A stretch of DNA of 64,000 bases from Candidatus Thorarchaeota archaeon (GTDB lineage: Archaea; Asgardarchaeota; Thorarchaeia; Thorarchaeales; Thorarchaeaceae). The notes under the pieces were generated by a model. It worked only from the letters and a program-made list of their open reading frames with translations, was not told the DNA's origin and made no database searches. The number at the start of each line of letters is the position of its first letter. The first letter of the stretch is position 1. The position numbers and the translations under genes were made by a program. The DNA lies in assembly GCA_046758445.1 (NCBI GenBank), contig JBHIAE010000001.1:114658-178657 (forward strand). Reading direction: 5' to 3'. Shown here piece by piece: positions 1-64,000 of the stretch.

Positions 1-673
1 AGTCGTCGATGTCAAACCAGTAGCCAGATACAGACGCAGATGCAACGTGATATCCCTCTGCGATCAACTGGTTCAAAGCAGAGGACACTGTGGTATGCCC
101 TTTCGCAAGAGCTCTTTGCATATGTCCCAGCAATGTACCCTCCGCAACCGATGTCATGACACTCCTGCCAGTTTCCCTAGTATCCTTCGTTATTTCATCA
201 AAGCCTCTGACCTGGCCATCTTCGGACATATGGATCGAAGCGCCCTGATCCGCAGTCATGTCCACTCCCACAGTCATGAGCTGGTTGGACCTCTGTGCAT
301 TGTGAACCGAGATGATCTCGGAGACAATCGTTGGGTCCACTACGTAATCTGCCGGGCAAATGAGCAATCTTTCCGGTGGGGCGAGTTCCAGCGCAGACAC
401 GATTGTCTCCAGAGGGCCCAATTCATAATCAACAACTGTCGTTACTTTGATCTTGTCGGAGTCAGTCAACTGACGGAGGTGTTCTTCAATCAACTCGCCA
501 TGCCAGCCGACACCGACTGTGAAAGAATGAACCCCTGCGGTCTTCAGATCGTCTATGAGCCGTTCAATGAGAGGTAAGCCAGCAGCTGGAATGAGAGGTT
601 TCGGAACCTCGTCTGTCAGGGGACTCATTCTGGAGCCCCTTCCGGCAGCCAGTATGACGGCGTGTATGCACAT
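1..673 (-). CDS. Sugar-phosphate nucleotidyltransferase (NTP_transferase family), runs off window start
   Basis: Not in the ORF track. Manual translation from ATG at 673 gives MCIHAVILAAGRGSRMSPLTDEVPKPLIP...YWFDIDD, open to position 1. It has the LAAGxGxR and PKPL motifs. Confidence 0.88.
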   Translation of the reverse strand, partial: MCIHAVILAAGRGSRMSPLTDEVPKPLIPAAGLPLIERLIDDLKTAGVHSFTVGVGWHGELIEEHLRQLTDSDKIKVTTVVDYELGPLETIVSALELAPPERLLICPADYVVDPTIVSEIISVHNAQRSNQLMTVGVDMTADQGASIHMSEDGQVRGFDEITKDTRETGRSVMTSVAEGTLLGHMQRALAKGHTTVSSALNQLIAEGYHVASASVSGYWFDIDD

Positions 674-742
674 TCCTCCTCTGGATTACCTCCAAACGAG
701 ATGGTTCATATGAGTGTTCGGGACGAGTATTCGGGAGTGACC

Positions 743-1438
743 TTGACACCCAGAGTTTTAAGAGTACTGGACCCGAGCGATTGGTCTGAGATACTCGCAG
801 AGGCGAGTTCAGTGCTTCTTGAGGGTGGTCTAGTCGTCTATCCCACGGACACTAGCTATGGACTTGGTTGCGACCCGCAAAAGAAGAAGGCGTTAGAGAG
901 GCTCCTGTCCTTAAAGGATAGAGACCGGAAACTGGGAGTTCCTCTGCTATTCTCCGACCTAACCCAATGTGAAACGTACCATGATTTCGGACCACTTGAG
1001 GAGATCATTGTACGACTCTTTTGGCCTGGGGCTTTGACACTCGTGGTTAGCCCCAGAGAGACCGTCCCCGATTATATCAGCGGAGAAAGGGCCTCTATAG
1101 CAGTGAGAGTGCCTGACCATTCCATACCGCGGAGGCTTGCGGAGGAGATTGGAGGGCCGATAGTTGGGACCAGTGCCAATAGAAGTGGAGGTCCCAGTCC
1201 ATTCGAGATATCTGTAGCAATAGAACAACTTGGCGATGAGGTTGACGTATACATTGACGGAGGGCCTTCAGCTGCGAGTGACGATTCCACCATGATTGGA
1301 GTCGAGAAAGCAGATACTGGAGGAGAGCATCTTGATATTAGGCTCTATAGAGAAGGCCAACTCAGCATGGAGAGAATCAGTGCGGATTTAGCCAAGGACC
1401 CGGATGCTCTCATGTTCTGGACAACACGCATTGTCTAA
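743..1438 (+). CDS. sua5: L-threonylcarbamoyladenylate synthase (single-domain TsaC/Sua5 type)
   Basis: Motifs YPTDTSYGLGC, KxR (LKDR), WPGALT and TSAN. Start placed at TTG 743 after SD-like GGAGTGA; the track ORF starts at 662. Confidence 0.9.
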   Translation: MTPRVLRVLDPSDWSEILAEASSVLLEGGLVVYPTDTSYGLGCDPQKKKALERLLSLKDRDRKLGVPLLFSDLTQCETYHDFGPLEEIIVRLFWPGALTLVVSPRETVPDYISGERASIAVRVPDHSIPRRLAEEIGGPIVGTSANRSGGPSPFEISVAIEQLGDEVDVYIDGGPSAASDDSTMIGVEKADTGGEHLDIRLYREGQLSMERISADLAKDPDALMFWTTRIV

Positions 1439-1461
1439 TCTGATATGTGAGGTGAAAAGGT

Positions 1462-1995
1462 CTGCAGGAGTATAACCTACTGGTCGGATGCCCAAGAGAA
1501 AGGGAGAAGGCAGCCAGCTCTGAGGTTCAATACTTCATCGGCGACCTGCTAGGAGACTCTGAGCTGAGAGTGTCCCGTACGCCCATTTCAGGACTACTGG
1601 CATGCCGCACAGCATTGAATCCAATCGAGGTTGTTCATCGATTGAGAGAGTTTGCATTTGAGAACCCGTACCAATTCAGGTATGCAATACGCTTCACGCC
1701 TCTCGAGTTCTGCGTTCGTTCAGACATCTCCGAGATTGTAAGGGTCGCCGAGATGCAATGCACCAGAATCAAAGATGATGAGTCCTTCAGAGTTACTGTT
1801 AGGCGAAGACATACTACGCTGAAAACGATGGACGTAATCACCGAAGTGGCCGCTGTTATTCCACGAAGGGTTGACCTTGACAACCCTGACAAGACACTGT
1901 ACATTGAGATTGTTGGAGATTGGACCGGAGTATCATTGCTGAAACCAGAGGAGGATATCCTTTCGATAATGTCTATGCGTGACGACATATACTAG
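1462..1995 (+). CDS. Stand-alone THUMP domain RNA-binding protein
   Basis: SFRVTVRRR and VDLDNPDK THUMP motifs. The frame is open upstream of the track start to CTG 1462, which follows SD GAGGTGA; an in-frame TGA lies at 1453. Confidence 0.85.
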   Translation: MQEYNLLVGCPREREKAASSEVQYFIGDLLGDSELRVSRTPISGLLACRTALNPIEVVHRLREFAFENPYQFRYAIRFTPLEFCVRSDISEIVRVAEMQCTRIKDDESFRVTVRRRHTTLKTMDVITEVAAVIPRRVDLDNPDKTLYIEIVGDWTGVSLLKPEEDILSIMSMRDDIY

Positions 1996-2003
1996 GACTC
2001 TAG

Positions 2004-2594
2004 TCATGACTCCAATGAAACCATGGAGATTCTACTTTCTACACAACCTGTAAGCGCCTTGAAACGAGATTCCAAGGAGTCAGATTCCGACACGATTGAG
2101 AGTTCAGTTTCGCTGATCTTAAAGTGCTCCATGACATGGCGGAGTCGTTCCTCTGTTTGCGAGAATGGCGGCAGAACCTCACTTCCCAGTCTCTCGACAA
2201 CCTGATGGAACTGGCTCTCTAATACTTCCTCTTCTGGCGCAACCATGACAAGTGCAACAGATTCAAGACCATCACGGACTCCGACGCTCTCCAAAGCCAC
2301 GCCGATTTGATGTTGGCCAGACGCATACAGGGCCACCTCGACATCCAAACTTCGAGCGATGCCATATCCTCCCTTCCAAGCGTTGAGGGCATTCTGGGAG
2401 GCAGAGAGAAGATGGCCGACCCCGACTATGGGTAGAGGATTGAATAGCTGAAATGCAAGCAGGTCCGTTGAGAACTCCAAGGCCATCCGAAGCAGCGATT
2501 TCTGATCCAGCTCGTTTTTGTTCTTGAGCTCTGCGATGCCAACTTTGAAGGTTTCTTCGGCGTAAACCAGGTTTTCCAGTAGCAATCTTCTCAC
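2004..2594 (-). CDS. cgi121: KEOPS complex subunit Cgi121
   Basis: IARSLDVEVALYASGQHQIGVAL matches the Cgi121 signature (E.LLY.SG.RQI..A). Confidence 0.85.
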   Translation of the reverse strand: MRRLLLENLVYAEETFKVGIAELKNKNELDQKSLLRMALEFSTDLLAFQLFNPLPIVGVGHLLSASQNALNAWKGGYGIARSLDVEVALYASGQHQIGVALESVGVRDGLESVALVMVAPEEEVLESQFHQVVERLGSEVLPPFSQTEERLRHVMEHFKISETELSIVSESDSLESRFKALTGCVESRISMVSLES

Positions 2595-2605
2595 CAGGAC
2601 AAAGT

Positions 2606-3187
2606 CTACAATCTCTTGACAAAGTAATCAGCCACTGTGGGCTGGAAACCAACCTCGAAGACCAACTTGTCACGGAGTTGCTTTGTATCAAGAGTGGGGT
2701 CCTCTTTCTTGAAGATCTTTATGAGGGCAATGATTGACTCTCGCATTTCCCAAGGATATACTGTCCAGCTCTCTGTCTTGACCATGTAATAATCTGGAGC
2801 TACTCTTGACCACGGCTTGAAGTGAAGGACGGCAGACTTGACCTCTCCCGCTCCAAGAGAATTCACATGTTCAATGGCGTAGAACAGGCTATCGCCAGTG
2901 TCTGCCACTTCATCTACTAGAAGAACACTCTTTCCTTCCATTGAGCCAGTGATAGGCTGAGTGATCTTGGGCTCTCTTCCTTTTTGTGCAACATCGGAGT
3001 AGTACTCGATACGGATGTTCTGAAGTGTATCAGCGTAGAGGACGTCCGAGAGAATCCGCGCAGGAATCCAGCCGCCTCTTGCGATCCCGATAATGACACT
3101 CGGCTTGAAACCACTCTTGACAATTCGCTCAGAGAGCTGGAGAGTGAGATTATAGACATCATCCCAGGTGAGTATTAGATAATCCAT
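2606..3187 (-). CDS. Type I phosphoribosyltransferase (purine salvage-like)
   Basis: IIGIARGG and the PRPP loop VLLVDEVADTGDSL, plus the W.VYPWE motif. Start at ATG 3187 (MDYLILTWDD). Confidence 0.88.
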   Translation of the reverse strand: MDYLILTWDDVYNLTLQLSERIVKSGFKPSVIIGIARGGWIPARILSDVLYADTLQNIRIEYYSDVAQKGREPKITQPITGSMEGKSVLLVDEVADTGDSLFYAIEHVNSLGAGEVKSAVLHFKPWSRVAPDYYMVKTESWTVYPWEMRESIIALIKIFKKEDPTLDTKQLRDKLVFEVGFQPTVADYFVKRL

Positions 3188-3299
3188 CCTGCTCGATATC
3201 CCCGCAAAGACCTTGTAACTCAGTGGAATTCCTCCATAATAACAGTATCCTAGGTTGGCTCTTGCACAACCTAAATCTGGGAGAACGAGTTGCTGTAGC

Positions 3300-4574
3300 A
3301 TGAGAGAAATGAAAGCAGACCTTATCCTCACCAACATTGGCCAGCTCGCAACCCTTGCAGGAAACAGTAACAGGCCCAAGACAGGAGAGAGTATGAAAGA
3401 ACTATCAATTGTAGATGATGGGGCTGTAGCGATGAAAGATGGAATCATTGTGTCGGTTGGTACGACCAAGGATGTACTGGCGGAGGTAGACGATGAGCCA
3501 TCTCTCCCACCAATCGAGTTTCCAGGTATGCTTGGAATCCCAGGTTTTGTAGATAGCCACACTCACCTGGTCTTTGGTGGTTCACGTGAGAATGATTTTG
3601 CCATGAAACTTGCAGGCAAGACCTATCTCGAGATTCTAGAGAGTGGCGGAGGTATTCTCAACACTCTCAAAGCTACCCGAGCCTCGACACAGACAGAATT
3701 GAGCAGTTCTGCATTCTCCTACGCAGAGAGAATGCTCAGTAGTGGGACAACGACTGTAGAGGCCAAGAGCGGCTATGGTCTTGATGTGGAGAATGAGTTG
3801 AAGATGCTCCGTGTAGTTGGAGACCTTCAGAAGCGATTACCAATGGAATTCGCCTCTACCTTCATGGGTGCTCACGCAATTCCTCCAGAATATCAAGGCC
3901 AGACTGACGACTACGTCAATCTAGTGGTCGATGAGATGATACCGACGGTTGCGAAACGCAATATGGCAGAGTTTTGCGACGTGTTCTGTGAGGAGGGCAT
4001 ATTCAACATTGAGCAGTCTCGACAGATACTTCTGGCCGCGAAACGCGCAGGGATGAAGCTGAAGGTTCATGCTGATGAAATAGTTCAGCTGGGAGGTGCT
4101 GGTCTTGCCGCGGAGGTTGGCGCTGTTTCCGCTGACCACCTGCTGATGGCAGCTGATGATGATCTTGAGGCTATGCTCAAGACCGGCACAATCGCCACAC
4201 TGCTACCTGGAACTGCATTCAGTCTTGACACGCCCTATGCTGATGCACGCAAAATGATAGACATGGGCCTCCCTGTGGCTCTTGCAACGGACTTCAATCC
4301 CAATTGTGCAAATGAGTCCATGTTCTTCACAATCGCGCTCTCATGCTACAAGATGAAGATGCAGCCGACAGAGGCAATCACAGCAGCTACAATAAACTCT
4401 GCACACGCCCTAGCTAGGAATGAGAGTGTTGGCAGTATAGAACCGAGTAAGAGAGCTGACATCGTCATTCTTGAATGCCCCAGTCCTGAATACTTGTCAT
4501 GGAGATTCGGAGTCAATCTTGTCCATACTGTGATAACTAATGGACAGGTCGTGCATACGAAACTTGGTCCCTGA
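3300..4574 (+). CDS. hutI: Imidazolonepropionase
   Basis: PGFVDSHTHLVF, EAKSGYG, CDVFCE, KVHADE and ATDFNP motifs; adjacent to hutH and hutU. Confidence 0.95.
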   Translation: MREMKADLILTNIGQLATLAGNSNRPKTGESMKELSIVDDGAVAMKDGIIVSVGTTKDVLAEVDDEPSLPPIEFPGMLGIPGFVDSHTHLVFGGSRENDFAMKLAGKTYLEILESGGGILNTLKATRASTQTELSSSAFSYAERMLSSGTTTVEAKSGYGLDVENELKMLRVVGDLQKRLPMEFASTFMGAHAIPPEYQGQTDDYVNLVVDEMIPTVAKRNMAEFCDVFCEEGIFNIEQSRQILLAAKRAGMKLKVHADEIVQLGGAGLAAEVGAVSADHLLMAADDDLEAMLKTGTIATLLPGTAFSLDTPYADARKMIDMGLPVALATDFNPNCANESMFFTIALSCYKMKMQPTEAITAATINSAHALARNESVGSIEPSKRADIVILECPSPEYLSWRFGVNLVHTVITNGQVVHTKLGP

Positions 4575-4597
4575 GGTGAGCTGGCTTCAGTCGAGAA

Positions 4598-5071
4598 TTA
4601 ACGCGCCATGGGACGACTTCCAGACGCTTGATACTCCCTGAAGTGATCAAGCCATCTTGGGCTCCGGGGAGCATTCTTTACCCACTCAACGAACTGTGTC
4701 AGCTTTTCAACAGTTTCTGGATTTGCTATGTGTTCAAACTCACAGGCGTCTGCGTCAGCGGTTTCCTCATCAATGCCAATCATGCAGAAGAACCACTTGA
4801 TGGTTTTATGTGTTCTCTCTAGGTCCCTCGCAATCTCCTCACCACTATCTGTCAGACTAACACTTCGATATCGCTCATAGTTGACCAAGCCCAGTTTCTT
4901 GAGCTTCCGCAACACGTATGTGACGCTGGGAGCCTTCACACTCCTCAATTCTGCAATATCAGTGACGCTTGCTGAGCCATGTTGCCGTTGCAGATCATAG
5001 ATTGTTTCCAGGTATTGCTCCATTGCCTTTGTGAGACCTTTCAATGCACTGATCACATCCGTGACTACCAT
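4598..5071 (-). CDS. DtxR/MntR family metal-dependent transcriptional regulator
   Basis: MEQYLETIY, HTH VKAPSVT, YERYRSVSLT and ACEFEH. Confidence 0.9.
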   Translation of the reverse strand: MVVTDVISALKGLTKAMEQYLETIYDLQRQHGSASVTDIAELRSVKAPSVTYVLRKLKKLGLVNYERYRSVSLTDSGEEIARDLERTHKTIKWFFCMIGIDEETADADACEFEHIANPETVEKLTQFVEWVKNAPRSPRWLDHFREYQASGSRPMAR

Positions 5072-5172
5072 AGCTCTTCGCGAAGAAACTGTGCAAACAG
5101 AAATTGGAACATAGATAAACCTTGACGAGTGGAGGAAAGTCGAACTTGTGTTAGATGAGCGGTAGCTAGTGG

Positions 5173-6705
5173 CTACACTTTGAGGAAAGACCCCGTCACT
5201 TCTTCTACGCTGGACACTATCTTCCCGAGGTCCATCAGCTCACGAATCCTGACAATGTCTGAACTTAGGGGTCTGTCATCTTCCAGTTTCGGAACCACAT
5301 TCCTCACAGTCGTGTATGCTTTCATCAGGGGTTCGGATGGTTTCAGTGGTGCCAAGAGATCTATCGCCTGGGCCGCACACATGTATTCAATGGCTATGAC
5401 ATTCTTCGCATTCTCAAGAATCTGTAGACCTTTCCTGGCCGCGATTGTACCCATGCTGACATGATCCTCTTGGTCTGCGCTGGTTGGTATCGAGTCTACA
5501 CTTGCAGGGTGCGCGTAAACCTTATTCTCAGAAACGAGAGCCGCGGCAGTGTATTGGGCAATCATCATTCCTGACTTGAGTCCACTCTCCTTGGTAAGAA
5601 ATGCCGGCAGGTCGCTTAGATTTGGATTTACCAGCCTGTTAATCCTTCTTTCCGAGATATTTGCCAGCTCACAAATCGCAATCCCTAGGAAGTCCAGTGC
5701 TAGTGCAACAGGTTGTCCGTGGAAGTTCCCACCAGATATTACATCTCCTTCTTTTGAGAACACCAAAGGATTGTCCGTAGCAGAGTTAATTTCAGTTTCC
5801 AGTACTCCACGTACGTAACGAATCGTATCAAGAGAGGCTCCTAACACTTGAGGAATGCATCGTAGAGAATAGGCATCTTGGACCGTTCCACAATCTGCAT
5901 GAGAACGATTGATTTCACTGTCTCTTAGGATATCGAGCATTGCCTTGGCAATGTCAATCTGTCCCTTGTGGGGACGTGTGCCGTGGATTCTCTCATCCAT
6001 TGCGGCTCGCGTTCCCCTTAGAGCTTCAAGACTCATTGCAGCAGCAACACTTGCATCTCTCATCAAGACTAGCGAATCATGAACGGCAATGGAGCCAACT
6101 GCGCACATCGGTTGTGTGCCATTGATGAGGGCAACTCCCTCTTTTGCCTCAAGAACAATCGGCTGGACGCCGGCCCGTTCCATAGCTGTTGCCCCATCGA
6201 GCTGCTCGTCCTCGAAGTAGGCCTCTCCCTCACCAATCATTACTAAGGCCATGTGTGCAAGGGGGGCGAGGTCTCCACTGGATCCTACTGACCCCTGTTG
6301 GGGGATGACTGGAACAATGTCCGAATTCAACATTTCAACCAGGGTTTCTATGACCTTCAATCGAATACCAGAGAATCCCTTTGCGAGTGCATTTGCCCTT
6401 AGAAGCATCATGCCCCTCACAATCTCTCTGGAAAAAGGTGGCCCAACTCCTGCACTGTGACTACGTATCAGATTGACTTGTAGTTGAAGGATTTCGCTTT
6501 TGTCAATTGACTCCTCGGCGAGATCCCCGAAGCCGGTGTTCACTCCATAGACGACGCGACCTTCCTTCAGTGCCTTCTCGATCACTTCTCGACTACTCCG
6601 AATTCCTTCAATTGTGGACTTAGCGAGCTTCACTGGTTCTTGATGTCTTGCGACCTTAACGACGTCGTCAACGGTGAGACTGACTCCATCAATCATTACA
6701 GTCAT
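5173..6705 (-). CDS. hutH: Histidine ammonia-lyase
   Basis: VYGVNTGFG, GSVGSSGDLAPLAH (MIO region), QDAYSLRC, GGNFHG and QEDHVSMG. Confidence 0.95.
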   Translation of the reverse strand: MTVMIDGVSLTVDDVVKVARHQEPVKLAKSTIEGIRSSREVIEKALKEGRVVYGVNTGFGDLAEESIDKSEILQLQVNLIRSHSAGVGPPFSREIVRGMMLLRANALAKGFSGIRLKVIETLVEMLNSDIVPVIPQQGSVGSSGDLAPLAHMALVMIGEGEAYFEDEQLDGATAMERAGVQPIVLEAKEGVALINGTQPMCAVGSIAVHDSLVLMRDASVAAAMSLEALRGTRAAMDERIHGTRPHKGQIDIAKAMLDILRDSEINRSHADCGTVQDAYSLRCIPQVLGASLDTIRYVRGVLETEINSATDNPLVFSKEGDVISGGNFHGQPVALALDFLGIAICELANISERRINRLVNPNLSDLPAFLTKESGLKSGMMIAQYTAAALVSENKVYAHPASVDSIPTSADQEDHVSMGTIAARKGLQILENAKNVIAIEYMCAAQAIDLLAPLKPSEPLMKAYTTVRNVVPKLEDDRPLSSDIVRIRELMDLGKIVSSVEEVTGSFLKV

Positions 6706-6881
6706 AGATTCAACCCCGGGCTTTCAAGCCGTCAGAAGAACTTCCATCTGACACTCAAGTCGAACGCAGTTCCCACTGAGCAGAACTTAGTTCCTACTCT
6801 ATTGCAGCTTGACCCCACTTTAGTAATTACCGGACCACAGACTCTGGAGTAGATGCAGGATGGAGTGAACCCAGTGTTTCA

Positions 6882-8929
6882 TTATGACCGTAGCTCATTC
6901 TTTACTAGTTCTTCTACTAGGCCGTCGGGAGGAACGAACGGAAGTGTGATGTGACCACGGCCGTCCATCAACCTGTTCCAGTCTACTGCCGTTTCAACTG
7001 CGTGTTCATTTCTGGCCCATGCTCTGCGGGCTACTCCGCCCATTACATCCCAGTCTAGCGCAGAACGAATGACAGTGTCTACTCTCTCGCTGCCATCAAG
7101 AACCAAGCCAAAACCTCCATTGATGGCCTTCCCCGTACCCACACCACCGCCGTTTGAGAGGACTGCCAGAGTCATGCCACGGGCCACATTTCCTGCCCAG
7201 CATTGGTGAGCCATGTCGCTTGTGACATTACTGCCGTCTCGAATGTTTGCGGTTTCTCTGAAGGGGGAGTCTGTGCCTCCTGTGTCATGGTGATCTCTTC
7301 CAAGCATTATAGGTCCAATCTTTCCTTCTCGCACCTCCTTGTTGAACTCTAGAGCAATATTGGCGCGTCCCTTGGCATCCGCATACAGGATTCTGGCTTG
7401 GGACCCAACTACTAGAGCATTCTTCTCAGCATCCCGAATCCAAACATAGTTGTCCCTGTCTTGGCCTCTGCCTTTCGGATCAATGCATGACATCGCTACC
7501 TTGTCAGTTTCGACCAAATCCTCGTGCTTCCCACTGAGGCATACCCATCTGAACGGTCCATACCCGTAGTCGAAGCATATTGGTCCCATGATGTCCTCGA
7601 CATAGGAAGGGAATATGAAGCCGTCATCTGTGTTCTTCCCGTTTCTCGCAATTGCCAAGACGCCTGCATCGAAGACTGCCTTCATGAAGCTGTTGCCGTA
7701 GTCCCAAAAGTGAGTGCCTCTTTTAGTCATGGTCTGGATAAGTTCGAACTGCCTACGGAGTGATTTGTCTACAAGGCTCTTGAACTCGTCACGGTCACGT
7801 TTCAATAGCTCTCTTCCCTCTTCAAATGTCACTCCTTGAGGAGTATAGCCGCCATTGTACACATCATGGCAAGATGTTTGGTCTGACGAAAGCTCGATAG
7901 GAATCTGATTGTCCACAACGTATTGCCATAGATCAACAACATTGCCAAAGTATCCTATAGAGATTGGCTCATTCTTCTCTCGGTATTCCGTGACCCACTC
8001 GAATACCTCATCGAGTTCGGCAGAATGTTTGCTGAGCCATCCTTGTTCATACCGTGTAACGATTCGACTCTTGTCAACCTCGGCGATTACTCCAATGCCG
8101 CCTGCAATCTCAATTGCCTTTGCTTGTGCACCACTCATGCCTCCCAAGCCAGAAGTAAGGAAGACCCTTCCGCTAAGGTCTTTGTCTTCTGCTATCCCCA
8201 GATAGAGTCTACCGGCATTCAGGAGTGTGATATAGGTCCCATGGACTATCCCTTGAGGACCAATGTACATCAAACCACCTGCTGTCATTTGGCCATAGTT
8301 GACTGCGGAGAGCTGGGCTGCTCGATGAAAGTCCTGAGGTGTATCAAACATACCCACCATGAGTCCATTTGTGACTATGATCCTGGGCGCATCACTGCGA
8401 GACGGGAATAGACCGAGAGGGTGACCAGAGCTCACTACAAGTGTCTGATCTGCGTTCATGGTTTCCAAGTACTTCATGATTAATCGATACTGCATCCAGC
8501 TCTGGCAGACTTGGCCGCTTTCGCCGGGCGTGATTAGAGAATCCAATCACGCTCTCCGTAAGTGACCAGCTCGTACGGATACAGGGCGACGTTGAAGTCC
8601 AAGTTGTTATCAATCATCAGCTGAAGAGCCCGTGCTTCGAGAATCCCGTGATATTGGTCGACCGGTTTTGCGACAATCCGGCCTCGGGGTCGGTATCTAT
8701 ATCCATAGATTCTTCCTCTTGTCATCAATTCAGTCAGAAACTCAGGTGCGAGGTGCTCGTGTAGTTTTGGGTGAACATACCTTAGGGCGTTCTTGACTGC
8801 AAGTATCGTGTCTTTTTCACTAAGATTGAATCCTCTATCTGGAGCTCTTCTTATCTCTGGGTCGAAGATAGGGTCGGGAGGCAGCTTATCAGATAGTTTG
8901 ATTCTCATAGCTTCAGAAGGGTCATACAT
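6882..8929 (-). CDS. hutU: Urocanate hydratase (long ~670-aa type), split by a putative 32-nt intron; exons 8929-8554 and 8521-6882
   Basis: Two track ORFs carry consecutive urocanase sequence (…LYPYELVTYGE | SGQVCQSWMQY…, YIGPQGIVHGT, GLGGMSGAQ, GRDHHD). 2048 nt minus 32 nt = 2016 nt = 671 aa plus stop. Confidence 0.93.
8522..8553 (-). other. Putative bulge-helix-bulge (BHB) mRNA intron in hutU
   Basis: Minus strand reads UGGUC-A-CUU ACGG AG^A GCGUGAUUGGA UUC UCUAAUCACGC CCGG CG^A AAG-C-GGCCA. It has an 11-bp intron stem, two 3-nt bulges, a central helix of 3 WC pairs plus A.G, and an exon-exon stem. Splicing gives TAC GGA GAA AGC GGC CAA (YGESGQ). Confidence 0.8.
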
Positions 8930-8987
8930 CTAACCATCACTCCGGTGATTGCTGTTCCTTCAATGTAGCACCTTCATAAACAAGTTG

Positions 8988-11900
8988 TCATGAAGATTGT
9001 TGAGCTTCCGAGTTTCCATCAGACGCGAACCTGTAACGTTTCACGATCCTACCAATTGTGGCGATGTTTCTTGAGATGCCACGAGTTCTCCATAGGTGTA
9101 GTCCGATCTGACCAGGAGATAAGCCGGACTCACTTAGCGTGCGGATTATCTCAATCTCTTGACGTGTTACTCGCTTACGTTGCGGCCTTGCTGCTAACAT
9201 ATCGCAAAGCTCCGATAGACTCTTGGTTCTGCCCAATGCGTTCCTGAAAAGCGGGAGCTGTGCTGCCCGCCTGATAGAATCGTGACGCACTATTTCGACG
9301 CCTGATGGATGTAGATAGGATTTGACACCAAGTGATTCCAAAAGGGCTTGTGTAAAAGGGCCATTCGAGATAGATGAGATTCCCGCGCGTTGAGCAACTG
9401 GAGAGGCGTAGCCATCTCCATCGGCCAATCCTTGGACGAATGCAATGCGGGACTGTTCGGATGATGCAAGAATCCAATCACCTATGAATGGCACATGGGT
9501 CTTCTTCTCACTAGGATTGAGTCCCAAAACAACCTCTCGAAACCAGACGAACAATGGGCTGGAAACAAACAGTTCCCAAACCTCGTCCTTAGACCTCTTA
9601 ATTCTCAGGATTCGATTAGGCTTCACGCGTGAAAAAACTGAAGAAACGTCATCCAAGGCCTGTTTAGACCAAGTATAGCTCTTGCTCAGGAGACCCCTTA
9701 GGGAAAAGGATGTTTTACTGGTAATTTGAACGTAACCATCTGACACGGCAAATCCTATTACATACATAAAGTCCTGGAATCTCATTCGCATCTGCCGAAG
9801 TACCCTAAGAACATCAGAAACGTTGGTGAGCGTTTCCGGAACCTCGACCCAGTCCGAGAATACTTGCCCGTCTATTCGAGTAGGCAGCCACTTCCAATTC
9901 TCGACTGGCTCCTCCCTTGGGACTCCTTGCAGTAGACGTAGTATTCTGGGCAGTCTACTTTTGGTCCAGTGATAAACAGTAGATTCGTCAAGACTCAACG
10001 CCTCCGCAATCGCCTTTTGCGATATACCTGATTCGTACATGTCTAAGAACTTGTAATACTTAGAGCATGACTCTTCAATCTCATTGTAGTTGCTCCAGCT
10101 TCTCAAATGCGGTGCGATGTAGATTCTATCCAGTAATTGCAGAACACCTTTCATTGATCCGGCTGGTACCTTCTTTCTCAGTTCTGCTACTACTTGCCTG
10201 TTTCTGGCAGCTCGTTCGATTTGTGCGCAGATCTCAGGTCTTCCTCCGTCTACGACCCATCTTCTTGCTTTGCCGGCGGATACTCCGATATCCTCCGCCG
10301 CCTTTCGAAGTTCACTCCACCTGATGGTCTTCCTACCACCAATCGCTTCGAAGAGATCTAAGTATGCTCCGAAGTCAACGATGAGCGAATCAATGTCTTC
10401 CAGTTTCGCCAATCCAGAATAGCTTTGAGAGATTGTTCCACGGAGTTGGGATACAGAGGATATCGTGAAACCGTCTATCTTGAAGTCGTGGAGATTGACT
10501 GTCAACTTCCCAGATTGAATCATACTTCTTTCAGAGTTCGGCATGGCAGCAATTCGGACTGGCCAAGGAAGAACTCCATCGACCCACCTCTTTGTTGTGG
10601 TCGGCTTTAGTCGGAGCTTGCGGTCAACATCAGACTGCAGCATTCCACTCTCAAGAAAAGACAAGGCCTCAAAGTACAGTCTTAGTCTGCTCCACTGCCT
10701 CTCAGCTGACGGCCACAGTGATATGGAATCGGAAGTCCCGGTTTCTTCCAGGATTCTGCGAACATCTTCGGCACTCTGGACATCTCCAAGCTGTTGTCGA
10801 ATATTCAAAACTCTCTCCTGATTCTTGAAGACCTCATTCAAATACCGGAAGACCGTAGGGAGTTTCCCCTTTAGGACCCAGTTCCTTGCAGTATTGGCTG
10901 ATATTCCACTTTCTTTTGCAATTGTTGAAACATCCACATCTTCAATCGGGTCTTGCTCAGAAAACGCCGACATAACTTGGAAATAGATTTGTGCCTGTTT
11001 CATCCATTTACTGAAGTTGCGGTTTTGCCTCAGTCCTGGAAACTGTCTGTCGATTATGCTTTCAAGCTGGTCATAGGATTCTATTCGTTTACTATTGAGC
11101 TCAGGCAAAAACGTCGCAAGTTGTTTCTCTCTAGTCTTCTTGGCGGCAAGTCTGCCAACCAGGGCCGGTATTCTCTCGCCGCGGAGCCAGGCCAGCACTT
11201 CATCTTCAGGAATCCTGTATTTCAGACTCAGCTCTTTGATTTGGTCATGCCTGTACCTCTCGCGGCCGTTCCGGACTATTGTGTCAAGTTCTCCTCTCTT
11301 CCTCATTGATGAGAGTTCAATCCATGCCCTTGCCTCCTCAAGTTTCTCGTTGAAGTAAACCATTTGACGAATTTCAGGATCATTCTGAGCTTCTTCCAGT
11401 TCTTCCTCCGACGTCGGATAGTCCTGTTCGAAATGAGCTCGGACTAACTGACCCATCAGCCAATCGCCCTCACGATTCAGCAGTCTCCTGAGCGCCTCGG
11501 GCATGGACCTACCTTCACTCCAGTCCCTCGCGGTGTCTTGGTCTAGGTCAAACTCCCCGGCCAGTTCCTCAATGTCTGTTTCCTCATCTCCCTGCTCTTT
11601 CAGCGCCTTTCTGAAACGAAGATAGTTCTCAACCTCTTCCATGGTCTCTTCGTCTTCAAGCATTGATTCAAGACCATGTTTCCGTGCGAGTTTCTCGAAG
11701 TCTTCTTCATCCTCTACTAGCCCTCGGAGATACTCTCTGATAGCCTCCTTCAGCTCCTCATCAAGTTCATTGAATATCTCTCGGAGATACCTCTGCCAGT
11801 CCTCATCCTCGCGCGAGTAGTGCTCTGGCCAATCCGATGATTCAGTATCACTCTCAGTCGCCTCAGAGTCCTCCTCACCCTTATCATGATTGGTCTTCTC

Positions 11901-12821
11901 TTCTGCTGATTCTGGATGCTTCTTGACGTGCTCGTACTCTTCTTTATGCAGAGATTCGCCCTGTTCAGCCCTGATACTCTCTTGCGATTTGCTATCGGGT
12001 TTCTCTTCAGATGTTTCTGTTTTGAGTTCGGAGTGTTTCCTGCTTTCCACAGATTCTTGGTCTTCAGGGTCCAAGGCCTCAGACTCTTCGGTTTCGTTCC
12101 CCCTCTCCGATAGTTCTTGTTCCTTCTCAGTCGCAGACGCACTGCCTTCGGGCAGGCCGGGTTTCTCCGACGGCTCCGTGTCTTCTTTCTGCGATTCACT
12201 TTCAGGTTCCGCTACAGTTTCGGAACCAGCGCTCTCGTTGGCGGAACTCTGTGTGGCGTACATCTGTCCGCTACCGTCATCGAAGTACGAATGATCATCC
12301 TCTGTTCTCCTCTGCCCTGTCTCTCCATCTCCCTCCTCATCGTCCCCCTCCTCCTTCCCATCAACTGATTCACCAATGTACTCCATGACGTCTTCGACGA
12401 ATTGTTCACGCCAGCGTTTCTTCATATCTTCTGGGTCCACACCTCGCTTGTCAAATTCGTCAAGGATCTTCTTCTCGAGATCGTCGTACTTCTCCTTGTC
12501 AGCAGTTTCTTCTCTCTCTCTGCGAGCCTCTTCCCTAGCTTCCTCTCTCTCTAGTTCCCTCCTTCTGTAGTCTTCATATGCCTCTCGTCTTTCCTCTTCC
12601 TCACGTTCCAGGTCCTTTACGGCATCTTTGACGGAGTCCTCGGGCTCTTCGGGATACTCTTCTCCTTCTTGCTCTTGATTCTGATGGGTTTCTTCATCTT
12701 CCCTCTCTCTCTCAATCTGGTCTATAATCTCGCGCATCTGTCGTCGAATCTCTTCTTCGTCTTGAGACTCACGCTGACCTTCTTGTCCTCGTCTGCCTCG
12801 TTCACTTCCCTCCCCCATCAT
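8988..12821 (-). CDS. 1277-aa protein: acidic low-complexity N-terminus, ~6 HTH-like repeats, double LAGLIDADG endonuclease domain, C-terminal HTH
   Basis: E/D-rich first ~370 aa; recurring HTH-W-x4/5-P units; LAGLIDADG-like motifs FMYVIGFAVSDG and IAFVQGLADGDG. Confidence 0.8.
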   Translation of the reverse strand: MMGEGSERGRRGQEGQRESQDEEEIRRQMREIIDQIEREREDEETHQNQEQEGEEYPEEPEDSVKDAVKDLEREEEERREAYEDYRRRELEREEAREEARREREETADKEKYDDLEKKILDEFDKRGVDPEDMKKRWREQFVEDVMEYIGESVDGKEEGDDEEGDGETGQRRTEDDHSYFDDGSGQMYATQSSANESAGSETVAEPESESQKEDTEPSEKPGLPEGSASATEKEQELSERGNETEESEALDPEDQESVESRKHSELKTETSEEKPDSKSQESIRAEQGESLHKEEYEHVKKHPESAEEKTNHDKGEEDSEATESDTESSDWPEHYSREDEDWQRYLREIFNELDEELKEAIREYLRGLVEDEEDFEKLARKHGLESMLEDEETMEEVENYLRFRKALKEQGDEETDIEELAGEFDLDQDTARDWSEGRSMPEALRRLLNREGDWLMGQLVRAHFEQDYPTSEEELEEAQNDPEIRQMVYFNEKLEEARAWIELSSMRKRGELDTIVRNGRERYRHDQIKELSLKYRIPEDEVLAWLRGERIPALVGRLAAKKTREKQLATFLPELNSKRIESYDQLESIIDRQFPGLRQNRNFSKWMKQAQIYFQVMSAFSEQDPIEDVDVSTIAKESGISANTARNWVLKGKLPTVFRYLNEVFKNQERVLNIRQQLGDVQSAEDVRRILEETGTSDSISLWPSAERQWSRLRLYFEALSFLESGMLQSDVDRKLRLKPTTTKRWVDGVLPWPVRIAAMPNSERSMIQSGKLTVNLHDFKIDGFTISSVSQLRGTISQSYSGLAKLEDIDSLIVDFGAYLDLFEAIGGRKTIRWSELRKAAEDIGVSAGKARRWVVDGGRPEICAQIERAARNRQVVAELRKKVPAGSMKGVLQLLDRIYIAPHLRSWSNYNEIEESCSKYYKFLDMYESGISQKAIAEALSLDESTVYHWTKSRLPRILRLLQGVPREEPVENWKWLPTRIDGQVFSDWVEVPETLTNVSDVLRVLRQMRMRFQDFMYVIGFAVSDGYVQITSKTSFSLRGLLSKSYTWSKQALDDVSSVFSRVKPNRILRIKRSKDEVWELFVSSPLFVWFREVVLGLNPSEKKTHVPFIGDWILASSEQSRIAFVQGLADGDGYASPVAQRAGISSISNGPFTQALLESLGVKSYLHPSGVEIVRHDSIRRAAQLPLFRNALGRTKSLSELCDMLAARPQRKRVTRQEIEIIRTLSESGLSPGQIGLHLWRTRGISRNIATIGRIVKRYRFASDGNSEAQQSS

Positions 12822-15800
12822 TCGCCCGTTTCTCCGTCAAGTGCCTTGGTAACATGATTGAACACATCCCGGTCCTTCTCGGTGTCAAGATATTCGAGCG
12901 CCAAGTCTAAGACGTATAGGTTTGAGAGTGAGCTTCCGCCACCATGTATCTCTGAAGTCTTGCGAATCAGTTCCGTCAGTGCACCGATGTCCTCCTTGCC
13001 TAGGTTTTCGCGGAAGTATCTCTCAAACTCTCCACTCTCGACTGCAGCCCTCATCCGTTCTCTGCTTTCCCGAGGGATTCGGTGTGACCAATCGTGATTG
13101 TCCGGCACTCTTGTAGTCGTTAGAAGGTCCATTATGTCCTCAGGCAGGGGCTCTGACTCTCGAAACTCAGGGTGCTCATCGAAGACCCTACTCATGTGAT
13201 TCTCGACGATGTCATCTCCTGTATCCTCCTCTGGAACCTCGCCATGGATGAACCATCTCAGAGGGCAAATCTTCACGTTCTTGGGTTCTCCCTCGTGCTG
13301 AAGGTATATTACTGCCTCTCCTACCTGCATTCCTCCTATGTGGTCTATCTGAGAGGCAGTACATCTGGAATGCTTACCAACCATGGTCCTATCGTCTTCG
13401 TGAGGAAGAGCATGAATCACAAGATTGACGGGTATCTTGATTGCCTGAGAAACCAACGTGCTTGGGGACTGGTCGATGAGAATCACACCAAGTCCAGTTC
13501 CTCCGAGGACTCTCAGCATCTGAATGAAGGCACTGACGGCCTGCAGCCTAACGCCTGAGTTTGCCTCTCCAGATAAGTCAGACCCACCAAGAAGGTAGTG
13601 TGCCTCCTCCAAGACGAGCAGGTTTGTGACCCTCCTTGATGGATTGGCCAGCTTGTATTCGCTCAGTGCAGCAGTCAGGACGCCAATGAGCAGGATCTTG
13701 TCGTTCTCAGACAGGTCGTCCATCTCAATGATGGTGGGATGAGCTAATAGCTCGGAAACGGTGATGCCTGTCGAAGTGTTGTACATTTTCACCAAGGAGG
13801 GTTTCCTAAGGATGCTCTTGACCCTTGCAACCAATGCGCCCCAGATATTGCTCGTGACCTCATCTCCGTAGGGCAGTTTCTCACCCACCTCTCTCACGGC
13901 ATCCACTAGGTCAGTGAGAAGAATAGGTCTGCCCTTTGTGTTGGTTTCCAAGTCCCACCCGCATTTCTTGTAGACCGTATAGATCACATCCTCGATGTGC
14001 ATGGAGATGACCTTCTCATTGGGCATCCAGAGTGTCCAGACCTGTACGACCCGGTCGACCCACTTGGTGAGCCGCACCCCCTCTGGCGGGTTCCAGATGT
14101 TGATTGAGAGGTTCGCCACATTGGTCCTTCCGCAGGTGAACACTCGGAGGTCAGGAAAGAGCTTCAGTAACCATCTCCACTCATAGCCCTTTGATGGCAC
14201 CAACACTACCGGATTCACGCCCAGAGTGATGGCCTGACCAATGATGCTCTTGACCGAGGTTGATTTACCCATTCGCGTACCACCAAGAACACCGAGATGC
14301 ATGTCCATATGGTCAGGCTCGCTTTTCACGTACACATTCGACTGGATGTTTCCGTTCTCGTCCATGGGATTTCCAAGATAGAGAGATGGTGAGCGCTTCT
14401 TCCACATGACAGTCGAGGGCACAAGCGATTCGAATGTACTTGATTGGTACATAGTAGAGCTTGCTTTCTTGGAGGGTTCCCTAGTTCCTGATGAGAACTT
14501 CTCCCTCTTTGTGGTTCTGATACCAATGTCTCTTCTGGGAAGGATGAGATAGACTGTGGCCTCTTCGGCGGTGAGAACAGACGACTTGCCAGTTGGGAGC
14601 CCATTCAGTAGTCTGGCGATCTCCTTGTCCTTTCGTCTGTAGTCAACGGTGAGCTCATCATCTCTGCTGCTGGGTCTGACCGTACCAGAGAGTGCGAAGG
14701 CGATTCGCCTGACCTCAAGGTCTGCTGAAGCAATGTCAGGGGCCCATGAAACCATTGAAACCGTCGTCTGGAACAGCTTCTGACTGGAGAGCCGTGCGTG
14801 ACGTTTCTCTAATCGCTCCGCCTCCAGTTTCGCATCCAGATTGACGACGGTCTTTGACTCTTGATGAGGTCCTGAGAACAGTCCGCCACTCTCTCTTATC
14901 TTGGTCGTCTGGGACCTCTCCTCGGCCTCTTCGTAACGGGCCTTCAGGGACCTCAACTTTCTCTTACTCACCTGAGTGGGCTCAAAAGAGACCTGAAACA
15001 CTCCCCTCTCAAGGTCCTGCAAGACTCCTGTCATGGGGTCAAGCGGGTCTTTTCTCTGTGCCTCATCCCTGACAGACAGGGGTATACCGTTGACTATTGC
15101 AGCGGAGCCCTTGTCATCCTTCGCTAGGGCGAGTCCACTGAAGGAGTCCAAAACATCAAACTTGAACCCAGACAGGTTTTCCTTGAGAGCATCGTGCATT
15201 ACAGTCCTCTGATGTTCAAGTAAGGCCTCATCCTTTGACCAAGTCAGGAAGAACACGCGTGTACGATTCCGAATGCGTTCGATACGCAGGGCGAAGGGAA
15301 CAGCTGAGAGGCTTCGGATTATGTTGTGGAACTGCTCCACCATGGTTGTCTGGTTGTTTCTTCCTTCTTCGTCGAAGGCGTAGTCGTGTGGTATCTCTTT
15401 GAGCTCAATGGCCAAGACCTTCTCCGGATCCCTCTTGAACATCATCCCACCTGTGGAGTATGATTGCATTTTATCTCCTATCGATTTCGAGGAAGTGGTG
15501 ATGAGCCCAGTTTTGGCAACGCCCGTCTTCCGACGAAGCAGAAGAGGGACGGTAAGTCCTATCATTGTCACAACTAGCACAGCAACATTGAGAGCGTTGC
15601 CAAAGAGAGGGACTGGTATCCAAGAAAGAAGGACAAGCGTCGCAAGTGCTATGCAGCCTACGCCTATCAGCAGACCAATGACTAGAGAGTAGAGCCAAGA
15701 CCGCAGGTTTTTGGTCAGTAATAGGCTACCCGCTCCAAATAGAAAGACAAATCCAACAAGAAGCAAGGCATTGCCCGTCCACTGAGATGGCACCCATGGG

Positions 15801-15910
15801 AAGAGCAGGAGCAGAAACAAGACACCGGAAGCTGGAATAACTGTCAACAGCATTAGTAACAGACCTTTGAATGCCCAAGAAACCCATGAAGATGACCTCT
15901 CATCTGTCAT
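12818..15910 (-). CDS. Membrane-anchored HerA/FtsK/VirB4-superfamily ATPase
   Basis: About 4 N-terminal hydrophobic helices, Walker A GGTRMGKS, Walker B LLVLEEAH and LIDQSP. ATGA overlap with the downstream gene. Start placed at ATG 15910. Confidence 0.85.
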   Translation of the reverse strand: MTDERSSSWVSWAFKGLLLMLLTVIPASGVLFLLLLFPWVPSQWTGNALLLVGFVFLFGAGSLLLTKNLRSWLYSLVIGLLIGVGCIALATLVLLSWIPVPLFGNALNVAVLVVTMIGLTVPLLLRRKTGVAKTGLITTSSKSIGDKMQSYSTGGMMFKRDPEKVLAIELKEIPHDYAFDEEGRNNQTTMVEQFHNIIRSLSAVPFALRIERIRNRTRVFFLTWSKDEALLEHQRTVMHDALKENLSGFKFDVLDSFSGLALAKDDKGSAAIVNGIPLSVRDEAQRKDPLDPMTGVLQDLERGVFQVSFEPTQVSKRKLRSLKARYEEAEERSQTTKIRESGGLFSGPHQESKTVVNLDAKLEAERLEKRHARLSSQKLFQTTVSMVSWAPDIASADLEVRRIAFALSGTVRPSSRDDELTVDYRRKDKEIARLLNGLPTGKSSVLTAEEATVYLILPRRDIGIRTTKREKFSSGTREPSKKASSTMYQSSTFESLVPSTVMWKKRSPSLYLGNPMDENGNIQSNVYVKSEPDHMDMHLGVLGGTRMGKSTSVKSIIGQAITLGVNPVVLVPSKGYEWRWLLKLFPDLRVFTCGRTNVANLSINIWNPPEGVRLTKWVDRVVQVWTLWMPNEKVISMHIEDVIYTVYKKCGWDLETNTKGRPILLTDLVDAVREVGEKLPYGDEVTSNIWGALVARVKSILRKPSLVKMYNTSTGITVSELLAHPTIIEMDDLSENDKILLIGVLTAALSEYKLANPSRRVTNLLVLEEAHYLLGGSDLSGEANSGVRLQAVSAFIQMLRVLGGTGLGVILIDQSPSTLVSQAIKIPVNLVIHALPHEDDRTMVGKHSRCTASQIDHIGGMQVGEAVIYLQHEGEPKNVKICPLRWFIHGEVPEEDTGDDIVENHMSRVFDEHPEFRESEPLPEDIMDLLTTTRVPDNHDWSHRIPRESRERMRAAVESGEFERYFRENLGKEDIGALTELIRKTSEIHGGGSSLSNLYVLDLALEYLDTEKDRDVFNHVTKALDGETGE

Positions 15911-15947
15911 GCACCCAACTCTCCTGGCCATTCATCCGGGTTCGGAG

Positions 15948-16214
15948 TCAGCTTGTCCAGCTCTCACAACCATCAGGGTCACAAAGTACCTGTTGGGACT
16001 TGAGCCCCTCGCTGACTGACTCAAGCCACTTCATGAAGAGCAGGGACTCACCAGTGTCATCGACCATGACATCGTACTCTACAGGGAGGTCGTACCTTGG
16101 AGCTGGCGTTCTCCTCACATCTGCACAGGCCTCACGGGTCACTGTGTAGCCTCGGTCTTTGCCGAGGTCTGACCAGTCGACCGGTGAATGACCGCTCTCG
16201 AAATCTACTGACAT
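15948..16214 (-). CDS. Small hypothetical protein (3' end possibly frameshifted)
   Basis: SD-like GGAGGAAGGTG before ATG 16214. An alternative frame from ~15963 reads ELDKLTPNPDEWPGELGA* and overlaps the ATPase start (ATGA). Confidence 0.5.
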   Translation of the reverse strand: MSVDFESGHSPVDWSDLGKDRGYTVTREACADVRRTPAPRYDLPVEYDVMVDDTGESLLFMKWLESVSEGLKSQQVLCDPDGCESWTS

Positions 16215-16646
16215 CTTCACCTTCCTCCGACTCAGCAGGTCGCTGTCCGACCAGACTGAGACCTAGACCTAGGTTGTGTAGATACTTGCCCCTGTATTAG
16301 TTAAGTTGCACTATGATGTGGATTAGGCCCTCTCGCCGGTGCTTTCGGTGTAAAGACAGCCTCTGGTGGGTGTTGGAGGGTTAATCTCCTCTCATATGCC
16401 TCAAAGACTGTCACGGAACGGTCATAACCGACAGAGCCGCTCAGTGTCGTACTCAAGTGTACATGTTCGTCCGACGGACACTTCGATGAAAGGCCAGCTC
16501 TTCCATGAAGCGAGACAGAACCTCTACTAGGTTCAGTTTCTAGTCCTTGATTCTTGGCTGAGACCGTTTTGTGTGGTCCAAGATCTGACTAGTGAGTGCT
16601 TCAACCTGTTCCTGTTATCTTTGATGATGGGATTTGGGGGTTACGA

Positions 16647-16889
16647 TTACAAGTGAAAGAGTCCAGCAAGAGGGTTGGGTGAGTTCTGTTCTTCCTCCTG
16701 TTGTGTGTGGAGGTCGCTGACCTCACGATGACGTTCAGGCTGATCACGACCATACTAGACCTAGAAGATGTAGTCCGGGTCATGGGGGTCGTCCTTATCG
16801 GTGTGATAGACACAGTATTGACCATCATGCTGTTGTTCGTAATGGCGTCAGAAGTCTTCAGGTGTGACAGGGAAGTAATGTCTACACAT
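16647..16889 (-). pseudogene. Small ORF with three in-frame stop codons
   Basis: GAGGT SD, then ATG 16889. Translation: MCRHYFPVTPEDF*RHYEQQHDGQYCVYHTDKDDPHDPDYIF*V*YGRDQPERH...LFHL*. Confidence 0.4.
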
Positions 16890-16910
16890 ACTATACCTCG
16901 GACATATACG

Positions 16911-16958
16911 CATATGCTCCACTGGACAAGTAAGGGCTGGTTTATAGGGGAGCATATG
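16911..16958. promoter_or_regulatory. Perfect 10-bp inverted repeat bracketing a TATA box
   Basis: CATATGCTCC (16911-16920) and GGAGCATATG (16949-16958); TTTATA at 16941-16946; ATG at 16970. Confidence 0.5.
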
Positions 16959-16969
16959 GACTCAGAAGT

Positions 16970-17524
16970 ATGCAAGCCAAGACAAAAGAGCCTCTGGTGA
17001 TTGAGCCCTCACTGGATGATCTCACCAGTGGACGGGTGAAGAGCCCCGAGATCATCACAATGACCGCCTCCACCTTCGGAGGTATTGGTGATGGGAAGGT
17101 CCAGAAGTATATGACCGAGTGGCGGCCTCACTACTCGGGATCATCAAAGGGTGAGGTCCACTTCGACCACGGGGAGTTTGACACCGGCCGGAGGGTCTCA
17201 AGGATGATGCCCTGGCAGGTCCCTCAGCGTCACTGGGTCGCTGCGAACAAGGCTGGGGGAGTGATCTTCAACAGGAACCGATACAAGCTGGCACGGCTCT
17301 ATGGGAGTAGGAGTAGGGACTCAGGGACCACGCTGCACCTTGCCACGGTTCGGGATGAGTCGGGTGAGGAGCATCTGGAGCTGTTCGCAGGCACCGCCGA
17401 CGTTGAGCTGTGGGTAGTCCTCTCAGGCCTGATTCATGGAGAGAAGCTCACCATCGTTGATGTCAAGGAGATAAGTCCTAGACTTGCGAGACCTCACTTT
17501 TGGAGTGGTCTTTGGTTTCTCTGA
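16970..17524 (+). CDS. Hypothetical protein
   Basis: 184-aa ORF with protein-like composition and a TATA box ~25 bp upstream (leaderless geometry). Confidence 0.6.
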   Translation: MQAKTKEPLVIEPSLDDLTSGRVKSPEIITMTASTFGGIGDGKVQKYMTEWRPHYSGSSKGEVHFDHGEFDTGRRVSRMMPWQVPQRHWVAANKAGGVIFNRNRYKLARLYGSRSRDSGTTLHLATVRDESGEEHLELFAGTADVELWVVLSGLIHGEKLTIVDVKEISPRLARPHFWSGLWFL

Positions 17525-17636
17525 TAGCAGTCTTGAAGGCACGCAATACAACCTGACTCTTGGAGAAAGCATTGGTATCTCGGATAGCGTTGTAGTGACG
17601 ATATCCTTCACCGTTTTCGAATTGTTCTTGGGTAGA

Positions 17637-17993
17637 ATGATAGACACCTTCATCAATGCCCTGGAGTTTCTGACGCAAGCTCCGACGCTTCTCCAGTTCC
17701 TACTAACGTTCGTTCTTCCAATAACCTTAATCAATGAAGGGGCTGTCACTCCAGTTCCATCCTTACCGAACGATTGGGAGAAACTCAGGAGGAATCTGCC
17801 GGGGAAGATTGACCGATGCAAGATATCTGTGGTGTTCGTTGTCGTTGGACTTCTGTCCTACATTCTTGGCCTTTCTGAGAATCTCACAATCGCTTCTGGA
17901 CATTGGGGCTGGGTGTTGCTGTTTGGTGGGTCCTTTCTTGCCATCGCTCTGCTCATGTGCGTGTTAGTTCTTATGGCTAAATCCAAGTTGTGA
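17637..17993 (+). CDS. Small hypothetical membrane protein
   Basis: About 3 hydrophobic segments. Start placed at ATG 17637 within the track ORF 17484..17993. Confidence 0.5.
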   Translation: MIDTFINALEFLTQAPTLLQFLLTFVLPITLINEGAVTPVPSLPNDWEKLRRNLPGKIDRCKISVVFVVVGLLSYILGLSENLTIASGHWGWVLLFGGSFLAIALLMCVLVLMAKSKL

Positions 17994-18003
17994 GGACCCC
18001 TTC

Positions 18004-18450
18004 TCAGTCCTCCGCAACTGCTCTCGGCATCAACTGCTTGGCTGCATCACGTTCCCTTCGATCCCATGCATACCGTGTGAACTCAGCCTCATCGACAAGG
18101 CTCCTGTACTCACTGAGAGCACCACCTAGTTTCCTAGCGGCCTCAACGAGCTCACCCCATGCCTCCATGTAGTCCTCGTCCAGTCCATCGATGTTGTACT
18201 CGATTGCGACATCATATCCGTGTGCCCCAAAGGAGGACTGCCATCCTGCCATGTCTGCGAGGCTGAAGAGATGAGCACTCACGTCAAAGTAGGACTCATC
18301 GTCAAACATGACATAGGGCAGCATCGGCCTACGTTCTGGATGGTCCCGTGCCATCCCCGAACACGAGCTGGTCGTCGCAAACCCGAGCTCGTTCAGTTCC
18401 CTGATGTGACGCTTTATCGACTTGTCAACGCCCATGATGAAGTCGTCCAC
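18004..18450 (-). CDS. Hypothetical protein with TYW3-like N-terminal motif
   Basis: VDKSIKRHIRELNELGFATTSSCSG; similar to its neighbour 18478..18945. Confidence 0.65.
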   Translation of the reverse strand: MDDFIMGVDKSIKRHIRELNELGFATTSSCSGMARDHPERRPMLPYVMFDDESYFDVSAHLFSLADMAGWQSSFGAHGYDVAIEYNIDGLDEDYMEAWGELVEAARKLGGALSEYRSLVDEAEFTRYAWDRRERDAAKQLMPRAVAED

Positions 18451-18477
18451 TCTTTGATGCTCGTTCTCAGGGACCTC

Positions 18478-18945
18478 CTACAAGGCGGTCCACCACTCCA
18501 CCTGGTCGTGCGCCCAGACAACATCCGGTCTCATGCCCTGTGCCACTCTCTCCAGATAAGGCCCAAGCCACTCCATCACTCCCTCCAGCGCTCCGAGAAG
18601 CATGGCCCACGCGTCAGTCCTCCAGTCCTCGATGCTGTCGTACCCACAATCCTCATGCCATTCGAAGGGCTCGTAGAGTATGACATCGCCAGTGGACATC
18701 AGTTCGGGAATCCATACTGCAATGTCTGCGATTGTGAATAGGTGAGCCTCGATGCCGGGGTATGTCCTGTGGTCTATGACAACGTATGGGATGGTCTGTG
18801 AGTCGTTGCCTAGCCCAAGCCGCAGCCTCTTTGGGGTGAGTCCGACACCGCAGAAGACATTGAGCACGTACCTGAGATTCGCTAGCATTCTCGGGGTGAA
18901 CTCAATGTCACTGACGGTCCCGCTAGTCACAATACTCACGCTCAC
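18478..18945 (-). CDS. Hypothetical protein, paralog of 18004..18450
   Basis: Shared block PYVVIDHRTYPGIEAHLFTIADIAVW vs PYVMFDDESYFDVSAHLFSLADMAGW. Confidence 0.65.
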   Translation of the reverse strand: MSVSIVTSGTVSDIEFTPRMLANLRYVLNVFCGVGLTPKRLRLGLGNDSQTIPYVVIDHRTYPGIEAHLFTIADIAVWIPELMSTGDVILYEPFEWHEDCGYDSIEDWRTDAWAMLLGALEGVMEWLGPYLERVAQGMRPDVVWAHDQVEWWTAL

Positions 18946-19324
18946 TCATTGTAGCTTCCCCCCGCTGCAGGTCACACTCATCACAAAGCTCTGGTGCCAC
19001 CACACCCTTCTGAACCATGAACGGGTTGCCGCATTTACAGCGTGCCCAGTAGTAGCCCGGTCTGTCAGGCGGATAGAGTTCCATGTAGTCATCCTCCACT
19101 GGACCTCCGATGGTCCACCCCTCTCCCTTCAGTTGTCTGAAGTACTCTGCATAGCCCGTCAGCGTGTCAATCACGTCGTCTATGGTCTTGCACTCGGCGC
19201 ATATCCACTTAAAGCGATGGATCCTCGGGAAGCATGATAGGCACTGACACTCTTCCATTGTCAATCCATTGTTCCGACAGACCCATTCCTCGATCAGGGG
19301 GTCGTATTCATTGGTCCTCTCCAT
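18923..19324 (-). CDS. Cys-rich putative zinc-binding protein
   Basis: CQCLSC, CAEC, CKCG and CDEC motifs; SD GGTGAGGT upstream. Confidence 0.65.
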   Translation of the reverse strand: MERTNEYDPLIEEWVCRNNGLTMEECQCLSCFPRIHRFKWICAECKTIDDVIDTLTGYAEYFRQLKGEGWTIGGPVEDDYMELYPPDRPGYYWARCKCGNPFMVQKGVVAPELCDECDLQRGEATMSEREYCD

Positions 19325-20060
19325 TAGACTACCTCACCCGTATCATGACCTTCGCTCCAGTATGTGTAAGAGGAAGGCGCTAAGGATATTCAAACTACCC
19401 CCAGAAGGAAATGCGTCGCCGCACTTCTTCTCTCAGGAACACGCACCGTTTTGGAACCATAGGCCCACTAATCGCCACTCATAGGCCTCCTTTGTGCCCT
19501 CAGAGCGCTCTATACTCTCCCACCCTTGTCAGCTCCTACCATCTTACGCACCTAGTGGACCTAATTGCCCCTCGACTTTGGGGGTCCTTTTATGACATTC
19601 CAAGACATACAGGTCTGCCGCTTGCCTTAGTCCTAGTGGCTGTCATACTGACCCTGAGAGTCTGTCTTTCAAATGACGCCCAAGATCAACCATCAATCTG
19701 CCCGAGAATACCTGCCAGTCTTTCCAGCATGTGCAGTGTCAAGGTAATTGAGGAAAGACCGGTAGAGCCAACCATTCTTCGATTGGACTTCCATAGACAA
19801 GCTAAGGAGATGTTTCGGACTCCAAACGACATTGAATGTAGATTGTTGCTCAATGAGTTCTTGTCTAGATTGTCCAGATCTTCGGACAGAGAGAGGTGCA
19901 GACTTACGACGGGGTCAGGAAAAACGGGAACTTGCCCTAGCCCACATTGTTGAGCATCCTTTCATTTTGCACATGTCGCTCAAAGTTGTACTTCATTTGT
20001 CGCTTGCAAGAAAGACTCATTTGTATTCGAGATATTTGGCACGATGAGTGGTGGGAAAGA

Positions 20061-21083
20061 ATGTCGTTACTTCCTGTTCTTTTCAGAATGTGCTGGAATA
20101 CAAAGAAATGGCAGAAACCTAGTGGCGATTCCCGAGAAGGCAGCTATCTCCAAATGGGGGAGTTTGGACACGAGGAATGGAATTTCAAAACATCGGATGC
20201 TGTTGATGGATATATCTATGCTTATGTCCGGAGGAAACCTTCTGCTTCTAGAATAAGACAAGCAAAGGGTAGGTTTCTAGTCGGATTCTACACAAGGAAT
20301 CCAAGCTCCCAGAAGTATGAATTGGTCGGGTTATATCACGATGCTAGAATCCCTACCGCTGAGAATCACGAACAGCTTTTCCAAGCTTTTGAAAGACGAG
20401 GTATTTTCAAAAGACGAGCAAAAGAAGTTGCTGATTTGAAGGCTTATTTTGATTATCAAGGCGCGCTCAAGAATCTTAAGACTGCAGTCAAAAACGGGGA
20501 GTATGTACTGAAGTGTCATGTTGAGAATGTACACTTGTTGTCCCATCCCATCGATGTTTCGCATTTGATTCCTGAGAAAGCTAGGTTCATGAATCCAGTA
20601 TACCCTACTAAGATTCCTTTGCCAATAGATAGTTTCATAATTGTGGGTGAGGATGAAGTTTTAGACCGAGAATTAGAGATACTTGATAGTGTAGGCCAAG
20701 TTTCAGAAGACAATATGACCCAATACCTATCAGCACGCGCTCGGAGTATCAAGTCACCCCCAAAGATACAGAAAGCTGCAACGGCAGCATATCAAGTCGA
20801 TGTGCGGCAATCAATATACCTGAAAAGGTTGGCCAAAGATAGATGTCAGATTTGTGGCATACAGAAAAACAAGACATTGGGTTACTTTTGCGACACACAC
20901 CACGTTACGCCCCTCGCTCGCGGAGGACACGATAGTCCTGGGAATATTCTTGTAGTATGTCCAAATTGCCACAGGTCCATTCACCGAGAAATAATCACTG
21001 TGAAGTCTAGAACTAAGAAGCAAATAACACTGACTTCTGAAGGAACTGATGTGTCTCTTTCATTCATTGGTGTACATAGATAG
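20061..21083 (+). CDS. HNH endonuclease with uncharacterised N-terminal domain
   Basis: C-terminal CQICG...THHVTPLARGGHDSPGNILVVCPNCHRSIH; AT-richer than its flanks. Start placed at ATG 20061. Confidence 0.85.
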   Translation: MSLLPVLFRMCWNTKKWQKPSGDSREGSYLQMGEFGHEEWNFKTSDAVDGYIYAYVRRKPSASRIRQAKGRFLVGFYTRNPSSQKYELVGLYHDARIPTAENHEQLFQAFERRGIFKRRAKEVADLKAYFDYQGALKNLKTAVKNGEYVLKCHVENVHLLSHPIDVSHLIPEKARFMNPVYPTKIPLPIDSFIIVGEDEVLDRELEILDSVGQVSEDNMTQYLSARARSIKSPPKIQKAATAAYQVDVRQSIYLKRLAKDRCQICGIQKNKTLGYFCDTHHVTPLARGGHDSPGNILVVCPNCHRSIHREIITVKSRTKKQITLTSEGTDVSLSFIGVHR

Positions 21084-21345
21084 GTTATCAATCATTTCCC
21101 ACGATTCCTACTAGGGCTCAAATGGCATCCCCTTTCCATGCACATCTCCTGTTCTAGTAGTTTAGAGCCCATCTTCAGTCTGGGGAGAAGGTGGAGAAGG
21201 CGAAACTACCTGCGTCCCTTATCTTCGTATGGTTACTCATATGAGAGTTTAGTGTTCCTCTTCCTCGAACTACAACCTGTGCCCGCAAGACCTTAAGAGG
21301 AGGGAATGCAGACGGGCGAACTGACGCCTAGAACGGGTGCAGTAA

Positions 21346-21657
21346 ATGGCGGAAACACTCGAAGTCAGCGAGAATGCGACCATATCTCAGATTGGAAAGG
21401 CACTCTCAAGCCCCACGCGGCTGAAGATCCTGCAACTGCTTCTGAAGGAGGAGCTCGATGTGACGTGTATCGCCCGGGCACTCAGAATGACAGACGCCAA
21501 CGCCAGTGCTCAGGTCAAGATACTTCTTGACTCGGGTCTTCTGGAGTGTCGCTATGAGCCCGGAATGCATGGCCTCAAGAAGCTGTGTCGCAATCATGTT
21601 GACTCTGGCTCCCACATTATTCATCATCTGGAGCTCGTTGTGAGTCGTACAGGCTAA
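21346..21657 (+). CDS. ArsR family transcriptional regulator
   Basis: KALSSPTRLKILQLL...IARAL...ASAQVKILLDSGLL winged HTH. Confidence 0.85.
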   Translation: MAETLEVSENATISQIGKALSSPTRLKILQLLLKEELDVTCIARALRMTDANASAQVKILLDSGLLECRYEPGMHGLKKLCRNHVDSGSHIIHHLELVVSRTG

Positions 21658-21730
21658 TGTGCTCCCGCCACAACAGAGGCGTGTGACACAGAACCGCTGC
21701 TGTGCGGGGGCTTTGGTCTTCCACCTATGA

Positions 21731-22192
21731 CTAGGCTGTTAGGAGATTGTACCCACTACGTCTGACAGTGGGCTTACTGGTGTGGTCACTGTGCAACGGG
21801 TCGGCTTCTTGAGATATCTCTCGTAGAGAAACACCGGAGGCCTCCTTTCCAGTGAACGTATCATAGGTCCTTCCTAGGAGTGCGATCTCCACGGGAAGAA
21901 CAAAGAGTAGAAGGCCAGGAAGGAGGAATAATGGAAGCATAAGGATGACAGCTCCCGATAGACCAAGCGCAGTGAGCGAGTACCTACGAAGAGTTTCACC
22001 TTCGATTTCAAGTTTAGAAACAATCTCTATCTGGCGTTCTCTAGGGGAAACTCCTGTATATGGTACCACCAGTTTGTAGTCGCTGTGGAAGGCCTCTAGT
22101 TGAAGCTGGGTTCTATATTGAAGCTCGCTTTGAGTCATCCTAATTCGGAAGAACATAGGTCCAAATGCATATGTAATCGTGGTAGTCAGCAA
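21731..22192 (-). CDS. Hypothetical membrane protein (start uncertain)
   Basis: Two adjacent hydrophobic helices. The frame is open upstream to 22276 with no other canonical start. Confidence 0.45.
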   Translation of the reverse strand: MLTTTITYAFGPMFFRIRMTQSELQYRTQLQLEAFHSDYKLVVPYTGVSPRERQIEIVSKLEIEGETLRRYSLTALGLSGAVILMLPLFLLPGLLLFVLPVEIALLGRTYDTFTGKEASGVSLREISQEADPLHSDHTSKPTVRRSGYNLLTA

Positions 22193-22374
22193 GTGCGGAA
22201 TTTCCCCACTGACTAACTCTTCAGCGCACTTTTCTGAATCGACCGTTGCGGATTTGGTACGTCTGAGAATGTTGCGTCAAACAGACCTCTTATGTCCTAA
22301 AGCTGGTATTTCAAGTCGGGATAGCAAACGGCGGACGATGCAGGATGTGATTGATGCGTTGAGGGATATCCTTA

Positions 22375-22402
22375 TTATGCAAGCAAGTACTTGCTTGCAT
22401 AA
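22375..22402. promoter_or_regulatory. Perfect 28-bp palindrome, probable TetR operator
   Basis: TTATGCAAGCAAGT/ACTTGCTTGCATAA, ending immediately before the TetR ATG at 22403 and overlapping the TATA-like TTATTAT. Confidence 0.75.
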
Positions 22403-23026
22403 ATGAAATCCGTCGAGATGAGAGTCCTTGAAGCGACCAAGAACCTCTTGGTGAAACACGGCTACAAGGGCACAACCACTAGGAGAATAGCACAGAACGC
22501 TGGTGTAAATGAGGTCACTCTATTCAGGAAGTACAATTCTAAGGACGGACTGCTTGGGGCGGCATTGGTCGATGTTGAGGCAAATGCATTGGCGTCCTTT
22601 GAGTCCGTGTTTGATACAAACAAGGACACGTACCTTGACACTTCACTCCGGACAATAGGCCTGAACCTTATTCAATTTGCAAGAGATGAACAAGATCTGA
22701 TGATTCTTCAGTTTGCCGAAGGACTCAGAATGCCTTCCGTGGCAGACTCACTATCTTCTGTCCCTCAAAGAATACTGACACATCTGACCGAGTACTTTGA
22801 AGAGCAAATAAGGAGAGGTAAGATACGCCAAATAGAACCGAAGATAGCAGCATTGGTCTTCATGAGCTTCATTTCTTACAGCCACATCGCGCGATTGCTT
22901 CTTGGCGATGAATTCATCGAAGATCACGAGAAGAGCTTGGACGACTTTCTCGACGTTTTCACTGGGGGCATACTCGAATCCGATGACTTCGCTCGAAACA
23001 TCAATGCCCTCGAAACTCGTAAGTAA
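22403..23026 (+). CDS. TetR/AcrR family transcriptional regulator
   Basis: GYKGTTTRRIAQNAGVNEVTLFRKYNSKDGL. Confidence 0.93.
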   Translation: MKSVEMRVLEATKNLLVKHGYKGTTTRRIAQNAGVNEVTLFRKYNSKDGLLGAALVDVEANALASFESVFDTNKDTYLDTSLRTIGLNLIQFARDEQDLMILQFAEGLRMPSVADSLSSVPQRILTHLTEYFEEQIRRGKIRQIEPKIAALVFMSFISYSHIARLLLGDEFIEDHEKSLDDFLDVFTGGILESDDFARNINALETRK

Positions 23027-23035
23027 TCGTAGTAG

Positions 23036-24598
23036 GTGTCATCGATAGGAAGCCCAGAAACCCACAGTATTAGCTCCAAGACACATATGCTGAGAATAGT
23101 GACCCAGAACCGGGTTTCAAGACGCTTGTTGAAGGGAATTGTGAATAAGTGTCGGGCTTGCGGAGACTCTCGCCTGAATGTGGCTCTTGAGCTGATTGCC
23201 GAGATAAGAAAGGGCTCTTGTCTATCTTGTAGGCTTGTAACCGCTGTCATTCGGAGAGTGATATCCATTGGATCATCAGCCTTTGGTGCAGATTCGCGAT
23301 TTGTGATCAAGGGTTTCTCAGACCCGATCTTTCGAAAGTCGCTTTCAGGCGTAATATCGGGTCTTGCCAGATTTGGAGCTAGAACCCCATTCGTGCCCGG
23401 TGCACCCTTCCAAGTCGTCTGGAATGTGACCAGAGAATGCAACTTGAAATGTAAACACTGCTACGAAGAGGCGGGTGGCGAAACTCGTGATGAAATGTCG
23501 ACCAATATTGCACTGAAGTGCATCGACAAGTTGGCTGACGCTGGGGTTGTCTTCTTGGCATTCTCTGGAGGCGAGCCTACTCTGCGGCGTGATATTCGTA
23601 CTTTGATTAGACGTGCAACTGATAGAGGGATCTACGTTGCCCTAGCTACGAATGGTACAACACTCTCAAGGCCACAGAGAGTGAGAGAGCTCAAGGAGGC
23701 GGGATTGAGGTTCGTACAGATAAGCCTCGATGGGGCCACAGAAGAAACGCACGACAGCTTCAGAGGCGTACCCGGTGCTTTCAGAAAGACCATCAGTGGA
23801 ATCGAAAACTGCGTCGCTGAGAACCTGTTCGTCGAAGTGGCAATGACAATCACACGTCACAACCTTGCCGAACTCTCCAGCACAGTGCAATTGGCCAGAA
23901 GTCTTCGTGTCAAGTGGTTCATGATCTATAACTTCGTACCAGTAGGACGCGGGCTTGCGATGCTCGAGGCGGACTTGACCCCACTCGAGAGAGAGAAGAT
24001 GCTCCACGAGATCATGGATATGATTGTAATTAGGAGTGATCCTGAACAAACGGAAGTGCTTACAACTGCACCTCAGCTCGGTCGTGTGGCCCGGATGGCA
24101 AGCATTGAGAGGTGTTCTCCCTCTTGTGAAACTTCTGATGAAGTGTATCCCACACACTTCTTCAATGCTCGACTCCCCATACAGATGCGAGAGCTCTCCA
24201 AGTTCATTGGAGGTTGTGGAGCTGGTCGGTTCTACTTGGCAATCGAACCAAATGGTGATGTCTACCCCTGCGTCTTCTTTCCCCATAGCTCCGAGGTCAA
24301 GATCGGCAATATCCTCAAAGACGATTTCGAAAGTCTTTGGACCAACTCTGCTATTCTCAAAGATCTTCGAAACAAGGATCTTCTGAAGGGAGCCTGTGGA
24401 GTTTGTGAGAACCGATATGTCTGCGGAGGTTGCAGAGCCAGAGGATTACAGTATTTCAACGATGTCCATGCCCCTGACCCCGGGTGTGTGAGAAACCTCG
24501 AGTTCTGGAAGGCTCTCAAAGTTCGCGAAGAGGTGCATGAAAGATTCAGGACTGCAATGCATAGAGTGACGACACGGCCACAACAACGGAGAGGATGA
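23036..24598 (+). CDS. Radical SAM/SPASM domain protein (possible GMGT synthase Gms-like)
   Basis: CNLKCKHC, FSGGEP, SPASM cysteines (GCGAG, VYPC, CGVC..CGGCRAR, DPGC) and extra N-terminal CxxC pairs. The start may be ATG 23087. Confidence 0.85.
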   Translation: MSSIGSPETHSISSKTHMLRIVTQNRVSRRLLKGIVNKCRACGDSRLNVALELIAEIRKGSCLSCRLVTAVIRRVISIGSSAFGADSRFVIKGFSDPIFRKSLSGVISGLARFGARTPFVPGAPFQVVWNVTRECNLKCKHCYEEAGGETRDEMSTNIALKCIDKLADAGVVFLAFSGGEPTLRRDIRTLIRRATDRGIYVALATNGTTLSRPQRVRELKEAGLRFVQISLDGATEETHDSFRGVPGAFRKTISGIENCVAENLFVEVAMTITRHNLAELSSTVQLARSLRVKWFMIYNFVPVGRGLAMLEADLTPLEREKMLHEIMDMIVIRSDPEQTEVLTTAPQLGRVARMASIERCSPSCETSDEVYPTHFFNARLPIQMRELSKFIGGCGAGRFYLAIEPNGDVYPCVFFPHSSEVKIGNILKDDFESLWTNSAILKDLRNKDLLKGACGVCENRYVCGGCRARGLQYFNDVHAPDPGCVRNLEFWKALKVREEVHERFRTAMHRVTTRPQQRRG

Positions 24599-26001
24599 CA
24601 ATGAGAGTCCTTCTGGTCGTCCCTAACTCTAAGTGCGATGTGAGGGAATCTCTTGGTGTCCTAGCTCCTCCGTTGGGCCTTGGATACATTGCAGGGTACA
24701 TTCGGAAGTACGGTAACCATGAGGTGAAGATACAGGATTCTTTGCGTGAACGCACAAGTAAAGATGGCTTCCTAAGAGTCCTAGAGGCTTTCTCCCCAGA
24801 TGTAGTGGGCATAAGTGGACAGGCCACACCCGCAATCTATGACGTTTACGCTGCTGCACGGGTAGCAAAGGAGTACAATCCTAGCACTCTCGTGGTAGTC
24901 GGAGGGGCTCATGTGACCTTCGAAGACACTCATGTTCTCAATGATTGTCCAGAAATAGACATAGTAGTCCGTGGAGAGGGAGAAGCCACTATGAATGAAC
25001 TACTAGGCGCGAGAGAGAATGGACGTTCACTGGCCGATGTGAGAGGGATAACGTATCGCCGAGGATCTCACACGATAAGGAATCCAGATATGCCACATCT
25101 ACAGCCACTAGATAGTCTTCCTCTTCCAGCCTACAATCTCCTCAACCTTCGGAAGTACTTCGACAGAGGAGTTTCATGGACCTCAATGATTACAAGTAGG
25201 GGATGTCCCTACCAGTGTGTATTCTGCTCCTCATCACGAATCGTAGGGAAGAGATGGCGGGGGAGAAGTCCAGACAACGTAATGAAGGAGGTCCGGCTAC
25301 TAGAGAATAAGTTTGGTGTAAGAGAGATCGAATTTCTGGATGATCTATTCACCTTCAACAAGAACAGAGTCAAAGAGATGTGCGTGCTTTTCAGAAACAT
25401 CGGAATCAGCTCTGGCTGGACCTGCTCGACACGCGCTGACATCATGGCGAGAGATCCGGAGATGGCAGGCTGGCTAAAGGCCGCCGGCTGTCATACGGTA
25501 TACCTGGGCGCGGAGTCAGGCAGTCAAAGAGTCCTCAACATGATGAACAAGGGAATCCGAATCAGCGATATCGTCAAGTCAGTCAGGATTCTGAAGGAAA
25601 ATGGCCTCAATGTCATTCTGTCATTCATCATTGGCCTTCCGGGTGAAACGAGAGAAGAGATCAAGGCAACTATCGACTTTGCTTGCAGGCTAGATCCGAG
25701 TCTAGCTCAGTTCACAGTGTGCACACCCTTCCCGGGAACTCCTCTTTACGAAGAGGCACTAGAGAACGGATGGCTGAAGAGCGGAAACTGGACTCGATAC
25801 TCGGTCTTAGATCCAGTCATGCGCCTTCCTGACTTTCAGAAGAGGGAGATAAAGAGGTACTTGCATATAGCGTATTTGAGATTCTATGCAAGGCTTAGGT
25901 TCTTGTGGCAACAGGTCAAGACAGGCAATCTTCGCATCTTCAGATTGATGGCGCAGAATCTGATTAGGTACCTTAGGGAAGGACGTCTGTCTGCAAGGTA
26001 A
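24595..26001 (+). CDS. Cobalamin-binding (class B) radical SAM protein, putative methyltransferase
   Basis: PPLGLGYIA and GGAHVT B12-binding domain, TSRGCPYQCVFC, and TPFPGT. ATGA overlap with the upstream gene. Confidence 0.9.
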   Translation: MTMRVLLVVPNSKCDVRESLGVLAPPLGLGYIAGYIRKYGNHEVKIQDSLRERTSKDGFLRVLEAFSPDVVGISGQATPAIYDVYAAARVAKEYNPSTLVVVGGAHVTFEDTHVLNDCPEIDIVVRGEGEATMNELLGARENGRSLADVRGITYRRGSHTIRNPDMPHLQPLDSLPLPAYNLLNLRKYFDRGVSWTSMITSRGCPYQCVFCSSSRIVGKRWRGRSPDNVMKEVRLLENKFGVREIEFLDDLFTFNKNRVKEMCVLFRNIGISSGWTCSTRADIMARDPEMAGWLKAAGCHTVYLGAESGSQRVLNMMNKGIRISDIVKSVRILKENGLNVILSFIIGLPGETREEIKATIDFACRLDPSLAQFTVCTPFPGTPLYEEALENGWLKSGNWTRYSVLDPVMRLPDFQKREIKRYLHIAYLRFYARLRFLWQQVKTGNLRIFRLMAQNLIRYLREGRLSAR

Positions 26002-26093
26002 GCCTTTCAAGAATCTTGGTCCCTTCTACAAGCCAACATCATCAAGTGCCCATTCCTGCATGAATGGCTTTGACGGGTCTTTCAATGACTGTG

Positions 26094-26348
26094 CTAGGCC
26101 AACACTCCTCCATGACCTCTGAAGACGGCCTTAGCCCGGTCCAAGTCAGCTAGATAGAGGGGTTGACGCATGTCGCCAAGGTTAGGTATGCGGCGGCAAA
26201 GCTGAAGCTTCCTCAATTGCCTCAAGGCAAAGGAAACTGTGCGTAGAGGCAGATTCGCTTGCTTGCTGATAACCTTTGGAGGGTGGGGACCCTTCTTGGT
26301 CAGAAAGTCAAGCACAATCAGGGCGCTTTTTGGTAGTTCGGGAGACAT
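26094..26348 (-). CDS. Small winged-HTH (MarR/TrmB-like) DNA-binding protein
   Basis: LPKSALIVL...LPLRTVSFALRQL...PNLGDMRQPLY, an archaeal small wHTH pattern. Confidence 0.75.
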   Translation of the reverse strand: MSPELPKSALIVLDFLTKKGPHPPKVISKQANLPLRTVSFALRQLRKLQLCRRIPNLGDMRQPLYLADLDRAKAVFRGHGGVLA

Positions 26349-26367
26349 ACTCTATCACCAATTCATT

Positions 26368-26853
26368 CTAGATTGTGTATCTGAAAGGAGGGATTACGAA
26401 ACTCTCGTCGCCAAATGGACTACAATCGGATGGTGGATTCAACAACTCAAACATCTCCGTGTCAGGAGTGCTGCTGAAATCTCGGAAAGCTGTCCAAAGG
26501 CACTCCTGGCCAATTACATCAAGGGCGAATCCTCTGTCATGCAATTTCGCAAGGTACCGTAGGTGGGTGACTGCCTCTTCGAGTAACGCAAGTGTATCGT
26601 TTGTTGCATTTGCCTCGATGTCTGTTTCCTCAGTGGTTTCAGCCTTCACGGCATGAACACGGGTAGGGAAAGATAGCTCCACCTCTATGGTAACCTGATC
26701 TGGTGTGTTCAGACGGCGAATTACGAGGATACGGACCCACTCAGACTGGCACAATATCGATAGTGACTCACCGTTTTCATTGAAGCTTAGCTTATCTTCT
26801 GGAACTTCCGAAAGCTTCGAGTATCTTTTGATTAATTCGGAGATGGACATCAT
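26368..26853 (-). CDS. Hypothetical protein
   Basis: 161-aa ORF co-oriented with and 20 bp from the wHTH gene. Confidence 0.65.
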   Translation of the reverse strand: MMSISELIKRYSKLSEVPEDKLSFNENGESLSILCQSEWVRILVIRRLNTPDQVTIEVELSFPTRVHAVKAETTEETDIEANATNDTLALLEEAVTHLRYLAKLHDRGFALDVIGQECLWTAFRDFSSTPDTEMFELLNPPSDCSPFGDESFVIPPFRYTI

Positions 26854-27040
26854 CTCATTTCACACATAGTATCGTGACTAGAATGGATATCTATTCTCGG
26901 GAGTCGGATGATTCAGGATTCTGCGTTAGGACACTAAGAAATCGAAGAATTCCGAATCCGCGGGTTCGGAAATGTGCAAAAATGGCCTTTGAGCCAGAAG
27001 TATGGACCATTCTAGGTAGAAGGCGAAGCTGGACATCCTG

Positions 27041-27607
27041 TCAGATTATATCCTTGATGACCTGCCGATTCTTGACACTTCCCCAAGCACAGACCTCCAG
27101 TCTTAGCCATCTCTCGTAGACGTCATCCACGTCAAGCAGAGTTGCAAAGTAGAGAGAGAGCACCAAGCCATGTGAAACTACTAGCACTGTGTCAGATTCG
27201 ATTTCCGATTCTATACTTCGAATGCCTTGTTCGAACCGTCGAATCGCGCTTGCTGCCGTCTCCCATCCATGAGCACTGGAGTCTTGATTTCTGAATGCTA
27301 GCTGCACCCTTCTGAGATACTCGTTTTGAGATTCAATGTGGCCACCAACCCTCTCCAGCTCATTGAATCTGGGTTCTATTATTATCTCTAGACCAAGTTT
27401 CACTGCAAAAGGCCGTGCAGTTTCGATGGCCTTGGATTCTGCCGAAGTTACAACAAGATCCACTTTGTCAAACATACCGCTCGATGCCAGCATCCGCGCA
27501 GTCTTTACACCCTCTCTAGTCACATGCCATCTTGACGGAGAGGTGTCTGGATCAATCCTAGTTTCAGCGTGCCTCAGAAAGTGAATCAAGGTGGCCATCG
27601 ACATCAC
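27041..27607 (-). CDS. Histidine phosphatase superfamily protein
   Basis: LRHAET, RFNE and VVSHG motifs. Confidence 0.9.
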   Translation of the reverse strand: MMSMATLIHFLRHAETRIDPDTSPSRWHVTREGVKTARMLASSGMFDKVDLVVTSAESKAIETARPFAVKLGLEIIIEPRFNELERVGGHIESQNEYLRRVQLAFRNQDSSAHGWETAASAIRRFEQGIRSIESEIESDTVLVVSHGLVLSLYFATLLDVDDVYERWLRLEVCAWGSVKNRQVIKDII

Positions 27608-27678
27608 CTGAATTCTGGCATTGACATAGGCTTTCCCTATCCAACGTTGTAGGAAAGCTGGTCAATGAATTGGTACTC

Positions 27679-28263
27679 TCATAGCGCAACAAACTGGCTG
27701 GTAGACTTATCCCAGCCTAGCTTCTTGGCCTTCTTGAATGCTTCACTTGACTCTTTGTAACGTCCCAGAATCCAGAGAAGAAGTCGCAGCTTATTCCATA
27801 GATCGGGATTCTCCGGGTCTGCTTTGATCTCCCTACGCACCCCTTTCTCGATTCTCTTGTAGTCCTCCAGCTCCCTGTCACGTTCATCCACTACAGACTT
27901 CAGGACGTTTCGAATGTGGTCCGCAGACCGAATGAACTCATACGAGAGGAATTCTCTAGGTGCTCCCCTCACCGCTTCATTGATTGCCGCCTGCGGAGTA
28001 TCCGAAGCCCTCCACAGCTCACCTTCGACTAGCCGCCTCTCGCAGCCACCACGCATGAAACCCAATAGTGAGCCAAGATGTATTGTGACCGGATGATCTT
28101 CTCCGAGATGCTCTTGGGCCTGTGTCCATTCAAAATAGACAACCTCTCGTCCCACAGTATCTAGGACTCTCGGAGTACAGCCAATCTTCTTCAAATCGGT
28201 GACTAGATTCTTCACAGTGTACTTTACTCGTTGGACTAGCTTGGGTGACTTGTTACGTGGCAT
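27679..28263 (-). CDS. Protein with C-terminal TPR repeat
   Basis: DPENPDLWNKL...LGRYKESSEAFKKA. Confidence 0.7.
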   Translation of the reverse strand: MPRNKSPKLVQRVKYTVKNLVTDLKKIGCTPRVLDTVGREVVYFEWTQAQEHLGEDHPVTIHLGSLLGFMRGGCERRLVEGELWRASDTPQAAINEAVRGAPREFLSYEFIRSADHIRNVLKSVVDERDRELEDYKRIEKGVRREIKADPENPDLWNKLRLLLWILGRYKESSEAFKKAKKLGWDKSTSQFVAL

Positions 28264-28351
28264 ACACCTCGCCCACCAAAACGATATTCACTGTACTTGT
28301 GGGCTAAGATAAATCATCTGTAGATGAACAGTACAAATCATTCTAGGAACT

Positions 28352-29122
28352 TCAGAAGGGCAACTGCCAGAGCATCCACCCGGGTAGAGGGACGAAGAGC
28401 CTGACGTAGATTAGTAGAATCACACCTGCAAGGGAAACTAGGATTACCCCCCAGTCTCTCTTACGAAACTTGAGTTTCTCCATATACGTGCGGTCCTCGC
28501 AGGCACCAAATCCTCTTGACTCCATGCTCTCAGCAACAGAGAGGGCTCTCCGAATGGACACGATGATCAGTGGGACAATTATCGGTACTATGTTGCGAAT
28601 TCGTCGTAGAATGTTTCCCTTGTCTAGCTCAACTCCTCGGGCCTTCTGCGCGTCCATAATGGCATATGCCTCTTGGCCAAGAGTAGGTACATACCTCATT
28701 GCCATGCTCATTGCGAATGCAAACTCAAAGCGAACTCGCATTTGTATCAAAGCTTGTGCAAGCTGGTCTGGGTGAACAGTCAGAAAGAACACTGAGAATG
28801 AGGTCATCAGAGCCACAAGCCGGATTGTCAGGGCAATCGAGTGTGAGAAGGGATTTGCAACGGTAGAGAGAAGTGTATTGAATATGATGATGAAGATTAG
28901 GAGATACGAGAGGCCCCTCATACTGCGTGCCCACCTTCGAAGTGACTTGGCGGCAGCAATCAGTGGGACCAATAGCACCAGGATGATGAGCAACGGTACT
29001 ATCTCCAAGAACATTAGCGAAACGATAGCCAATACGAGGGAGAGAAACATCTTGGATCGGGGGTCGAGATTGTGAACTAGACTCTCCTGCCTAGTATATT
29101 GAAACACTTCAAGAAAGGACAC
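28352..29122 (-). CDS. ecfT: ECF transporter transmembrane T component
   Basis: LDPRSK, AQKARG and MESRGF motifs. Confidence 0.92.
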   Translation of the reverse strand: MSFLEVFQYTRQESLVHNLDPRSKMFLSLVLAIVSLMFLEIVPLLIILVLLVPLIAAAKSLRRWARSMRGLSYLLIFIIIFNTLLSTVANPFSHSIALTIRLVALMTSFSVFFLTVHPDQLAQALIQMRVRFEFAFAMSMAMRYVPTLGQEAYAIMDAQKARGVELDKGNILRRIRNIVPIIVPLIIVSIRRALSVAESMESRGFGACEDRTYMEKLKFRKRDWGVILVSLAGVILLIYVRLFVPLPGWMLWQLPF

Positions 29123-29124
29123 GT

Positions 29125-29949
29125 TCAGCCACCCCCAAGGACCTTAGCAACCGCATCCTCCACCTCTGACAAGAGAAAGAGATGGTCAGATACCTCTGGA
29201 ATCTTCTCACTGAGCGCCCGAACTGCTAGTGTGAGTTGAGGTGGAGTGAGAGAACATTCATCCAATACTGGATCATTGCTCAGAACAGAGCTCGTGGGAC
29301 CATCAGCAACGATTTGACCGTTGGACATAGTCACTGTACGAGGAAAGTGTTCGGTAACGAACTCAACATCATGTGTCACTACAATCACGGTGCGGCCAAG
29401 CTTATTCAATTCCACTAGCATTTCAGCTAGGTTCTCCTTCTGCTTCGCATCTTGTCCTATCGTTGGTTCATCCAAAGCTAAGACCTGAGGATCAGTTGCA
29501 AGGACTGAAGCAAGGGCCACACGCTTTCTTTCACCACCCGACAGAGCGAATGGAGAACGCTCCGCGAAGCCCTCAAGCCCCAACCTCGCTAGAGTGCGCT
29601 CACAACGTGCATCAGCTTCCTCATTGCTGAAGCCGAGGTTGTTCAGACCGAACACAATCTCTTTTCGCACACTCTCCAAAAACAGCTGATGGTCTGGGTT
29701 TTGCCAGACCAGTCCAACCACTCGTGAGAGCTCTGCAATGGATTGCTCCCTTGCATCCTTGCCATTTATGAAGACTCTACCAGTCTGAGGTCGAAGTAGA
29801 CCATTCATGTGTTTTATCAAGGTGGTCTTGCCGGCTCCATTGGCTCCCATTATTGCGATTCGCTCACCATCATCAATCTGAAGAGATGCGCCGCGAAGGG
29901 CCGTGTATATACCATCGTAGGCAAAGTGCAGATTCTCAAGCAGAATCAT
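29125..29949 (-). CDS. ecfA: ECF transporter ATPase
   Basis: GANGAGKT, QNPDHQ, LSGGE and LDEPT. Confidence 0.92.
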   Translation of the reverse strand: MILLENLHFAYDGIYTALRGASLQIDDGERIAIMGANGAGKTTLIKHMNGLLRPQTGRVFINGKDAREQSIAELSRVVGLVWQNPDHQLFLESVRKEIVFGLNNLGFSNEEADARCERTLARLGLEGFAERSPFALSGGERKRVALASVLATDPQVLALDEPTIGQDAKQKENLAEMLVELNKLGRTVIVVTHDVEFVTEHFPRTVTMSNGQIVADGPTSSVLSNDPVLDECSLTPPQLTLAVRALSEKIPEVSDHLFLLSEVEDAVAKVLGGG

Positions 29950-30791
29950 TGTGACCTCGCCTCCTGAACGAAAACAGCAAGTTCTTCTCCGGTAAGAGGA
30001 ACATGCGGCATCTGTATTCCTCGCGACAGCAAGCGCTTATAGATCTGAGTTGCTTTTGGAACTCCCACACCGATATCTTCGCACACATCCATGGTTAGGA
30101 CTTCGCGGGGAGGCCCGTCTGCTACTATACTACCTTTGTCCATCAGGATGATTCTGGACGCATCTTTGGAAACGAGATCAAGTCGATGTTCGACGAGAAC
30201 TACAGTCATACCACTATTCTTGTTTAGGTCAGCAATGATACTAAGGATTAGTTCCGCGCTGACGGGGTCCAAATTCGATGTGGGTTCGTCCGCAACCAGT
30301 ACCTTTGGCTTCAGTGCCAGCGTTGCACCCATGGCTACTCGTTGCTGTTCACCTCCACTCATCTCATGAGGGTGTTTCTCTCTAAGGTAATCTAGGTTGA
30401 GGAGATCGATTATCTCCTCTACTCTTCTTCGGACTTCCGTGGGTTTGACTCCCAGATTCTCAGGACCAAAGGCAAGCTCCCTTTCTACGTTGAGTGTCAC
30501 CAGTTGGTTGGCCGGATTCTGGAAAACCAGACCAATTGTTGATGCAAGCCCAGCAACGGTTGCTTCTCTTGTGTTCTCCCCATCGACTATCACATTACCC
30601 GCAATATAGCCACGGTGAAAGTGAGGAACCAGTCCGTTGATTGTTCTGCAGAGTGTTGTCTTGCCGCATCCAGATGGCCCTGTGATGACTACATATTCCC
30701 CATCTTCAATGGTTGTCGTGATCTTCCTTAATGCGAGAGAGTCCGCTCCTAGGTACTTGAAGCTGAAGTCAGCGAACTCAATCAACGCCAC
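29946..30791 (-). CDS. ecfA: ECF transporter ATPase
   Basis: GPSGCGKT, FQNP, MSGGE and DEPT. Start placed at GTG 30791. Confidence 0.92.
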   Translation of the reverse strand: MALIEFADFSFKYLGADSLALRKITTTIEDGEYVVITGPSGCGKTTLCRTINGLVPHFHRGYIAGNVIVDGENTREATVAGLASTIGLVFQNPANQLVTLNVERELAFGPENLGVKPTEVRRRVEEIIDLLNLDYLREKHPHEMSGGEQQRVAMGATLALKPKVLVADEPTSNLDPVSAELILSIIADLNKNSGMTVVLVEHRLDLVSKDASRIILMDKGSIVADGPPREVLTMDVCEDIGVGVPKATQIYKRLLSRGIQMPHVPLTGEELAVFVQEARSQ

Positions 30792-31810
30792 GGATCTGCA
30801 GCCTCCCATGCTTGTTTCTCCCTCTGTGCTGCATTCTTCTCGATTGCCTTCCGGATGAGCTCGACAGATCTTTCTAGGGCGTGATCTCTGTTCTTCGTCC
30901 CATTCGCACCTGCAGCGTTTGCGTGTCCACCGCCCTCACCGCCAATCAGCTCGCCTATTGGTTCCATAACATCAGTGCCTAGGTTCACATCCGTTTCTTC
31001 AGAGAATTTGCGAGTACTGCGGGAGCTGATTCTGACTCTACCACTTGAAGTTACCCCGCCGACTATGGCAGCGTCTGCGCCGAGCTCCAGGAGGCCACGG
31101 CAGGCACTGGCCTCATAGGCTTTCACTCTGGATGTAACAACTATCCAATCATCTATCGTGTGAAGCTTAAGCCTTCCAGCAGCTTTGATTCTGGCAATCC
31201 TCTCAGACCTTTCTGGTCTGATTATCAACGAGTTCACACATGTCTGGTAGTCAGCCCCTGCCTCTACCAGTTTCAGAGCCACCTCCAGTGCGTCCTCCCC
31301 TGAGTGGAAGAAACGTCTTGAGTCAAAGAGTATACCAGTAAGGAGTAGATTGGCGGTCACGGTGTCTGGCTCGACATTCAGCTCCTCGAAAAGTTCAAAG
31401 ACCATCTCACAAGTTGACGATGCCTTCGTGTTGATGAGCGTGTGTTGTGCAATCGTCTGAATATCAGGGTTTTCTTCGTGGTGGTCAATTACTAGTGTTC
31501 GAGAAGGGTCTCCAAGAAGATTAGCTACACGTGGGCCGAGTTGAGATTTACTATTGGTATCAACAAGGATTGTCAAATCGTGCACCTTCTTAGAGAACTC
31601 GTGGATTTCTTTGGATAGCTCAAGGGTGTCTAGGACCTGATTGGACAGCTTGCTAACATCCTCACAGACTAGGGTAGGATTCCCTTGAGGATTGATGCTT
31701 AGATAGAGCGATCTTGCCGCAAGCATGGAACAGACTGCATCAGGGTCTGCATTTTGGTGCCCTATGATAATTGGGCGAGATGACTGAGCAAGAATAGCTC
31801 TAACATTCAA
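30782..31810 (-). CDS. DHH/DHHA1 family phosphoesterase
   Basis: HQNADPDA, VDT, IDHH and GGGHANAAG; conserved position after pfdB. Confidence 0.92.
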   Translation of the reverse strand: MNVRAILAQSSRPIIIGHQNADPDAVCSMLAARSLYLSINPQGNPTLVCEDVSKLSNQVLDTLELSKEIHEFSKKVHDLTILVDTNSKSQLGPRVANLLGDPSRTLVIDHHEENPDIQTIAQHTLINTKASSTCEMVFELFEELNVEPDTVTANLLLTGILFDSRRFFHSGEDALEVALKLVEAGADYQTCVNSLIIRPERSERIARIKAAGRLKLHTIDDWIVVTSRVKAYEASACRGLLELGADAAIVGGVTSSGRVRISSRSTRKFSEETDVNLGTDVMEPIGELIGGEGGGHANAAGANGTKNRDHALERSVELIRKAIEKNAAQREKQAWEAADPWR

Positions 31811-32109
31811 TTAGCTTTCAACTCCCTGAGTCGCCTATCTAGCCAGTCTGTCCCGTGATCGGTGGCCTCCCTGAGGAGTCCATCGAGCTCTAGTCCAGTA
31901 TCATAGCTCTGCACCAAGTCTAGCTGCACGTCAAGTTGAAGCCCAGTCCCCAGCTCTATGGCACAGCTGACGAACATTTCCTCAATGCTCTTCTTTGGAA
32001 CTCTACGAAGGATGAACTTGGTTATCTCAGCTTGGCACTCCTCGGCCAAACTCTCAATATCATCCTCGCTGAGATCGGGCAGGCCAATCTCAACAGGCTC
32101 GTGACTCAT
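31807..32109 (-). CDS. DUF3194-like conserved archaeal protein
   Basis: IGLPDLSEDDIESLAE pattern and its position between pfdB and the DHH gene. Confidence 0.65.
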   Translation of the reverse strand: MSHEPVEIGLPDLSEDDIESLAEECQAEITKFILRRVPKKSIEEMFVSCAIELGTGLQLDVQLDLVQSYDTGLELDGLLREATDHGTDWLDRRLRELKAN

Positions 32110-32114
32110 CTCCC

Positions 32115-32477
32115 TCACTGAACCTTAAGATCACGCTTGGCCAGTTCGAGTTCAATCTTGGTCTGTAGCTCTTTCAGTTGTTCACCAAGCTTCTGGACTT
32201 GCTTGTTCGTGGATGCAAGTCGCATCTCGAGAGTCTTCTCCTTATCGTCCAACTCCTCAACGAGCTTTGTCTTTTCCATTCGAAACATGACTTGTCCTAC
32301 AGCCTTGTAGGTGACCACGTCATCGGGTTGTTTTCTTAGCTCCTCAAGGGTAGCCTTGACTTCTCCAAGCTCAGACTGCATTGTCTGACTCATCGCCAGC
32401 AAGGTTTCATGGTTACGCCTCATTGAATCGAACTTCTGGAGCTCTTGTTCAAGCGCAGGCGGGATTCTCTGGGCCAT
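32115..32477 (-). CDS. pfdB: Prefoldin beta subunit
   Basis: Coiled coils flanking YKAVGQVM; 120 aa. Confidence 0.93.
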   Translation of the reverse strand: MAQRIPPALEQELQKFDSMRRNHETLLAMSQTMQSELGEVKATLEELRKQPDDVVTYKAVGQVMFRMEKTKLVEELDDKEKTLEMRLASTNKQVQKLGEQLKELQTKIELELAKRDLKVQ

Positions 32478-32855
32478 ATTCTTCCAACTCTCTCTTTCAT
32501 TGAATGTTGTGTCCGAGTGCGCGTTCTGGGCTGTGACTTAAGGGTTTTTGCGAAGGGAACAAGTAGCTAAGACTTGGTTCCGAATTACCAGGACTGATAA
32601 TCCGGGTTTTGTTAGTACAACTGTGTCATGTTTCGCAGAATCTGCCAAACCTAAACCATCTTTTTGTTCAAGCAATCGATGGTAAGATTAATCAACAAGT
32701 GGATACGCGCCATCTATTGGATGGCAATGGATCCGTTCCATGGTATCATTAACAGCCGATGATAGGACTGGATTGGGTAAGTCGCTCTGCGTATCTGTGA
32801 GCATTGGAAGGGTGCATTTCCAGCTCCAGTATACTAGGGAGGAGATGTCGCTGCG

Positions 32856-33164
32856 ATGACCGAAGAAGAAACCTTTGTTAGCGCAAAGATGATGCTTGTA
32901 TCTGCGATAGTGGCGACTTGCCTTTCATTCATATTCGCTCTCTATGCTCTCTCAGGTGCATATGGTTACGAACGCGTCTTCGTCACGACATGGCACTTCG
33001 TTAGCTCTCTAGCTGTCTCAGCGTTCTTATGGTTGGAGGTAGCGAAGAAGAAAAAGAAGACCAACAAGCAGTGGACGAGATACATCGAAGCGGCGCTATT
33101 TGTCGTTGTGTGTGTTTCTGCTGGTCTGCTAATCGCGTCATACCTTCTCCTACCCTATAACTAA
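32856..33164 (+). CDS. Small membrane protein (3 TM)
   Basis: Three hydrophobic helices; SD GGAGGAG upstream. Confidence 0.6.
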   Translation: MTEEETFVSAKMMLVSAIVATCLSFIFALYALSGAYGYERVFVTTWHFVSSLAVSAFLWLEVAKKKKKTNKQWTRYIEAALFVVVCVSAGLLIASYLLLPYN

Positions 33165-33412
33165 GTAATCACCACCATTCTCACATGGGCTTCCTGTCTG
33201 AAGGAGTGCAGCGACAAATGAACGGGTTGATAATGCAGTGACCAGAATTGTAGCAATGTGGGCAGACAGATGCTCCAGCCAACATTGACAAGTCGCCTGT
33301 GAAGTTCCTCACTGGATCTTCTCTCTCATCTCTGTCAACATCTGGATGACTGCTCGACAGGTATGCTGGGTGGACTGCTTAGACCTGGTGTCCAAGTTTG
33401 TCCACGAGACAA

Positions 33413-33685
33413 TCAACGGGCTTGGCTTGTGACTGACTCGATAGATTCGACGCAGGCTGACACCCAAGCTATGTAGGAGTTCATTGCAGCCCTCAGAGAT
33501 GTGAGGTCTCCTGCAGTGATATCTATCACGAGCGTTTCGTTTCTACCAGATACCCGGGCTTGGGCTCTATCAGAGGGCGCAGAGTCAGTTTCGGGCTCTA
33601 GTGCAGAACGCACTGTTTCTGCAATCTCGGGCGTTTCCATGGGAATCTCAATCACTGCATGACCGTTGACAGCTTCAGCACACAA
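33413..33685 (-). CDS. pcc1: KEOPS complex subunit Pcc1
   Basis: ALEPE...ITAGDLTSLRAAMNSYIAW. TTG 33685 follows SD AGGAGGT. Confidence 0.88.
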   Translation of the reverse strand: MCAEAVNGHAVIEIPMETPEIAETVRSALEPETDSAPSDRAQARVSGRNETLVIDITAGDLTSLRAAMNSYIAWVSACVESIESVTSQAR

Positions 33686-33690
33686 GAGCC

Positions 33691-34245
33691 CTACCTCCTG
33701 ATCTCGACAATTCTGATTCGTGGACCGATCTCCTGTGCATTGAGCGTATGGTAGTGGGTCCAAAGAATCTTTCCGCCACCGAGGTCCTCGATTCTGATCT
33801 CCACCATGTTAGTGCCCTCAAGGCCAACGAGTACAGGGCCGTCAGATTCGACTACTCTATGATTCATCAGAGCCGCAATGAAACCAGCGAAGTGTTTGGC
33901 AACGCCTGATGATTCCTTCCCAACTGTTACCGTGCTGACAGAAACTATTCTCAGTCCCTTAGACGACAACAACTCACGACGAAGCGTGGCACTCTCAATC
34001 TTGAGTGCAAGAAGATTCTCTCCCGTAGGAGAGACAAACTGGATGATTCTGGGATTGCCTTTCCAGAGAGAAACAACCAATGCCATCTTTGCACCAGACT
34101 GATGGATGCGAGCGACTAGCTCCGCCATGCTCATCCCGCCGCGGTTGAAGCGTTCGGTACCTGGAAGAACTGTCCAAAGGTCTCGAACGAAGGAGCGAAC
34201 TCTATTCGATGTCTTCCGAGAAGTAGTTAGCAAGGCAAGAGGCAA
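33691..34245 (-). CDS. Brix/Imp4-domain ribosome biogenesis protein
   Basis: LTTSRKTSNRVRSF, NRG, KGNP and EIGPRI; superoperon position. Confidence 0.85.
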   Translation of the reverse strand: MPLALLTTSRKTSNRVRSFVRDLWTVLPGTERFNRGGMSMAELVARIHQSGAKMALVVSLWKGNPRIIQFVSPTGENLLALKIESATLRRELLSSKGLRIVSVSTVTVGKESSGVAKHFAGFIAALMNHRVVESDGPVLVGLEGTNMVEIRIEDLGGGKILWTHYHTLNAQEIGPRIRIVEIRR

Positions 34246-34274
34246 AGCAGTTCACTTGCCCAGTTGATGGTCTT

Positions 34275-34685
34275 CTATTCCTTCTTCTCCGACTCTTCGG
34301 GAGGGGCGCTATCTTCGGAATCAACAGTGACTGCGACTATGACATCCTCTTCTTCAACGTTAGGAAGGAACTCTTCGGGCTCCACTAGCTCCTCATCATC
34401 CCTCAGTGCCAAGAAGTCACCGGCTACTCTTTGGGCAATTGCTCGTTTTGCTGCCTTGCCAGCATCAGTGTATGGGACATAGGCTCCGCCAGCAAAACTC
34501 AATCCACACTTCTTGCATTTCCAGAGACCTACTGCTTCTCTCGCAAGAGCCCGTGTGGCACACGCAGGACAGCGATGTGGCTCTGAGCGCCTCTTTTCTA
34601 TGTCAAGCACTCTACGACGTAGCTTGGCCCCGTATCTTGAGCCAAACCTGCCCGTGCTACCAACTTTCTTGGTCTTTCTTCCCAA
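34275..34685 (-). CDS. rpl37ae: 50S ribosomal protein L37Ae (eL43) with acidic C-terminal extension
   Basis: TKKVGSTGRFGSRYG, CPAC/CKKC zinc finger and AGGAY. Confidence 0.95.
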   Translation of the reverse strand: MGRKTKKVGSTGRFGSRYGAKLRRRVLDIEKRRSEPHRCPACATRALAREAVGLWKCKKCGLSFAGGAYVPYTDAGKAAKRAIAQRVAGDFLALRDDEELVEPEEFLPNVEEEDVIVAVTVDSEDSAPPEESEKKE

Positions 34686-34815
34686 AGCTGTAGTCTCCTG
34701 GTTCTTTCTGGGACTCCGATCCCATCCCCTGATGCTCGGAGTCTATCAGTCGCCCATCGATTTCGCTTATTAGCATATCTATCGGTGAAGAGAACGGAGA
34801 AGGTCCCTATACTGG

Positions 34816-35652
34816 CTAGGACTCCTTCTTTGCCGCCTTCACAGTTTCCTTGACTAGTTTGCGAATCTCTTTCGTACTTTCTAGAGCCATGCTCATTGAT
34901 TGGTCAATCAAATCAAGAGACATAGGTCCTGTTCCGCCGCCCTTTTGCATGGCCGTGAAGTTGTCGTTCTGATCTACAGCCATGGTCAGACGACAGTCTT
35001 GGACCATCTCTTCCTTGATGTGTGGGTCTATCACTAGATGCTCTCCAATCTTGGACACGGTGTGTTCGATGGCCATGTTCTGCAGTGGCAAAGCAACCTC
35101 CTTACCCGTTGGCACAGCTTGGTCGTCTTCCCATTTCATCTCAGGGTATTTCGTGCCAAGCATGGCAGCGTTTGCAGCAATCGAACAGGCATCTATTAGG
35201 TTTCCGTCATACTCCAAGGTATAGAGGTCAACGAAGCACATCAGAACCTTCTTACCAGGTTCAATGCAGAGCTTCTTGGTATCCACTGTTTCGGACTCTC
35301 TAACACCTCTATCGACGACTCTTGCGAGCTCAATGGCCGGTTCCTTTGGCGGGCCCAACTCGAATAGTGGAGATGCGATTGGAGCAAGCTCTGCCGTGAC
35401 CATAATGACTCCTTCATCAGGAGTGTCCGGATATGGTTCACCAAGCAGTACTTTTACTCCGGCCACTACGCTTGTGCCACCTAAGCGTACAATGGCGGAC
35501 CCTTCAGCCTTTGCAGAAACTGGGTCAGGCTCGATTGTGATTGGCCTATACTCGTCAAATGCTCTACCGTCGACTCTTTCACCCTTCTTCAGAAGGTCAG
35601 CTATGTAGTTCCTGTCGATGTGACTGATTACCTCTGCGCTAAAATCACCCAT
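34816..35652 (-). CDS. rrp42: Exosome complex component Rrp42
   Basis: RVDGR..DEYR, AEGSA, ELARVVDRGVRES and DGNLID. Confidence 0.95.
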   Translation of the reverse strand: MGDFSAEVISHIDRNYIADLLKKGERVDGRAFDEYRPITIEPDPVSAKAEGSAIVRLGGTSVVAGVKVLLGEPYPDTPDEGVIMVTAELAPIASPLFELGPPKEPAIELARVVDRGVRESETVDTKKLCIEPGKKVLMCFVDLYTLEYDGNLIDACSIAANAAMLGTKYPEMKWEDDQAVPTGKEVALPLQNMAIEHTVSKIGEHLVIDPHIKEEMVQDCRLTMAVDQNDNFTAMQKGGGTGPMSLDLIDQSMSMALESTKEIRKLVKETVKAAKKES

Positions 35653-35653
35653 T

Positions 35654-36466
35654 CTATTCATCCCCCTCTATATCTGCCTCTCCGAGGTCCGGCTCGAGGT
35701 CGTCATCATAATCGTCCGCGTCCTCTCCTTCCTCGTCCGACCCTTTCCTAGCATAGGATCGCTTGAGAGCATCCTTCTGCAACTCGTGTATGTATTTGCA
35801 GGCATTCACGCCCATCTCCATAGACTCAAGAAGTTCTTCGCGTGTGAAGGAGCCATCTTGCTGGAGTAGAGTAATCTCATTGGTGCGGGGCAGAATGGCC
35901 ATGGGAATATCTCCTTGACCATACTTGTCTTCTTCATCACCAAGATCCACAATCAATGTGCCTTCGGCTTTACCAACTGCTACTGATGGCACGAGAGCCT
36001 TCATTGGTATCCCAGCATCAGCGAGAGCCAGAGAAGCCGCGTTGATCGCTGCACATCGCGTGCCCCCGTCCGCCTGGATCACTTGGATGAACACATCAAC
36101 CACCGCTTTCGGAAACTCTTGCAAGAAGAGGGCCGGTTGAAGAGCGTTAGCAATGACCATTGAAATCTCTCTCTCTCGACGAGAGGGAGCTGGCCTCTTC
36201 CTGTCTGGCACTGAAAACGTGGCCATTCTGTAGACGACTCTCAGATATGCCCTGTCGTTGAGTGTGAGATGCCTAGGATGCAATTCACGGGGCCCATAGA
36301 CAGCCGCTAGGATGTAGGTCTTTCCTTGTCTAATGGATGCAGACCCATCAGCCGTCTTTAGCACGCCAACTTCCATCTGTATTGGCCGTAGTTCGTCAGG
36401 TCTTCTACCATCAAATCGAAGGCCCTCTGCGTTCAAAAGAGATTCGGGCCTCTGTTCTGGACTCAT
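35654..36466 (-). CDS. rrp41: Exosome complex exonuclease Rrp41
   Basis: DGRRPDELR, AVYGPRE and QADGGTRCA. Confidence 0.95.
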   Translation of the reverse strand: MSPEQRPESLLNAEGLRFDGRRPDELRPIQMEVGVLKTADGSASIRQGKTYILAAVYGPRELHPRHLTLNDRAYLRVVYRMATFSVPDRKRPAPSRREREISMVIANALQPALFLQEFPKAVVDVFIQVIQADGGTRCAAINAASLALADAGIPMKALVPSVAVGKAEGTLIVDLGDEEDKYGQGDIPMAILPRTNEITLLQQDGSFTREELLESMEMGVNACKYIHELQKDALKRSYARKGSDEEGEDADDYDDDLEPDLGEADIEGDE

Positions 36467-37338
36467 TATTCACTCACTTCCTCCTTGTCTTTCACTTCTT
36501 TATCATCAGTTTCACTTGCTTCATCATCTTTCTTTTCTACAATAGAATCTGTGGTTTCCTCGGCCACCGTTTCATCTTGAGAACCTTCTGTCGTCACAGG
36601 CTCACTCGTTTCTTCCACAACTGCCGAGGTTTCAGTCGGTTTCTTCTTGCCGCTCAACCGGGACATTTCTTCCGCAAGCATCTCCTTGACTCTATCCGTG
36701 AGCTTTGAGGTATGAGCCTGAGCCTCTATCATTTTGAAGGCTCTAATCGCCAGGCGTAGCACTTCCGTGTTAGGAGCACGTATCCAGATTCGGCCGTTTT
36801 GGCCGACCATAGTCTGAATTCCAGTCTGGTCCTTGATCATGTTGATCATGGAGCCTCTCCTACCGATGACCCGTGGTATCTTCGCCGGGCTAAGCTTCAA
36901 AATCATTCCGTCCGTGAGCTTCCGCAGTCCGCGTCCCTTCATGCCGAGGAATGGGCCAGTAGCTCTATCATATGCTATGACCTCTGCTGCAATCACATCA
37001 CCAATGTCCATGTACTGAGATATGTCGTCGGCGTAAGGTCTTCGAAGGGCATTGTTCGCGTGAAGAGATGCGATGTATGGCGAGTCGATGTCTACCTTCC
37101 AATTGTTACCGGCTACTACTGTGATAGTGCCGAGCACTAGGTCACCTTCTCGAGGAATGTAGACTCCTTCGAGTGCCACCACCTTCACCGTGTTCCCACG
37201 CAACTCGGCTAGTCCAACCAAGGTCGAGTAGATCTTACCCTCTTCATCACTCCAGGTCCCATACGAGGCTCGATATCTGCCCTCGGCTAACAACTGTCCT
37301 GGGACCACAACTTCTCGTTTTTGAAAATATACTGCCAA
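36466..37338 (-). CDS. rrp4: Exosome RNA-binding protein Rrp4
   Basis: VVPGQ, YIP.EGD.V.G S1 domain, PRVIGRRGSM KH domain and GQNGRIW. Confidence 0.95.
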   Translation of the reverse strand: MAVYFQKREVVVPGQLLAEGRYRASYGTWSDEEGKIYSTLVGLAELRGNTVKVVALEGVYIPREGDLVLGTITVVAGNNWKVDIDSPYIASLHANNALRRPYADDISQYMDIGDVIAAEVIAYDRATGPFLGMKGRGLRKLTDGMILKLSPAKIPRVIGRRGSMINMIKDQTGIQTMVGQNGRIWIRAPNTEVLRLAIRAFKMIEAQAHTSKLTDRVKEMLAEEMSRLSGKKKPTETSAVVEETSEPVTTEGSQDETVAEETTDSIVEKKDDEASETDDKEVKDKEEVSE

Positions 37339-37392
37339 TGTATTCCCTCATTCCAAATCTTTGTATTGAATCATAATGTAACGTCTGTTCCA

Positions 37393-38118
37393 TCATCGAA
37401 CGGTTTCTATCTTCACTTGCCCCTTACAGAGTTTGTTTAGGTCGTCGTACAGATCCTGTCTCTTTGAGGCAGGTATCTCAATCAACCCAGACCAAGAGCC
37501 ATCCTGGGACCATTCCTCAGACTTGATGACCCCAGTCTTCGCAATCATGTTGTAACCCTTCCCCGAGAATGCTGCTGGTAACGTGACTTGGAGTTTGACG
37601 CTCTCAAATGATATCGGGATGATCACAAGAAGTGCTTTCACGATTCCAGGTATCTGCTCGTCAACTTTGATGAAGGGATTGACGCTAACCTTGGCTTCTT
37701 CCATTGCCTGTCTAATCCTGTCCGGCGGATGAGGATGTCCTGTTTGAGGGTTCATAGCCCGCTTGGACAAGTTCTCGATTATTGCCTCTGTCTTCTCCTT
37801 GACTAGCTGATTTCGCTGTTCGTGCGTCAGTCTGAACTCGCCTTTCTTGATGATCTCTGAAGCTATCTGGAACACATCCGACGTCCCAAACTCTTCTGCA
37901 GCGAGATCTTCAGAGGCTCGCTCACCTCTCTTGGCATCCTCGTAGATATCGTAGCTCTTCAGAATGTCCTCTACGGGAATGTCTGCTCCTCTCCTATACT
38001 CGAAGGCAAGATCAGGATCGACAAAGAGCTCGAATCTTAGATGCCCTTTCTTCATTCCAATGACTACTGCATCCAGCTCTAGCCACTTCTCTCCGGACTT
38101 CTTCCCCGAGCCCATCAA
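37393..38118 (-). CDS. sdo1: Ribosome maturation factor SBDS/Sdo1
   Basis: RFELFVDPD, NPQTGHPHPPDRI and IIPISFE. Confidence 0.93.
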   Translation of the reverse strand: MMGSGKKSGEKWLELDAVVIGMKKGHLRFELFVDPDLAFEYRRGADIPVEDILKSYDIYEDAKRGERASEDLAAEEFGTSDVFQIASEIIKKGEFRLTHEQRNQLVKEKTEAIIENLSKRAMNPQTGHPHPPDRIRQAMEEAKVSVNPFIKVDEQIPGIVKALLVIIPISFESVKLQVTLPAAFSGKGYNMIAKTGVIKSEEWSQDGSWSGLIEIPASKRQDLYDDLNKLCKGQVKIETVR

Positions 38119-38132
38119 ACGGCATTCATCTC

Positions 38133-38879
38133 CTACTCTGGTGCCTTAGCTCTGGACGGCTTCAGAAAGGCTTCCTTCTCATCATGCGTGAGTTTGTAGA
38201 ACACGCCTGTGGTCGTTGGTATTCGCGCAATCTCTACGTTGTCAGAAGTCAGCTCGGCATCTGTTGCCTGTCGCAGTGCGTCTAGAGCCAGCTTGGTTGC
38301 TTCGTCAAGTGACTGCGTTCTGTTCTTGTTGTACTTGCTCTCAAGAAGCTCGCCAGCTCGTGCACTTCCCCGACCTATTACAGCGGCCAGGAAGCCCCAG
38401 TATGTGCCCACGGGGTCGGTGACAAAGAGCCGTGGGGTTTTGTCATAGTCAACAGACCCAATTATCATCGCAACTCCATAGGGTCTTCCTCGGGCAGCTT
38501 GGGTGAACCTAGCTTTCAAGTCGCAAATATGCTCGGCTAGGGCTTCGGCAGGTACTGGCTCCTCATAGGTAAGCCAGTACGATTGTGCCTCTCTTCTGGC
38601 TTGTTGAACCAACCTACGAGCGTCGGCCATGAAGCCCGATGTTGCAACTCCAACATGTTCCTCAATCTTGGAAATCTTCTCTACAGAGTCGGGCTCCTGA
38701 AGGGGCAATACTCTCTTCTCTGCAAGAAGCACAACACCATCATTCACCAGTATGCCTATTGAAGTGGCTCCTTGTTCAACCGCCTTCTTGGCATACTCTG
38801 CGGCAAATATGCGTCCATCGGGTGAGAATATGGAAGTGCTTTGGTCATACCCTTGGCCGCTTATTCCAAATATCGTCAA
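38133..38879 (-). CDS. psmA: Proteasome subunit alpha
   Basis: GYDQSTSIFSPDGR, RPYGV and TDP.G. Confidence 0.95.
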   Translation of the reverse strand: MTIFGISGQGYDQSTSIFSPDGRIFAAEYAKKAVEQGATSIGILVNDGVVLLAEKRVLPLQEPDSVEKISKIEEHVGVATSGFMADARRLVQQARREAQSYWLTYEEPVPAEALAEHICDLKARFTQAARGRPYGVAMIIGSVDYDKTPRLFVTDPVGTYWGFLAAVIGRGSARAGELLESKYNKNRTQSLDEATKLALDALRQATDAELTSDNVEIARIPTTTGVFYKLTHDEKEAFLKPSRAKAPE

Positions 38880-39127
38880 CGCCTCCGAAAAATCGTCGGG
38901 TCTTTTGATGTTCTTGGCACGGTTCTTTCCTCCAAGTAGTCAACAATGCAATTTACCGGAAGCCAGAGCCTCTGACTAGTGGGCAACACCTGGCAGTTCC
39001 GGAGACTTGTCGTCAAACTGCTTTGTCTTCGCTCGCCCTCGGCAATTGTGCCAGCCAAGCTTGTTCGGCCTTCGTTGACCTAGGCTCATAAAGCTTCTGG
39101 TACACGTCCAAAATCTGGGCTCAAACC

Positions 39128-39544
39128 TCACTCTTGTTGCAAGAAGTAAAGGTAGACAACAAAGGCAAGTGACAGAAGAAACGTCACCGTTGCAACACCA
39201 GAATCGAACATCAGGAAGGTCATAACAGTCACAATTATGACAAGGAGAATGATCTCTCCCCAGCCTGCTCTGATGTTTGTAATGTAGAGCCTCAGATTGA
39301 CCACAGTCACTGTGAGAAACACAAAGACGCCGGCCATTATCAGAATCTCGAGGATGAGCGAGAGGAACGGATTGATGTCATTCAGTGCTCCCACCGGACT
39401 GGTGGCGATGACATCAGGTTCTGACCAGACCCAAAAGGCCAGTCCGAGAATCATCAATAGTGCTGTCAGAACAACAGTCACGACTGTGGATCGTACTATC
39501 TCTCTTCTTTCAGGAGCCTCGTACAGGTGAATCTCGTCACTCAC
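39128..39544 (-). CDS. Hypothetical membrane protein (4 TM)
   Basis: Four hydrophobic segments. Confidence 0.7.
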   Translation of the reverse strand: MSDEIHLYEAPERREIVRSTVVTVVLTALLMILGLAFWVWSEPDVIATSPVGALNDINPFLSLILEILIMAGVFVFLTVTVVNLRLYITNIRAGWGEIILLVIIVTVMTFLMFDSGVATVTFLLSLAFVVYLYFLQQE

Positions 39545-39671
39545 GGTCTCTCACACCGACCTTGGAATCCGAGAAGCCTCCGTTTCGCACTTAAAGATAC
39601 CGACAGTTCCACTATAGTCCGCCCTTGGTGATGGCACACGAAGCCGTACTGAGGAGCATGCAGCCCGGGCT

Positions 39672-39980
39672 TCAAATCTTCACAGACGTTCCAAGTCGCA
39701 TGTTATAGACTTCGAACTCCAGCTCTGTTAGCTCTTCCTGTATCTGACGATACTTCTTGTCAAACTCACCTGCACCGATTGTCCCCGCCTTCTTCTCCAT
39801 GACAAGGCGCTTCAGCTCAGATTGTCGTTCTCTGATTCGCTTCTTGAGCTCTTCCCATTTCTCACGGTTCGTTGTTATGGAGCTGCCCCAGCTTTCACTT
39901 GACTTGGGGTCTTGCTCAAGTCTGTCGACCACATCATCAAGGGACTCTTTGATGTTGGCGGGATCCTTCTTCTCTTGCAA
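39672..39980 (-). CDS. Small coiled-coil hypothetical protein
   Basis: 102-aa charged helical ORF. Confidence 0.7.
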   Translation of the reverse strand: MQEKKDPANIKESLDDVVDRLEQDPKSSESWGSSITTNREKWEELKKRIRERQSELKRLVMEKKAGTIGAGEFDKKYRQIQEELTELEFEVYNMRLGTSVKI

Positions 39981-40113
39981 GTCCTACACCAGTTGAATTC
40001 GAGAGCAGATGTGATATATGCATTAGGATTCGGGATTCACAATCAAAGATGCATAGATTTGAGGATAAATTGAGCCGCATCAAGCAGAGTCATGGATCTT
40101 TGAACGCCTCATT

Positions 40114-41883
40114 CTATAGATCCAGTTCCTTGAGCGCCTCTCTGCTAGGGTGACCAGATGTCCGGTTCCATTTTCTATAGTCATAGTATTCTCCTAGTTG
40201 CCTCTCTATGTCGGGAACGAAGTCATCTGTTGCGTAATCTGGCAAGGGCTGAAGAAGAGGTTCAGGAAGGCTATCGTCAGCACCGGTGAGGCCACACTTG
40301 AGATTGAACAAGCGTTTCATGGTGACAGCTCTGGCTCCAACCTTTAGGATGTCTTCAAGTTTAAACGAGGCTCCCGTGGCCAGATTCAATAGGTCAACTA
40401 TTGTAGAAGGGGGAACAATGGCAAAATGGCACATGATAATGGAGTCGAAGAACGCTCTGAAGTCCTGGGCCTTAGCAGATGTTGTGCCTTTCGCATCGTT
40501 CTCTAGACGGTCTCCTGAGTTGATGCCAAGCTCACGTACATCGGCGCCCATGTCTACTGAATACATGTCACCCTCAAGATGAGTTGCACCTCTTGATGCT
40601 ACAGCATATACAGTTGCCATCCCAGCAAATGCACGAGGGTCATGGTTTGGAATCTCCATGCCTTTGACATGCAAAGCCAGTTCAGAAACACCATGTTTCT
40701 CTGCAAAACGCATTGACCCTTCTGCAAGTTCGTCACCAACCTCAGTTCGATTGGCAATCGCATGAATGAGCTCAATTACTCCGTCAGGATCATTCCATTG
40801 TAGGCCTAAGTCAAGCTTCCCAATGTCACATAGGTGAGTCGCAAATGAGATGGTACTTCCACAGCTGATCGTGTCCATTCCATACTGGTTGCAGAGCCTG
40901 TTCATTAGTGACACTTTCTTTAGGTCAGTGATCATAAGGCCAGTGCCAAAAGCTGCTATCGACTGATACTCGGGACCAGCGACTTTATTCATTCCGAACT
41001 CTGGAAGTGATATTACACGCCCACATCCAATGGGACAAGAATAGCAAGCTGTCCGACCAGTGAGGAACTCTTTCATGGTTGTGGCACTAAGCGCATCAGC
41101 ATCGAACTCGACTCCCTGGAAGTATTTGATGGGCATGTCGTTGAACATGATTCCAACGTCAACGTATAGCGACGTGCCTTGGTCCCGAAGATGATGCATT
41201 GCCTCACCAAGGGTCTTTGCCGACTCTCTTGCGAGCTTTGTGAGGCCCTCTTGATCTGCAATCTTTACTTTCTGGTTACCTTCTACTGTGATAGCCTTGA
41301 GATTCTTTGACCCCATGACCGCTCCCATGCCGCATCTGGCCGCCGTTCTTTCATCTGTCACTACACTGGCAAATCGGACTAGATTCTCTCCAGCTGGCCC
41401 TATACATGCAGTCCGAACGCGACCCAACTTCCTTCTGAGAACCTCTTGCGTTTCATCGCTCTTCATTCCCCAGAGGCCCGCCGCCAAGTGAATCTCTGGA
41501 ACTTCGTTACGGACATGGAGATAGACTGGCTCTTTCGCTCGACCCGTCAGAAGAATACCATCAAACCCCGAGAACTTCACAGAAGCGCCGAAGTGGCCTC
41601 CGATATGTGCTTCCCCCCAGAAGCCAGTCAAAGGGGACTTACCACACACAACAAGTCGGCCAGTGCTGGGAGCTATAGTGCCAGTCAGCGGACCTGTCAT
41701 GAACAGAAGCATATTGTCGGGACCGAGGGGCTCCACCGTCGGATCCATTATCTCGTACAGAAGCTTGCTTGCATATCCACTGCCACCAATGAAATGCTTC
41801 GCAATATTCTCATCTAGAGCCATAATAGAAGTGGATTCTCTGGTAAGGTCTACTCTCAGGATTTGACCCACGCAGCCGTTCAC
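40114..41883 (-). CDS. aor: Tungsten/molybdopterin aldehyde:ferredoxin oxidoreductase family
   Basis: ILRVDL, IGPAGEN, GAVMGSKNLKAI, CYSCPIGC, GPEYQ and GMDTIS. GTG 41883 follows SD GAGGTG. Confidence 0.92.
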   Translation of the reverse strand: MNGCVGQILRVDLTRESTSIMALDENIAKHFIGGSGYASKLLYEIMDPTVEPLGPDNMLLFMTGPLTGTIAPSTGRLVVCGKSPLTGFWGEAHIGGHFGASVKFSGFDGILLTGRAKEPVYLHVRNEVPEIHLAAGLWGMKSDETQEVLRRKLGRVRTACIGPAGENLVRFASVVTDERTAARCGMGAVMGSKNLKAITVEGNQKVKIADQEGLTKLARESAKTLGEAMHHLRDQGTSLYVDVGIMFNDMPIKYFQGVEFDADALSATTMKEFLTGRTACYSCPIGCGRVISLPEFGMNKVAGPEYQSIAAFGTGLMITDLKKVSLMNRLCNQYGMDTISCGSTISFATHLCDIGKLDLGLQWNDPDGVIELIHAIANRTEVGDELAEGSMRFAEKHGVSELALHVKGMEIPNHDPRAFAGMATVYAVASRGATHLEGDMYSVDMGADVRELGINSGDRLENDAKGTTSAKAQDFRAFFDSIIMCHFAIVPPSTIVDLLNLATGASFKLEDILKVGARAVTMKRLFNLKCGLTGADDSLPEPLLQPLPDYATDDFVPDIERQLGEYYDYRKWNRTSGHPSREALKELDL

Positions 41884-41894
41884 GCAGTCCACCT

Positions 41895-42533
41895 CTAGAA
41901 ATCACGCATCATTTCCCAGAGGTCGGCTTCGTCCTCTACAACCTCTGCAGGCAGCTGCTTGGGCTCTGCAATCTGCTTGGCAAGCAGGAAGATTTTGCAT
42001 GTTCTTTCAAGAAGAATCGCCTTCTCCATTGCCTTTCTGATGGTCTTGGCGCAACAGACTGCTCCATGATTCGCTATCAACGCGGCACTCCGCATGTCCA
42101 TGGCTTCAACAACGTTCTTGGCCAATTCCTTAGTGCCAGGCATCGCGTAGGAGGTGACTCTTATCTCGCCACCTAGTTTGGGTAGAACCTCGTCTAAGAC
42201 TGGCGGCAGTGGCATATGTAGCAGAGCAAGCGCCGTAGCATAGACACTGTGAGAATGAACCACTGCTCCTGCGTCTTCCCTCTGCCGATATATCTCGAGG
42301 TGAGTGGGCGCTTCAACACTGGGATTCCTTTCACCCTCAACAACATTGCCTTCTAGGTCAAGAACCATTATGTCATCTGGCGTCATTGTGGCATAGGGAA
42401 TGGAACTTGGAGTAATCAAGACGTGATCGCCGACTCTTAGGCTCGCGTTGCCAGATGATCCGATGACTAAGTCATGATCAACCATCTCATTGCAGATTTC
42501 AAGAAGTTCTTTCTTCTCCTTCTCATACATCAT
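41895..42533 (-). CDS. Class II aldolase/adducin family (FucA-like)
   Basis: GNAS, ITPS, PSVE...H, VHSHS and NHG. Confidence 0.9.
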   Translation of the reverse strand: MMYEKEKKELLEICNEMVDHDLVIGSSGNASLRVGDHVLITPSSIPYATMTPDDIMVLDLEGNVVEGERNPSVEAPTHLEIYRQREDAGAVVHSHSVYATALALLHMPLPPVLDEVLPKLGGEIRVTSYAMPGTKELAKNVVEAMDMRSAALIANHGAVCCAKTIRKAMEKAILLERTCKIFLLAKQIAEPKQLPAEVVEDEADLWEMMRDF

Positions 42534-44032
42534 TCTTCACCCAAGGACCATATCTCCTTCCAACGTGAGTAGTATGAATTGTACTCATTCATTCGCTCGT
42601 CTGGCTGAACCGTTTCCTGCCAACTAACCATTGCCTCTGAAGCCTCTTTGAAACCAGTGTACCAACCGACACCGTGCGCCGCACATATCGCCGCACCGAG
42701 AAGACTCCCCTCTGATTGCTTAGGAGTTCTAACATTCCGACCCAACACATTTGCCAGTATCTGCACCCAGACGTTCGACTTGGTCACACCTCCAACTGCC
42801 TTGACAACAGACGGCTCCTTCAATTCCACTAACTGCTCGTAATTCTCTCGAACAGAATAAGCGATGTTCTCTAACACTGCATGAATCAGATTCGCAGAGT
42901 TAAGCGGAATGACCTGAGGTAGGGCAGGCTGAGGGAAATGAACTCTGGCAAAGGGAATCTGCGTTATGCGATGGGTGTTCATCACCGTCGGTCCCAGAGC
43001 AGCGAAGGTTTCATTGCTGCCGGGAGGCACGTTCTCCAGAATCTCTGATAGATTATCGAGGGTTTCCTCCTTGCAGCGGTCCGGATTCTCTGCTCTTTCA
43101 CAGAGGAGCTCGATCACCCATTCTATGTAGGCCCCGGTCAACATAGCATTGCTCTCTATCGTCCAGAAACCGGGTAGTATATGAGAAGCCGACCACATCT
43201 TTTGATCTGCGGAGCAAATAGGCTCGCCCGTGATCATCATTACCGGCGTAGTGCTGCCTGCGACCACGACAGTTTCTCCAGCATCAGCCTGACACGCCAA
43301 TAGTGCACAATGGGTGTCGGCACCGCCCTGTATGACAGGCAGGCCTTTCGGAAGCTTGGAGGCCTTCGCGGCTTCCGGGACTATCTCGCCGACAGCATCT
43401 CCAGCCTGATGTATCTCAGGGAGAATGGCTCTCTCAATGTTGAGACTGTTGAGAACCTCATCGCTCCAGTTTCTTTTCTTGATGTCTAGAAGGCCTGTTG
43501 CACTTGCAGAAGATGGTTCAGTGACGAATTCCCCACTTAGCCTGTAAGTCATCCAATCATTGATGGGAAGTAGATGTGCTACCTTCTCATGTAGCTCTGG
43601 TTCTTCCTCCTCGAACCACGCCAGCCTAGATGGTGCGAACATCATCGGAGGCCAGCAACCCGTTATCTCGAGGAACCTGTTACCCAGGGCTTCTTCAACA
43701 ACATACTGTGTCATTGCACCCCTCGCGTCACTGTTCGGGCCGGCATACAGCTCCTTTCCGTCTGAATCAAGCAGCACAATGCCGTGGCGTTGACTTGTCG
43801 TGGCAACTGCCTCAAGTTTGGAGGCAGATGTACCTGCAGCCGATACGGCCTCCCGAGTCACAGTGCATATCAAATCCCAGAAGTGTGATGGGTCGAATTC
43901 CTTGGCTATCTCCAGGAAGGCAGGTGTTTCATAGCTCCAAGAGCGCCTGCTAAGACCCAGAGGATCTCCGTTTCTTCCCACGATCATACAACGCACGCCA
44001 GTAGTTCCTGCGTCAATGGCTGCAACGGGCAT
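42530..44032 (-). CDS. FGGY family carbohydrate kinase (LsrK/YoaC-like)
   Basis: IDAGTTG, TSQR, GGADT and GAAICA. Confidence 0.9.
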   Translation of the reverse strand: MPVAAIDAGTTGVRCMIVGRNGDPLGLSRRSWSYETPAFLEIAKEFDPSHFWDLICTVTREAVSAAGTSASKLEAVATTSQRHGIVLLDSDGKELYAGPNSDARGAMTQYVVEEALGNRFLEITGCWPPMMFAPSRLAWFEEEEPELHEKVAHLLPINDWMTYRLSGEFVTEPSSASATGLLDIKKRNWSDEVLNSLNIERAILPEIHQAGDAVGEIVPEAAKASKLPKGLPVIQGGADTHCALLACQADAGETVVVAGSTTPVMMITGEPICSADQKMWSASHILPGFWTIESNAMLTGAYIEWVIELLCERAENPDRCKEETLDNLSEILENVPPGSNETFAALGPTVMNTHRITQIPFARVHFPQPALPQVIPLNSANLIHAVLENIAYSVRENYEQLVELKEPSVVKAVGGVTKSNVWVQILANVLGRNVRTPKQSEGSLLGAAICAAHGVGWYTGFKEASEAMVSWQETVQPDERMNEYNSYYSRWKEIWSLGEE

Positions 44033-44033
44033 C

Positions 44034-45044
44034 CTAACCTCCTCCTCTGTGAAAGACCTCCGGGTTTAGCATGTTCTTCGGACGACTCCCTGATAGGAAG
44101 GCCTTGATGTCGTCTGAAATCATACGTGATTGCTTCTCAATCGTGTCGATTGTGTTTCCTCCAATGTGAGGAGTGACGGTTACATTATCTAGTTCTAGAA
44201 ACTCATTATCACAGTCGACAGGTTCCATAGAGAACACGTCGAGTCCAGCACCAGCAATTGATCCTTTCTCGAGCGCTTCTCGTAGAGCATTCTCATCCGT
44301 GATGGAGGCTCGGGCAGTATTGATGAAGACTGCACTCTTTTTCATCATGGCAAACTGTTCTGCCCCTATCATCCCCATTGTTTCTTCAGTCTGCGGACAA
44401 TGAACCGTGACGATATCAGATTCGCGTAGAAGCTGCTCAAGCTCAACGGGTTGAGCATCCACCTCTTCCATCCTCTCTGGAGCGGCATACGGGTCACTGA
44501 CAAGAATCTTCACCCCGAATGCCTGAAGACGCTTTGCCACCTCGAAACCAATCTGGCCAAGACCGATTATCCCCACTGTCTTGCCCTGTAGTTCAAAGCC
44601 AGCCGTTGCCTTGTACATCTTTCCGAAGTCTGAGAAGTCGTCTACCATGAACTCATTCTTGAGAAGTCGGTCTGCTACAGTGATCCTTCTGGCCTGAGCC
44701 AACATCAGAGCGATTGTCAACTCTGCCACTGCTATCGTGTTTCTACCGGGTGCTGCAATGACGGGAATCCCTCTTGCAGTCGCAGCAGGAACTGAGATGT
44801 TGTTGGGATTGTTCCTCACCGATGCGATCAGTTTGAGATCGGTCCCTTCAATTACCTCATCCTTGATCTCATCACCCTCTACAACCACAATCTCGTAGCC
44901 TCCCTCTTTGATTAGACCTGTGAATTTATCGCCAAGATAGAGCTTCCCTGTTTCCAGCCAGCTCTGGTGGTCGACTTCAAGCCCTGCCTCTTGAAGACTC
45001 TTCAATCCAAACTCTGAAAAGGGGGCAGTGATGAGCACTTTCAT
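44034..45044 (-). CDS. D-isomer-specific 2-hydroxyacid dehydrogenase
   Basis: PGRN.IAVAE, GIIGLGQIG, INTARA, LDVFSMEP and TPHIGG. Confidence 0.92.
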   Translation of the reverse strand: MKVLITAPFSEFGLKSLQEAGLEVDHQSWLETGKLYLGDKFTGLIKEGGYEIVVVEGDEIKDEVIEGTDLKLIASVRNNPNNISVPAATARGIPVIAAPGRNTIAVAELTIALMLAQARRITVADRLLKNEFMVDDFSDFGKMYKATAGFELQGKTVGIIGLGQIGFEVAKRLQAFGVKILVSDPYAAPERMEEVDAQPVELEQLLRESDIVTVHCPQTEETMGMIGAEQFAMMKKSAVFINTARASITDENALREALEKGSIAGAGLDVFSMEPVDCDNEFLELDNVTVTPHIGGNTIDTIEKQSRMISDDIKAFLSGSRPKNMLNPEVFHRGGG

Positions 45045-45086
45045 GTAGGGGTCTCCGTAGTTTCAACTACACGCGCGTTCCTTCTT

Positions 45087-45419
45087 CTATAGCATGAGCT
45101 TCTGCAGCTTCAGCAAGTCTGGCACTTCACCCTTTGTCTTGAGCTTTCCAGCCTGATACGCCGCCATTGGACTCTCACTCTTGTCCATGATTTTGAAGAA
45201 GATTGTCGAGTCCATTGTCACAGTCATCTCCGCCTCCGCATTGCCCTCAGTCACCTCTAGCAGTTCGGCATCGCCGATGCGAATGTATACTTGAGTATCG
45301 ATATCAGGAAAGACAAACTGGAGAGTCTTGTTGAAATTCTTGAAACGTCTCTGAATCTTGGGGTCTTCAAACCTGCTACCAAGTTCACGGAGCTGTGCGA
45401 TTATCTCGTCGGCTGTCAT
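45087..45419 (-). CDS. SCP2 (sterol carrier protein 2) lipid-binding domain protein
   Basis: PMAAYQAGKLKTKGE..LLKLQKL. Start at ATG 45419. Confidence 0.8.
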   Translation of the reverse strand: MTADEIIAQLRELGSRFEDPKIQRRFKNFNKTLQFVFPDIDTQVYIRIGDAELLEVTEGNAEAEMTVTMDSTIFFKIMDKSESPMAAYQAGKLKTKGEVPDLLKLQKLML

Positions 45420-45583
45420 TGTAGCACCTAGACCAGCTGCTTTGCAGCATGCGATAAATCTTCTGTGCATGAGATATGCAGGACTTCTGGAAAAGCGAGT
45501 TTGCCGCACAAACTGATTTGCAGTACAAAAAGATTCCACGTATTATATGCATTCTATGCATTGCCAAACACATGTCATCAACA

Positions 45584-46330
45584 ATGTCTGAACATGCGAT
45601 AAAGATAGAAAACCTGACCAAGAGATTCGAGGATATCACTGCAGTTGAGAGACTCAGCCTCGAGATTGGTTGGGGAGAACTGTTTGGCTTGCTTGGACCC
45701 AACGGTGCAGGTAAGACCACTGTGATCAATGTCCTGAGCACATTGCTCGAACCCACTGACGGGGTTGCAGCGATTGCTGACTACGATGTTGTCTTTGATG
45801 CTGATGCAGTTCGAAAGATAATCGGAGTATGTCCCCAGGAACCAGCATTCTACAGGCATCTCACTGGTAGGGAGAATATCAAGCTCTTCGGTGACCTGCA
45901 TGAAATTCCCAAAGACGTACTAAGAGGTCGGGTCGAAACCATGCTCAAGAAGATTGGGATGGAAGAGGATGCTGATCGTCGCTCAGGGCAGTATAGTGGA
46001 GGAATGATTCGCCGTGTCAGTACGGTGATGGCCCTCATTAGTGATCCTCGGGTTGCCCTTCTTGACGAGCCTACCGTGGCAATGGACCCAGTTTCCAGGC
46101 GTGCAGTCTGGGAATTCATCAGGGAGTTGAAGAGCAACGGTAAGGCAATCATCCTTACAACTCATTACATGGAAGAGGCTGAAGCGCTCTGCGACAGGGT
46201 GGGGATTATCGATCAGGGGAAGCTAATAGCATTGGGCACTCCCACAGAATTGAGGGACCACCACGGCTCAGAGAACCTCGAAGAGGTGTTCATCAAACTC
46301 ACTGGAAAGAAGCTGAGGGAGGCAGTCTAG
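45584..46330 (+). CDS. ABC-2 exporter ATP-binding protein
   Basis: GPNGAGKT, YSGGM, LDEPT and TTHYMEEAE. Confidence 0.92.
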   Translation: MSEHAIKIENLTKRFEDITAVERLSLEIGWGELFGLLGPNGAGKTTVINVLSTLLEPTDGVAAIADYDVVFDADAVRKIIGVCPQEPAFYRHLTGRENIKLFGDLHEIPKDVLRGRVETMLKKIGMEEDADRRSGQYSGGMIRRVSTVMALISDPRVALLDEPTVAMDPVSRRAVWEFIRELKSNGKAIILTTHYMEEAEALCDRVGIIDQGKLIALGTPTELRDHHGSENLEEVFIKLTGKKLREAV

Positions 46331-47491
46331 ATGGGTCTACGACGTGTATCAGCCCTAGTGAAGAAGAACTTGAAGATGTTCAAGAGACAGCCCGCAGTTC
46401 TGTTCCTCCTGCTGTTGTTCCCAATAATCGTCACAGCCACATTTGGCTTAGCCTTTGGCGGCATGGGGGATGGTGGAGTGACCAACTTCGACATAGGGCT
46501 TCTGAATCTAGACACCGCAACGACCAACACTCAGTGGGCACACAGTTTCGAGGGAAACCTCACTGACCTAGATGGCATCACCGTGCTCCATTACGAATCT
46601 AATGAAACCGGTCAGTCGGAGCTGCTTCAGGGAAATCTAGATGCATTCATCGTAATCCCAGAGGGTTTCGGTGACAGCTTCAATTCGTACTGGAACTCTC
46701 CCTTCAACGGAAGCGCTTGGACTAATACCACTGTGGAACTCTATGTTGATAGCGGATCAATGATTGCGAGCAGTGCAGTTCCCCCACTCATCCAGCAAGT
46801 CTTGCTAGAAACGATGTTTGGAAACGATGCAACCACGCTGGATTTACCGGTCAATATCGGAAGTCCTGCAATGGTTGAAGCAAGCACTCTATCCCAATGG
46901 GACTTCATGGCTCCAGGGATATTCGCATTCGCCAGCATCTTCATGATAATGATTGTTGCGCAGTCACTGACTGAGGAACGGGATGGAGGACTCTTGAAGA
47001 GACTGGGTACAACTCCCCTCAAGTCTCAAGAATTCATGCTGAGTCAGGTGATCTCATACATGATCGTTGCAGTCATCCAGGTGCTTCTTGTCTTTGCGTC
47101 ATCCTTCTTGATAGGTTATCGACTTACAACGGACGCCGCTGGATTGGCATTTGCATTTGGCATGCTCCTTGCCTTCTCCCTCGTGAACGTGGGCTTTGGT
47201 CTGATTGCTGCAACTATGTCCAAGTCAGCTGAGATAGCCACTGGTGTGTCATTCATCTTTATAATGCCACAGATGTTCCTCGGTACCTTCATGCCGCTTG
47301 GTGAAGGAGCAGAGGCCATCGCACGGTTCATACCAAGCAATTATGTGACTGAAGCATTGACAACCCTGTTTCTCCGGGGCGCTCCTGCTGCAACACTCTC
47401 TGTCTGGTACAATCTGGGAATTGTATCAATCATTGGAGTAGTTGTTCTCCTAATTGGAGTCATACTCTTTCGACGATATGGAACAAGATAG
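46331..47491 (+). CDS. ABC-2 exporter permease
   Basis: N-terminal TM, large extracellular loop, EERDGGLLKRL and multiple C-terminal TMs. Confidence 0.9.
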   Translation: MGLRRVSALVKKNLKMFKRQPAVLFLLLLFPIIVTATFGLAFGGMGDGGVTNFDIGLLNLDTATTNTQWAHSFEGNLTDLDGITVLHYESNETGQSELLQGNLDAFIVIPEGFGDSFNSYWNSPFNGSAWTNTTVELYVDSGSMIASSAVPPLIQQVLLETMFGNDATTLDLPVNIGSPAMVEASTLSQWDFMAPGIFAFASIFMIMIVAQSLTEERDGGLLKRLGTTPLKSQEFMLSQVISYMIVAVIQVLLVFASSFLIGYRLTTDAAGLAFAFGMLLAFSLVNVGFGLIAATMSKSAEIATGVSFIFIMPQMFLGTFMPLGEGAEAIARFIPSNYVTEALTTLFLRGAPAATLSVWYNLGIVSIIGVVVLLIGVILFRRYGTR

Positions 47492-47673
47492 TTCAACCTT
47501 CAGGAGAGGGGGCAGGCGTTCCTTCTCACTCCATTTTCTCCTTGATTCTATAATTGCTGACATGATTCATTCAATCGGGAAAGACAGAATCAGCATGGAC
47601 ATAGTCCATGACAGAAAGGTTATATCCCCAGACCACTGCGGCTCCCAGTACACTGCAGTTTGGGGACTCCAAG

Positions 47674-50600
47674 ATGGCCACAACATCTTCCAAGAGGTCG
47701 GCACCGGCGACCAAGCCCACTGACGTCTTGGTCATTGGTGCAGGAATGGCTGGGATAAACGCGGCACTCTCACTTGCCGAAGGGGGACACCACGCTCACG
47801 TCATAGAAAAGTCCGTGAACATCGGGGGCAACTACGTGGCCGTGTACAAGATTTTCCCGATGCTTGAGTGTAGTGCTTGTGTTATGACGCCGCTCACGTC
47901 CTATGTGGGCAAACATCCCAACATCTCTGTTCATGCATTGTCCACAGTAGAGAAAGTCACAGGTTCAAAAGGCGACTTCACAGTAACGGTGCGAAAGAAA
48001 GCGCGATACGTGAACGAGGACACCTGCACAGGCTGTCAAGCGTGTATCAGCAACTGTCCTGTTGAGGTTCCTTCGGAATACGACCATGGACTCTCACTCC
48101 GGAAAGCCATCTACATGAACTTCCCGCAGCAAGTGCCTCTTGTTGCCACCATAGACAGGGAGGCGTGCATCGGTTGTGGGACCTGTGCATCAGTATGTCC
48201 ACAAGATTGCATTGATTATAATGATGAAGACAAACTCATTGAGCTCAATGTTGGGTCCATCGTCATGGCAACCGGCTTCCAAGAATACAAACCAGTGGAG
48301 TATGGTGAGTATGGCTATGGTGTATTCCCCAACGTTGTCACAAGCCTTGAGTACGACCGCATGACTCACCCTACAGGACCTACGGACTCACACATGATTC
48401 GCCCCTCAGACGGTAAAGAGCCCGAAAAGATTCTCTTTGTCAATTGTGTGGGAAGTCGGGATGTGCGTGAGAACATTGGAGGATACAGCGAGCACTGTAA
48501 TAAAGTGTGCTGTTCATTTGGCCTGAAGCTGGCGCAGGTCACACGCATGCACTACCCGGAGGACCACTGTGAAATCTTATACACCTACATGGACATGCGT
48601 ACAGCTGGCAAGGCATTGGAGGAGTTTCTTTGGGACTCAGAGAGAAACCATGGTATCGACTTCATTCGTGGTCGAGTTTCTGAGATAGCCGAAGACCCTG
48701 ACACTCATGACTTGTACGTAAAGATGGAGGACACTGAGAAGGGTGAGATAATTGACATTGACAAGATTTCAATGGTTGTCCTCAACGCGAGCTTCAGGCC
48801 GAACGAAGACCAAGATGAGCTTGCCAAGATACTCAAGATTGAGCTCGATGAGAGCGGGTGGGTGAAGGAGCTACACCCGAACTCGGGCGCTCTGGAAACG
48901 ACACGACCTGGCATCTTTGTGGCAGGTTGTGCCCACGGTCCTAAGGACGGTACTGATACGGTGAACGAGGGAAAGGGAGCAGGAATGGCTGCCCATTCAT
49001 TCCTTCCGATTCCGACCCCACCGAAACCACATCTACCTCCGCCCCTAGAGGTAGGAGAAGAGCCTCGTGTTGGCGTCTTCATTTGTCACTGTGGGGGAAT
49101 CATAGGAAATGAGATTGACTCACCTGGACTTGCAGAGTGGTCCAAAGGACTTCCGAGCGTTGTCTATGCAACTGACTACCTATTCATGTGCAGTGATCCC
49201 GGACAAGAGTTAATCACCGAGGCAATCAAGGAGCATGGCCTGAATCGCGTGGTCGTTGGCTCGTGCTCTCCGCTTCAACATGAAGAAACCTTTAGGAGAG
49301 CCTTGGAGGCGGCGGGGCTTTCAAGATACTACTTTGTGGGGCCAGTAGGTCTAAGGGAACAGCTAGCGCTGGTCAATGCAAGTGCGCCACGCGATGAGCG
49401 TCAAGAGAAGGCACAGGACATGATACGCAGTGCCGTGGCCAAGGCTGCAAACAACGAGATAGTCCCAGTCAAGGAGGTTGAAGTCACCAGAGCAGCGTTG
49501 GTGGTGGGCGGCGGAGTTTCTGGAATGACTGCTTCTCTTGACATTGCACGAAAGGGCTTTGATGTACTGCTTTTGGAGAAGACTGATCGCCTCGGAGGAA
49601 GACTGAACGACCTGCATAACCTCTTTCCCAAGATGGAGTCGGCCAAGGATATTATCGATGACCTGATTTCGAGAGTCGAGAGGGAGAAGAACATCAAGAC
49701 TGTTCTTAACTCGAAGGTTGTAGGCCGCGACGGGTCATATGGCAACTACGAGATAGAGGTGGAGAACGTTCAAACTGGTGATAGGGAAACTCACCGGGTC
49801 GGCACGGTGGTCATCACTGTGGGGACTGATACCTATGATCCCAAACAGGGCGAGTACGGATGGGGAGAGGTGCCCGGAGTCATCACGACACTCGATTTGG
49901 AAAGAAGACTCAGAAATGGTGAACTGAAGAAGCCCCCGAAGAACCCTGTCTTCATCCATTGTGTGGGCTCTAGGCAGAATCCTGGCGAGGGCAACAGACA
50001 TTGCTCCAGAGTCTGCTGCTCTGCGATTATTACGATACAACATGAGCTCAAGGAATTGTTTCCGGACATCAAGGTCTTCTCGGCCTACAAGGAACACATC
50101 CGACCCTACGCCAACGGGATGGAAGAGATGTGGCGTGAGAACAGACAGAACGGTATCACCTATCTCCGCTGGGTGAGAGAGAGACCTGTCACCGTCGAGA
50201 AGGACCCTGATGGCGAAGGAGCCATTGTGACCGTCTATGACACACTGTCTCAGGAAACATTCAAGATCAGGTCGGACATGGTGGTCCTCGCTTTGGGGCT
50301 TGAATCACCGAGTGACACAGACGAGCTAGCCAAGGCATTTGGCATCAACCGAGGTGCCGATGGATTCCTGGCTGAAATGCACATGAAATACAGACCAGTG
50401 GAGACCACGGTGCCCGGTGTGTTTCTTGGTGTGACCTATGCGAAGAACGTTGCTGATTCTGTGAACCAGGCGCGAGGAGCGGCGAGTGAGGCAGCAGTTC
50501 CATTGAATCTGGGAACTGTAGAGATCGAACTGCTCACTGCAGACGTCGATGAGGACCTGTGTGTAGGCTGTGATCTTTGTCATTATTCTGAGATCTGCCC

Positions 50601-50778
50601 CTATGATGCAATTTCAATGATAGAGGTGGCGCCAGGGGTCAAGAAGAGCGCAACAGATGAGATGCGATGTGAAGGCTGCGGCGCATGCTCGGCGATTTGT
50701 CCCACTGGAGCGCGTGATCTTAGATGGTGGCGTGAACATAGCTTCTTGGAAGAGATTGAAGAGATGCTCAAGGAGTGA
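47674..50778 (+). CDS. hdrA: Tandem-domain heterodisulfide reductase subunit A-like protein
   Basis: Two FAD-binding GxG modules, FPMLECSAC, CVGSR twice, FICHCG and multiple CxxCxxCxxxCP. Confidence 0.9.
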   Translation: MATTSSKRSAPATKPTDVLVIGAGMAGINAALSLAEGGHHAHVIEKSVNIGGNYVAVYKIFPMLECSACVMTPLTSYVGKHPNISVHALSTVEKVTGSKGDFTVTVRKKARYVNEDTCTGCQACISNCPVEVPSEYDHGLSLRKAIYMNFPQQVPLVATIDREACIGCGTCASVCPQDCIDYNDEDKLIELNVGSIVMATGFQEYKPVEYGEYGYGVFPNVVTSLEYDRMTHPTGPTDSHMIRPSDGKEPEKILFVNCVGSRDVRENIGGYSEHCNKVCCSFGLKLAQVTRMHYPEDHCEILYTYMDMRTAGKALEEFLWDSERNHGIDFIRGRVSEIAEDPDTHDLYVKMEDTEKGEIIDIDKISMVVLNASFRPNEDQDELAKILKIELDESGWVKELHPNSGALETTRPGIFVAGCAHGPKDGTDTVNEGKGAGMAAHSFLPIPTPPKPHLPPPLEVGEEPRVGVFICHCGGIIGNEIDSPGLAEWSKGLPSVVYATDYLFMCSDPGQELITEAIKEHGLNRVVVGSCSPLQHEETFRRALEAAGLSRYYFVGPVGLREQLALVNASAPRDERQEKAQDMIRSAVAKAANNEIVPVKEVEVTRAALVVGGGVSGMTASLDIARKGFDVLLLEKTDRLGGRLNDLHNLFPKMESAKDIIDDLISRVEREKNIKTVLNSKVVGRDGSYGNYEIEVENVQTGDRETHRVGTVVITVGTDTYDPKQGEYGWGEVPGVITTLDLERRLRNGELKKPPKNPVFIHCVGSRQNPGEGNRHCSRVCCSAIITIQHELKELFPDIKVFSAYKEHIRPYANGMEEMWRENRQNGITYLRWVRERPVTVEKDPDGEGAIVTVYDTLSQETFKIRSDMVVLALGLESPSDTDELAKAFGINRGADGFLAEMHMKYRPVETTVPGVFLGVTYAKNVADSVNQARGAASEAAVPLNLGTVEIELLTADVDEDLCVGCDLCHYSEICPYDAISMIEVAPGVKKSATDEMRCEGCGACSAICPTGARDLRWWREHSFLEEIEEMLKE

Positions 50779-50784
50779 GTCGCA

Positions 50785-51360
50785 TTGGTCACAATTGACG
50801 GTCTCAGGGCAGGTTGGACCGTCCTTAACGACCTCTTGGGCGAATTGAGATACAAAGGTGTCTTCATCCCGGACCTAACCTATGCCGATCTTCGCAACTC
50901 CAAGATGGTGATAGAATACCTCTCAGGTTTCGAACAGGACCTCGAGGCTTCCGACCATGCAGATGAGAAGCTCAGGGTGGAGATGGAAAGCAAGATTCTC
51001 CGCCTCAGAGAAACAATGATGGTCTGGGCGGAAGAGAGAGAAGGTGTCGGATATCGCCAAGATTGGGAAGGTCGATTTCAGAGAGCGATAGAAGGGCAAG
51101 ACAAGGTTGAGGAAGAGGAAGACCGAACGCCGATCTCAGACATACCAAGAGAGAAGGACATCGGATTCTTCAGAATAAGACTCCCAGAGGATATCCCCGT
51201 GGAGGTTGTTTCCGAGATCGCAGAAGACTGCGAAGTCCTCATCTCGCTGGACGGCGAAAGGCATCTGCAGGTGAGTGGGAAGAAGAACTGCGTCCGTGAT
51301 GCAATGAAACGCCTCGGTGAAGTCTTCTACGGCGAGAGCAGACTTGGAAAGAACGACTAG
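50785..51360 (+). CDS. DUF2096-like conserved archaeal protein
   Basis: N-terminal W.VL.DL..EL...G pattern and C-terminal RIRLPE...AE...V; 6 bp after hdrA. Confidence 0.6.
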   Translation: MVTIDGLRAGWTVLNDLLGELRYKGVFIPDLTYADLRNSKMVIEYLSGFEQDLEASDHADEKLRVEMESKILRLRETMMVWAEEREGVGYRQDWEGRFQRAIEGQDKVEEEEDRTPISDIPREKDIGFFRIRLPEDIPVEVVSEIAEDCEVLISLDGERHLQVSGKKNCVRDAMKRLGEVFYGESRLGKND

Positions 51361-51391
51361 CTGTGGGAAACAATCTTCGGAACTTGTCGGT

Positions 51392-52267
51392 CTAGATGCC
51401 CAGGATATCACTGATTGGATCAAGGGAGATTCTGTTCAGCTCAACTCCAAGTGACTCTTGTTCAAGGCCCATGGCCAGCCCCAGAATCTGAGTCACGAAC
51501 ATTGCAGGAAGCTCAAGCGACTCCCCATTCTCATCCTTCATTCCAATTAGCTGGACATCGAACTGTGTATGGCATGCTGGGCAATTTGTCACTAGGCAAT
51601 TTGCGCCTGCCTCCTTAGCAGATATCATTTTGTCCTTCAGGATGTCTGTTGCAACTTCCTCACTGGCAATTAGCAGTGGAGAGCCACAGCATGACAACTT
51701 CAGATTCCAGGGGACGCTCTTCGCTCCCGCTATCTCTAGCAGTTCGTCGACCTTCCCCGGAAGCTCCGGGTCATCAAAGCCCACAACTTTGGAGGGCCGC
51801 AAAAGGTGGCATCCAGGATGAAAAGCAATCTTCAGTCCATTCAGAGGCTTGACAATCCTGGTCTTAATCTCATCTTTGAGTTCATAGAGTACTTCAACAA
51901 AGTGACGAATCTTGGTCTTTCCAGTGTATTGCAGACCCAAAGGCTTCAACGCCGCATTGACCCCTTTTCGGTAGGCCTCATCGTCATGCAGGACGTGATT
52001 GGTGTCCTTCAATGAACCGAAACAACCGTTGCATGGAGTGACTATATCATGTCCTCGTTTCTCTGCCAAGGCGATATTCCTGCCGGACACGGACAGCCAA
52101 CTCAGTTCGTCAATGGACTTTAGAACAACTGTCCCACAGCAGGAGGCACCGTCGAAATCCACAAGCTTGACACCCAAAGCAGTCGCTACCGCCCTCATTG
52201 AAGCTTCGTAATTGTTGAAGCGGTTAGGTATCGCACAACCAAGGAACACTTCATAGGTCTGTGACAT
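51392..52267 (-). CDS. hdrB: Heterodisulfide reductase subunit B
   Basis: Two CCG domains (LGC, SCCG, PCNGC, HPGCH, CCGS, CPAC). Confidence 0.92.
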   Translation of the reverse strand: MSQTYEVFLGCAIPNRFNNYEASMRAVATALGVKLVDFDGASCCGTVVLKSIDELSWLSVSGRNIALAEKRGHDIVTPCNGCFGSLKDTNHVLHDDEAYRKGVNAALKPLGLQYTGKTKIRHFVEVLYELKDEIKTRIVKPLNGLKIAFHPGCHLLRPSKVVGFDDPELPGKVDELLEIAGAKSVPWNLKLSCCGSPLLIASEEVATDILKDKMISAKEAGANCLVTNCPACHTQFDVQLIGMKDENGESLELPAMFVTQILGLAMGLEQESLGVELNRISLDPISDILGI

Positions 52268-52268
52268 G

Positions 52269-52787
52269 TCACTCGCCCTCCTTCAGCTTCATGAGCCCAG
52301 TCTTCTCCAACACCTTCTTGGTGTCTTTGACGTTCAACTCAGGTACATCATTGAGCCCGAGGTCCTCTCGCTCCCAGTCAGTGGGCTCGTACAGCTTGCC
52401 TGTGTCAAAGAGGGACTTGCGAGCCGCAATGTAACCGGCCGGAGTAATGTCCTTCTTGAAGGCCATATTCTTGAGCCCGAAGATGATGTCAGTGATGTCG
52501 ATGCCCTGAGGACACCGCTCCTGGCATGTATAGCAAGTGGTGCATAACCATACCATATCGGTTTCTAAGACCTCCTTGAGGCCAAAAAGGAGCATCCTCA
52601 TCAGCTCGTGGACCTGGATGTTGACCTTGTCACTTACTGGACAACCTGCACTACACTTTGCACACTGGAAGCATGTGGTGAGGTCCTGGCCGCCAAGGAG
52701 GTCAGAAACCTCTCTGGTAAACTCTGCATCGAGTGTTGCGAACTTCTTCTTCTCGATTGACTTGAACTGGCCCCAGGTTTCAGTCAC
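52269..52787 (-). CDS. hdrC: Heterodisulfide reductase subunit C
   Basis: CFQCAKCSAGCP and WLCTTCYTCQERCPQ. Confidence 0.92.
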   Translation of the reverse strand: MTETWGQFKSIEKKKFATLDAEFTREVSDLLGGQDLTTCFQCAKCSAGCPVSDKVNIQVHELMRMLLFGLKEVLETDMVWLCTTCYTCQERCPQGIDITDIIFGLKNMAFKKDITPAGYIAARKSLFDTGKLYEPTDWEREDLGLNDVPELNVKDTKKVLEKTGLMKLKEGE

Positions 52788-52790
52788 TGA

Positions 52791-55700
52791 CTATCGCCTC
52801 CGTGGTCTGAGAGGACTTGGGCCTAGGTTGTCAGCTAGGTCGGACAGCTTCTTCACCGTTTCTGCCCAAATTGGTCCTTCACTTGCGCTGATCTGAGTGA
52901 ACTGTATTCTATCAGGCTCAAGACCTGCTTTTTCAATGATCTTCTTGGCAATGGCATATCTGCGCTCGAAAGCGACATTGCCATCCACGTAGTGACAGTC
53001 GCCAAAGTGGCAACCTGAAATCCACACCATGTCGGCTCCAAGTCTGAAAGCTTCAAGTATGTGTGTGACGCTGACCCTGCCTGTACACATCACCCGAATA
53101 TCCCGGACGGTTGTAGGCTGCTGGAACCTAGAAACACCTGCACTATCTGCCCCAGCGTAAGAGCACCAATTACAGAGAATCGTGAGAATCCTTGATTCAT
53201 TCGCCGGCATGTCCTCAAGAGCTGCACGGATCTGTGCCAGAATCTGGTCATCCGTGAAGTGCTTCATGGTGATGGCTCCAGCTGGACATCCTGCCGCGCA
53301 TTTTCCACATCCTGCGCAAAGGACTGGGTTCGAAACGGCGTAGTCATGGCCGCCGTCGCCGGGCATGACCTCTATGGCATTATAGGCGCAGTTTATCTCG
53401 CAGGTGCCGCAACCAACACAGACCTCCGGGTCCACCACAGATACTATCGCCTCCGCCTTTCGGATTCCACTGACAAGCGGTATCAGAGCCCTCGACGCAG
53501 CACCTCTTCCTTGAACGATGGACTCCTCGATCGACTTCGGTGCGGTGGCAGTTCCGGCCACGAACACTCCATCAGTCTGGAAGTCTACAGGCCGGAGCTT
53601 TGGATGAGCCTCCATAAAGAAACCGGACATGTTGAGGGGTACCTTGAACAACTCAGAGATTTCCTTGTTCTTCTCCCTAGGAATCATGGCACTGGCGAGA
53701 ACAACTTGGTCAACGTCAAGAGTGAGTTGTGCTCCTAGGATTTGGTCTACGACCTCAACTTGGAGTGGCTTATCCTTGCCCTTCTTGACTCCGGGCGGCG
53801 TGTCTTGATCAAATCTGATGAATACTACGCCCCTCTTCCTAGCCTCTCTATATCTATCCTCTCCATCATACGACACCCTGAGGTCTCTATACAAGTGGAA
53901 CACCCGGGAATTGGGATGCTTCTCAAGCAGCTCCAAAGTGTGATCTATTGCTATCGTACAGCATATACCAGAGCACCAGGTTCGAGCTCCATTCAGAAAC
54001 TCCTCCTCGCGCGACCCTGCACAATGAATCACAGCAAAGGTCTGGCCATCGGAGATACTTTCGCCGTCTACCATCCTGCGGTTGAATTCGGCTTCTGTCA
54101 TCACATTATCGAACTTCTTCAGTCCGTAGAGACCCTTCTCCTCAAGTTCACTTGCACCAGTTGCAACGATGACAACTCCGACCTTGAGCTCTTGTTTCTT
54201 CTTACCGGTCTTTATGGTGATGTCAAAGTCACCAATCGAGCCCTTCGCATCAGCCACTTCTGAGTTGACTAGTAGCTCTATGTTCGGATTGCTGGTTATG
54301 GCTGCCTCGAACTCCTTGATGATCTCCTCGCTGTTCCGGTGGTCGAAGTTCACCGTTCGTAATTCGTTCAAGAAGCCGCCCACTCTGTCCTCCCTCTCAA
54401 CAAGGTACACCTTGAAGCCTTTCTGGGCAATGAGAGCGGCGGCTGCCATTCCTGAAACCCCTGCTCCAATGACTAGAATCGTAGGTTCTATCTTGGTGAC
54501 AGCCTCTTCCTGAGCCTCGAGCAATCTTGCCCTCGCCACGGACATTCTAACAAGATCGTTGGCCTTTGCTGTTGCCTCATCCTTAGCGCTTTGGTGCACC
54601 CATGAACAGTGCTCTCGGATGTTCGCGAGCTCGAAGAGGTACTTGTTAAGCCCGGCTTCCTCTATAGTGTTTCTGAACAGAGGTTCATGGGTCCTCGGGG
54701 TACAAGAAGCTACGATAACACGATTCAAGTTGTGCTCCTTGATTGCATCCTTGATCACGTCTTGTGCGTCAGATGAGCATGAATAAAGCAGGTTCTCAGA
54801 ATGCACCACTCCTGGGAGCGAGTTGGCATATTCTGTTACCTCTGCGACATCGACAGTTCCTGCAATATTGATTCCGCATGAACAAACAAACACACCAATT
54901 CGTGGTTCTGCAGCGACAAGTTCCAGGTCCGCTTCGGTCAACGCCTCACTCTCAACAGCTTCTGGGAGGGTTATGTCAAGAGCAGCCATCGCTGCAGCCG
55001 CACTTCCCTGAGCGACTGAGTCCGGGATATCCTTTGGACTGTTGCATGCCCCACACATGTGGACTCCTGGGACTCCTGTCTTGACTGACTCTAAGCCGGC
55101 ATCAGCACCACTGATGAAACCGTATTCATCGACCTGGGTTCCAAGCTTGTCCATTAGCTCTGAGTTCTTACTTGGCACCATGGCAGGACATAGCACGACT
55201 AGGTCATAATCAGCCTCTAGAACCTCGTGTCCTTTGGTGACACTGTATCTGAGATTGAGGTTCCGAGTATTGGGGTTCTCGAAGACTGCGCTGGGTAGCC
55301 CCTTGATGTAGTTGATGCCATACTCGTTCTCCCCTCTCACAATGAACTCCTCGAAACCCTTACCGAAAGCACGCATGTCATTGTATAGAATGTCGATGTG
55401 CACCTCGGGAGTGTGTTCCTTAGTAATGATTGCCTCCTTTGTGGCATATGTACAGCAAATCCTGGAACAGTATGCACAATGGTTCACGTCACGACTGCCA
55501 ACACATTGAATGAAGGCGATTCTATGAGGCTCCCTACCATCAGACGGCCGCATCACCACACCCTCAGTTGGACCGCTTGCAGAAACCATTCGTTCATATT
55601 CTAACGCAGTGACAACGTTGGAAAAGCGTCCATAGCCGTACTCCGGTATCGTAGAGGCGTCCAGCAAGTCATAACCAGTTGCGACGATGATTGAACCAGC

Positions 55701-56249
55701 GTTGATCTCAAATGTCTCGTCTGGAATCTCAAAGTTGATTGCCTCAGCCTTGCACGTCTTGACACAGACCATGCACTCGATACAGTTCTCAATGTCGATT
55801 GTTGCTACGTTGGGAACGGCCTGGGGGAACGGAATGTAAGCCGCCTTCCTCATCTTGAGACCCATATCGTACTCATTTCTGACTTCAATGGGGCAGACTC
55901 TCTCGCAGTCCCCACACCCCGTACACTTGTCCAAGTCGACTCTACGTGTTCGCTTCAAGACCTTGACATTGAAGTTGCCTCGTTCTCCAGTAACGTCTGC
56001 AACTTCAGAGTAGGCCAGTATCTCGATGCTACGATGACGAGAACAGTCGACCATCCAGGGTCCTTGAATGCACATTGAGCAATCGAGTGTTGGGAATGTC
56101 TTGTCGAGTTGTGACATGCGACCTCCGATCGAGGGGTTCTTCTCGACCATGTAGACTTGGACACCCATCTCAGCCAGATCAAGTGCAGCACGCATTCCTG
56201 CAATACCTGCACCAATGATGACCACCGGCTTAGTTGCAGAGTCAGCCAT
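52791..56249 (-). CDS. hdrA: Tandem HdrA fused to C-terminal MvhD
   Basis: LDKTFPTLDCSMC, two FAD modules and ferredoxin motifs. C-terminal CNWCSYAGAD, RVMCTGRV and GCHFGDCHY match MvhD. Confidence 0.92.
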   Translation of the reverse strand: MADSATKPVVIIGAGIAGMRAALDLAEMGVQVYMVEKNPSIGGRMSQLDKTFPTLDCSMCIQGPWMVDCSRHRSIEILAYSEVADVTGERGNFNVKVLKRTRRVDLDKCTGCGDCERVCPIEVRNEYDMGLKMRKAAYIPFPQAVPNVATIDIENCIECMVCVKTCKAEAINFEIPDETFEINAGSIIVATGYDLLDASTIPEYGYGRFSNVVTALEYERMVSASGPTEGVVMRPSDGREPHRIAFIQCVGSRDVNHCAYCSRICCTYATKEAIITKEHTPEVHIDILYNDMRAFGKGFEEFIVRGENEYGINYIKGLPSAVFENPNTRNLNLRYSVTKGHEVLEADYDLVVLCPAMVPSKNSELMDKLGTQVDEYGFISGADAGLESVKTGVPGVHMCGACNSPKDIPDSVAQGSAAAAMAALDITLPEAVESEALTEADLELVAAEPRIGVFVCSCGINIAGTVDVAEVTEYANSLPGVVHSENLLYSCSSDAQDVIKDAIKEHNLNRVIVASCTPRTHEPLFRNTIEEAGLNKYLFELANIREHCSWVHQSAKDEATAKANDLVRMSVARARLLEAQEEAVTKIEPTILVIGAGVSGMAAAALIAQKGFKVYLVEREDRVGGFLNELRTVNFDHRNSEEIIKEFEAAITSNPNIELLVNSEVADAKGSIGDFDITIKTGKKKQELKVGVVIVATGASELEEKGLYGLKKFDNVMTEAEFNRRMVDGESISDGQTFAVIHCAGSREEEFLNGARTWCSGICCTIAIDHTLELLEKHPNSRVFHLYRDLRVSYDGEDRYREARKRGVVFIRFDQDTPPGVKKGKDKPLQVEVVDQILGAQLTLDVDQVVLASAMIPREKNKEISELFKVPLNMSGFFMEAHPKLRPVDFQTDGVFVAGTATAPKSIEESIVQGRGAASRALIPLVSGIRKAEAIVSVVDPEVCVGCGTCEINCAYNAIEVMPGDGGHDYAVSNPVLCAGCGKCAAGCPAGAITMKHFTDDQILAQIRAALEDMPANESRILTILCNWCSYAGADSAGVSRFQQPTTVRDIRVMCTGRVSVTHILEAFRLGADMVWISGCHFGDCHYVDGNVAFERRYAIAKKIIEKAGLEPDRIQFTQISASEGPIWAETVKKLSDLADNLGPSPLRPRRR

Positions 56250-56425
56250 TCCTTCGTTCACTCCGAGGTATCAAGGCGCCTCGGTTGAAAGGCATGATAA
56301 AATGTTTGTTATCGGACGAATATGGTTTCAGGTTGGAATCTGTATCCCACCGGAACTCCAGACAACCTTCGGTATTCCATGGTCGCTTGACAGTCAATGT
56401 GGAACGGGGACTTCATCCCTTCAAG

Positions 56426-56650
56426 CTATGTTGGTGCTCCGATAATTCGTGGGCTCTTGGGGATGAGGGCTCTCTCTATCCTTATTGCGCGGACAGGACA
56501 CTGGAACTCGCATGCTGTACAATCAATGCACCTTTTCGGATGACCAATCTCTGCTTTCTTCAGTGCATCATCGAATTCCCAGACTCCTCTTGGACACACC
56601 TTCAAGCAATCCCGACATCCGGAACAGGTTTCGTAATCATAGACAATCAT
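56426..56650 (-). CDS. 2[4Fe-4S] ferredoxin (HgcB-like position)
   Basis: CSGCRDCLKVCP and CIDCTACEFQCP. Confidence 0.88.
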   Translation of the reverse strand: MIVYDYETCSGCRDCLKVCPRGVWEFDDALKKAEIGHPKRCIDCTACEFQCPVRAIRIERALIPKSPRIIGAPT

Positions 56651-56661
56651 CGATTCGCACC

Positions 56662-57645
56662 TCAGATAATACCCATAGGAAAGAAGAATCCCAATGCAAA
56701 GAGCAGAACAATCGTTCCCAGACCCGCAAGTATATCTCTGATCATCTGATCCTCACCTAGGTAGGGCGTAGCCCCTCCCCAGTTGAAACCTACAAACAGT
56801 GCCAATCCGAGTATCATCAAACCACTTGGGTCAAGCCACGCCCACTCGTAGGTTGTAGCAGCAATTGAAAATGTAGACAGCCACAGCAGAGATGTTTTCC
56901 AGATAATGAGAGACAAAAAGCCGGTGATAAGTCCCCTAACATAGCCTGACGTTGTTGGCATAAAGGGGTCAGTCATTGCCATGAAGGTACCGAGAACCCA
57001 AGCACCAATCACAATGTAGAGAAGATTGTTCCACCAGTAGTTGAACCATGAAAGGAGAGGCCCTCCGAAACTGCTGAGCAACCAGAAGATTGGCGTCATC
57101 GCAAGGAACATTGTAGTTTCAAAGACGTTGTGGGCCAAGTTGTTCTCCATTCTAGCTCGGAAATCGAAACCGACTCTGCTCTGTTCTGGAGTCTTTTCGA
57201 AATCATTGTCGATGAATTCTCCTACATCACTTATCTTTACAGGGCCGAAGACAGCTCTCCATCCATTAGCAGCCAACACGGACTTTGAAACAGAGCTCGC
57301 AATCAGTTGCGGCAGTATCAGGATTCGATGCGTTATTTTGTTGGCCAGACCAGTTTGTTCAATTGCATCGAGTATCGATTGTGTATCAACATGTCCGCCT
57401 CTGCTTCCACACCATACGTTGATACCGTGGCCATCAACAACGAGGAGGTGGCAGCTCAGATGTTGTTCCTCGATTGTTTCTCGGACTCTGAAGGAGGTCA
57501 GGTAGTAGTCAGTTGTGACGAGAACAGGTGACTCAGAGTGTGCATCATTGAAAGAGAGAAGCCCTTTCCTGTGCTTCAGAGCAAGCCTGGGCCACATCAA
57601 CTGACCACCCATCAGACAGACGTAGTATCTCCATCCCTTTTTCAT
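56662..57645 (-). CDS. HgcA-like corrinoid protein with C-terminal transmembrane domain
   Basis: SPVLVT, cap-helix-like GINVWCGSRGG, LILPQL and FGPV, followed by ~5 TM helices. Confidence 0.8.
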   Translation of the reverse strand: MKKGWRYYVCLMGGQLMWPRLALKHRKGLLSFNDAHSESPVLVTTDYYLTSFRVRETIEEQHLSCHLLVVDGHGINVWCGSRGGHVDTQSILDAIEQTGLANKITHRILILPQLIASSVSKSVLAANGWRAVFGPVKISDVGEFIDNDFEKTPEQSRVGFDFRARMENNLAHNVFETTMFLAMTPIFWLLSSFGGPLLSWFNYWWNNLLYIVIGAWVLGTFMAMTDPFMPTTSGYVRGLITGFLSLIIWKTSLLWLSTFSIAATTYEWAWLDPSGLMILGLALFVGFNWGGATPYLGEDQMIRDILAGLGTIVLLFALGFFFPMGII

Positions 57646-58298
57646 TCAATCACCTCTGCTACATAAAGCTCTAACAGCCCTCCTAAAAACTGAACTCGAT
57701 ACTTTGCAGCCAAACCGGCCGATCTCATCGCGGGAGCAATCTCATGAACTGGGTGCGCTCTTATTCGACTCAACCGTGATACGACCATGTAGCTGAGTCT
57801 CCGTATCAGTGAGAAGAATCGGCCGATGGTTCTTCCTTTGGGCAACCCCTCCGTACCTATGACGACCCATCCACCCGAAACTCCGACTCTCGCGGCCTCT
57901 GAAAACAGCAGTCCTACCTCCTCTGGTTGGAGTTCGCTGACGACCAATGAACTGACCACCAAATCAAAGGAGTCATTGTCAAGCTCCAGTGCTGTGACAT
58001 TACCCAATCGGAAGTCAAGCCGTCGACTGAGATTATGTTTCTTTGAGTTCTCCTTGGCAATCTCAAGCATCTTCGCATTCGTGTCAATACCAACACCGCG
58101 AAGACCCCGTCTACCAGCTTCAATCAATAGCTTTCCAGTCCCACAGCCAAGGTCGAGAACTGATCCTCTTCTTGGCAGAATCTTGTTGACAATATAGTCT
58201 CTGAGCATTCTATCCTGACCCAGCGTCAGCAAAGAGATCCATCTGTCATAGTGTCTGGTTGCTCGTTCTTCTGAGAGCCGCATCAGGATGGTTGCCAT
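57642..58298 (-). CDS. Class I SAM-dependent methyltransferase (corrinoid-protein associated, CpaM-like)
   Basis: YDRWISLLTLG, VLDLGCGTG and FDLVVSS..SEL; overlaps the hgcA-like start. Confidence 0.85.
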   Translation of the reverse strand: MATILMRLSEERATRHYDRWISLLTLGQDRMLRDYIVNKILPRRGSVLDLGCGTGKLLIEAGRRGLRGVGIDTNAKMLEIAKENSKKHNLSRRLDFRLGNVTALELDNDSFDLVVSSLVVSELQPEEVGLLFSEAARVGVSGGWVVIGTEGLPKGRTIGRFFSLIRRLSYMVVSRLSRIRAHPVHEIAPAMRSAGLAAKYRVQFLGGLLELYVAEVIE

Positions 58299-58787
58299 TC
58301 AAACCCGCTTCACTTAGAGAGGGTCGTTCCGGGTATTTCAGGATGTTGAATCGTTGAGCCTCTGGTGAACAGGAATTGGCGCCAAAGTTCAGAGGTTACT
58401 GTTTGGAACCGATGAGAATATGTATTACTTGGACAACGTCCTAGGCGGGACGCAGAATGAAATGCACGCGACTCTATACGAGGGCATATCTTCATAGGAC
58501 CAGGTGGAGGGACCGTGCGGAGCAGTCCTACGATCTATCAAAGGTCAAAGTTATTCTTCCGAGTCAAGTCAAGGAATAGCACTTTCTAGTGCTGAAGCTC
58601 TAGTTCTTCTAGAGGATTCGAGAATGCAGCTTGAACGGCATACTATTCCGGCTTTTGAAGCATTTTGAAGTGTCATAAAGCTTCTACAAGCAGAAGAAAG
58701 CCTATGATTGACATTTGCGGGAACTCTCCGGCATTCTTCTTCATGGTCATTATATATACTCAGGACAAGCTGCCCTTAGGTGGATGA

Positions 58788-60023
58788 ATGAAACGCCACA
58801 ATCTATTGAAATACGCTGCAATGTTCGCGTTCTTTGTCCTGCTTCTCTCACGAGTCGGTTTCGCCGTGGCGCTAGGTGATGGCATTACCCCGGCTGATGA
58901 CGATGGCACAACTGAGGATGAACATGATCTTGAGCACGAACCAGACCAACATACGGACGAGGACGGTAGCGTCTGGATACAGACTGACATCATGACCGTC
59001 AAGCTCGAAGACAATAGGCCGTCGTTCGAGTTCTGGTACACCACAAACACCAACGGAAGTGATGCCAAGTTTGAGGTCAGCTATCAACTCATCGTTGAGT
59101 TCGAAGACCAGAATGGAGACGGCGTCTATCAAGTCAATGAAACAATTGCATTTGTGCCCCTTGATGCATTCGAGTGGAGCATCTTGACCGGCACAGTGGT
59201 AGACAGTCATGGGTACAACAGTGAGGTCTATGCCTCATACACAAAGGGCGGTCTTAGTTCTGAGATTGATTGGGATGATGATTGGTTGCCGTGTTGTGAA
59301 GAGGAGGAGGCAAATCACAATCATCTAGGCGGACTAAACCTCACATTATACGAGGGGATGACAGTCCAGTTCTACTCCCATATCTACATGGATGACCACA
59401 ATGGGACTGTCACTGATGATGAGGGCGTGAAAGCCAGTTACACCATCATGGGAGGCGTTGAGCTCAAAGTTGACATCGAGATAGGGAACTTCCCCTTCGT
59501 TTCTGATACCTCCAAGATTGCGGTCCTAACTGAGCTTGAAGAAGACTTGGCAGAACACAGTGATGAAGAGAATCATTACTTCCGAATGCATGAGGATGAT
59601 GGTGATGAGGACCATGAGTCTGAGGAGGTGATGGAACATGTCGGCGAAGAGTTCGATGACAGGGACGGCGACAACGATGGATATGACGATGATGTCCAAG
59701 GGCTCTCTTTGGTCTATGCCTCGACCGATACAACCAGAGGCTTCTACCGATGGCTGGACAAAGCGGTAGTCAGCTTTCCCAATGGGACTGACCTAGCTGT
59801 GGATGTTGGCGCTTCCTACTGGACAGATGGTGAACATTTGTTTCTGTTTCTGGCCTATCCAAACTTCGACGGCGGTTCAATCCTTCATGACCCATCAATG
59901 GGCGTCATCGAGGGAGCAGGGCCATCTGGATGGCTACTGCCGATTGATGGAACCACTATTGTAATCATGGCTGTGGTTCTATTCGCAGCTGTGGGGCTGG
60001 TCATCAGAATAAGGCGCGGTTGA
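58788..60023 (+). CDS. Secreted, C-terminally anchored acidic/His-rich protein
   Basis: Signal peptide, D/E/H-rich segments, FLAYPNFDGGSILHDPSMG, and a C-terminal TM with basic tail. TATA TTATATAT at ~58751. Confidence 0.8.
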   Translation: MKRHNLLKYAAMFAFFVLLLSRVGFAVALGDGITPADDDGTTEDEHDLEHEPDQHTDEDGSVWIQTDIMTVKLEDNRPSFEFWYTTNTNGSDAKFEVSYQLIVEFEDQNGDGVYQVNETIAFVPLDAFEWSILTGTVVDSHGYNSEVYASYTKGGLSSEIDWDDDWLPCCEEEEANHNHLGGLNLTLYEGMTVQFYSHIYMDDHNGTVTDDEGVKASYTIMGGVELKVDIEIGNFPFVSDTSKIAVLTELEEDLAEHSDEENHYFRMHEDDGDEDHESEEVMEHVGEEFDDRDGDNDGYDDDVQGLSLVYASTDTTRGFYRWLDKAVVSFPNGTDLAVDVGASYWTDGEHLFLFLAYPNFDGGSILHDPSMGVIEGAGPSGWLLPIDGTTIVIMAVVLFAAVGLVIRIRRG

Positions 60024-60030
60024 GCAGATC

Positions 60031-60066
60031 TGGAGAGAGGTGACTCTCTCCACCCCTTCCTTTTTT
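60031..60066 (+). terminator. Hairpin plus pyrimidine/T tract
   Basis: TGGAGAGAG-GTGA-CTCTCTCCA followed by CCCCTTCCTTTTTT, 8 bp after the stop at 60023. Confidence 0.55.
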
Positions 60067-60126
60067 CGAGATGCAATAGACTTATGGAAATATATGATGG
60101 ATTCCAAGATGGTTGGAATGCTAAAG

Positions 60127-61134
60127 ATGGGGCCTAAGAGAACAAGGACTATCATCATTGTCACAGGACTGGCTCTTCCTGCCATACTACTTGGGTTCGC
60201 AATCCCTGTACAAGGCCAGCCTGTATCACAGCAGTTGACACTTAGGAACATGAGAATTGAGGCACAATTGGGCCTCAACGGTACAACGTACATCTCGGTA
60301 GAAACCGAGGTCTTCAACAACGGTTCCGTACCTCTGGACTACTTCGATCTGAGAATAGATATTCGGAGTATGGGAATCTTAGAGAGCCTGCTGGATAGTA
60401 ACAATGTCGATACAACATTAGTTGAGGAAGATAGATACACTCTACTTAGAGTATTCACTGCTTCGCCACTTTTGCCAAACGAGTCAATCCGCTTGAGCGT
60501 CAGTACTGTCACGGACACACTCCAACAAAGGGCAGGGGAGATTATGACCGAACCAGAGTACGTGGACCATTTCATCTACTACCTTCGCCCTCTCAATGAG
60601 ATTCACAATCTTACGTTCACAGCCTTGCTACCACCGCATGCTACGCTAGAAGAAGGCGCCGCAGCCCCACTCTTCCCTCTCCCAAATCGCAATTATACAG
60701 ATGGCATACGACTTGCTTTCGCGTGGGAAACAGAGGTTCTCTATCCTGGTCAGGAGCTGGCATTCATTGTCAAATACCAAGCTCCAATAGGCCTAATTCA
60801 GACACAGATTGCTGATGGCAGTTTGCCAATCTTCATGGCCGCTGCCGCAGTTGCAGGTGCTCTCATCGTACTTACACTTGAGAGATTGCCAAGTGTTGTG
60901 CAGTCATTCAGAAGCAGAACAGGACGGACAGTCAGAGTGGTGTCCAGCCAGGAGCAGCACGTACTATCCCTCCTAGACCGAAAAGGAGGGTCTTGTCTGC
61001 AGAGAGAGGTCTACGAAGAACTAGACATGTCTCAATCAATGGCAAGCATGCTACTCAACTCCTTGGAAGAGCGAGGTCTGATTAAGAGATTCAGAGAAGG
61101 CCGAGAGAACGTAGTTCACAAGATTGATGATTGA
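60127..61134 (+). CDS. Membrane-spanning regulator: extracellular beta domain, TM, cytoplasmic winged HTH
   Basis: Signal/TM N-terminus, second TM near the C-terminus, and QEQHVLSLL..GG..LQ.E......SQS.AS.LL.SLEERGLI. Start uncertain (60040-60127). Confidence 0.78.
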   Translation: MGPKRTRTIIIVTGLALPAILLGFAIPVQGQPVSQQLTLRNMRIEAQLGLNGTTYISVETEVFNNGSVPLDYFDLRIDIRSMGILESLLDSNNVDTTLVEEDRYTLLRVFTASPLLPNESIRLSVSTVTDTLQQRAGEIMTEPEYVDHFIYYLRPLNEIHNLTFTALLPPHATLEEGAAAPLFPLPNRNYTDGIRLAFAWETEVLYPGQELAFIVKYQAPIGLIQTQIADGSLPIFMAAAAVAGALIVLTLERLPSVVQSFRSRTGRTVRVVSSQEQHVLSLLDRKGGSCLQREVYEELDMSQSMASMLLNSLEERGLIKRFREGRENVVHKIDD

Positions 61135-61186
61135 GCCAGACCTCAGTTCCACTTCGTTTCTTGAGGTCGAGGATGGCTCCCAATGA

Positions 61187-62134
61187 CTACTCAGAAACTA
61201 CTGCATCATCCGCTCTCTTTATCTCGATGCCGAGTCGCTCCCAATTTGGCTCGTTCTTCCGCATCTGATACTGTAAGTGAGTCGTCAGACCAAACTCATC
61301 AGGCTCGTGGCCAAACGCCAGAGCAAGCAACTCAACAACATGCATTATGTCGTAGTGGTACTCAGTTTCAAAGTGCTTCTGGATCTCCACTTGTCCAAGA
61401 TCTAGCTGAAGCTCACAGAACGGGCAGGGGGTCACAATAATGTCTGCTCCGCCAGCCGCCTCAAGACTGTCAAACTTCTGTCTTGTGAAGTCGAGTGCTG
61501 TCTTCACGTCTGCTGTCCTAACCGCTCCACCAGCACCACAGCAGATCAACTCATCCTTGTACGAAACATACTCTGCTCCTGCAGCTTCGCAGATGTCCCT
61601 GAAGATGTGTGGCCTCTCTGAGTCATCCTTCTTCTTGATGTTCTTTGGACGCATCCAGTGGCAACCAGGATGAATTGCCATACGTACTCCAGTGAAAGGA
61701 CGTGTGACTCGTTCTCTGATGGCATCAAGGCCGGCGTAGGAGTACAGCGCATCAACATAGTGAGTCACTTCAATTGTGCCCTTGAATTCGCGACCAATCT
61801 CCGCGAGGCTCTCGTTGACCGCTTTTCTGAGTTCCTCATCATGTTTCAGCTCATGATTGGCATCCCATAGACTGGCGAAGCAACCATTGCATCCAGTTGT
61901 AACGTTGGCGTTGGCTTGTTCTGCTATTGTCACGTTCCTCGCAGCGATGCTTGCCCAAGTCACTCTATCGAAGGAGCCAAAGACACCCGGAGCCGGACAA
62001 CAGGTAGCACCTTCCATGTCAAGGAGTTCCATTCCCAAGTCCTCAAACACGATCTCGGCGGCCTTCTGAATGCTAGGGTATCTATGAGGTATTATGCAAC
62101 CAAGGAAATGCATGAAGCGATGTTTCTTTGCCAA
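61187..62134 (-). CDS. hdrB: Heterodisulfide reductase subunit B
   Basis: FLGCIIP.RYP, TCCPAPGVFGSFD, CNGC, HPGCH, CCGAGG and PCPFC. Confidence 0.95.
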   Translation of the reverse strand: MAKKHRFMHFLGCIIPHRYPSIQKAAEIVFEDLGMELLDMEGATCCPAPGVFGSFDRVTWASIAARNVTIAEQANANVTTGCNGCFASLWDANHELKHDEELRKAVNESLAEIGREFKGTIEVTHYVDALYSYAGLDAIRERVTRPFTGVRMAIHPGCHWMRPKNIKKKDDSERPHIFRDICEAAGAEYVSYKDELICCGAGGAVRTADVKTALDFTRQKFDSLEAAGGADIIVTPCPFCELQLDLGQVEIQKHFETEYHYDIMHVVELLALAFGHEPDEFGLTTHLQYQMRKNEPNWERLGIEIKRADDAVVSE

Positions 62135-62140
62135 CTCAAC

Positions 62141-62692
62141 TCACTCCTCCTTGTCAGCGACCAGCTTGTCGAATCCGGTCTTCTTGGCAATCTTCTGGAT
62201 GTCCTTTATCGCCTCAGGGTGACTACTCGCATTTGGCGGAATTGGCGGAAGACCTACCTTCTCACGCAGCTTCTCCCACGATTCCTTGTCAAGAGGGACT
62301 GCATGTCCAGCCTCGAGAACTTTCTGTGCCACCTTCTGGTGTGGCTCAAGCATATAGCCCTCGGCAACAGCCACGTTTCTTATTGCCTTGATAACATCAG
62401 TAGGCTTGACGTCTTGTGGACAGCGGTCTGTGCAGGTGTAACAGGTCGTGCAATACCAGAGTTCCTGTCCGGAGATGACGTCTTTCTTCAGACCTAGCAG
62501 GGCCTTCCTGATTATCCCTCTCACCAGATAGTTTGTACGGGCGCCTGCCGGACAGCTGCCACTGCAGGTTCCGCACTGATAGCAGCTCTGGATATTTGGT
62601 CCGCCAGTGCTCTTTATCATGTCGACAAACTCAGTATCGACCTCATCGATAATGTGGACATCTGGTTGTTCTGCACTGGTCAAGGTAGGCAC
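62141..62692 (-). CDS. hdrC: Heterodisulfide reductase subunit C
   Basis: CYQCGTCSGSCP and WYCTTCYTCTDRCPQ. Confidence 0.94.
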   Translation of the reverse strand: MPTLTSAEQPDVHIIDEVDTEFVDMIKSTGGPNIQSCYQCGTCSGSCPAGARTNYLVRGIIRKALLGLKKDVISGQELWYCTTCYTCTDRCPQDVKPTDVIKAIRNVAVAEGYMLEPHQKVAQKVLEAGHAVPLDKESWEKLREKVGLPPIPPNASSHPEAIKDIQKIAKKTGFDKLVADKEE

Positions 62693-62790
62693 CGACTCTC
62701 GCCGTGCTTGGATTTCAACCTTAAATCCATTGTCAATGCGTCATTTCTCAGAAACCAAAGACTCATCCGAATGAGTGTCAAATTGACCTC

Positions 62791-63876
62791 ATGCTTTGCC
62801 CAGGACATTCGGACGGCAGGAGGATAGCCTCCAAATCCATTGGGCTCTGTCCAGAGTGCCTCGGTACCAGCAAATCAGCACTCGATGTTGTATCGAAACA
62901 ACATGAGAAACTGAGAGCAAAGGAAGGTCTGGTGTCGGCCATTCCGAGGAACGGCACAGTCGTGTGTGCAGACTGCGGGAATCATTGCAGAATCGATGAG
63001 GGACAATTTGGCTTCTGCAATCTGAGGAAGGTGGAACAGGACAGAATCGTTCATCGATTCCAGGGCAAAGCCATCGTGTCTTGGTATTTCGACCCGCTCC
63101 CCACCAACTGTGTTGCTGACTGGGTCTGTCCTGTGACAAAGGCAGATCCCCCGTCATTTTCCTACTCTCGTAGACTGAACAACTTGGCCGTCTTCTACGG
63201 CTCCTGTAACTCAGACTGCCTGTTCTGTCAGAATGGAAGCTTCAGAGCGATGATGGCTAGTGGAAGACCATTGATGAGCCCGAAAGAACTGGCTTCAGCT
63301 GCGAATGATAGGACAGTATGCGTATGTTACTTCGGCGGAGATCCCGCTTGCAACCCAATCCACTCTCTTGAGACATCCAAGCTGCTCAACATAGAAAGAC
63401 AGGTCAGGGTCTGCTATGAAACCAACGGGAATATCTCGCGGAAGTGGCTTACGCCAATAGCAGACATTGTGAGAGAAACGGGTGGAACTATCAAGTTTGA
63501 TCTAAAGGCGGTGACCCCCTGGTTGTACACGGCCCTCACAGGCATGTCTAATGTGGCTCCGTTGAACAACTTTCGTCGCCTAGCCAAGGAAGGCCATGAC
63601 AGAGATGGTGAGTTTCTCGTGGCGAGCATCTTGTTGGTGCCCGGCTATGTTGATGTGAGGGAAGTGAAACGTCTCTGTGACTTCATTGCCGAATGTGACC
63701 CAACGATACCAACGGCACTGTTGGGTTTCAGTCCCCATCATGCTTTGTCTGACCTACCGCGCACCAGCAAAGCTCATGCAGAGGCCTCAAGAGAGACTGC
63801 CAGTGAATCAGGGTTGACAGATGTCAGAATCGGCAACATGGGACTATTATCTAATACTGACTACGCCTTCGATTAG
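62791..63876 (+). CDS. Radical SAM protein (PflA/AmmeMemo-like activase family)
   Basis: CADCGNHC, YFDPLPTNC, CNSDCLFCQN, YFGGDP and ETNG. Confidence 0.85.
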   Translation: MLCPGHSDGRRIASKSIGLCPECLGTSKSALDVVSKQHEKLRAKEGLVSAIPRNGTVVCADCGNHCRIDEGQFGFCNLRKVEQDRIVHRFQGKAIVSWYFDPLPTNCVADWVCPVTKADPPSFSYSRRLNNLAVFYGSCNSDCLFCQNGSFRAMMASGRPLMSPKELASAANDRTVCVCYFGGDPACNPIHSLETSKLLNIERQVRVCYETNGNISRKWLTPIADIVRETGGTIKFDLKAVTPWLYTALTGMSNVAPLNNFRRLAKEGHDRDGEFLVASILLVPGYVDVREVKRLCDFIAECDPTIPTALLGFSPHHALSDLPRTSKAHAEASRETASESGLTDVRIGNMGLLSNTDYAFD

Positions 63877-64000
63877 TGACTTCATTATGCGGTGTCAGGC
63901 GCGACCTCAAACTAACGCTTATATCCCTCAAAACGGGTTTCCATGTGTTGCCCGAAGCATCCAGAGATGATTTCATGGAGGACCCCACCACTTGGGAAAC

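What the first reader, a model, noticed from the sequence alone, without database searches (positions are those of the whole stretch)
8512..8568. Candidate BHB (tRNA-endonuclease-type) mRNA intron in urocanase hutU
Seen: hutU is broken in a conserved block (ELVTYGE|SGQV) by a 32-nt insert. The mRNA reads UGGUC-A-CUU / ACGG / AGA / GCGUGAUUGGA-UUC-UCUAAUCACGC / CCGG / CGA / AAG-C-GGCCA. This gives an 11-bp intron stem (one G.U), a 3-nt bulge on each strand, a 4-position central helix (3 G-C pairs plus A.G), and an outer exon-exon stem with 8 of 9 positions paired. Established: archaeal splicing endonuclease (EndA) cuts after the second nucleotide of each bulge and RtcB ligates the ends. Applying that rule without adjustment removes 8522-8553 and gives TAC GGA GAA AGC GGC CAA (YGESGQ) and an uninterrupted 671-aa urocanase. 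The well-established archaeal mRNA intron is the crenarchaeal cbf5 one. Inference: this is a spliced intron in a catabolic enzyme gene of a probable Asgard archaeon, which annotation would record as a pseudogene.
Basis: partly seen in the sequence, partly recalled or inferred. Interest (0 to 1): 0.93.

Follow-up and report, generated by a model that had tools for sequence, protein, structure and literature searches.

The report
tRNA-type mini-intron in Asgard urocanase gene
The only urocanase (histidine breakdown) gene of this Asgard (Thorarchaeota-type) archaeon is split by a 32-base hairpin shaped like a tRNA intron, which very probably has to be cut out of the mRNA. The hairpin also marks the exact edge of a block of foreign DNA that carries a homing-endonuclease-like gene, so the intron may travel with that nuclease.

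Summary
hutU (minus strand) is broken by a single-copy 32-nt insert at 8522-8553. It has an 11-bp hairpin, two 3-nt bulges and a relaxed central helix (3 G-C pairs plus A.G). Cutting by the bulge-helix-bulge (BHB) rule gives an open 671-codon gene reading YGESGQ, like the intron-less orthologues.

- The same site carries a 31-32-nt insert in three other genomes of two further genera, with compensatory stem changes.
- A second hutU site carries a 29-30-nt BHB insert in eight genomes, with strong covariation.
- All 11 intron-bearing alleles rebuilt open on rule-based excision.
- dN/dS against the intron-less sister is 0.09.
- Genes for the two subunits of the splicing endonuclease (EndA) and for the ligase RtcB are present.
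- Three separately assembled samples carry the insert.

New here: the intron is the 3' edge of a horizontally replaced block. That block holds hutU exon 1 and the C-terminal half of the upstream 1277-aa ORF, which folds like the LAGLIDADG nuclease I-DmoI. Synonymous divergence from the sister jumps from 0.32 to 0.87 at the intron. The closest relatives of this nuclease lie directly upstream of hutU in two of the three other site-1 carriers. This looks like "collaborative homing" with a BHB intron (inferred).

The scan had already reported hutU mini-introns on other genomes, and once with this nuclease. The papers I could search document only cbf5.

The parts
8554..8929 (-). hutU exon 1: codons 1-125 plus the first base of codon 126
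   Evidence: The ORF matches Urocanase_N. It is foreign relative to the sister genome G007: 68.8% nt identity and pS 0.87, against 90% and 0.32 for exon 2.
8522..8553 (-). 32-nt BHB mini-intron: the last 5' bulge base (8553), the 11-bp hairpin with UUC loop (8552-8528), the 3' strand of the central helix CCGG (8527-8524) and two 3' bulge bases (8523-8522)
   Evidence: It is single copy in the genome and present in three sample assemblies.
8556..8559 (-). Exon strand (ACGG) of the 4-position central helix. It is followed by the 5' bulge AGA (8555-8553), with the cut after G8554.
   Evidence: It pairs with CCGG at 8527-8524 (3 G-C pairs plus A.G).
8512..8520 (-). 3' exon strand of the outer helix (AAG-C-GGCCA). 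It pairs with UGGUC-A-CUU at 8568-8560. The 3' bulge CGA is 8523-8521, with the cut after G8522.
6882..8521 (-). hutU exon 2 (last two bases of codon 126, codons 127-671 and the stop)
   Evidence: It carries Urocanase_N, Rossmann and C-terminal domains. It is 92% aa identical to G007.
8988..12821 (-). 1277-aa ORF ending 58 nt upstream of hutU. Residues 1 to about 563 are an acidic module. Residues from about 564 to 1277 are HTH repeats plus a double-motif LAGLIDADG domain.
   Evidence: Pfam finds HTH_23, HTH_17 and LAGLIDADG_3. Orthologues lie directly upstream of hutU in G101 and G063. The half from about residue 560-615 onward shows no similarity to the syntenic G007 ORF.
9027..9926 (-). LAGLIDADG nuclease-like domain (residues 966-1265)
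   Evidence: An alignment of 20 homologues shows two motifs with invariant Asp residues. The AlphaFold model has pLDDT 85 and pTM 0.85. Its best fold matches are LAGLIDADG homing endonucleases, including I-Tsp061I, I-DmoI and PI-PfuI.
5173..6705 (-). hutH (histidine ammonia-lyase), intact, immediately downstream of hutU on the same strand
   Evidence: Lyase_aromatic, 683 bits.

Best explanation
The 32 nt at 8522-8553 form an archaeal bulge-helix-bulge (BHB) intron inside the hutU coding sequence.

Proposed mechanism:
1. The pre-mRNA folds so that the two exon ends pair with each other (outer helix).
2. The last full exon-1 codons (ACGG) pair with the intron's own 3' segment (CCGG), forming the central helix.
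3. The intron interior forms an 11-bp hairpin.
4. The heterotetrameric splicing endonuclease (EndA alpha and beta subunits) cuts in the two 3-nt bulges, after G8554 and after G8522.
5. RtcB joins the exons to give ...UAC GGA G|AA AGC... and a 671-aa urocanase. The 32-nt intron is released, probably as a circle.
6. Unspliced mRNA ends at a UAA seven codons into the intron, giving a 131-aa fragment.

What is shown: the structure, its polarity, exact restoration of the orthologous reading frame, conservation with compensatory changes, purifying selection, presence of the enzymes, and presence of the insert in the DNA.

What is inferred: cleavage and ligation in vivo.

A second layer is also inferred, at roughly even odds. 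The intron interrupts the DNA target of the adjacent free-standing LAGLIDADG nuclease, and was brought in together with that gene and exon 1 by break repair.
For: Structure and chance
- Searches give the fold (z = -4.0). One search puts the BHB conformer within 3.2 kcal/mol of the minimum free energy fold.
- The hairpin leaves 1 nt on the 5' side and 6 nt on the 3' side of the insert. That is the asymmetry a BHB intron must have. It is shared by 11 of the 12 hutU inserts found; the 29-nt G003 insert is one base shorter on the 3' side.

Polarity
- A tRNA intron of this genome has the same arrangement: CUUG UA|U ... CAAG AG|A, which I read as U33 and A37 before the cut.

Exact restoration
- MAFFT alignment of 19 hutU loci places a 32-nt insertion between GGA/GGC and GAG-AGC.
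- The spliced product has 671 codons and no stop.

Same site in other genomes
- G101 and G099 (genus g3, 32 nt) and G063 (genus g5, 31 nt) carry an insert at the same codon. Each gives YGESGQ after rule-based excision, and each has an in-frame stop soon after the 5' cut.
- The G000 and G101 introns differ at 13 of 32 positions yet keep the stem, with two both-sided changes: G-C to A-U and U-A to C-G.

Second site in the same gene (NYGQ|MTAGG)
- Eight genomes in five genera carry 29-30-nt inserts there.
- 96.4% of cells pair; 7 pairs change on both sides; 0 of 500 shuffles reach the covariation score; slid controls pair at 29-50%.
- One covarying pair links a synonymous Tyr codon position in the exon with an intron base.
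- The 29-nt version cannot be a translated insert.

Selection and gene integrity
- All 11 intron-bearing alleles rebuilt translate without stops after excision.
- dN/dS for G000 against the intron-less sister G007 is 0.09. Polarised changes are 19N/9S on the G000 branch against 24N/11S on the G007 branch.
- Exon 1 has pN/pS of 0.16-0.22 even between carriers.
- Only one hutU match was found in the genome. An intact hutH lies directly downstream.

Machinery
- Two tRNA_int_endo ORFs and one RtcB gene are present.
- Asgard EndA is the (alpha-beta)2 type with the L1 loop, which accepts relaxed motifs (PMC5829648).
- The cbf5 intron also often has a relaxed motif (PMC2738675).

DNA support
- Contigs from three samples carry the insert with zero differences, at depth 12.7-27. 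No insert-less joint was seen.
Against: There is no RNA evidence. No transcriptome run holds this locus, so neither the spliced junction nor the circular intron has been seen.

The central helix is not canonical. It has 3 G-C pairs plus A.G here, and only 2 G-C pairs flanked by A.G and G.A in G101. The thermodynamic optimum pairs the centre differently.

Site-1 covariation rests on three distinct sequences and is not statistically significant on its own.

The closest relative, G007, has no intron here. A very recent disabling insertion could therefore not be excluded from G000 alone. The conserved carriers in other genera are what argue against it.
Confidence: 0.85

Rival explanations
1. hutU is a pseudogene in this genome. 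A palindromic 32-nt insertion (a miniature mobile element, or a junction filler left by recombination) broke the gene, and nothing removes it.
For: The gene is split into two ORFs. The nearest relative G007 lacks the insert. The insert sits exactly at a recombination boundary, where junction filler could arise. No RNA data exist.
Against: - The insert is single copy, so it is not a MITE.
- A homologous insert at the same codon persists in two other genera while synonymous sites in exon 1 have saturated (pS about 0.78). Both exons stay open, with pN/pS about 0.2.
- The stem is kept by compensatory changes.
- The 1-nt / 6-nt asymmetry of a BHB intron is present in every site-1 copy and every 30-nt site-2 copy; the 29-nt G003 copy is one base shorter on the 3' side.
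- The G000 branch shows no excess of non-synonymous change.
- hutH directly downstream is intact.
Confidence: 0.07
2. The ribosome bypasses the insert, as in the translational hop of phage T4 gene 60. It would take off at GGA and land at the GGC just before GAA-AGC, giving the same protein without RNA splicing.
For: In G000, a take-off at GGA (Gly) and landing on GGC 30 nt downstream would also read Y-G-E-S-G-Q, and a hairpin lies between them (read directly from the sequence).
Against: - In G101 the same hop would give YGKS instead of the conserved YGES (sequence).
- At site 2 the Gln codon is assembled across the junction (C|AA or C|AG) and no matching landing codon exists.
- No stop codon follows the take-off codon.
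- The structure that covaries is the BHB, including exon-intron pairs.
Confidence: 0.02
3. The insert is an assembly or sequencing artefact.
For: The genome is a metagenome-assembled draft of 113 contigs.
Against: Independently built contigs from three samples carry it with no differences, at depth 12.7-27. Homologous inserts occur in other genomes.
Confidence: 0.01
4. The intron is spliced, but the neighbouring LAGLIDADG-domain ORF has nothing to do with it. On this view the ORF is a resident DNA-binding protein with a fast-evolving C-terminus, like the LAGLIDADG-derived regulator WhiA, and the divergent 5' block reflects ordinary allelic recombination.
For: - G007 has a syntenic ORF whose N-terminal half is 76% identical, so the ORF as a whole is not newly inserted in G000.
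- The protein is very large and rich in HTH repeats, which is unusual for a homing endonuclease.
- WhiA is among the fold matches.
- G099 has the intron without the ORF.
- Seven of eight site-2 carriers have no recognisable nuclease gene nearby.
Against: - The three hutU-adjacent copies are each other's closest relatives (61% and 49% identity, against 31-37% for the 17 other homologues aligned).
- Adjacency to hutU is seen in 3 of 4 site-1 carriers and in only 1 of the 76 other genomes with hutU.
- Both predicted metal-binding Asp residues are invariant in 20 of 20 homologues.
- The divergence boundary falls on the carrier's own intron site in G000, G101 and G014, while intron-less pairs are flat.
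- G101 keeps a displaced remnant of the old hutU start upstream of the ORF.
Confidence: 0.4

Closest known systems
BHB intron in the cbf5 (pseudouridine synthase) pre-mRNA of Crenarchaeota (Watanabe 2002; Yokobori 2009, PMC2738675)
   Same: It is a short intron inside an archaeal coding sequence. [quoted passage not shown] Its distribution is patchy, with gain and loss among relatives.
   Different: The lineage is different (Asgard, Thorarchaeota type). The host is a catabolic enzyme gene rather than an RNA-modification gene. There are two separate intron positions in one gene. Here the intron coincides with a recombination boundary and a neighbouring LAGLIDADG gene. Splicing of cbf5 was shown experimentally; here it is inferred.
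BHB intron in the 5' UTR of HVO_1309 mRNA of Haloferax volcanii (PMC7714728)
   Same: It is an mRNA substrate of the archaeal splicing endonuclease outside tRNA and rRNA.
   Different: It lies in the untranslated leader, so the reading frame does not depend on it.
Archaeal rRNA BHB introns that encode LAGLIDADG homing endonucleases (I-DmoI, I-Tsp061I; PDB 2vs7, 2dch)
   Same: A BHB-type intron is paired with a double-motif LAGLIDADG enzyme. Those enzymes are among the best fold matches of the ORF next to hutU.
   Different: In those cases the nuclease gene sits inside a long intron in an rRNA gene. Here the intron is 32 nt and ORF-less, the host is a protein gene, and the nuclease-like gene is free-standing about 0.45 kb upstream.
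[quoted passage not shown]
   Same: A nuclease gene lies next to the host gene, and an ORF-less intron sits at the presumed target site. The flanking exon is co-converted together with the nuclease gene.
   Different: The intron there is a self-splicing group I ribozyme in phage genes, and its target was shown biochemically. Here the intron depends on host tRNA-splicing enzymes, the host is a cellular archaeon, and the target is only inferred.
Mini-introns of about 30 nt in tRNA genes of Asgard archaea (preprint 10.64898/2026.10.13.758758)
   Same: The size class, hairpin shape and presumed enzymes are the same. About half of the tRNA genes ARAGORN finds here are interrupted.
   Different: Those introns are in tRNA genes. 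The preprint does not mention introns in mRNA or protein-coding genes.

Membership tests
Archaeal BHB intron (EndA substrate) | Two 3-nt bulges on opposite strands separated by a 4-bp helix, with the 5' bulge on the inner side and the 3' bulge on the outer side | tested here: met
   AGA and CGA are separated by ACGG/CCGG. The polarity matches a tRNA intron of the same genome. The motif is relaxed: 3 Watson-Crick pairs plus A.G, and the strict conformer lies 3.2 kcal/mol above the minimum free energy fold.
Archaeal BHB intron (EndA substrate) | Flanking helices on both sides: an exon-exon helix and an intron hairpin | tested here: met
   The outer helix has 8 of 9 positions paired and the hairpin has 11 bp.
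Archaeal BHB intron (EndA substrate) | Cutting after the second base of each bulge gives the functional joined sequence | tested here: met
   The result is 671 open codons reading YGESGQ, identical in length to the intron-less orthologues. The same holds for all 11 carrier alleles rebuilt, at both sites.
Archaeal BHB intron (EndA substrate) | The structure is conserved by compensatory change | tested here: inconclusive
   At site 1, two both-sided changes occur among three distinct sequences, which is not significant alone. At site 2 of the same gene the signal is clear: 7 pairs change on both sides and 0 of 500 shuffles reach the score.
Archaeal BHB intron (EndA substrate) | The host encodes the splicing endonuclease and the RtcB ligase | tested here: met
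   Two PF01974 ORFs and one PF01139 ORF score above the family cut-offs.
Archaeal BHB intron (EndA substrate) | The intron is removed from the RNA in vivo or in vitro | not testable with these tools
   No RNA run holds the locus.
Urocanase (HutU) | Urocanase N-terminal, Rossmann-like and C-terminal domains in order | tested here: met
   Pfam finds PF17391 split across the two ORFs (profile positions 3-44 and 36-126), then PF01175 and PF17392.
LAGLIDADG homing endonuclease | Two LAGLIDADG helices ending in conserved acidic residues, and the alpha-beta-beta-alpha-beta-beta-alpha fold | tested here: met
   Motifs LLGxxxSDG and FLQGxADGDG have invariant Asp in 20 of 20 homologues. The model (pLDDT 85) matches I-DmoI, I-Tsp061I, PI-PfuI and PI-SceI at Foldseek probability 1.00, with TM-score up to 0.67 on the target. 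Pfam LAGLIDADG_3 scores 31.5 bits against a cut-off of 22.5.
LAGLIDADG homing endonuclease | Site-specific DNA cleavage of alleles that lack the element | not testable with these tools
   This needs a biochemical assay.
LAGLIDADG homing endonuclease | The gene is housed inside an intron or intein | tested here: not met
   It is a free-standing ORF whose stop codon lies 58 nt upstream of the hutU start. Free-standing homing endonucleases are known in other families (PMC3984707).
Collaborative homing unit (free-standing nuclease plus ORF-less intron) | The nuclease gene lies next to the intron-bearing gene and is inherited with the intron and the flanking exon | tested here: met
   Orthologous ORFs lie directly upstream of hutU in G000, G101 and G063. 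The foreign block ends at the intron: pS is 0.87 against 0.32 and 0.92 against 0.19, and the sliding-window jump falls at nt column 378. G101 keeps a displaced remnant of hutU aa 3-93.
Collaborative homing unit (free-standing nuclease plus ORF-less intron) | The nuclease target equals the intron insertion site | not testable with these tools
   This is inferred only from the recombination boundary.
Miniature transposable element or IS insertion | Multiple copies in the genome and target-site duplication | tested here: not met
   There is one copy at up to 3 mismatches. The partial repeat CGG-G at the ends arises because the central helix is nearly palindromic, and it is absent at site 2.

The most novel reading that the evidence does not exclude
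The 32-nt BHB mini-intron is the immunity half of a two-part mobile unit. A free-standing I-DmoI-like LAGLIDADG nuclease (the C-terminal module of the ORF at 8988-12821) would cut intron-less hutU at the VTYGE|SGQ codons. Repair from a carrier would copy the nuclease module, hutU exon 1 and the intron. The intron then breaks the DNA target while host tRNA-splicing enzymes erase it from the mRNA. That would be collaborative homing built on an enzyme-spliced intron in a cellular protein gene of an Asgard archaeon. It would also be a concrete route by which introns invade protein-coding genes. The shared context of the two hutU intron sites (UUAYGGAN^ARA) would then reflect nuclease target similarity.
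Probability: 0.5. Interest if true: 0.92.

Novelty: new variant of a known kind. Interest (0 to 1): 0.82.

Why it matters
In the papers I could search, enzyme-spliced (tRNA-type) introns inside archaeal coding sequences are documented for a single gene, cbf5. One further case lies in a 5' UTR.

Here a metabolic gene of an Asgard archaeon, from the archaeal group closest to eukaryotes, depends on such an intron. The same gene has a second intron site in relatives. The scan has noted similar inserts in other genes of this genome. If splicing is confirmed, three things follow:
- Annotation pipelines are miscalling working genes as pseudogenes across this lineage.
- mRNA splicing by the tRNA machinery is a regular feature of these cells.
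- The sharp recombination boundary at the intron, next to a homing-endonuclease-like gene, gives a testable mechanism for how introns enter and spread in protein-coding genes.

Tried and rejected
Genome-wide motif scans
- Scans for BHB geometry based on pair counts, with or without an ORF-fusion test, gave as many hits on the reversed-sequence control as on the real genome (5346 vs 5372; 12821 vs 13010; 63 vs 71 after the ORF test). They cannot count introns.
- The best other candidates were adjacent separate genes or unconvincing. At C33 they are a methyltransferase and a 2Fe-2S ferredoxin. C9 and C23 were unconvincing. At window 22377-22398 a palindrome lies at a stop/start overlap.
- These scans also missed the ahcY and SOR inserts that I could see directly.

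RNA evidence
- No RNA holder is listed for this stretch.
- The exact 34-nt pattern was not found in metagenome contigs.

tRNA intron comparison
- ARAGORN plus my simple BHB finder is noisy on tRNA genes. I used only one clean example.

Nuclease domain
- The single-sequence AlphaFold model was poor (pLDDT 40).
- A sequence search of the PDB found nothing significant.
- An alignment-based model was needed.

Site-2 carriers
- ORFs next to hutU in G014, G003 and G017 have no Pfam or PHROG match and are unrelated to each other. I found no nuclease partner for site 2 except in G094.

G000 paralogues
- The surroundings of the paralogues of the big ORF (contigs C84, C51) gave no clear intron-bearing neighbour.

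Other readings considered and rejected
- Frameshifting or stop-codon readthrough would insert 10-11 residues into a conserved block. Neither can explain the 29-nt site-2 allele.
- The break in G060 hutU is a 1-nt frameshift, not an intron.
Full report
**1. What is in the sequence**

hutU lies on the minus strand and is split into two ORFs. ORF 8534..8929 (131 aa) matches Urocanase_N profile positions 3-44. ORF 6882..8546 (554 aa) matches Urocanase_N positions 36-126, then the Rossmann-like and C-terminal domains.

Between the two ORFs the mRNA reads UGGUC-A-CUU / ACGG / AGA / GCGUGAUUGGA-UUC-UCUAAUCACGC / CCGG / CGA / AAG-C-GGCCA.

The 71-nt stretch folds at -31.0 kcal/mol, against -18.8 +/- 3.0 for shuffles (z = -4.0). 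Deleting 8553..8522 gives 2016 nt, which is 671 codons plus the stop, with no internal stop, reading LVTYGESGQV.

The arrangement has the correct polarity for an archaeal splicing substrate. The order is exon helix, 4-position helix whose 5' strand is exon, 3-nt bulge, intron hairpin, 3' strand of the 4-position helix inside the intron, 3-nt bulge, exon helix. A tRNA intron of the same genome shows the same order: CUUG UA|U ... CAAG AG|A, which I read as U33 and A37 before the cut.

The central helix is relaxed, with three G-C pairs and an A.G. The strict bulge-helix-bulge (BHB) conformer lies 3.2 kcal/mol above the thermodynamic optimum. The site-2 introns show a similar gap.

**2. Not an artefact, not a repeat**

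The hairpin core is unique in the window and in the 3.25-Mb, 113-contig genome at up to three mismatches.

Contigs built separately from three samples of one hydrothermal-vent study carry the insert with no differences, at depth 12.7-27. These samples are probably the source of this genome. No contig joins across the insert.

**3. Comparative evidence for splicing**

Among 86 genomes of the same family, 80 have hutU. Most read straight through this site, including the closest relative G007.

Three others do not. G101 and G099 (another genus, 32 nt) and G063 (a third genus, 31 nt) carry an insert at the same codon.
- In each, cutting after the second base of each bulge gives YGESGQ.
- In each, an in-frame stop follows the 5' cut within a few codons.
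- The G000 and G101 introns differ at 13 of 32 positions but keep the stem, with two both-sided changes.
- With only three distinct sequences this is not significant by itself.

The same gene has a second intron site, NYGQ|MTAGG. It is occupied by 30-nt inserts in seven genomes and a 29-nt insert in one, across five genera. There the evidence is strong:
- 96.4% of cells pair.
- Seven pairs change on both sides.
- No shuffle out of 500 reaches the covariation score.
- Slid controls pair at 29-50%.
- One covarying pair links the synonymous third position of the exon Tyr codon (C/U) with an intron base (G/A).

All eleven intron-bearing alleles rebuilt translate into full-length proteins without stops once the rule-defined intron is removed.

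**4. The gene is alive**

- dN/dS between G000 and G007 is 0.09. Changes polarised with outgroups are 19 non-synonymous and 9 synonymous on the G000 branch, against 24 and 11 on the G007 branch.
- Only one hutU match was found in the genome.
- An intact histidine ammonia-lyase gene follows hutU on the same strand.

**5. The machinery is there**

The genome encodes two tRNA-intron-endonuclease ORFs, consistent with alpha and beta subunits, and one RtcB.

Published work assigns Asgard archaea the (alpha-beta)2 enzyme with the L1 loop, the type that accepts relaxed motifs (PMC5829648). The one established coding-sequence intron, in cbf5, also often has a relaxed motif (PMC2738675).

About half of the tRNA genes that ARAGORN finds here are interrupted, many by inserts of about 30 nt.

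I confirmed that the ahcY and superoxide reductase genes of this genome are also interrupted by inserts of about 30 nt, as earlier notes of the scan said. I did not analyse them further.

**6. The unexpected part: the intron is a recombination boundary**

In a hutU protein tree, every site-1 carrier has an intron-less sister with 99-100% support: G000/G007, G101/G018 and G063/G020.

Identity to the sister is sharply discontinuous at the intron:

| Pair | Exon 1 nt identity | Exon 2 nt identity | Exon 1 pS | Exon 2 pS |
|---|---|---|---|---|
| G000 / G007 | 68.8% | 90.0% | 0.87 | 0.32 |
| G101 / G018 | 67.2% | 93.5% | 0.92 | 0.19 |

In 60-nt windows the jump from 60-75% to 90-98% falls at nucleotide column 360-390. 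The intron site is column 378.

For the site-2 carrier G014 against its sister G001, the jump falls at site 2 instead: 72-74% upstream and 95.7% downstream. Pairs without introns are flat.

Exon 1 stays under purifying selection in all comparisons, including between carriers (pN/pS 0.16-0.22). That only makes sense if exon 1 is joined to exon 2.

**7. What lies in the replaced block**

Immediately upstream of hutU, with its stop 58 nt before the hutU start, is a 1277-aa ORF (8988..12821). It has HTH repeats and a LAGLIDADG_3 domain.

- Its N-terminal half (residues 17-615) is 76% identical to a syntenic ORF in G007, which also follows a HerA-like gene. After that point similarity vanishes. The divergent block therefore runs from about residue 560-615 of this ORF to the intron, roughly 2.5-2.6 kb.
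- The closest homologues of the C-terminal half are the ORFs directly upstream of hutU in G101 (59%) and G063 (44%). Both are site-1 carriers.
- In an alignment of 20 C-terminal domains, these two are 61% and 49% identical to G000, and all others 31-37%.
- Among the 76 other genomes with hutU, only G094 has a homologue next to hutU. G094 is a site-2 carrier; its homologue is 33% identical and has an in-frame TAG.
- G101 retains a displaced remnant of hutU residues 3-93 upstream of the ORF.
- G099 has the intron, but an unrelated 1.27 kb replaces the ORF.

The alignment shows two LAGLIDADG motifs with invariant Asp residues. A model built on it (pLDDT 85, pTM 0.85) matches LAGLIDADG homing endonucleases. 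These include the archaeal intron-encoded I-Tsp061I and I-DmoI, with TM-score up to 0.67 on the target and rmsd about 4 angstroms.

**8. Reading**

The first layer is well supported: this is a BHB intron that must be removed by EndA and RtcB for urocanase to be made.

The second layer is inferred, and I give it about even odds. [quoted passage not shown] This mirrors the "collaborative homing" described for ORF-less group I introns and free-standing endonucleases in phages (PMC3984707). Here it would use an intron that relies on host tRNA-splicing enzymes.

The two hutU intron sites share the spliced context UUAYGGAN^ARA. There are two possible reasons:
- The intron carries one strand of the central helix and needs ACGG in the exon.
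- The nuclease has a similar target at both sites.

Points against the second layer:
- The ORF has a resident-looking N-terminal half.
- It is very large for a homing endonuclease.
- G099 lacks it.
- Most site-2 carriers have no recognisable partner.

**9. Rivals**

- A dead gene is unlikely, given conservation across genera with open frames and purifying selection.
- A ribosomal hop from GGA to GGC would give the same protein in G000. It fails in G101, where it would give K instead of E, and at site 2.
- Frameshifting or readthrough cannot explain the 29-nt allele.
- An artefact is excluded by three assemblies.

**10. Novelty**

The papers I could search document endonuclease-spliced introns in archaeal mRNA only for the cbf5 coding sequence in Crenarchaeota and for one 5' UTR in Haloferax. 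A 2026 preprint on Asgard tRNA introns does not mention protein-coding genes.

The scan itself had already reported hutU mini-introns, mostly at site 2, on several other Thorarchaeota genomes. In one other genome it had reported the association of a 32-nt hutU intron with a LAGLIDADG ORF.

What this report adds:
- the G000 case;
- the family-wide distribution of both sites;
- the quantitative boundary analysis;
- fold-level identification of the nuclease domain.

Noticed in passing
window 8988-12821 (-) and 12818-15931 (-): A HerA-like (DUF87) ORF is followed by a 1277-aa ORF. That ORF has a glutamate-rich N-terminal half (about 560 aa) that is conserved in G007 (76%) and has paralogues in G000 (C84, 48%), fused to a variable C-terminal half of HTH repeats plus LAGLIDADG. 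Homologues of the C-terminal module are multi-copy in 38 of 86 family genomes.
   Followed up: partly
window 22377-22398 (+): A perfect 22-nt palindrome (TGCAAGCAAGTACTTGCTTGCA) sits at the end of one ORF, just before an overlapping stop/start (TAAATGA). My BHB scan flagged it, but it reads as two adjacent genes, not an intron.
   Followed up: partly
L046:1820-2370 (G101, upstream of its LAGLIDADG ORF): A displaced remnant of hutU residues 3-93, in two frames, lies between the conserved 197-aa neighbour gene and the LAGLIDADG ORF. It looks like the old gene start left behind when the nuclease, exon 1 and intron block came in.
   Followed up: partly
L048:1769-3936 (G094): A LAGLIDADG/HTH ORF (33% identical to the G000 module) lies directly upstream of a hutU that carries the site-2 intron. 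It is split into 174-aa and 558-aa frames and has an in-frame TAG. It could be a decayed or differently targeted partner for site 2.
   Followed up: no
L052:314-1213 (G014) compared with L059 (G001): The site-2 carrier G014 has a 300-aa ORF of no known family on the opposite strand between the conserved 204-aa neighbour gene and hutU. It is absent in the intron-less sister G001. The whole hutU 5' part up to site 2 is foreign in G014 (72-74% against 95.7% identity).
   Followed up: partly
L033:~880-900 (G060 hutU): hutU of G060 has a single extra T (CCG-T-TCT) that shifts the frame near residue 162. This is a sequencing error or a real frameshift, not an intron.
   Followed up: no
G000 C4:19183-20459 (+) and C68:4443-4808 (-): The ahcY and superoxide reductase genes of the same genome are each interrupted by an insert of about 30 nt (a frame change in ahcY, an in-frame TGA in SOR). 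The ahcY hairpin also has a UUC loop.
   Followed up: partly
L026 (G063 site-1 intron) and L010 (G014 site-2 intron): The two introns share the core UAG(C)AUUUC(G)CUAAA although they sit at different sites. This hints that introns at the two hutU sites are related, for example by transposition between similar targets.
   Followed up: no
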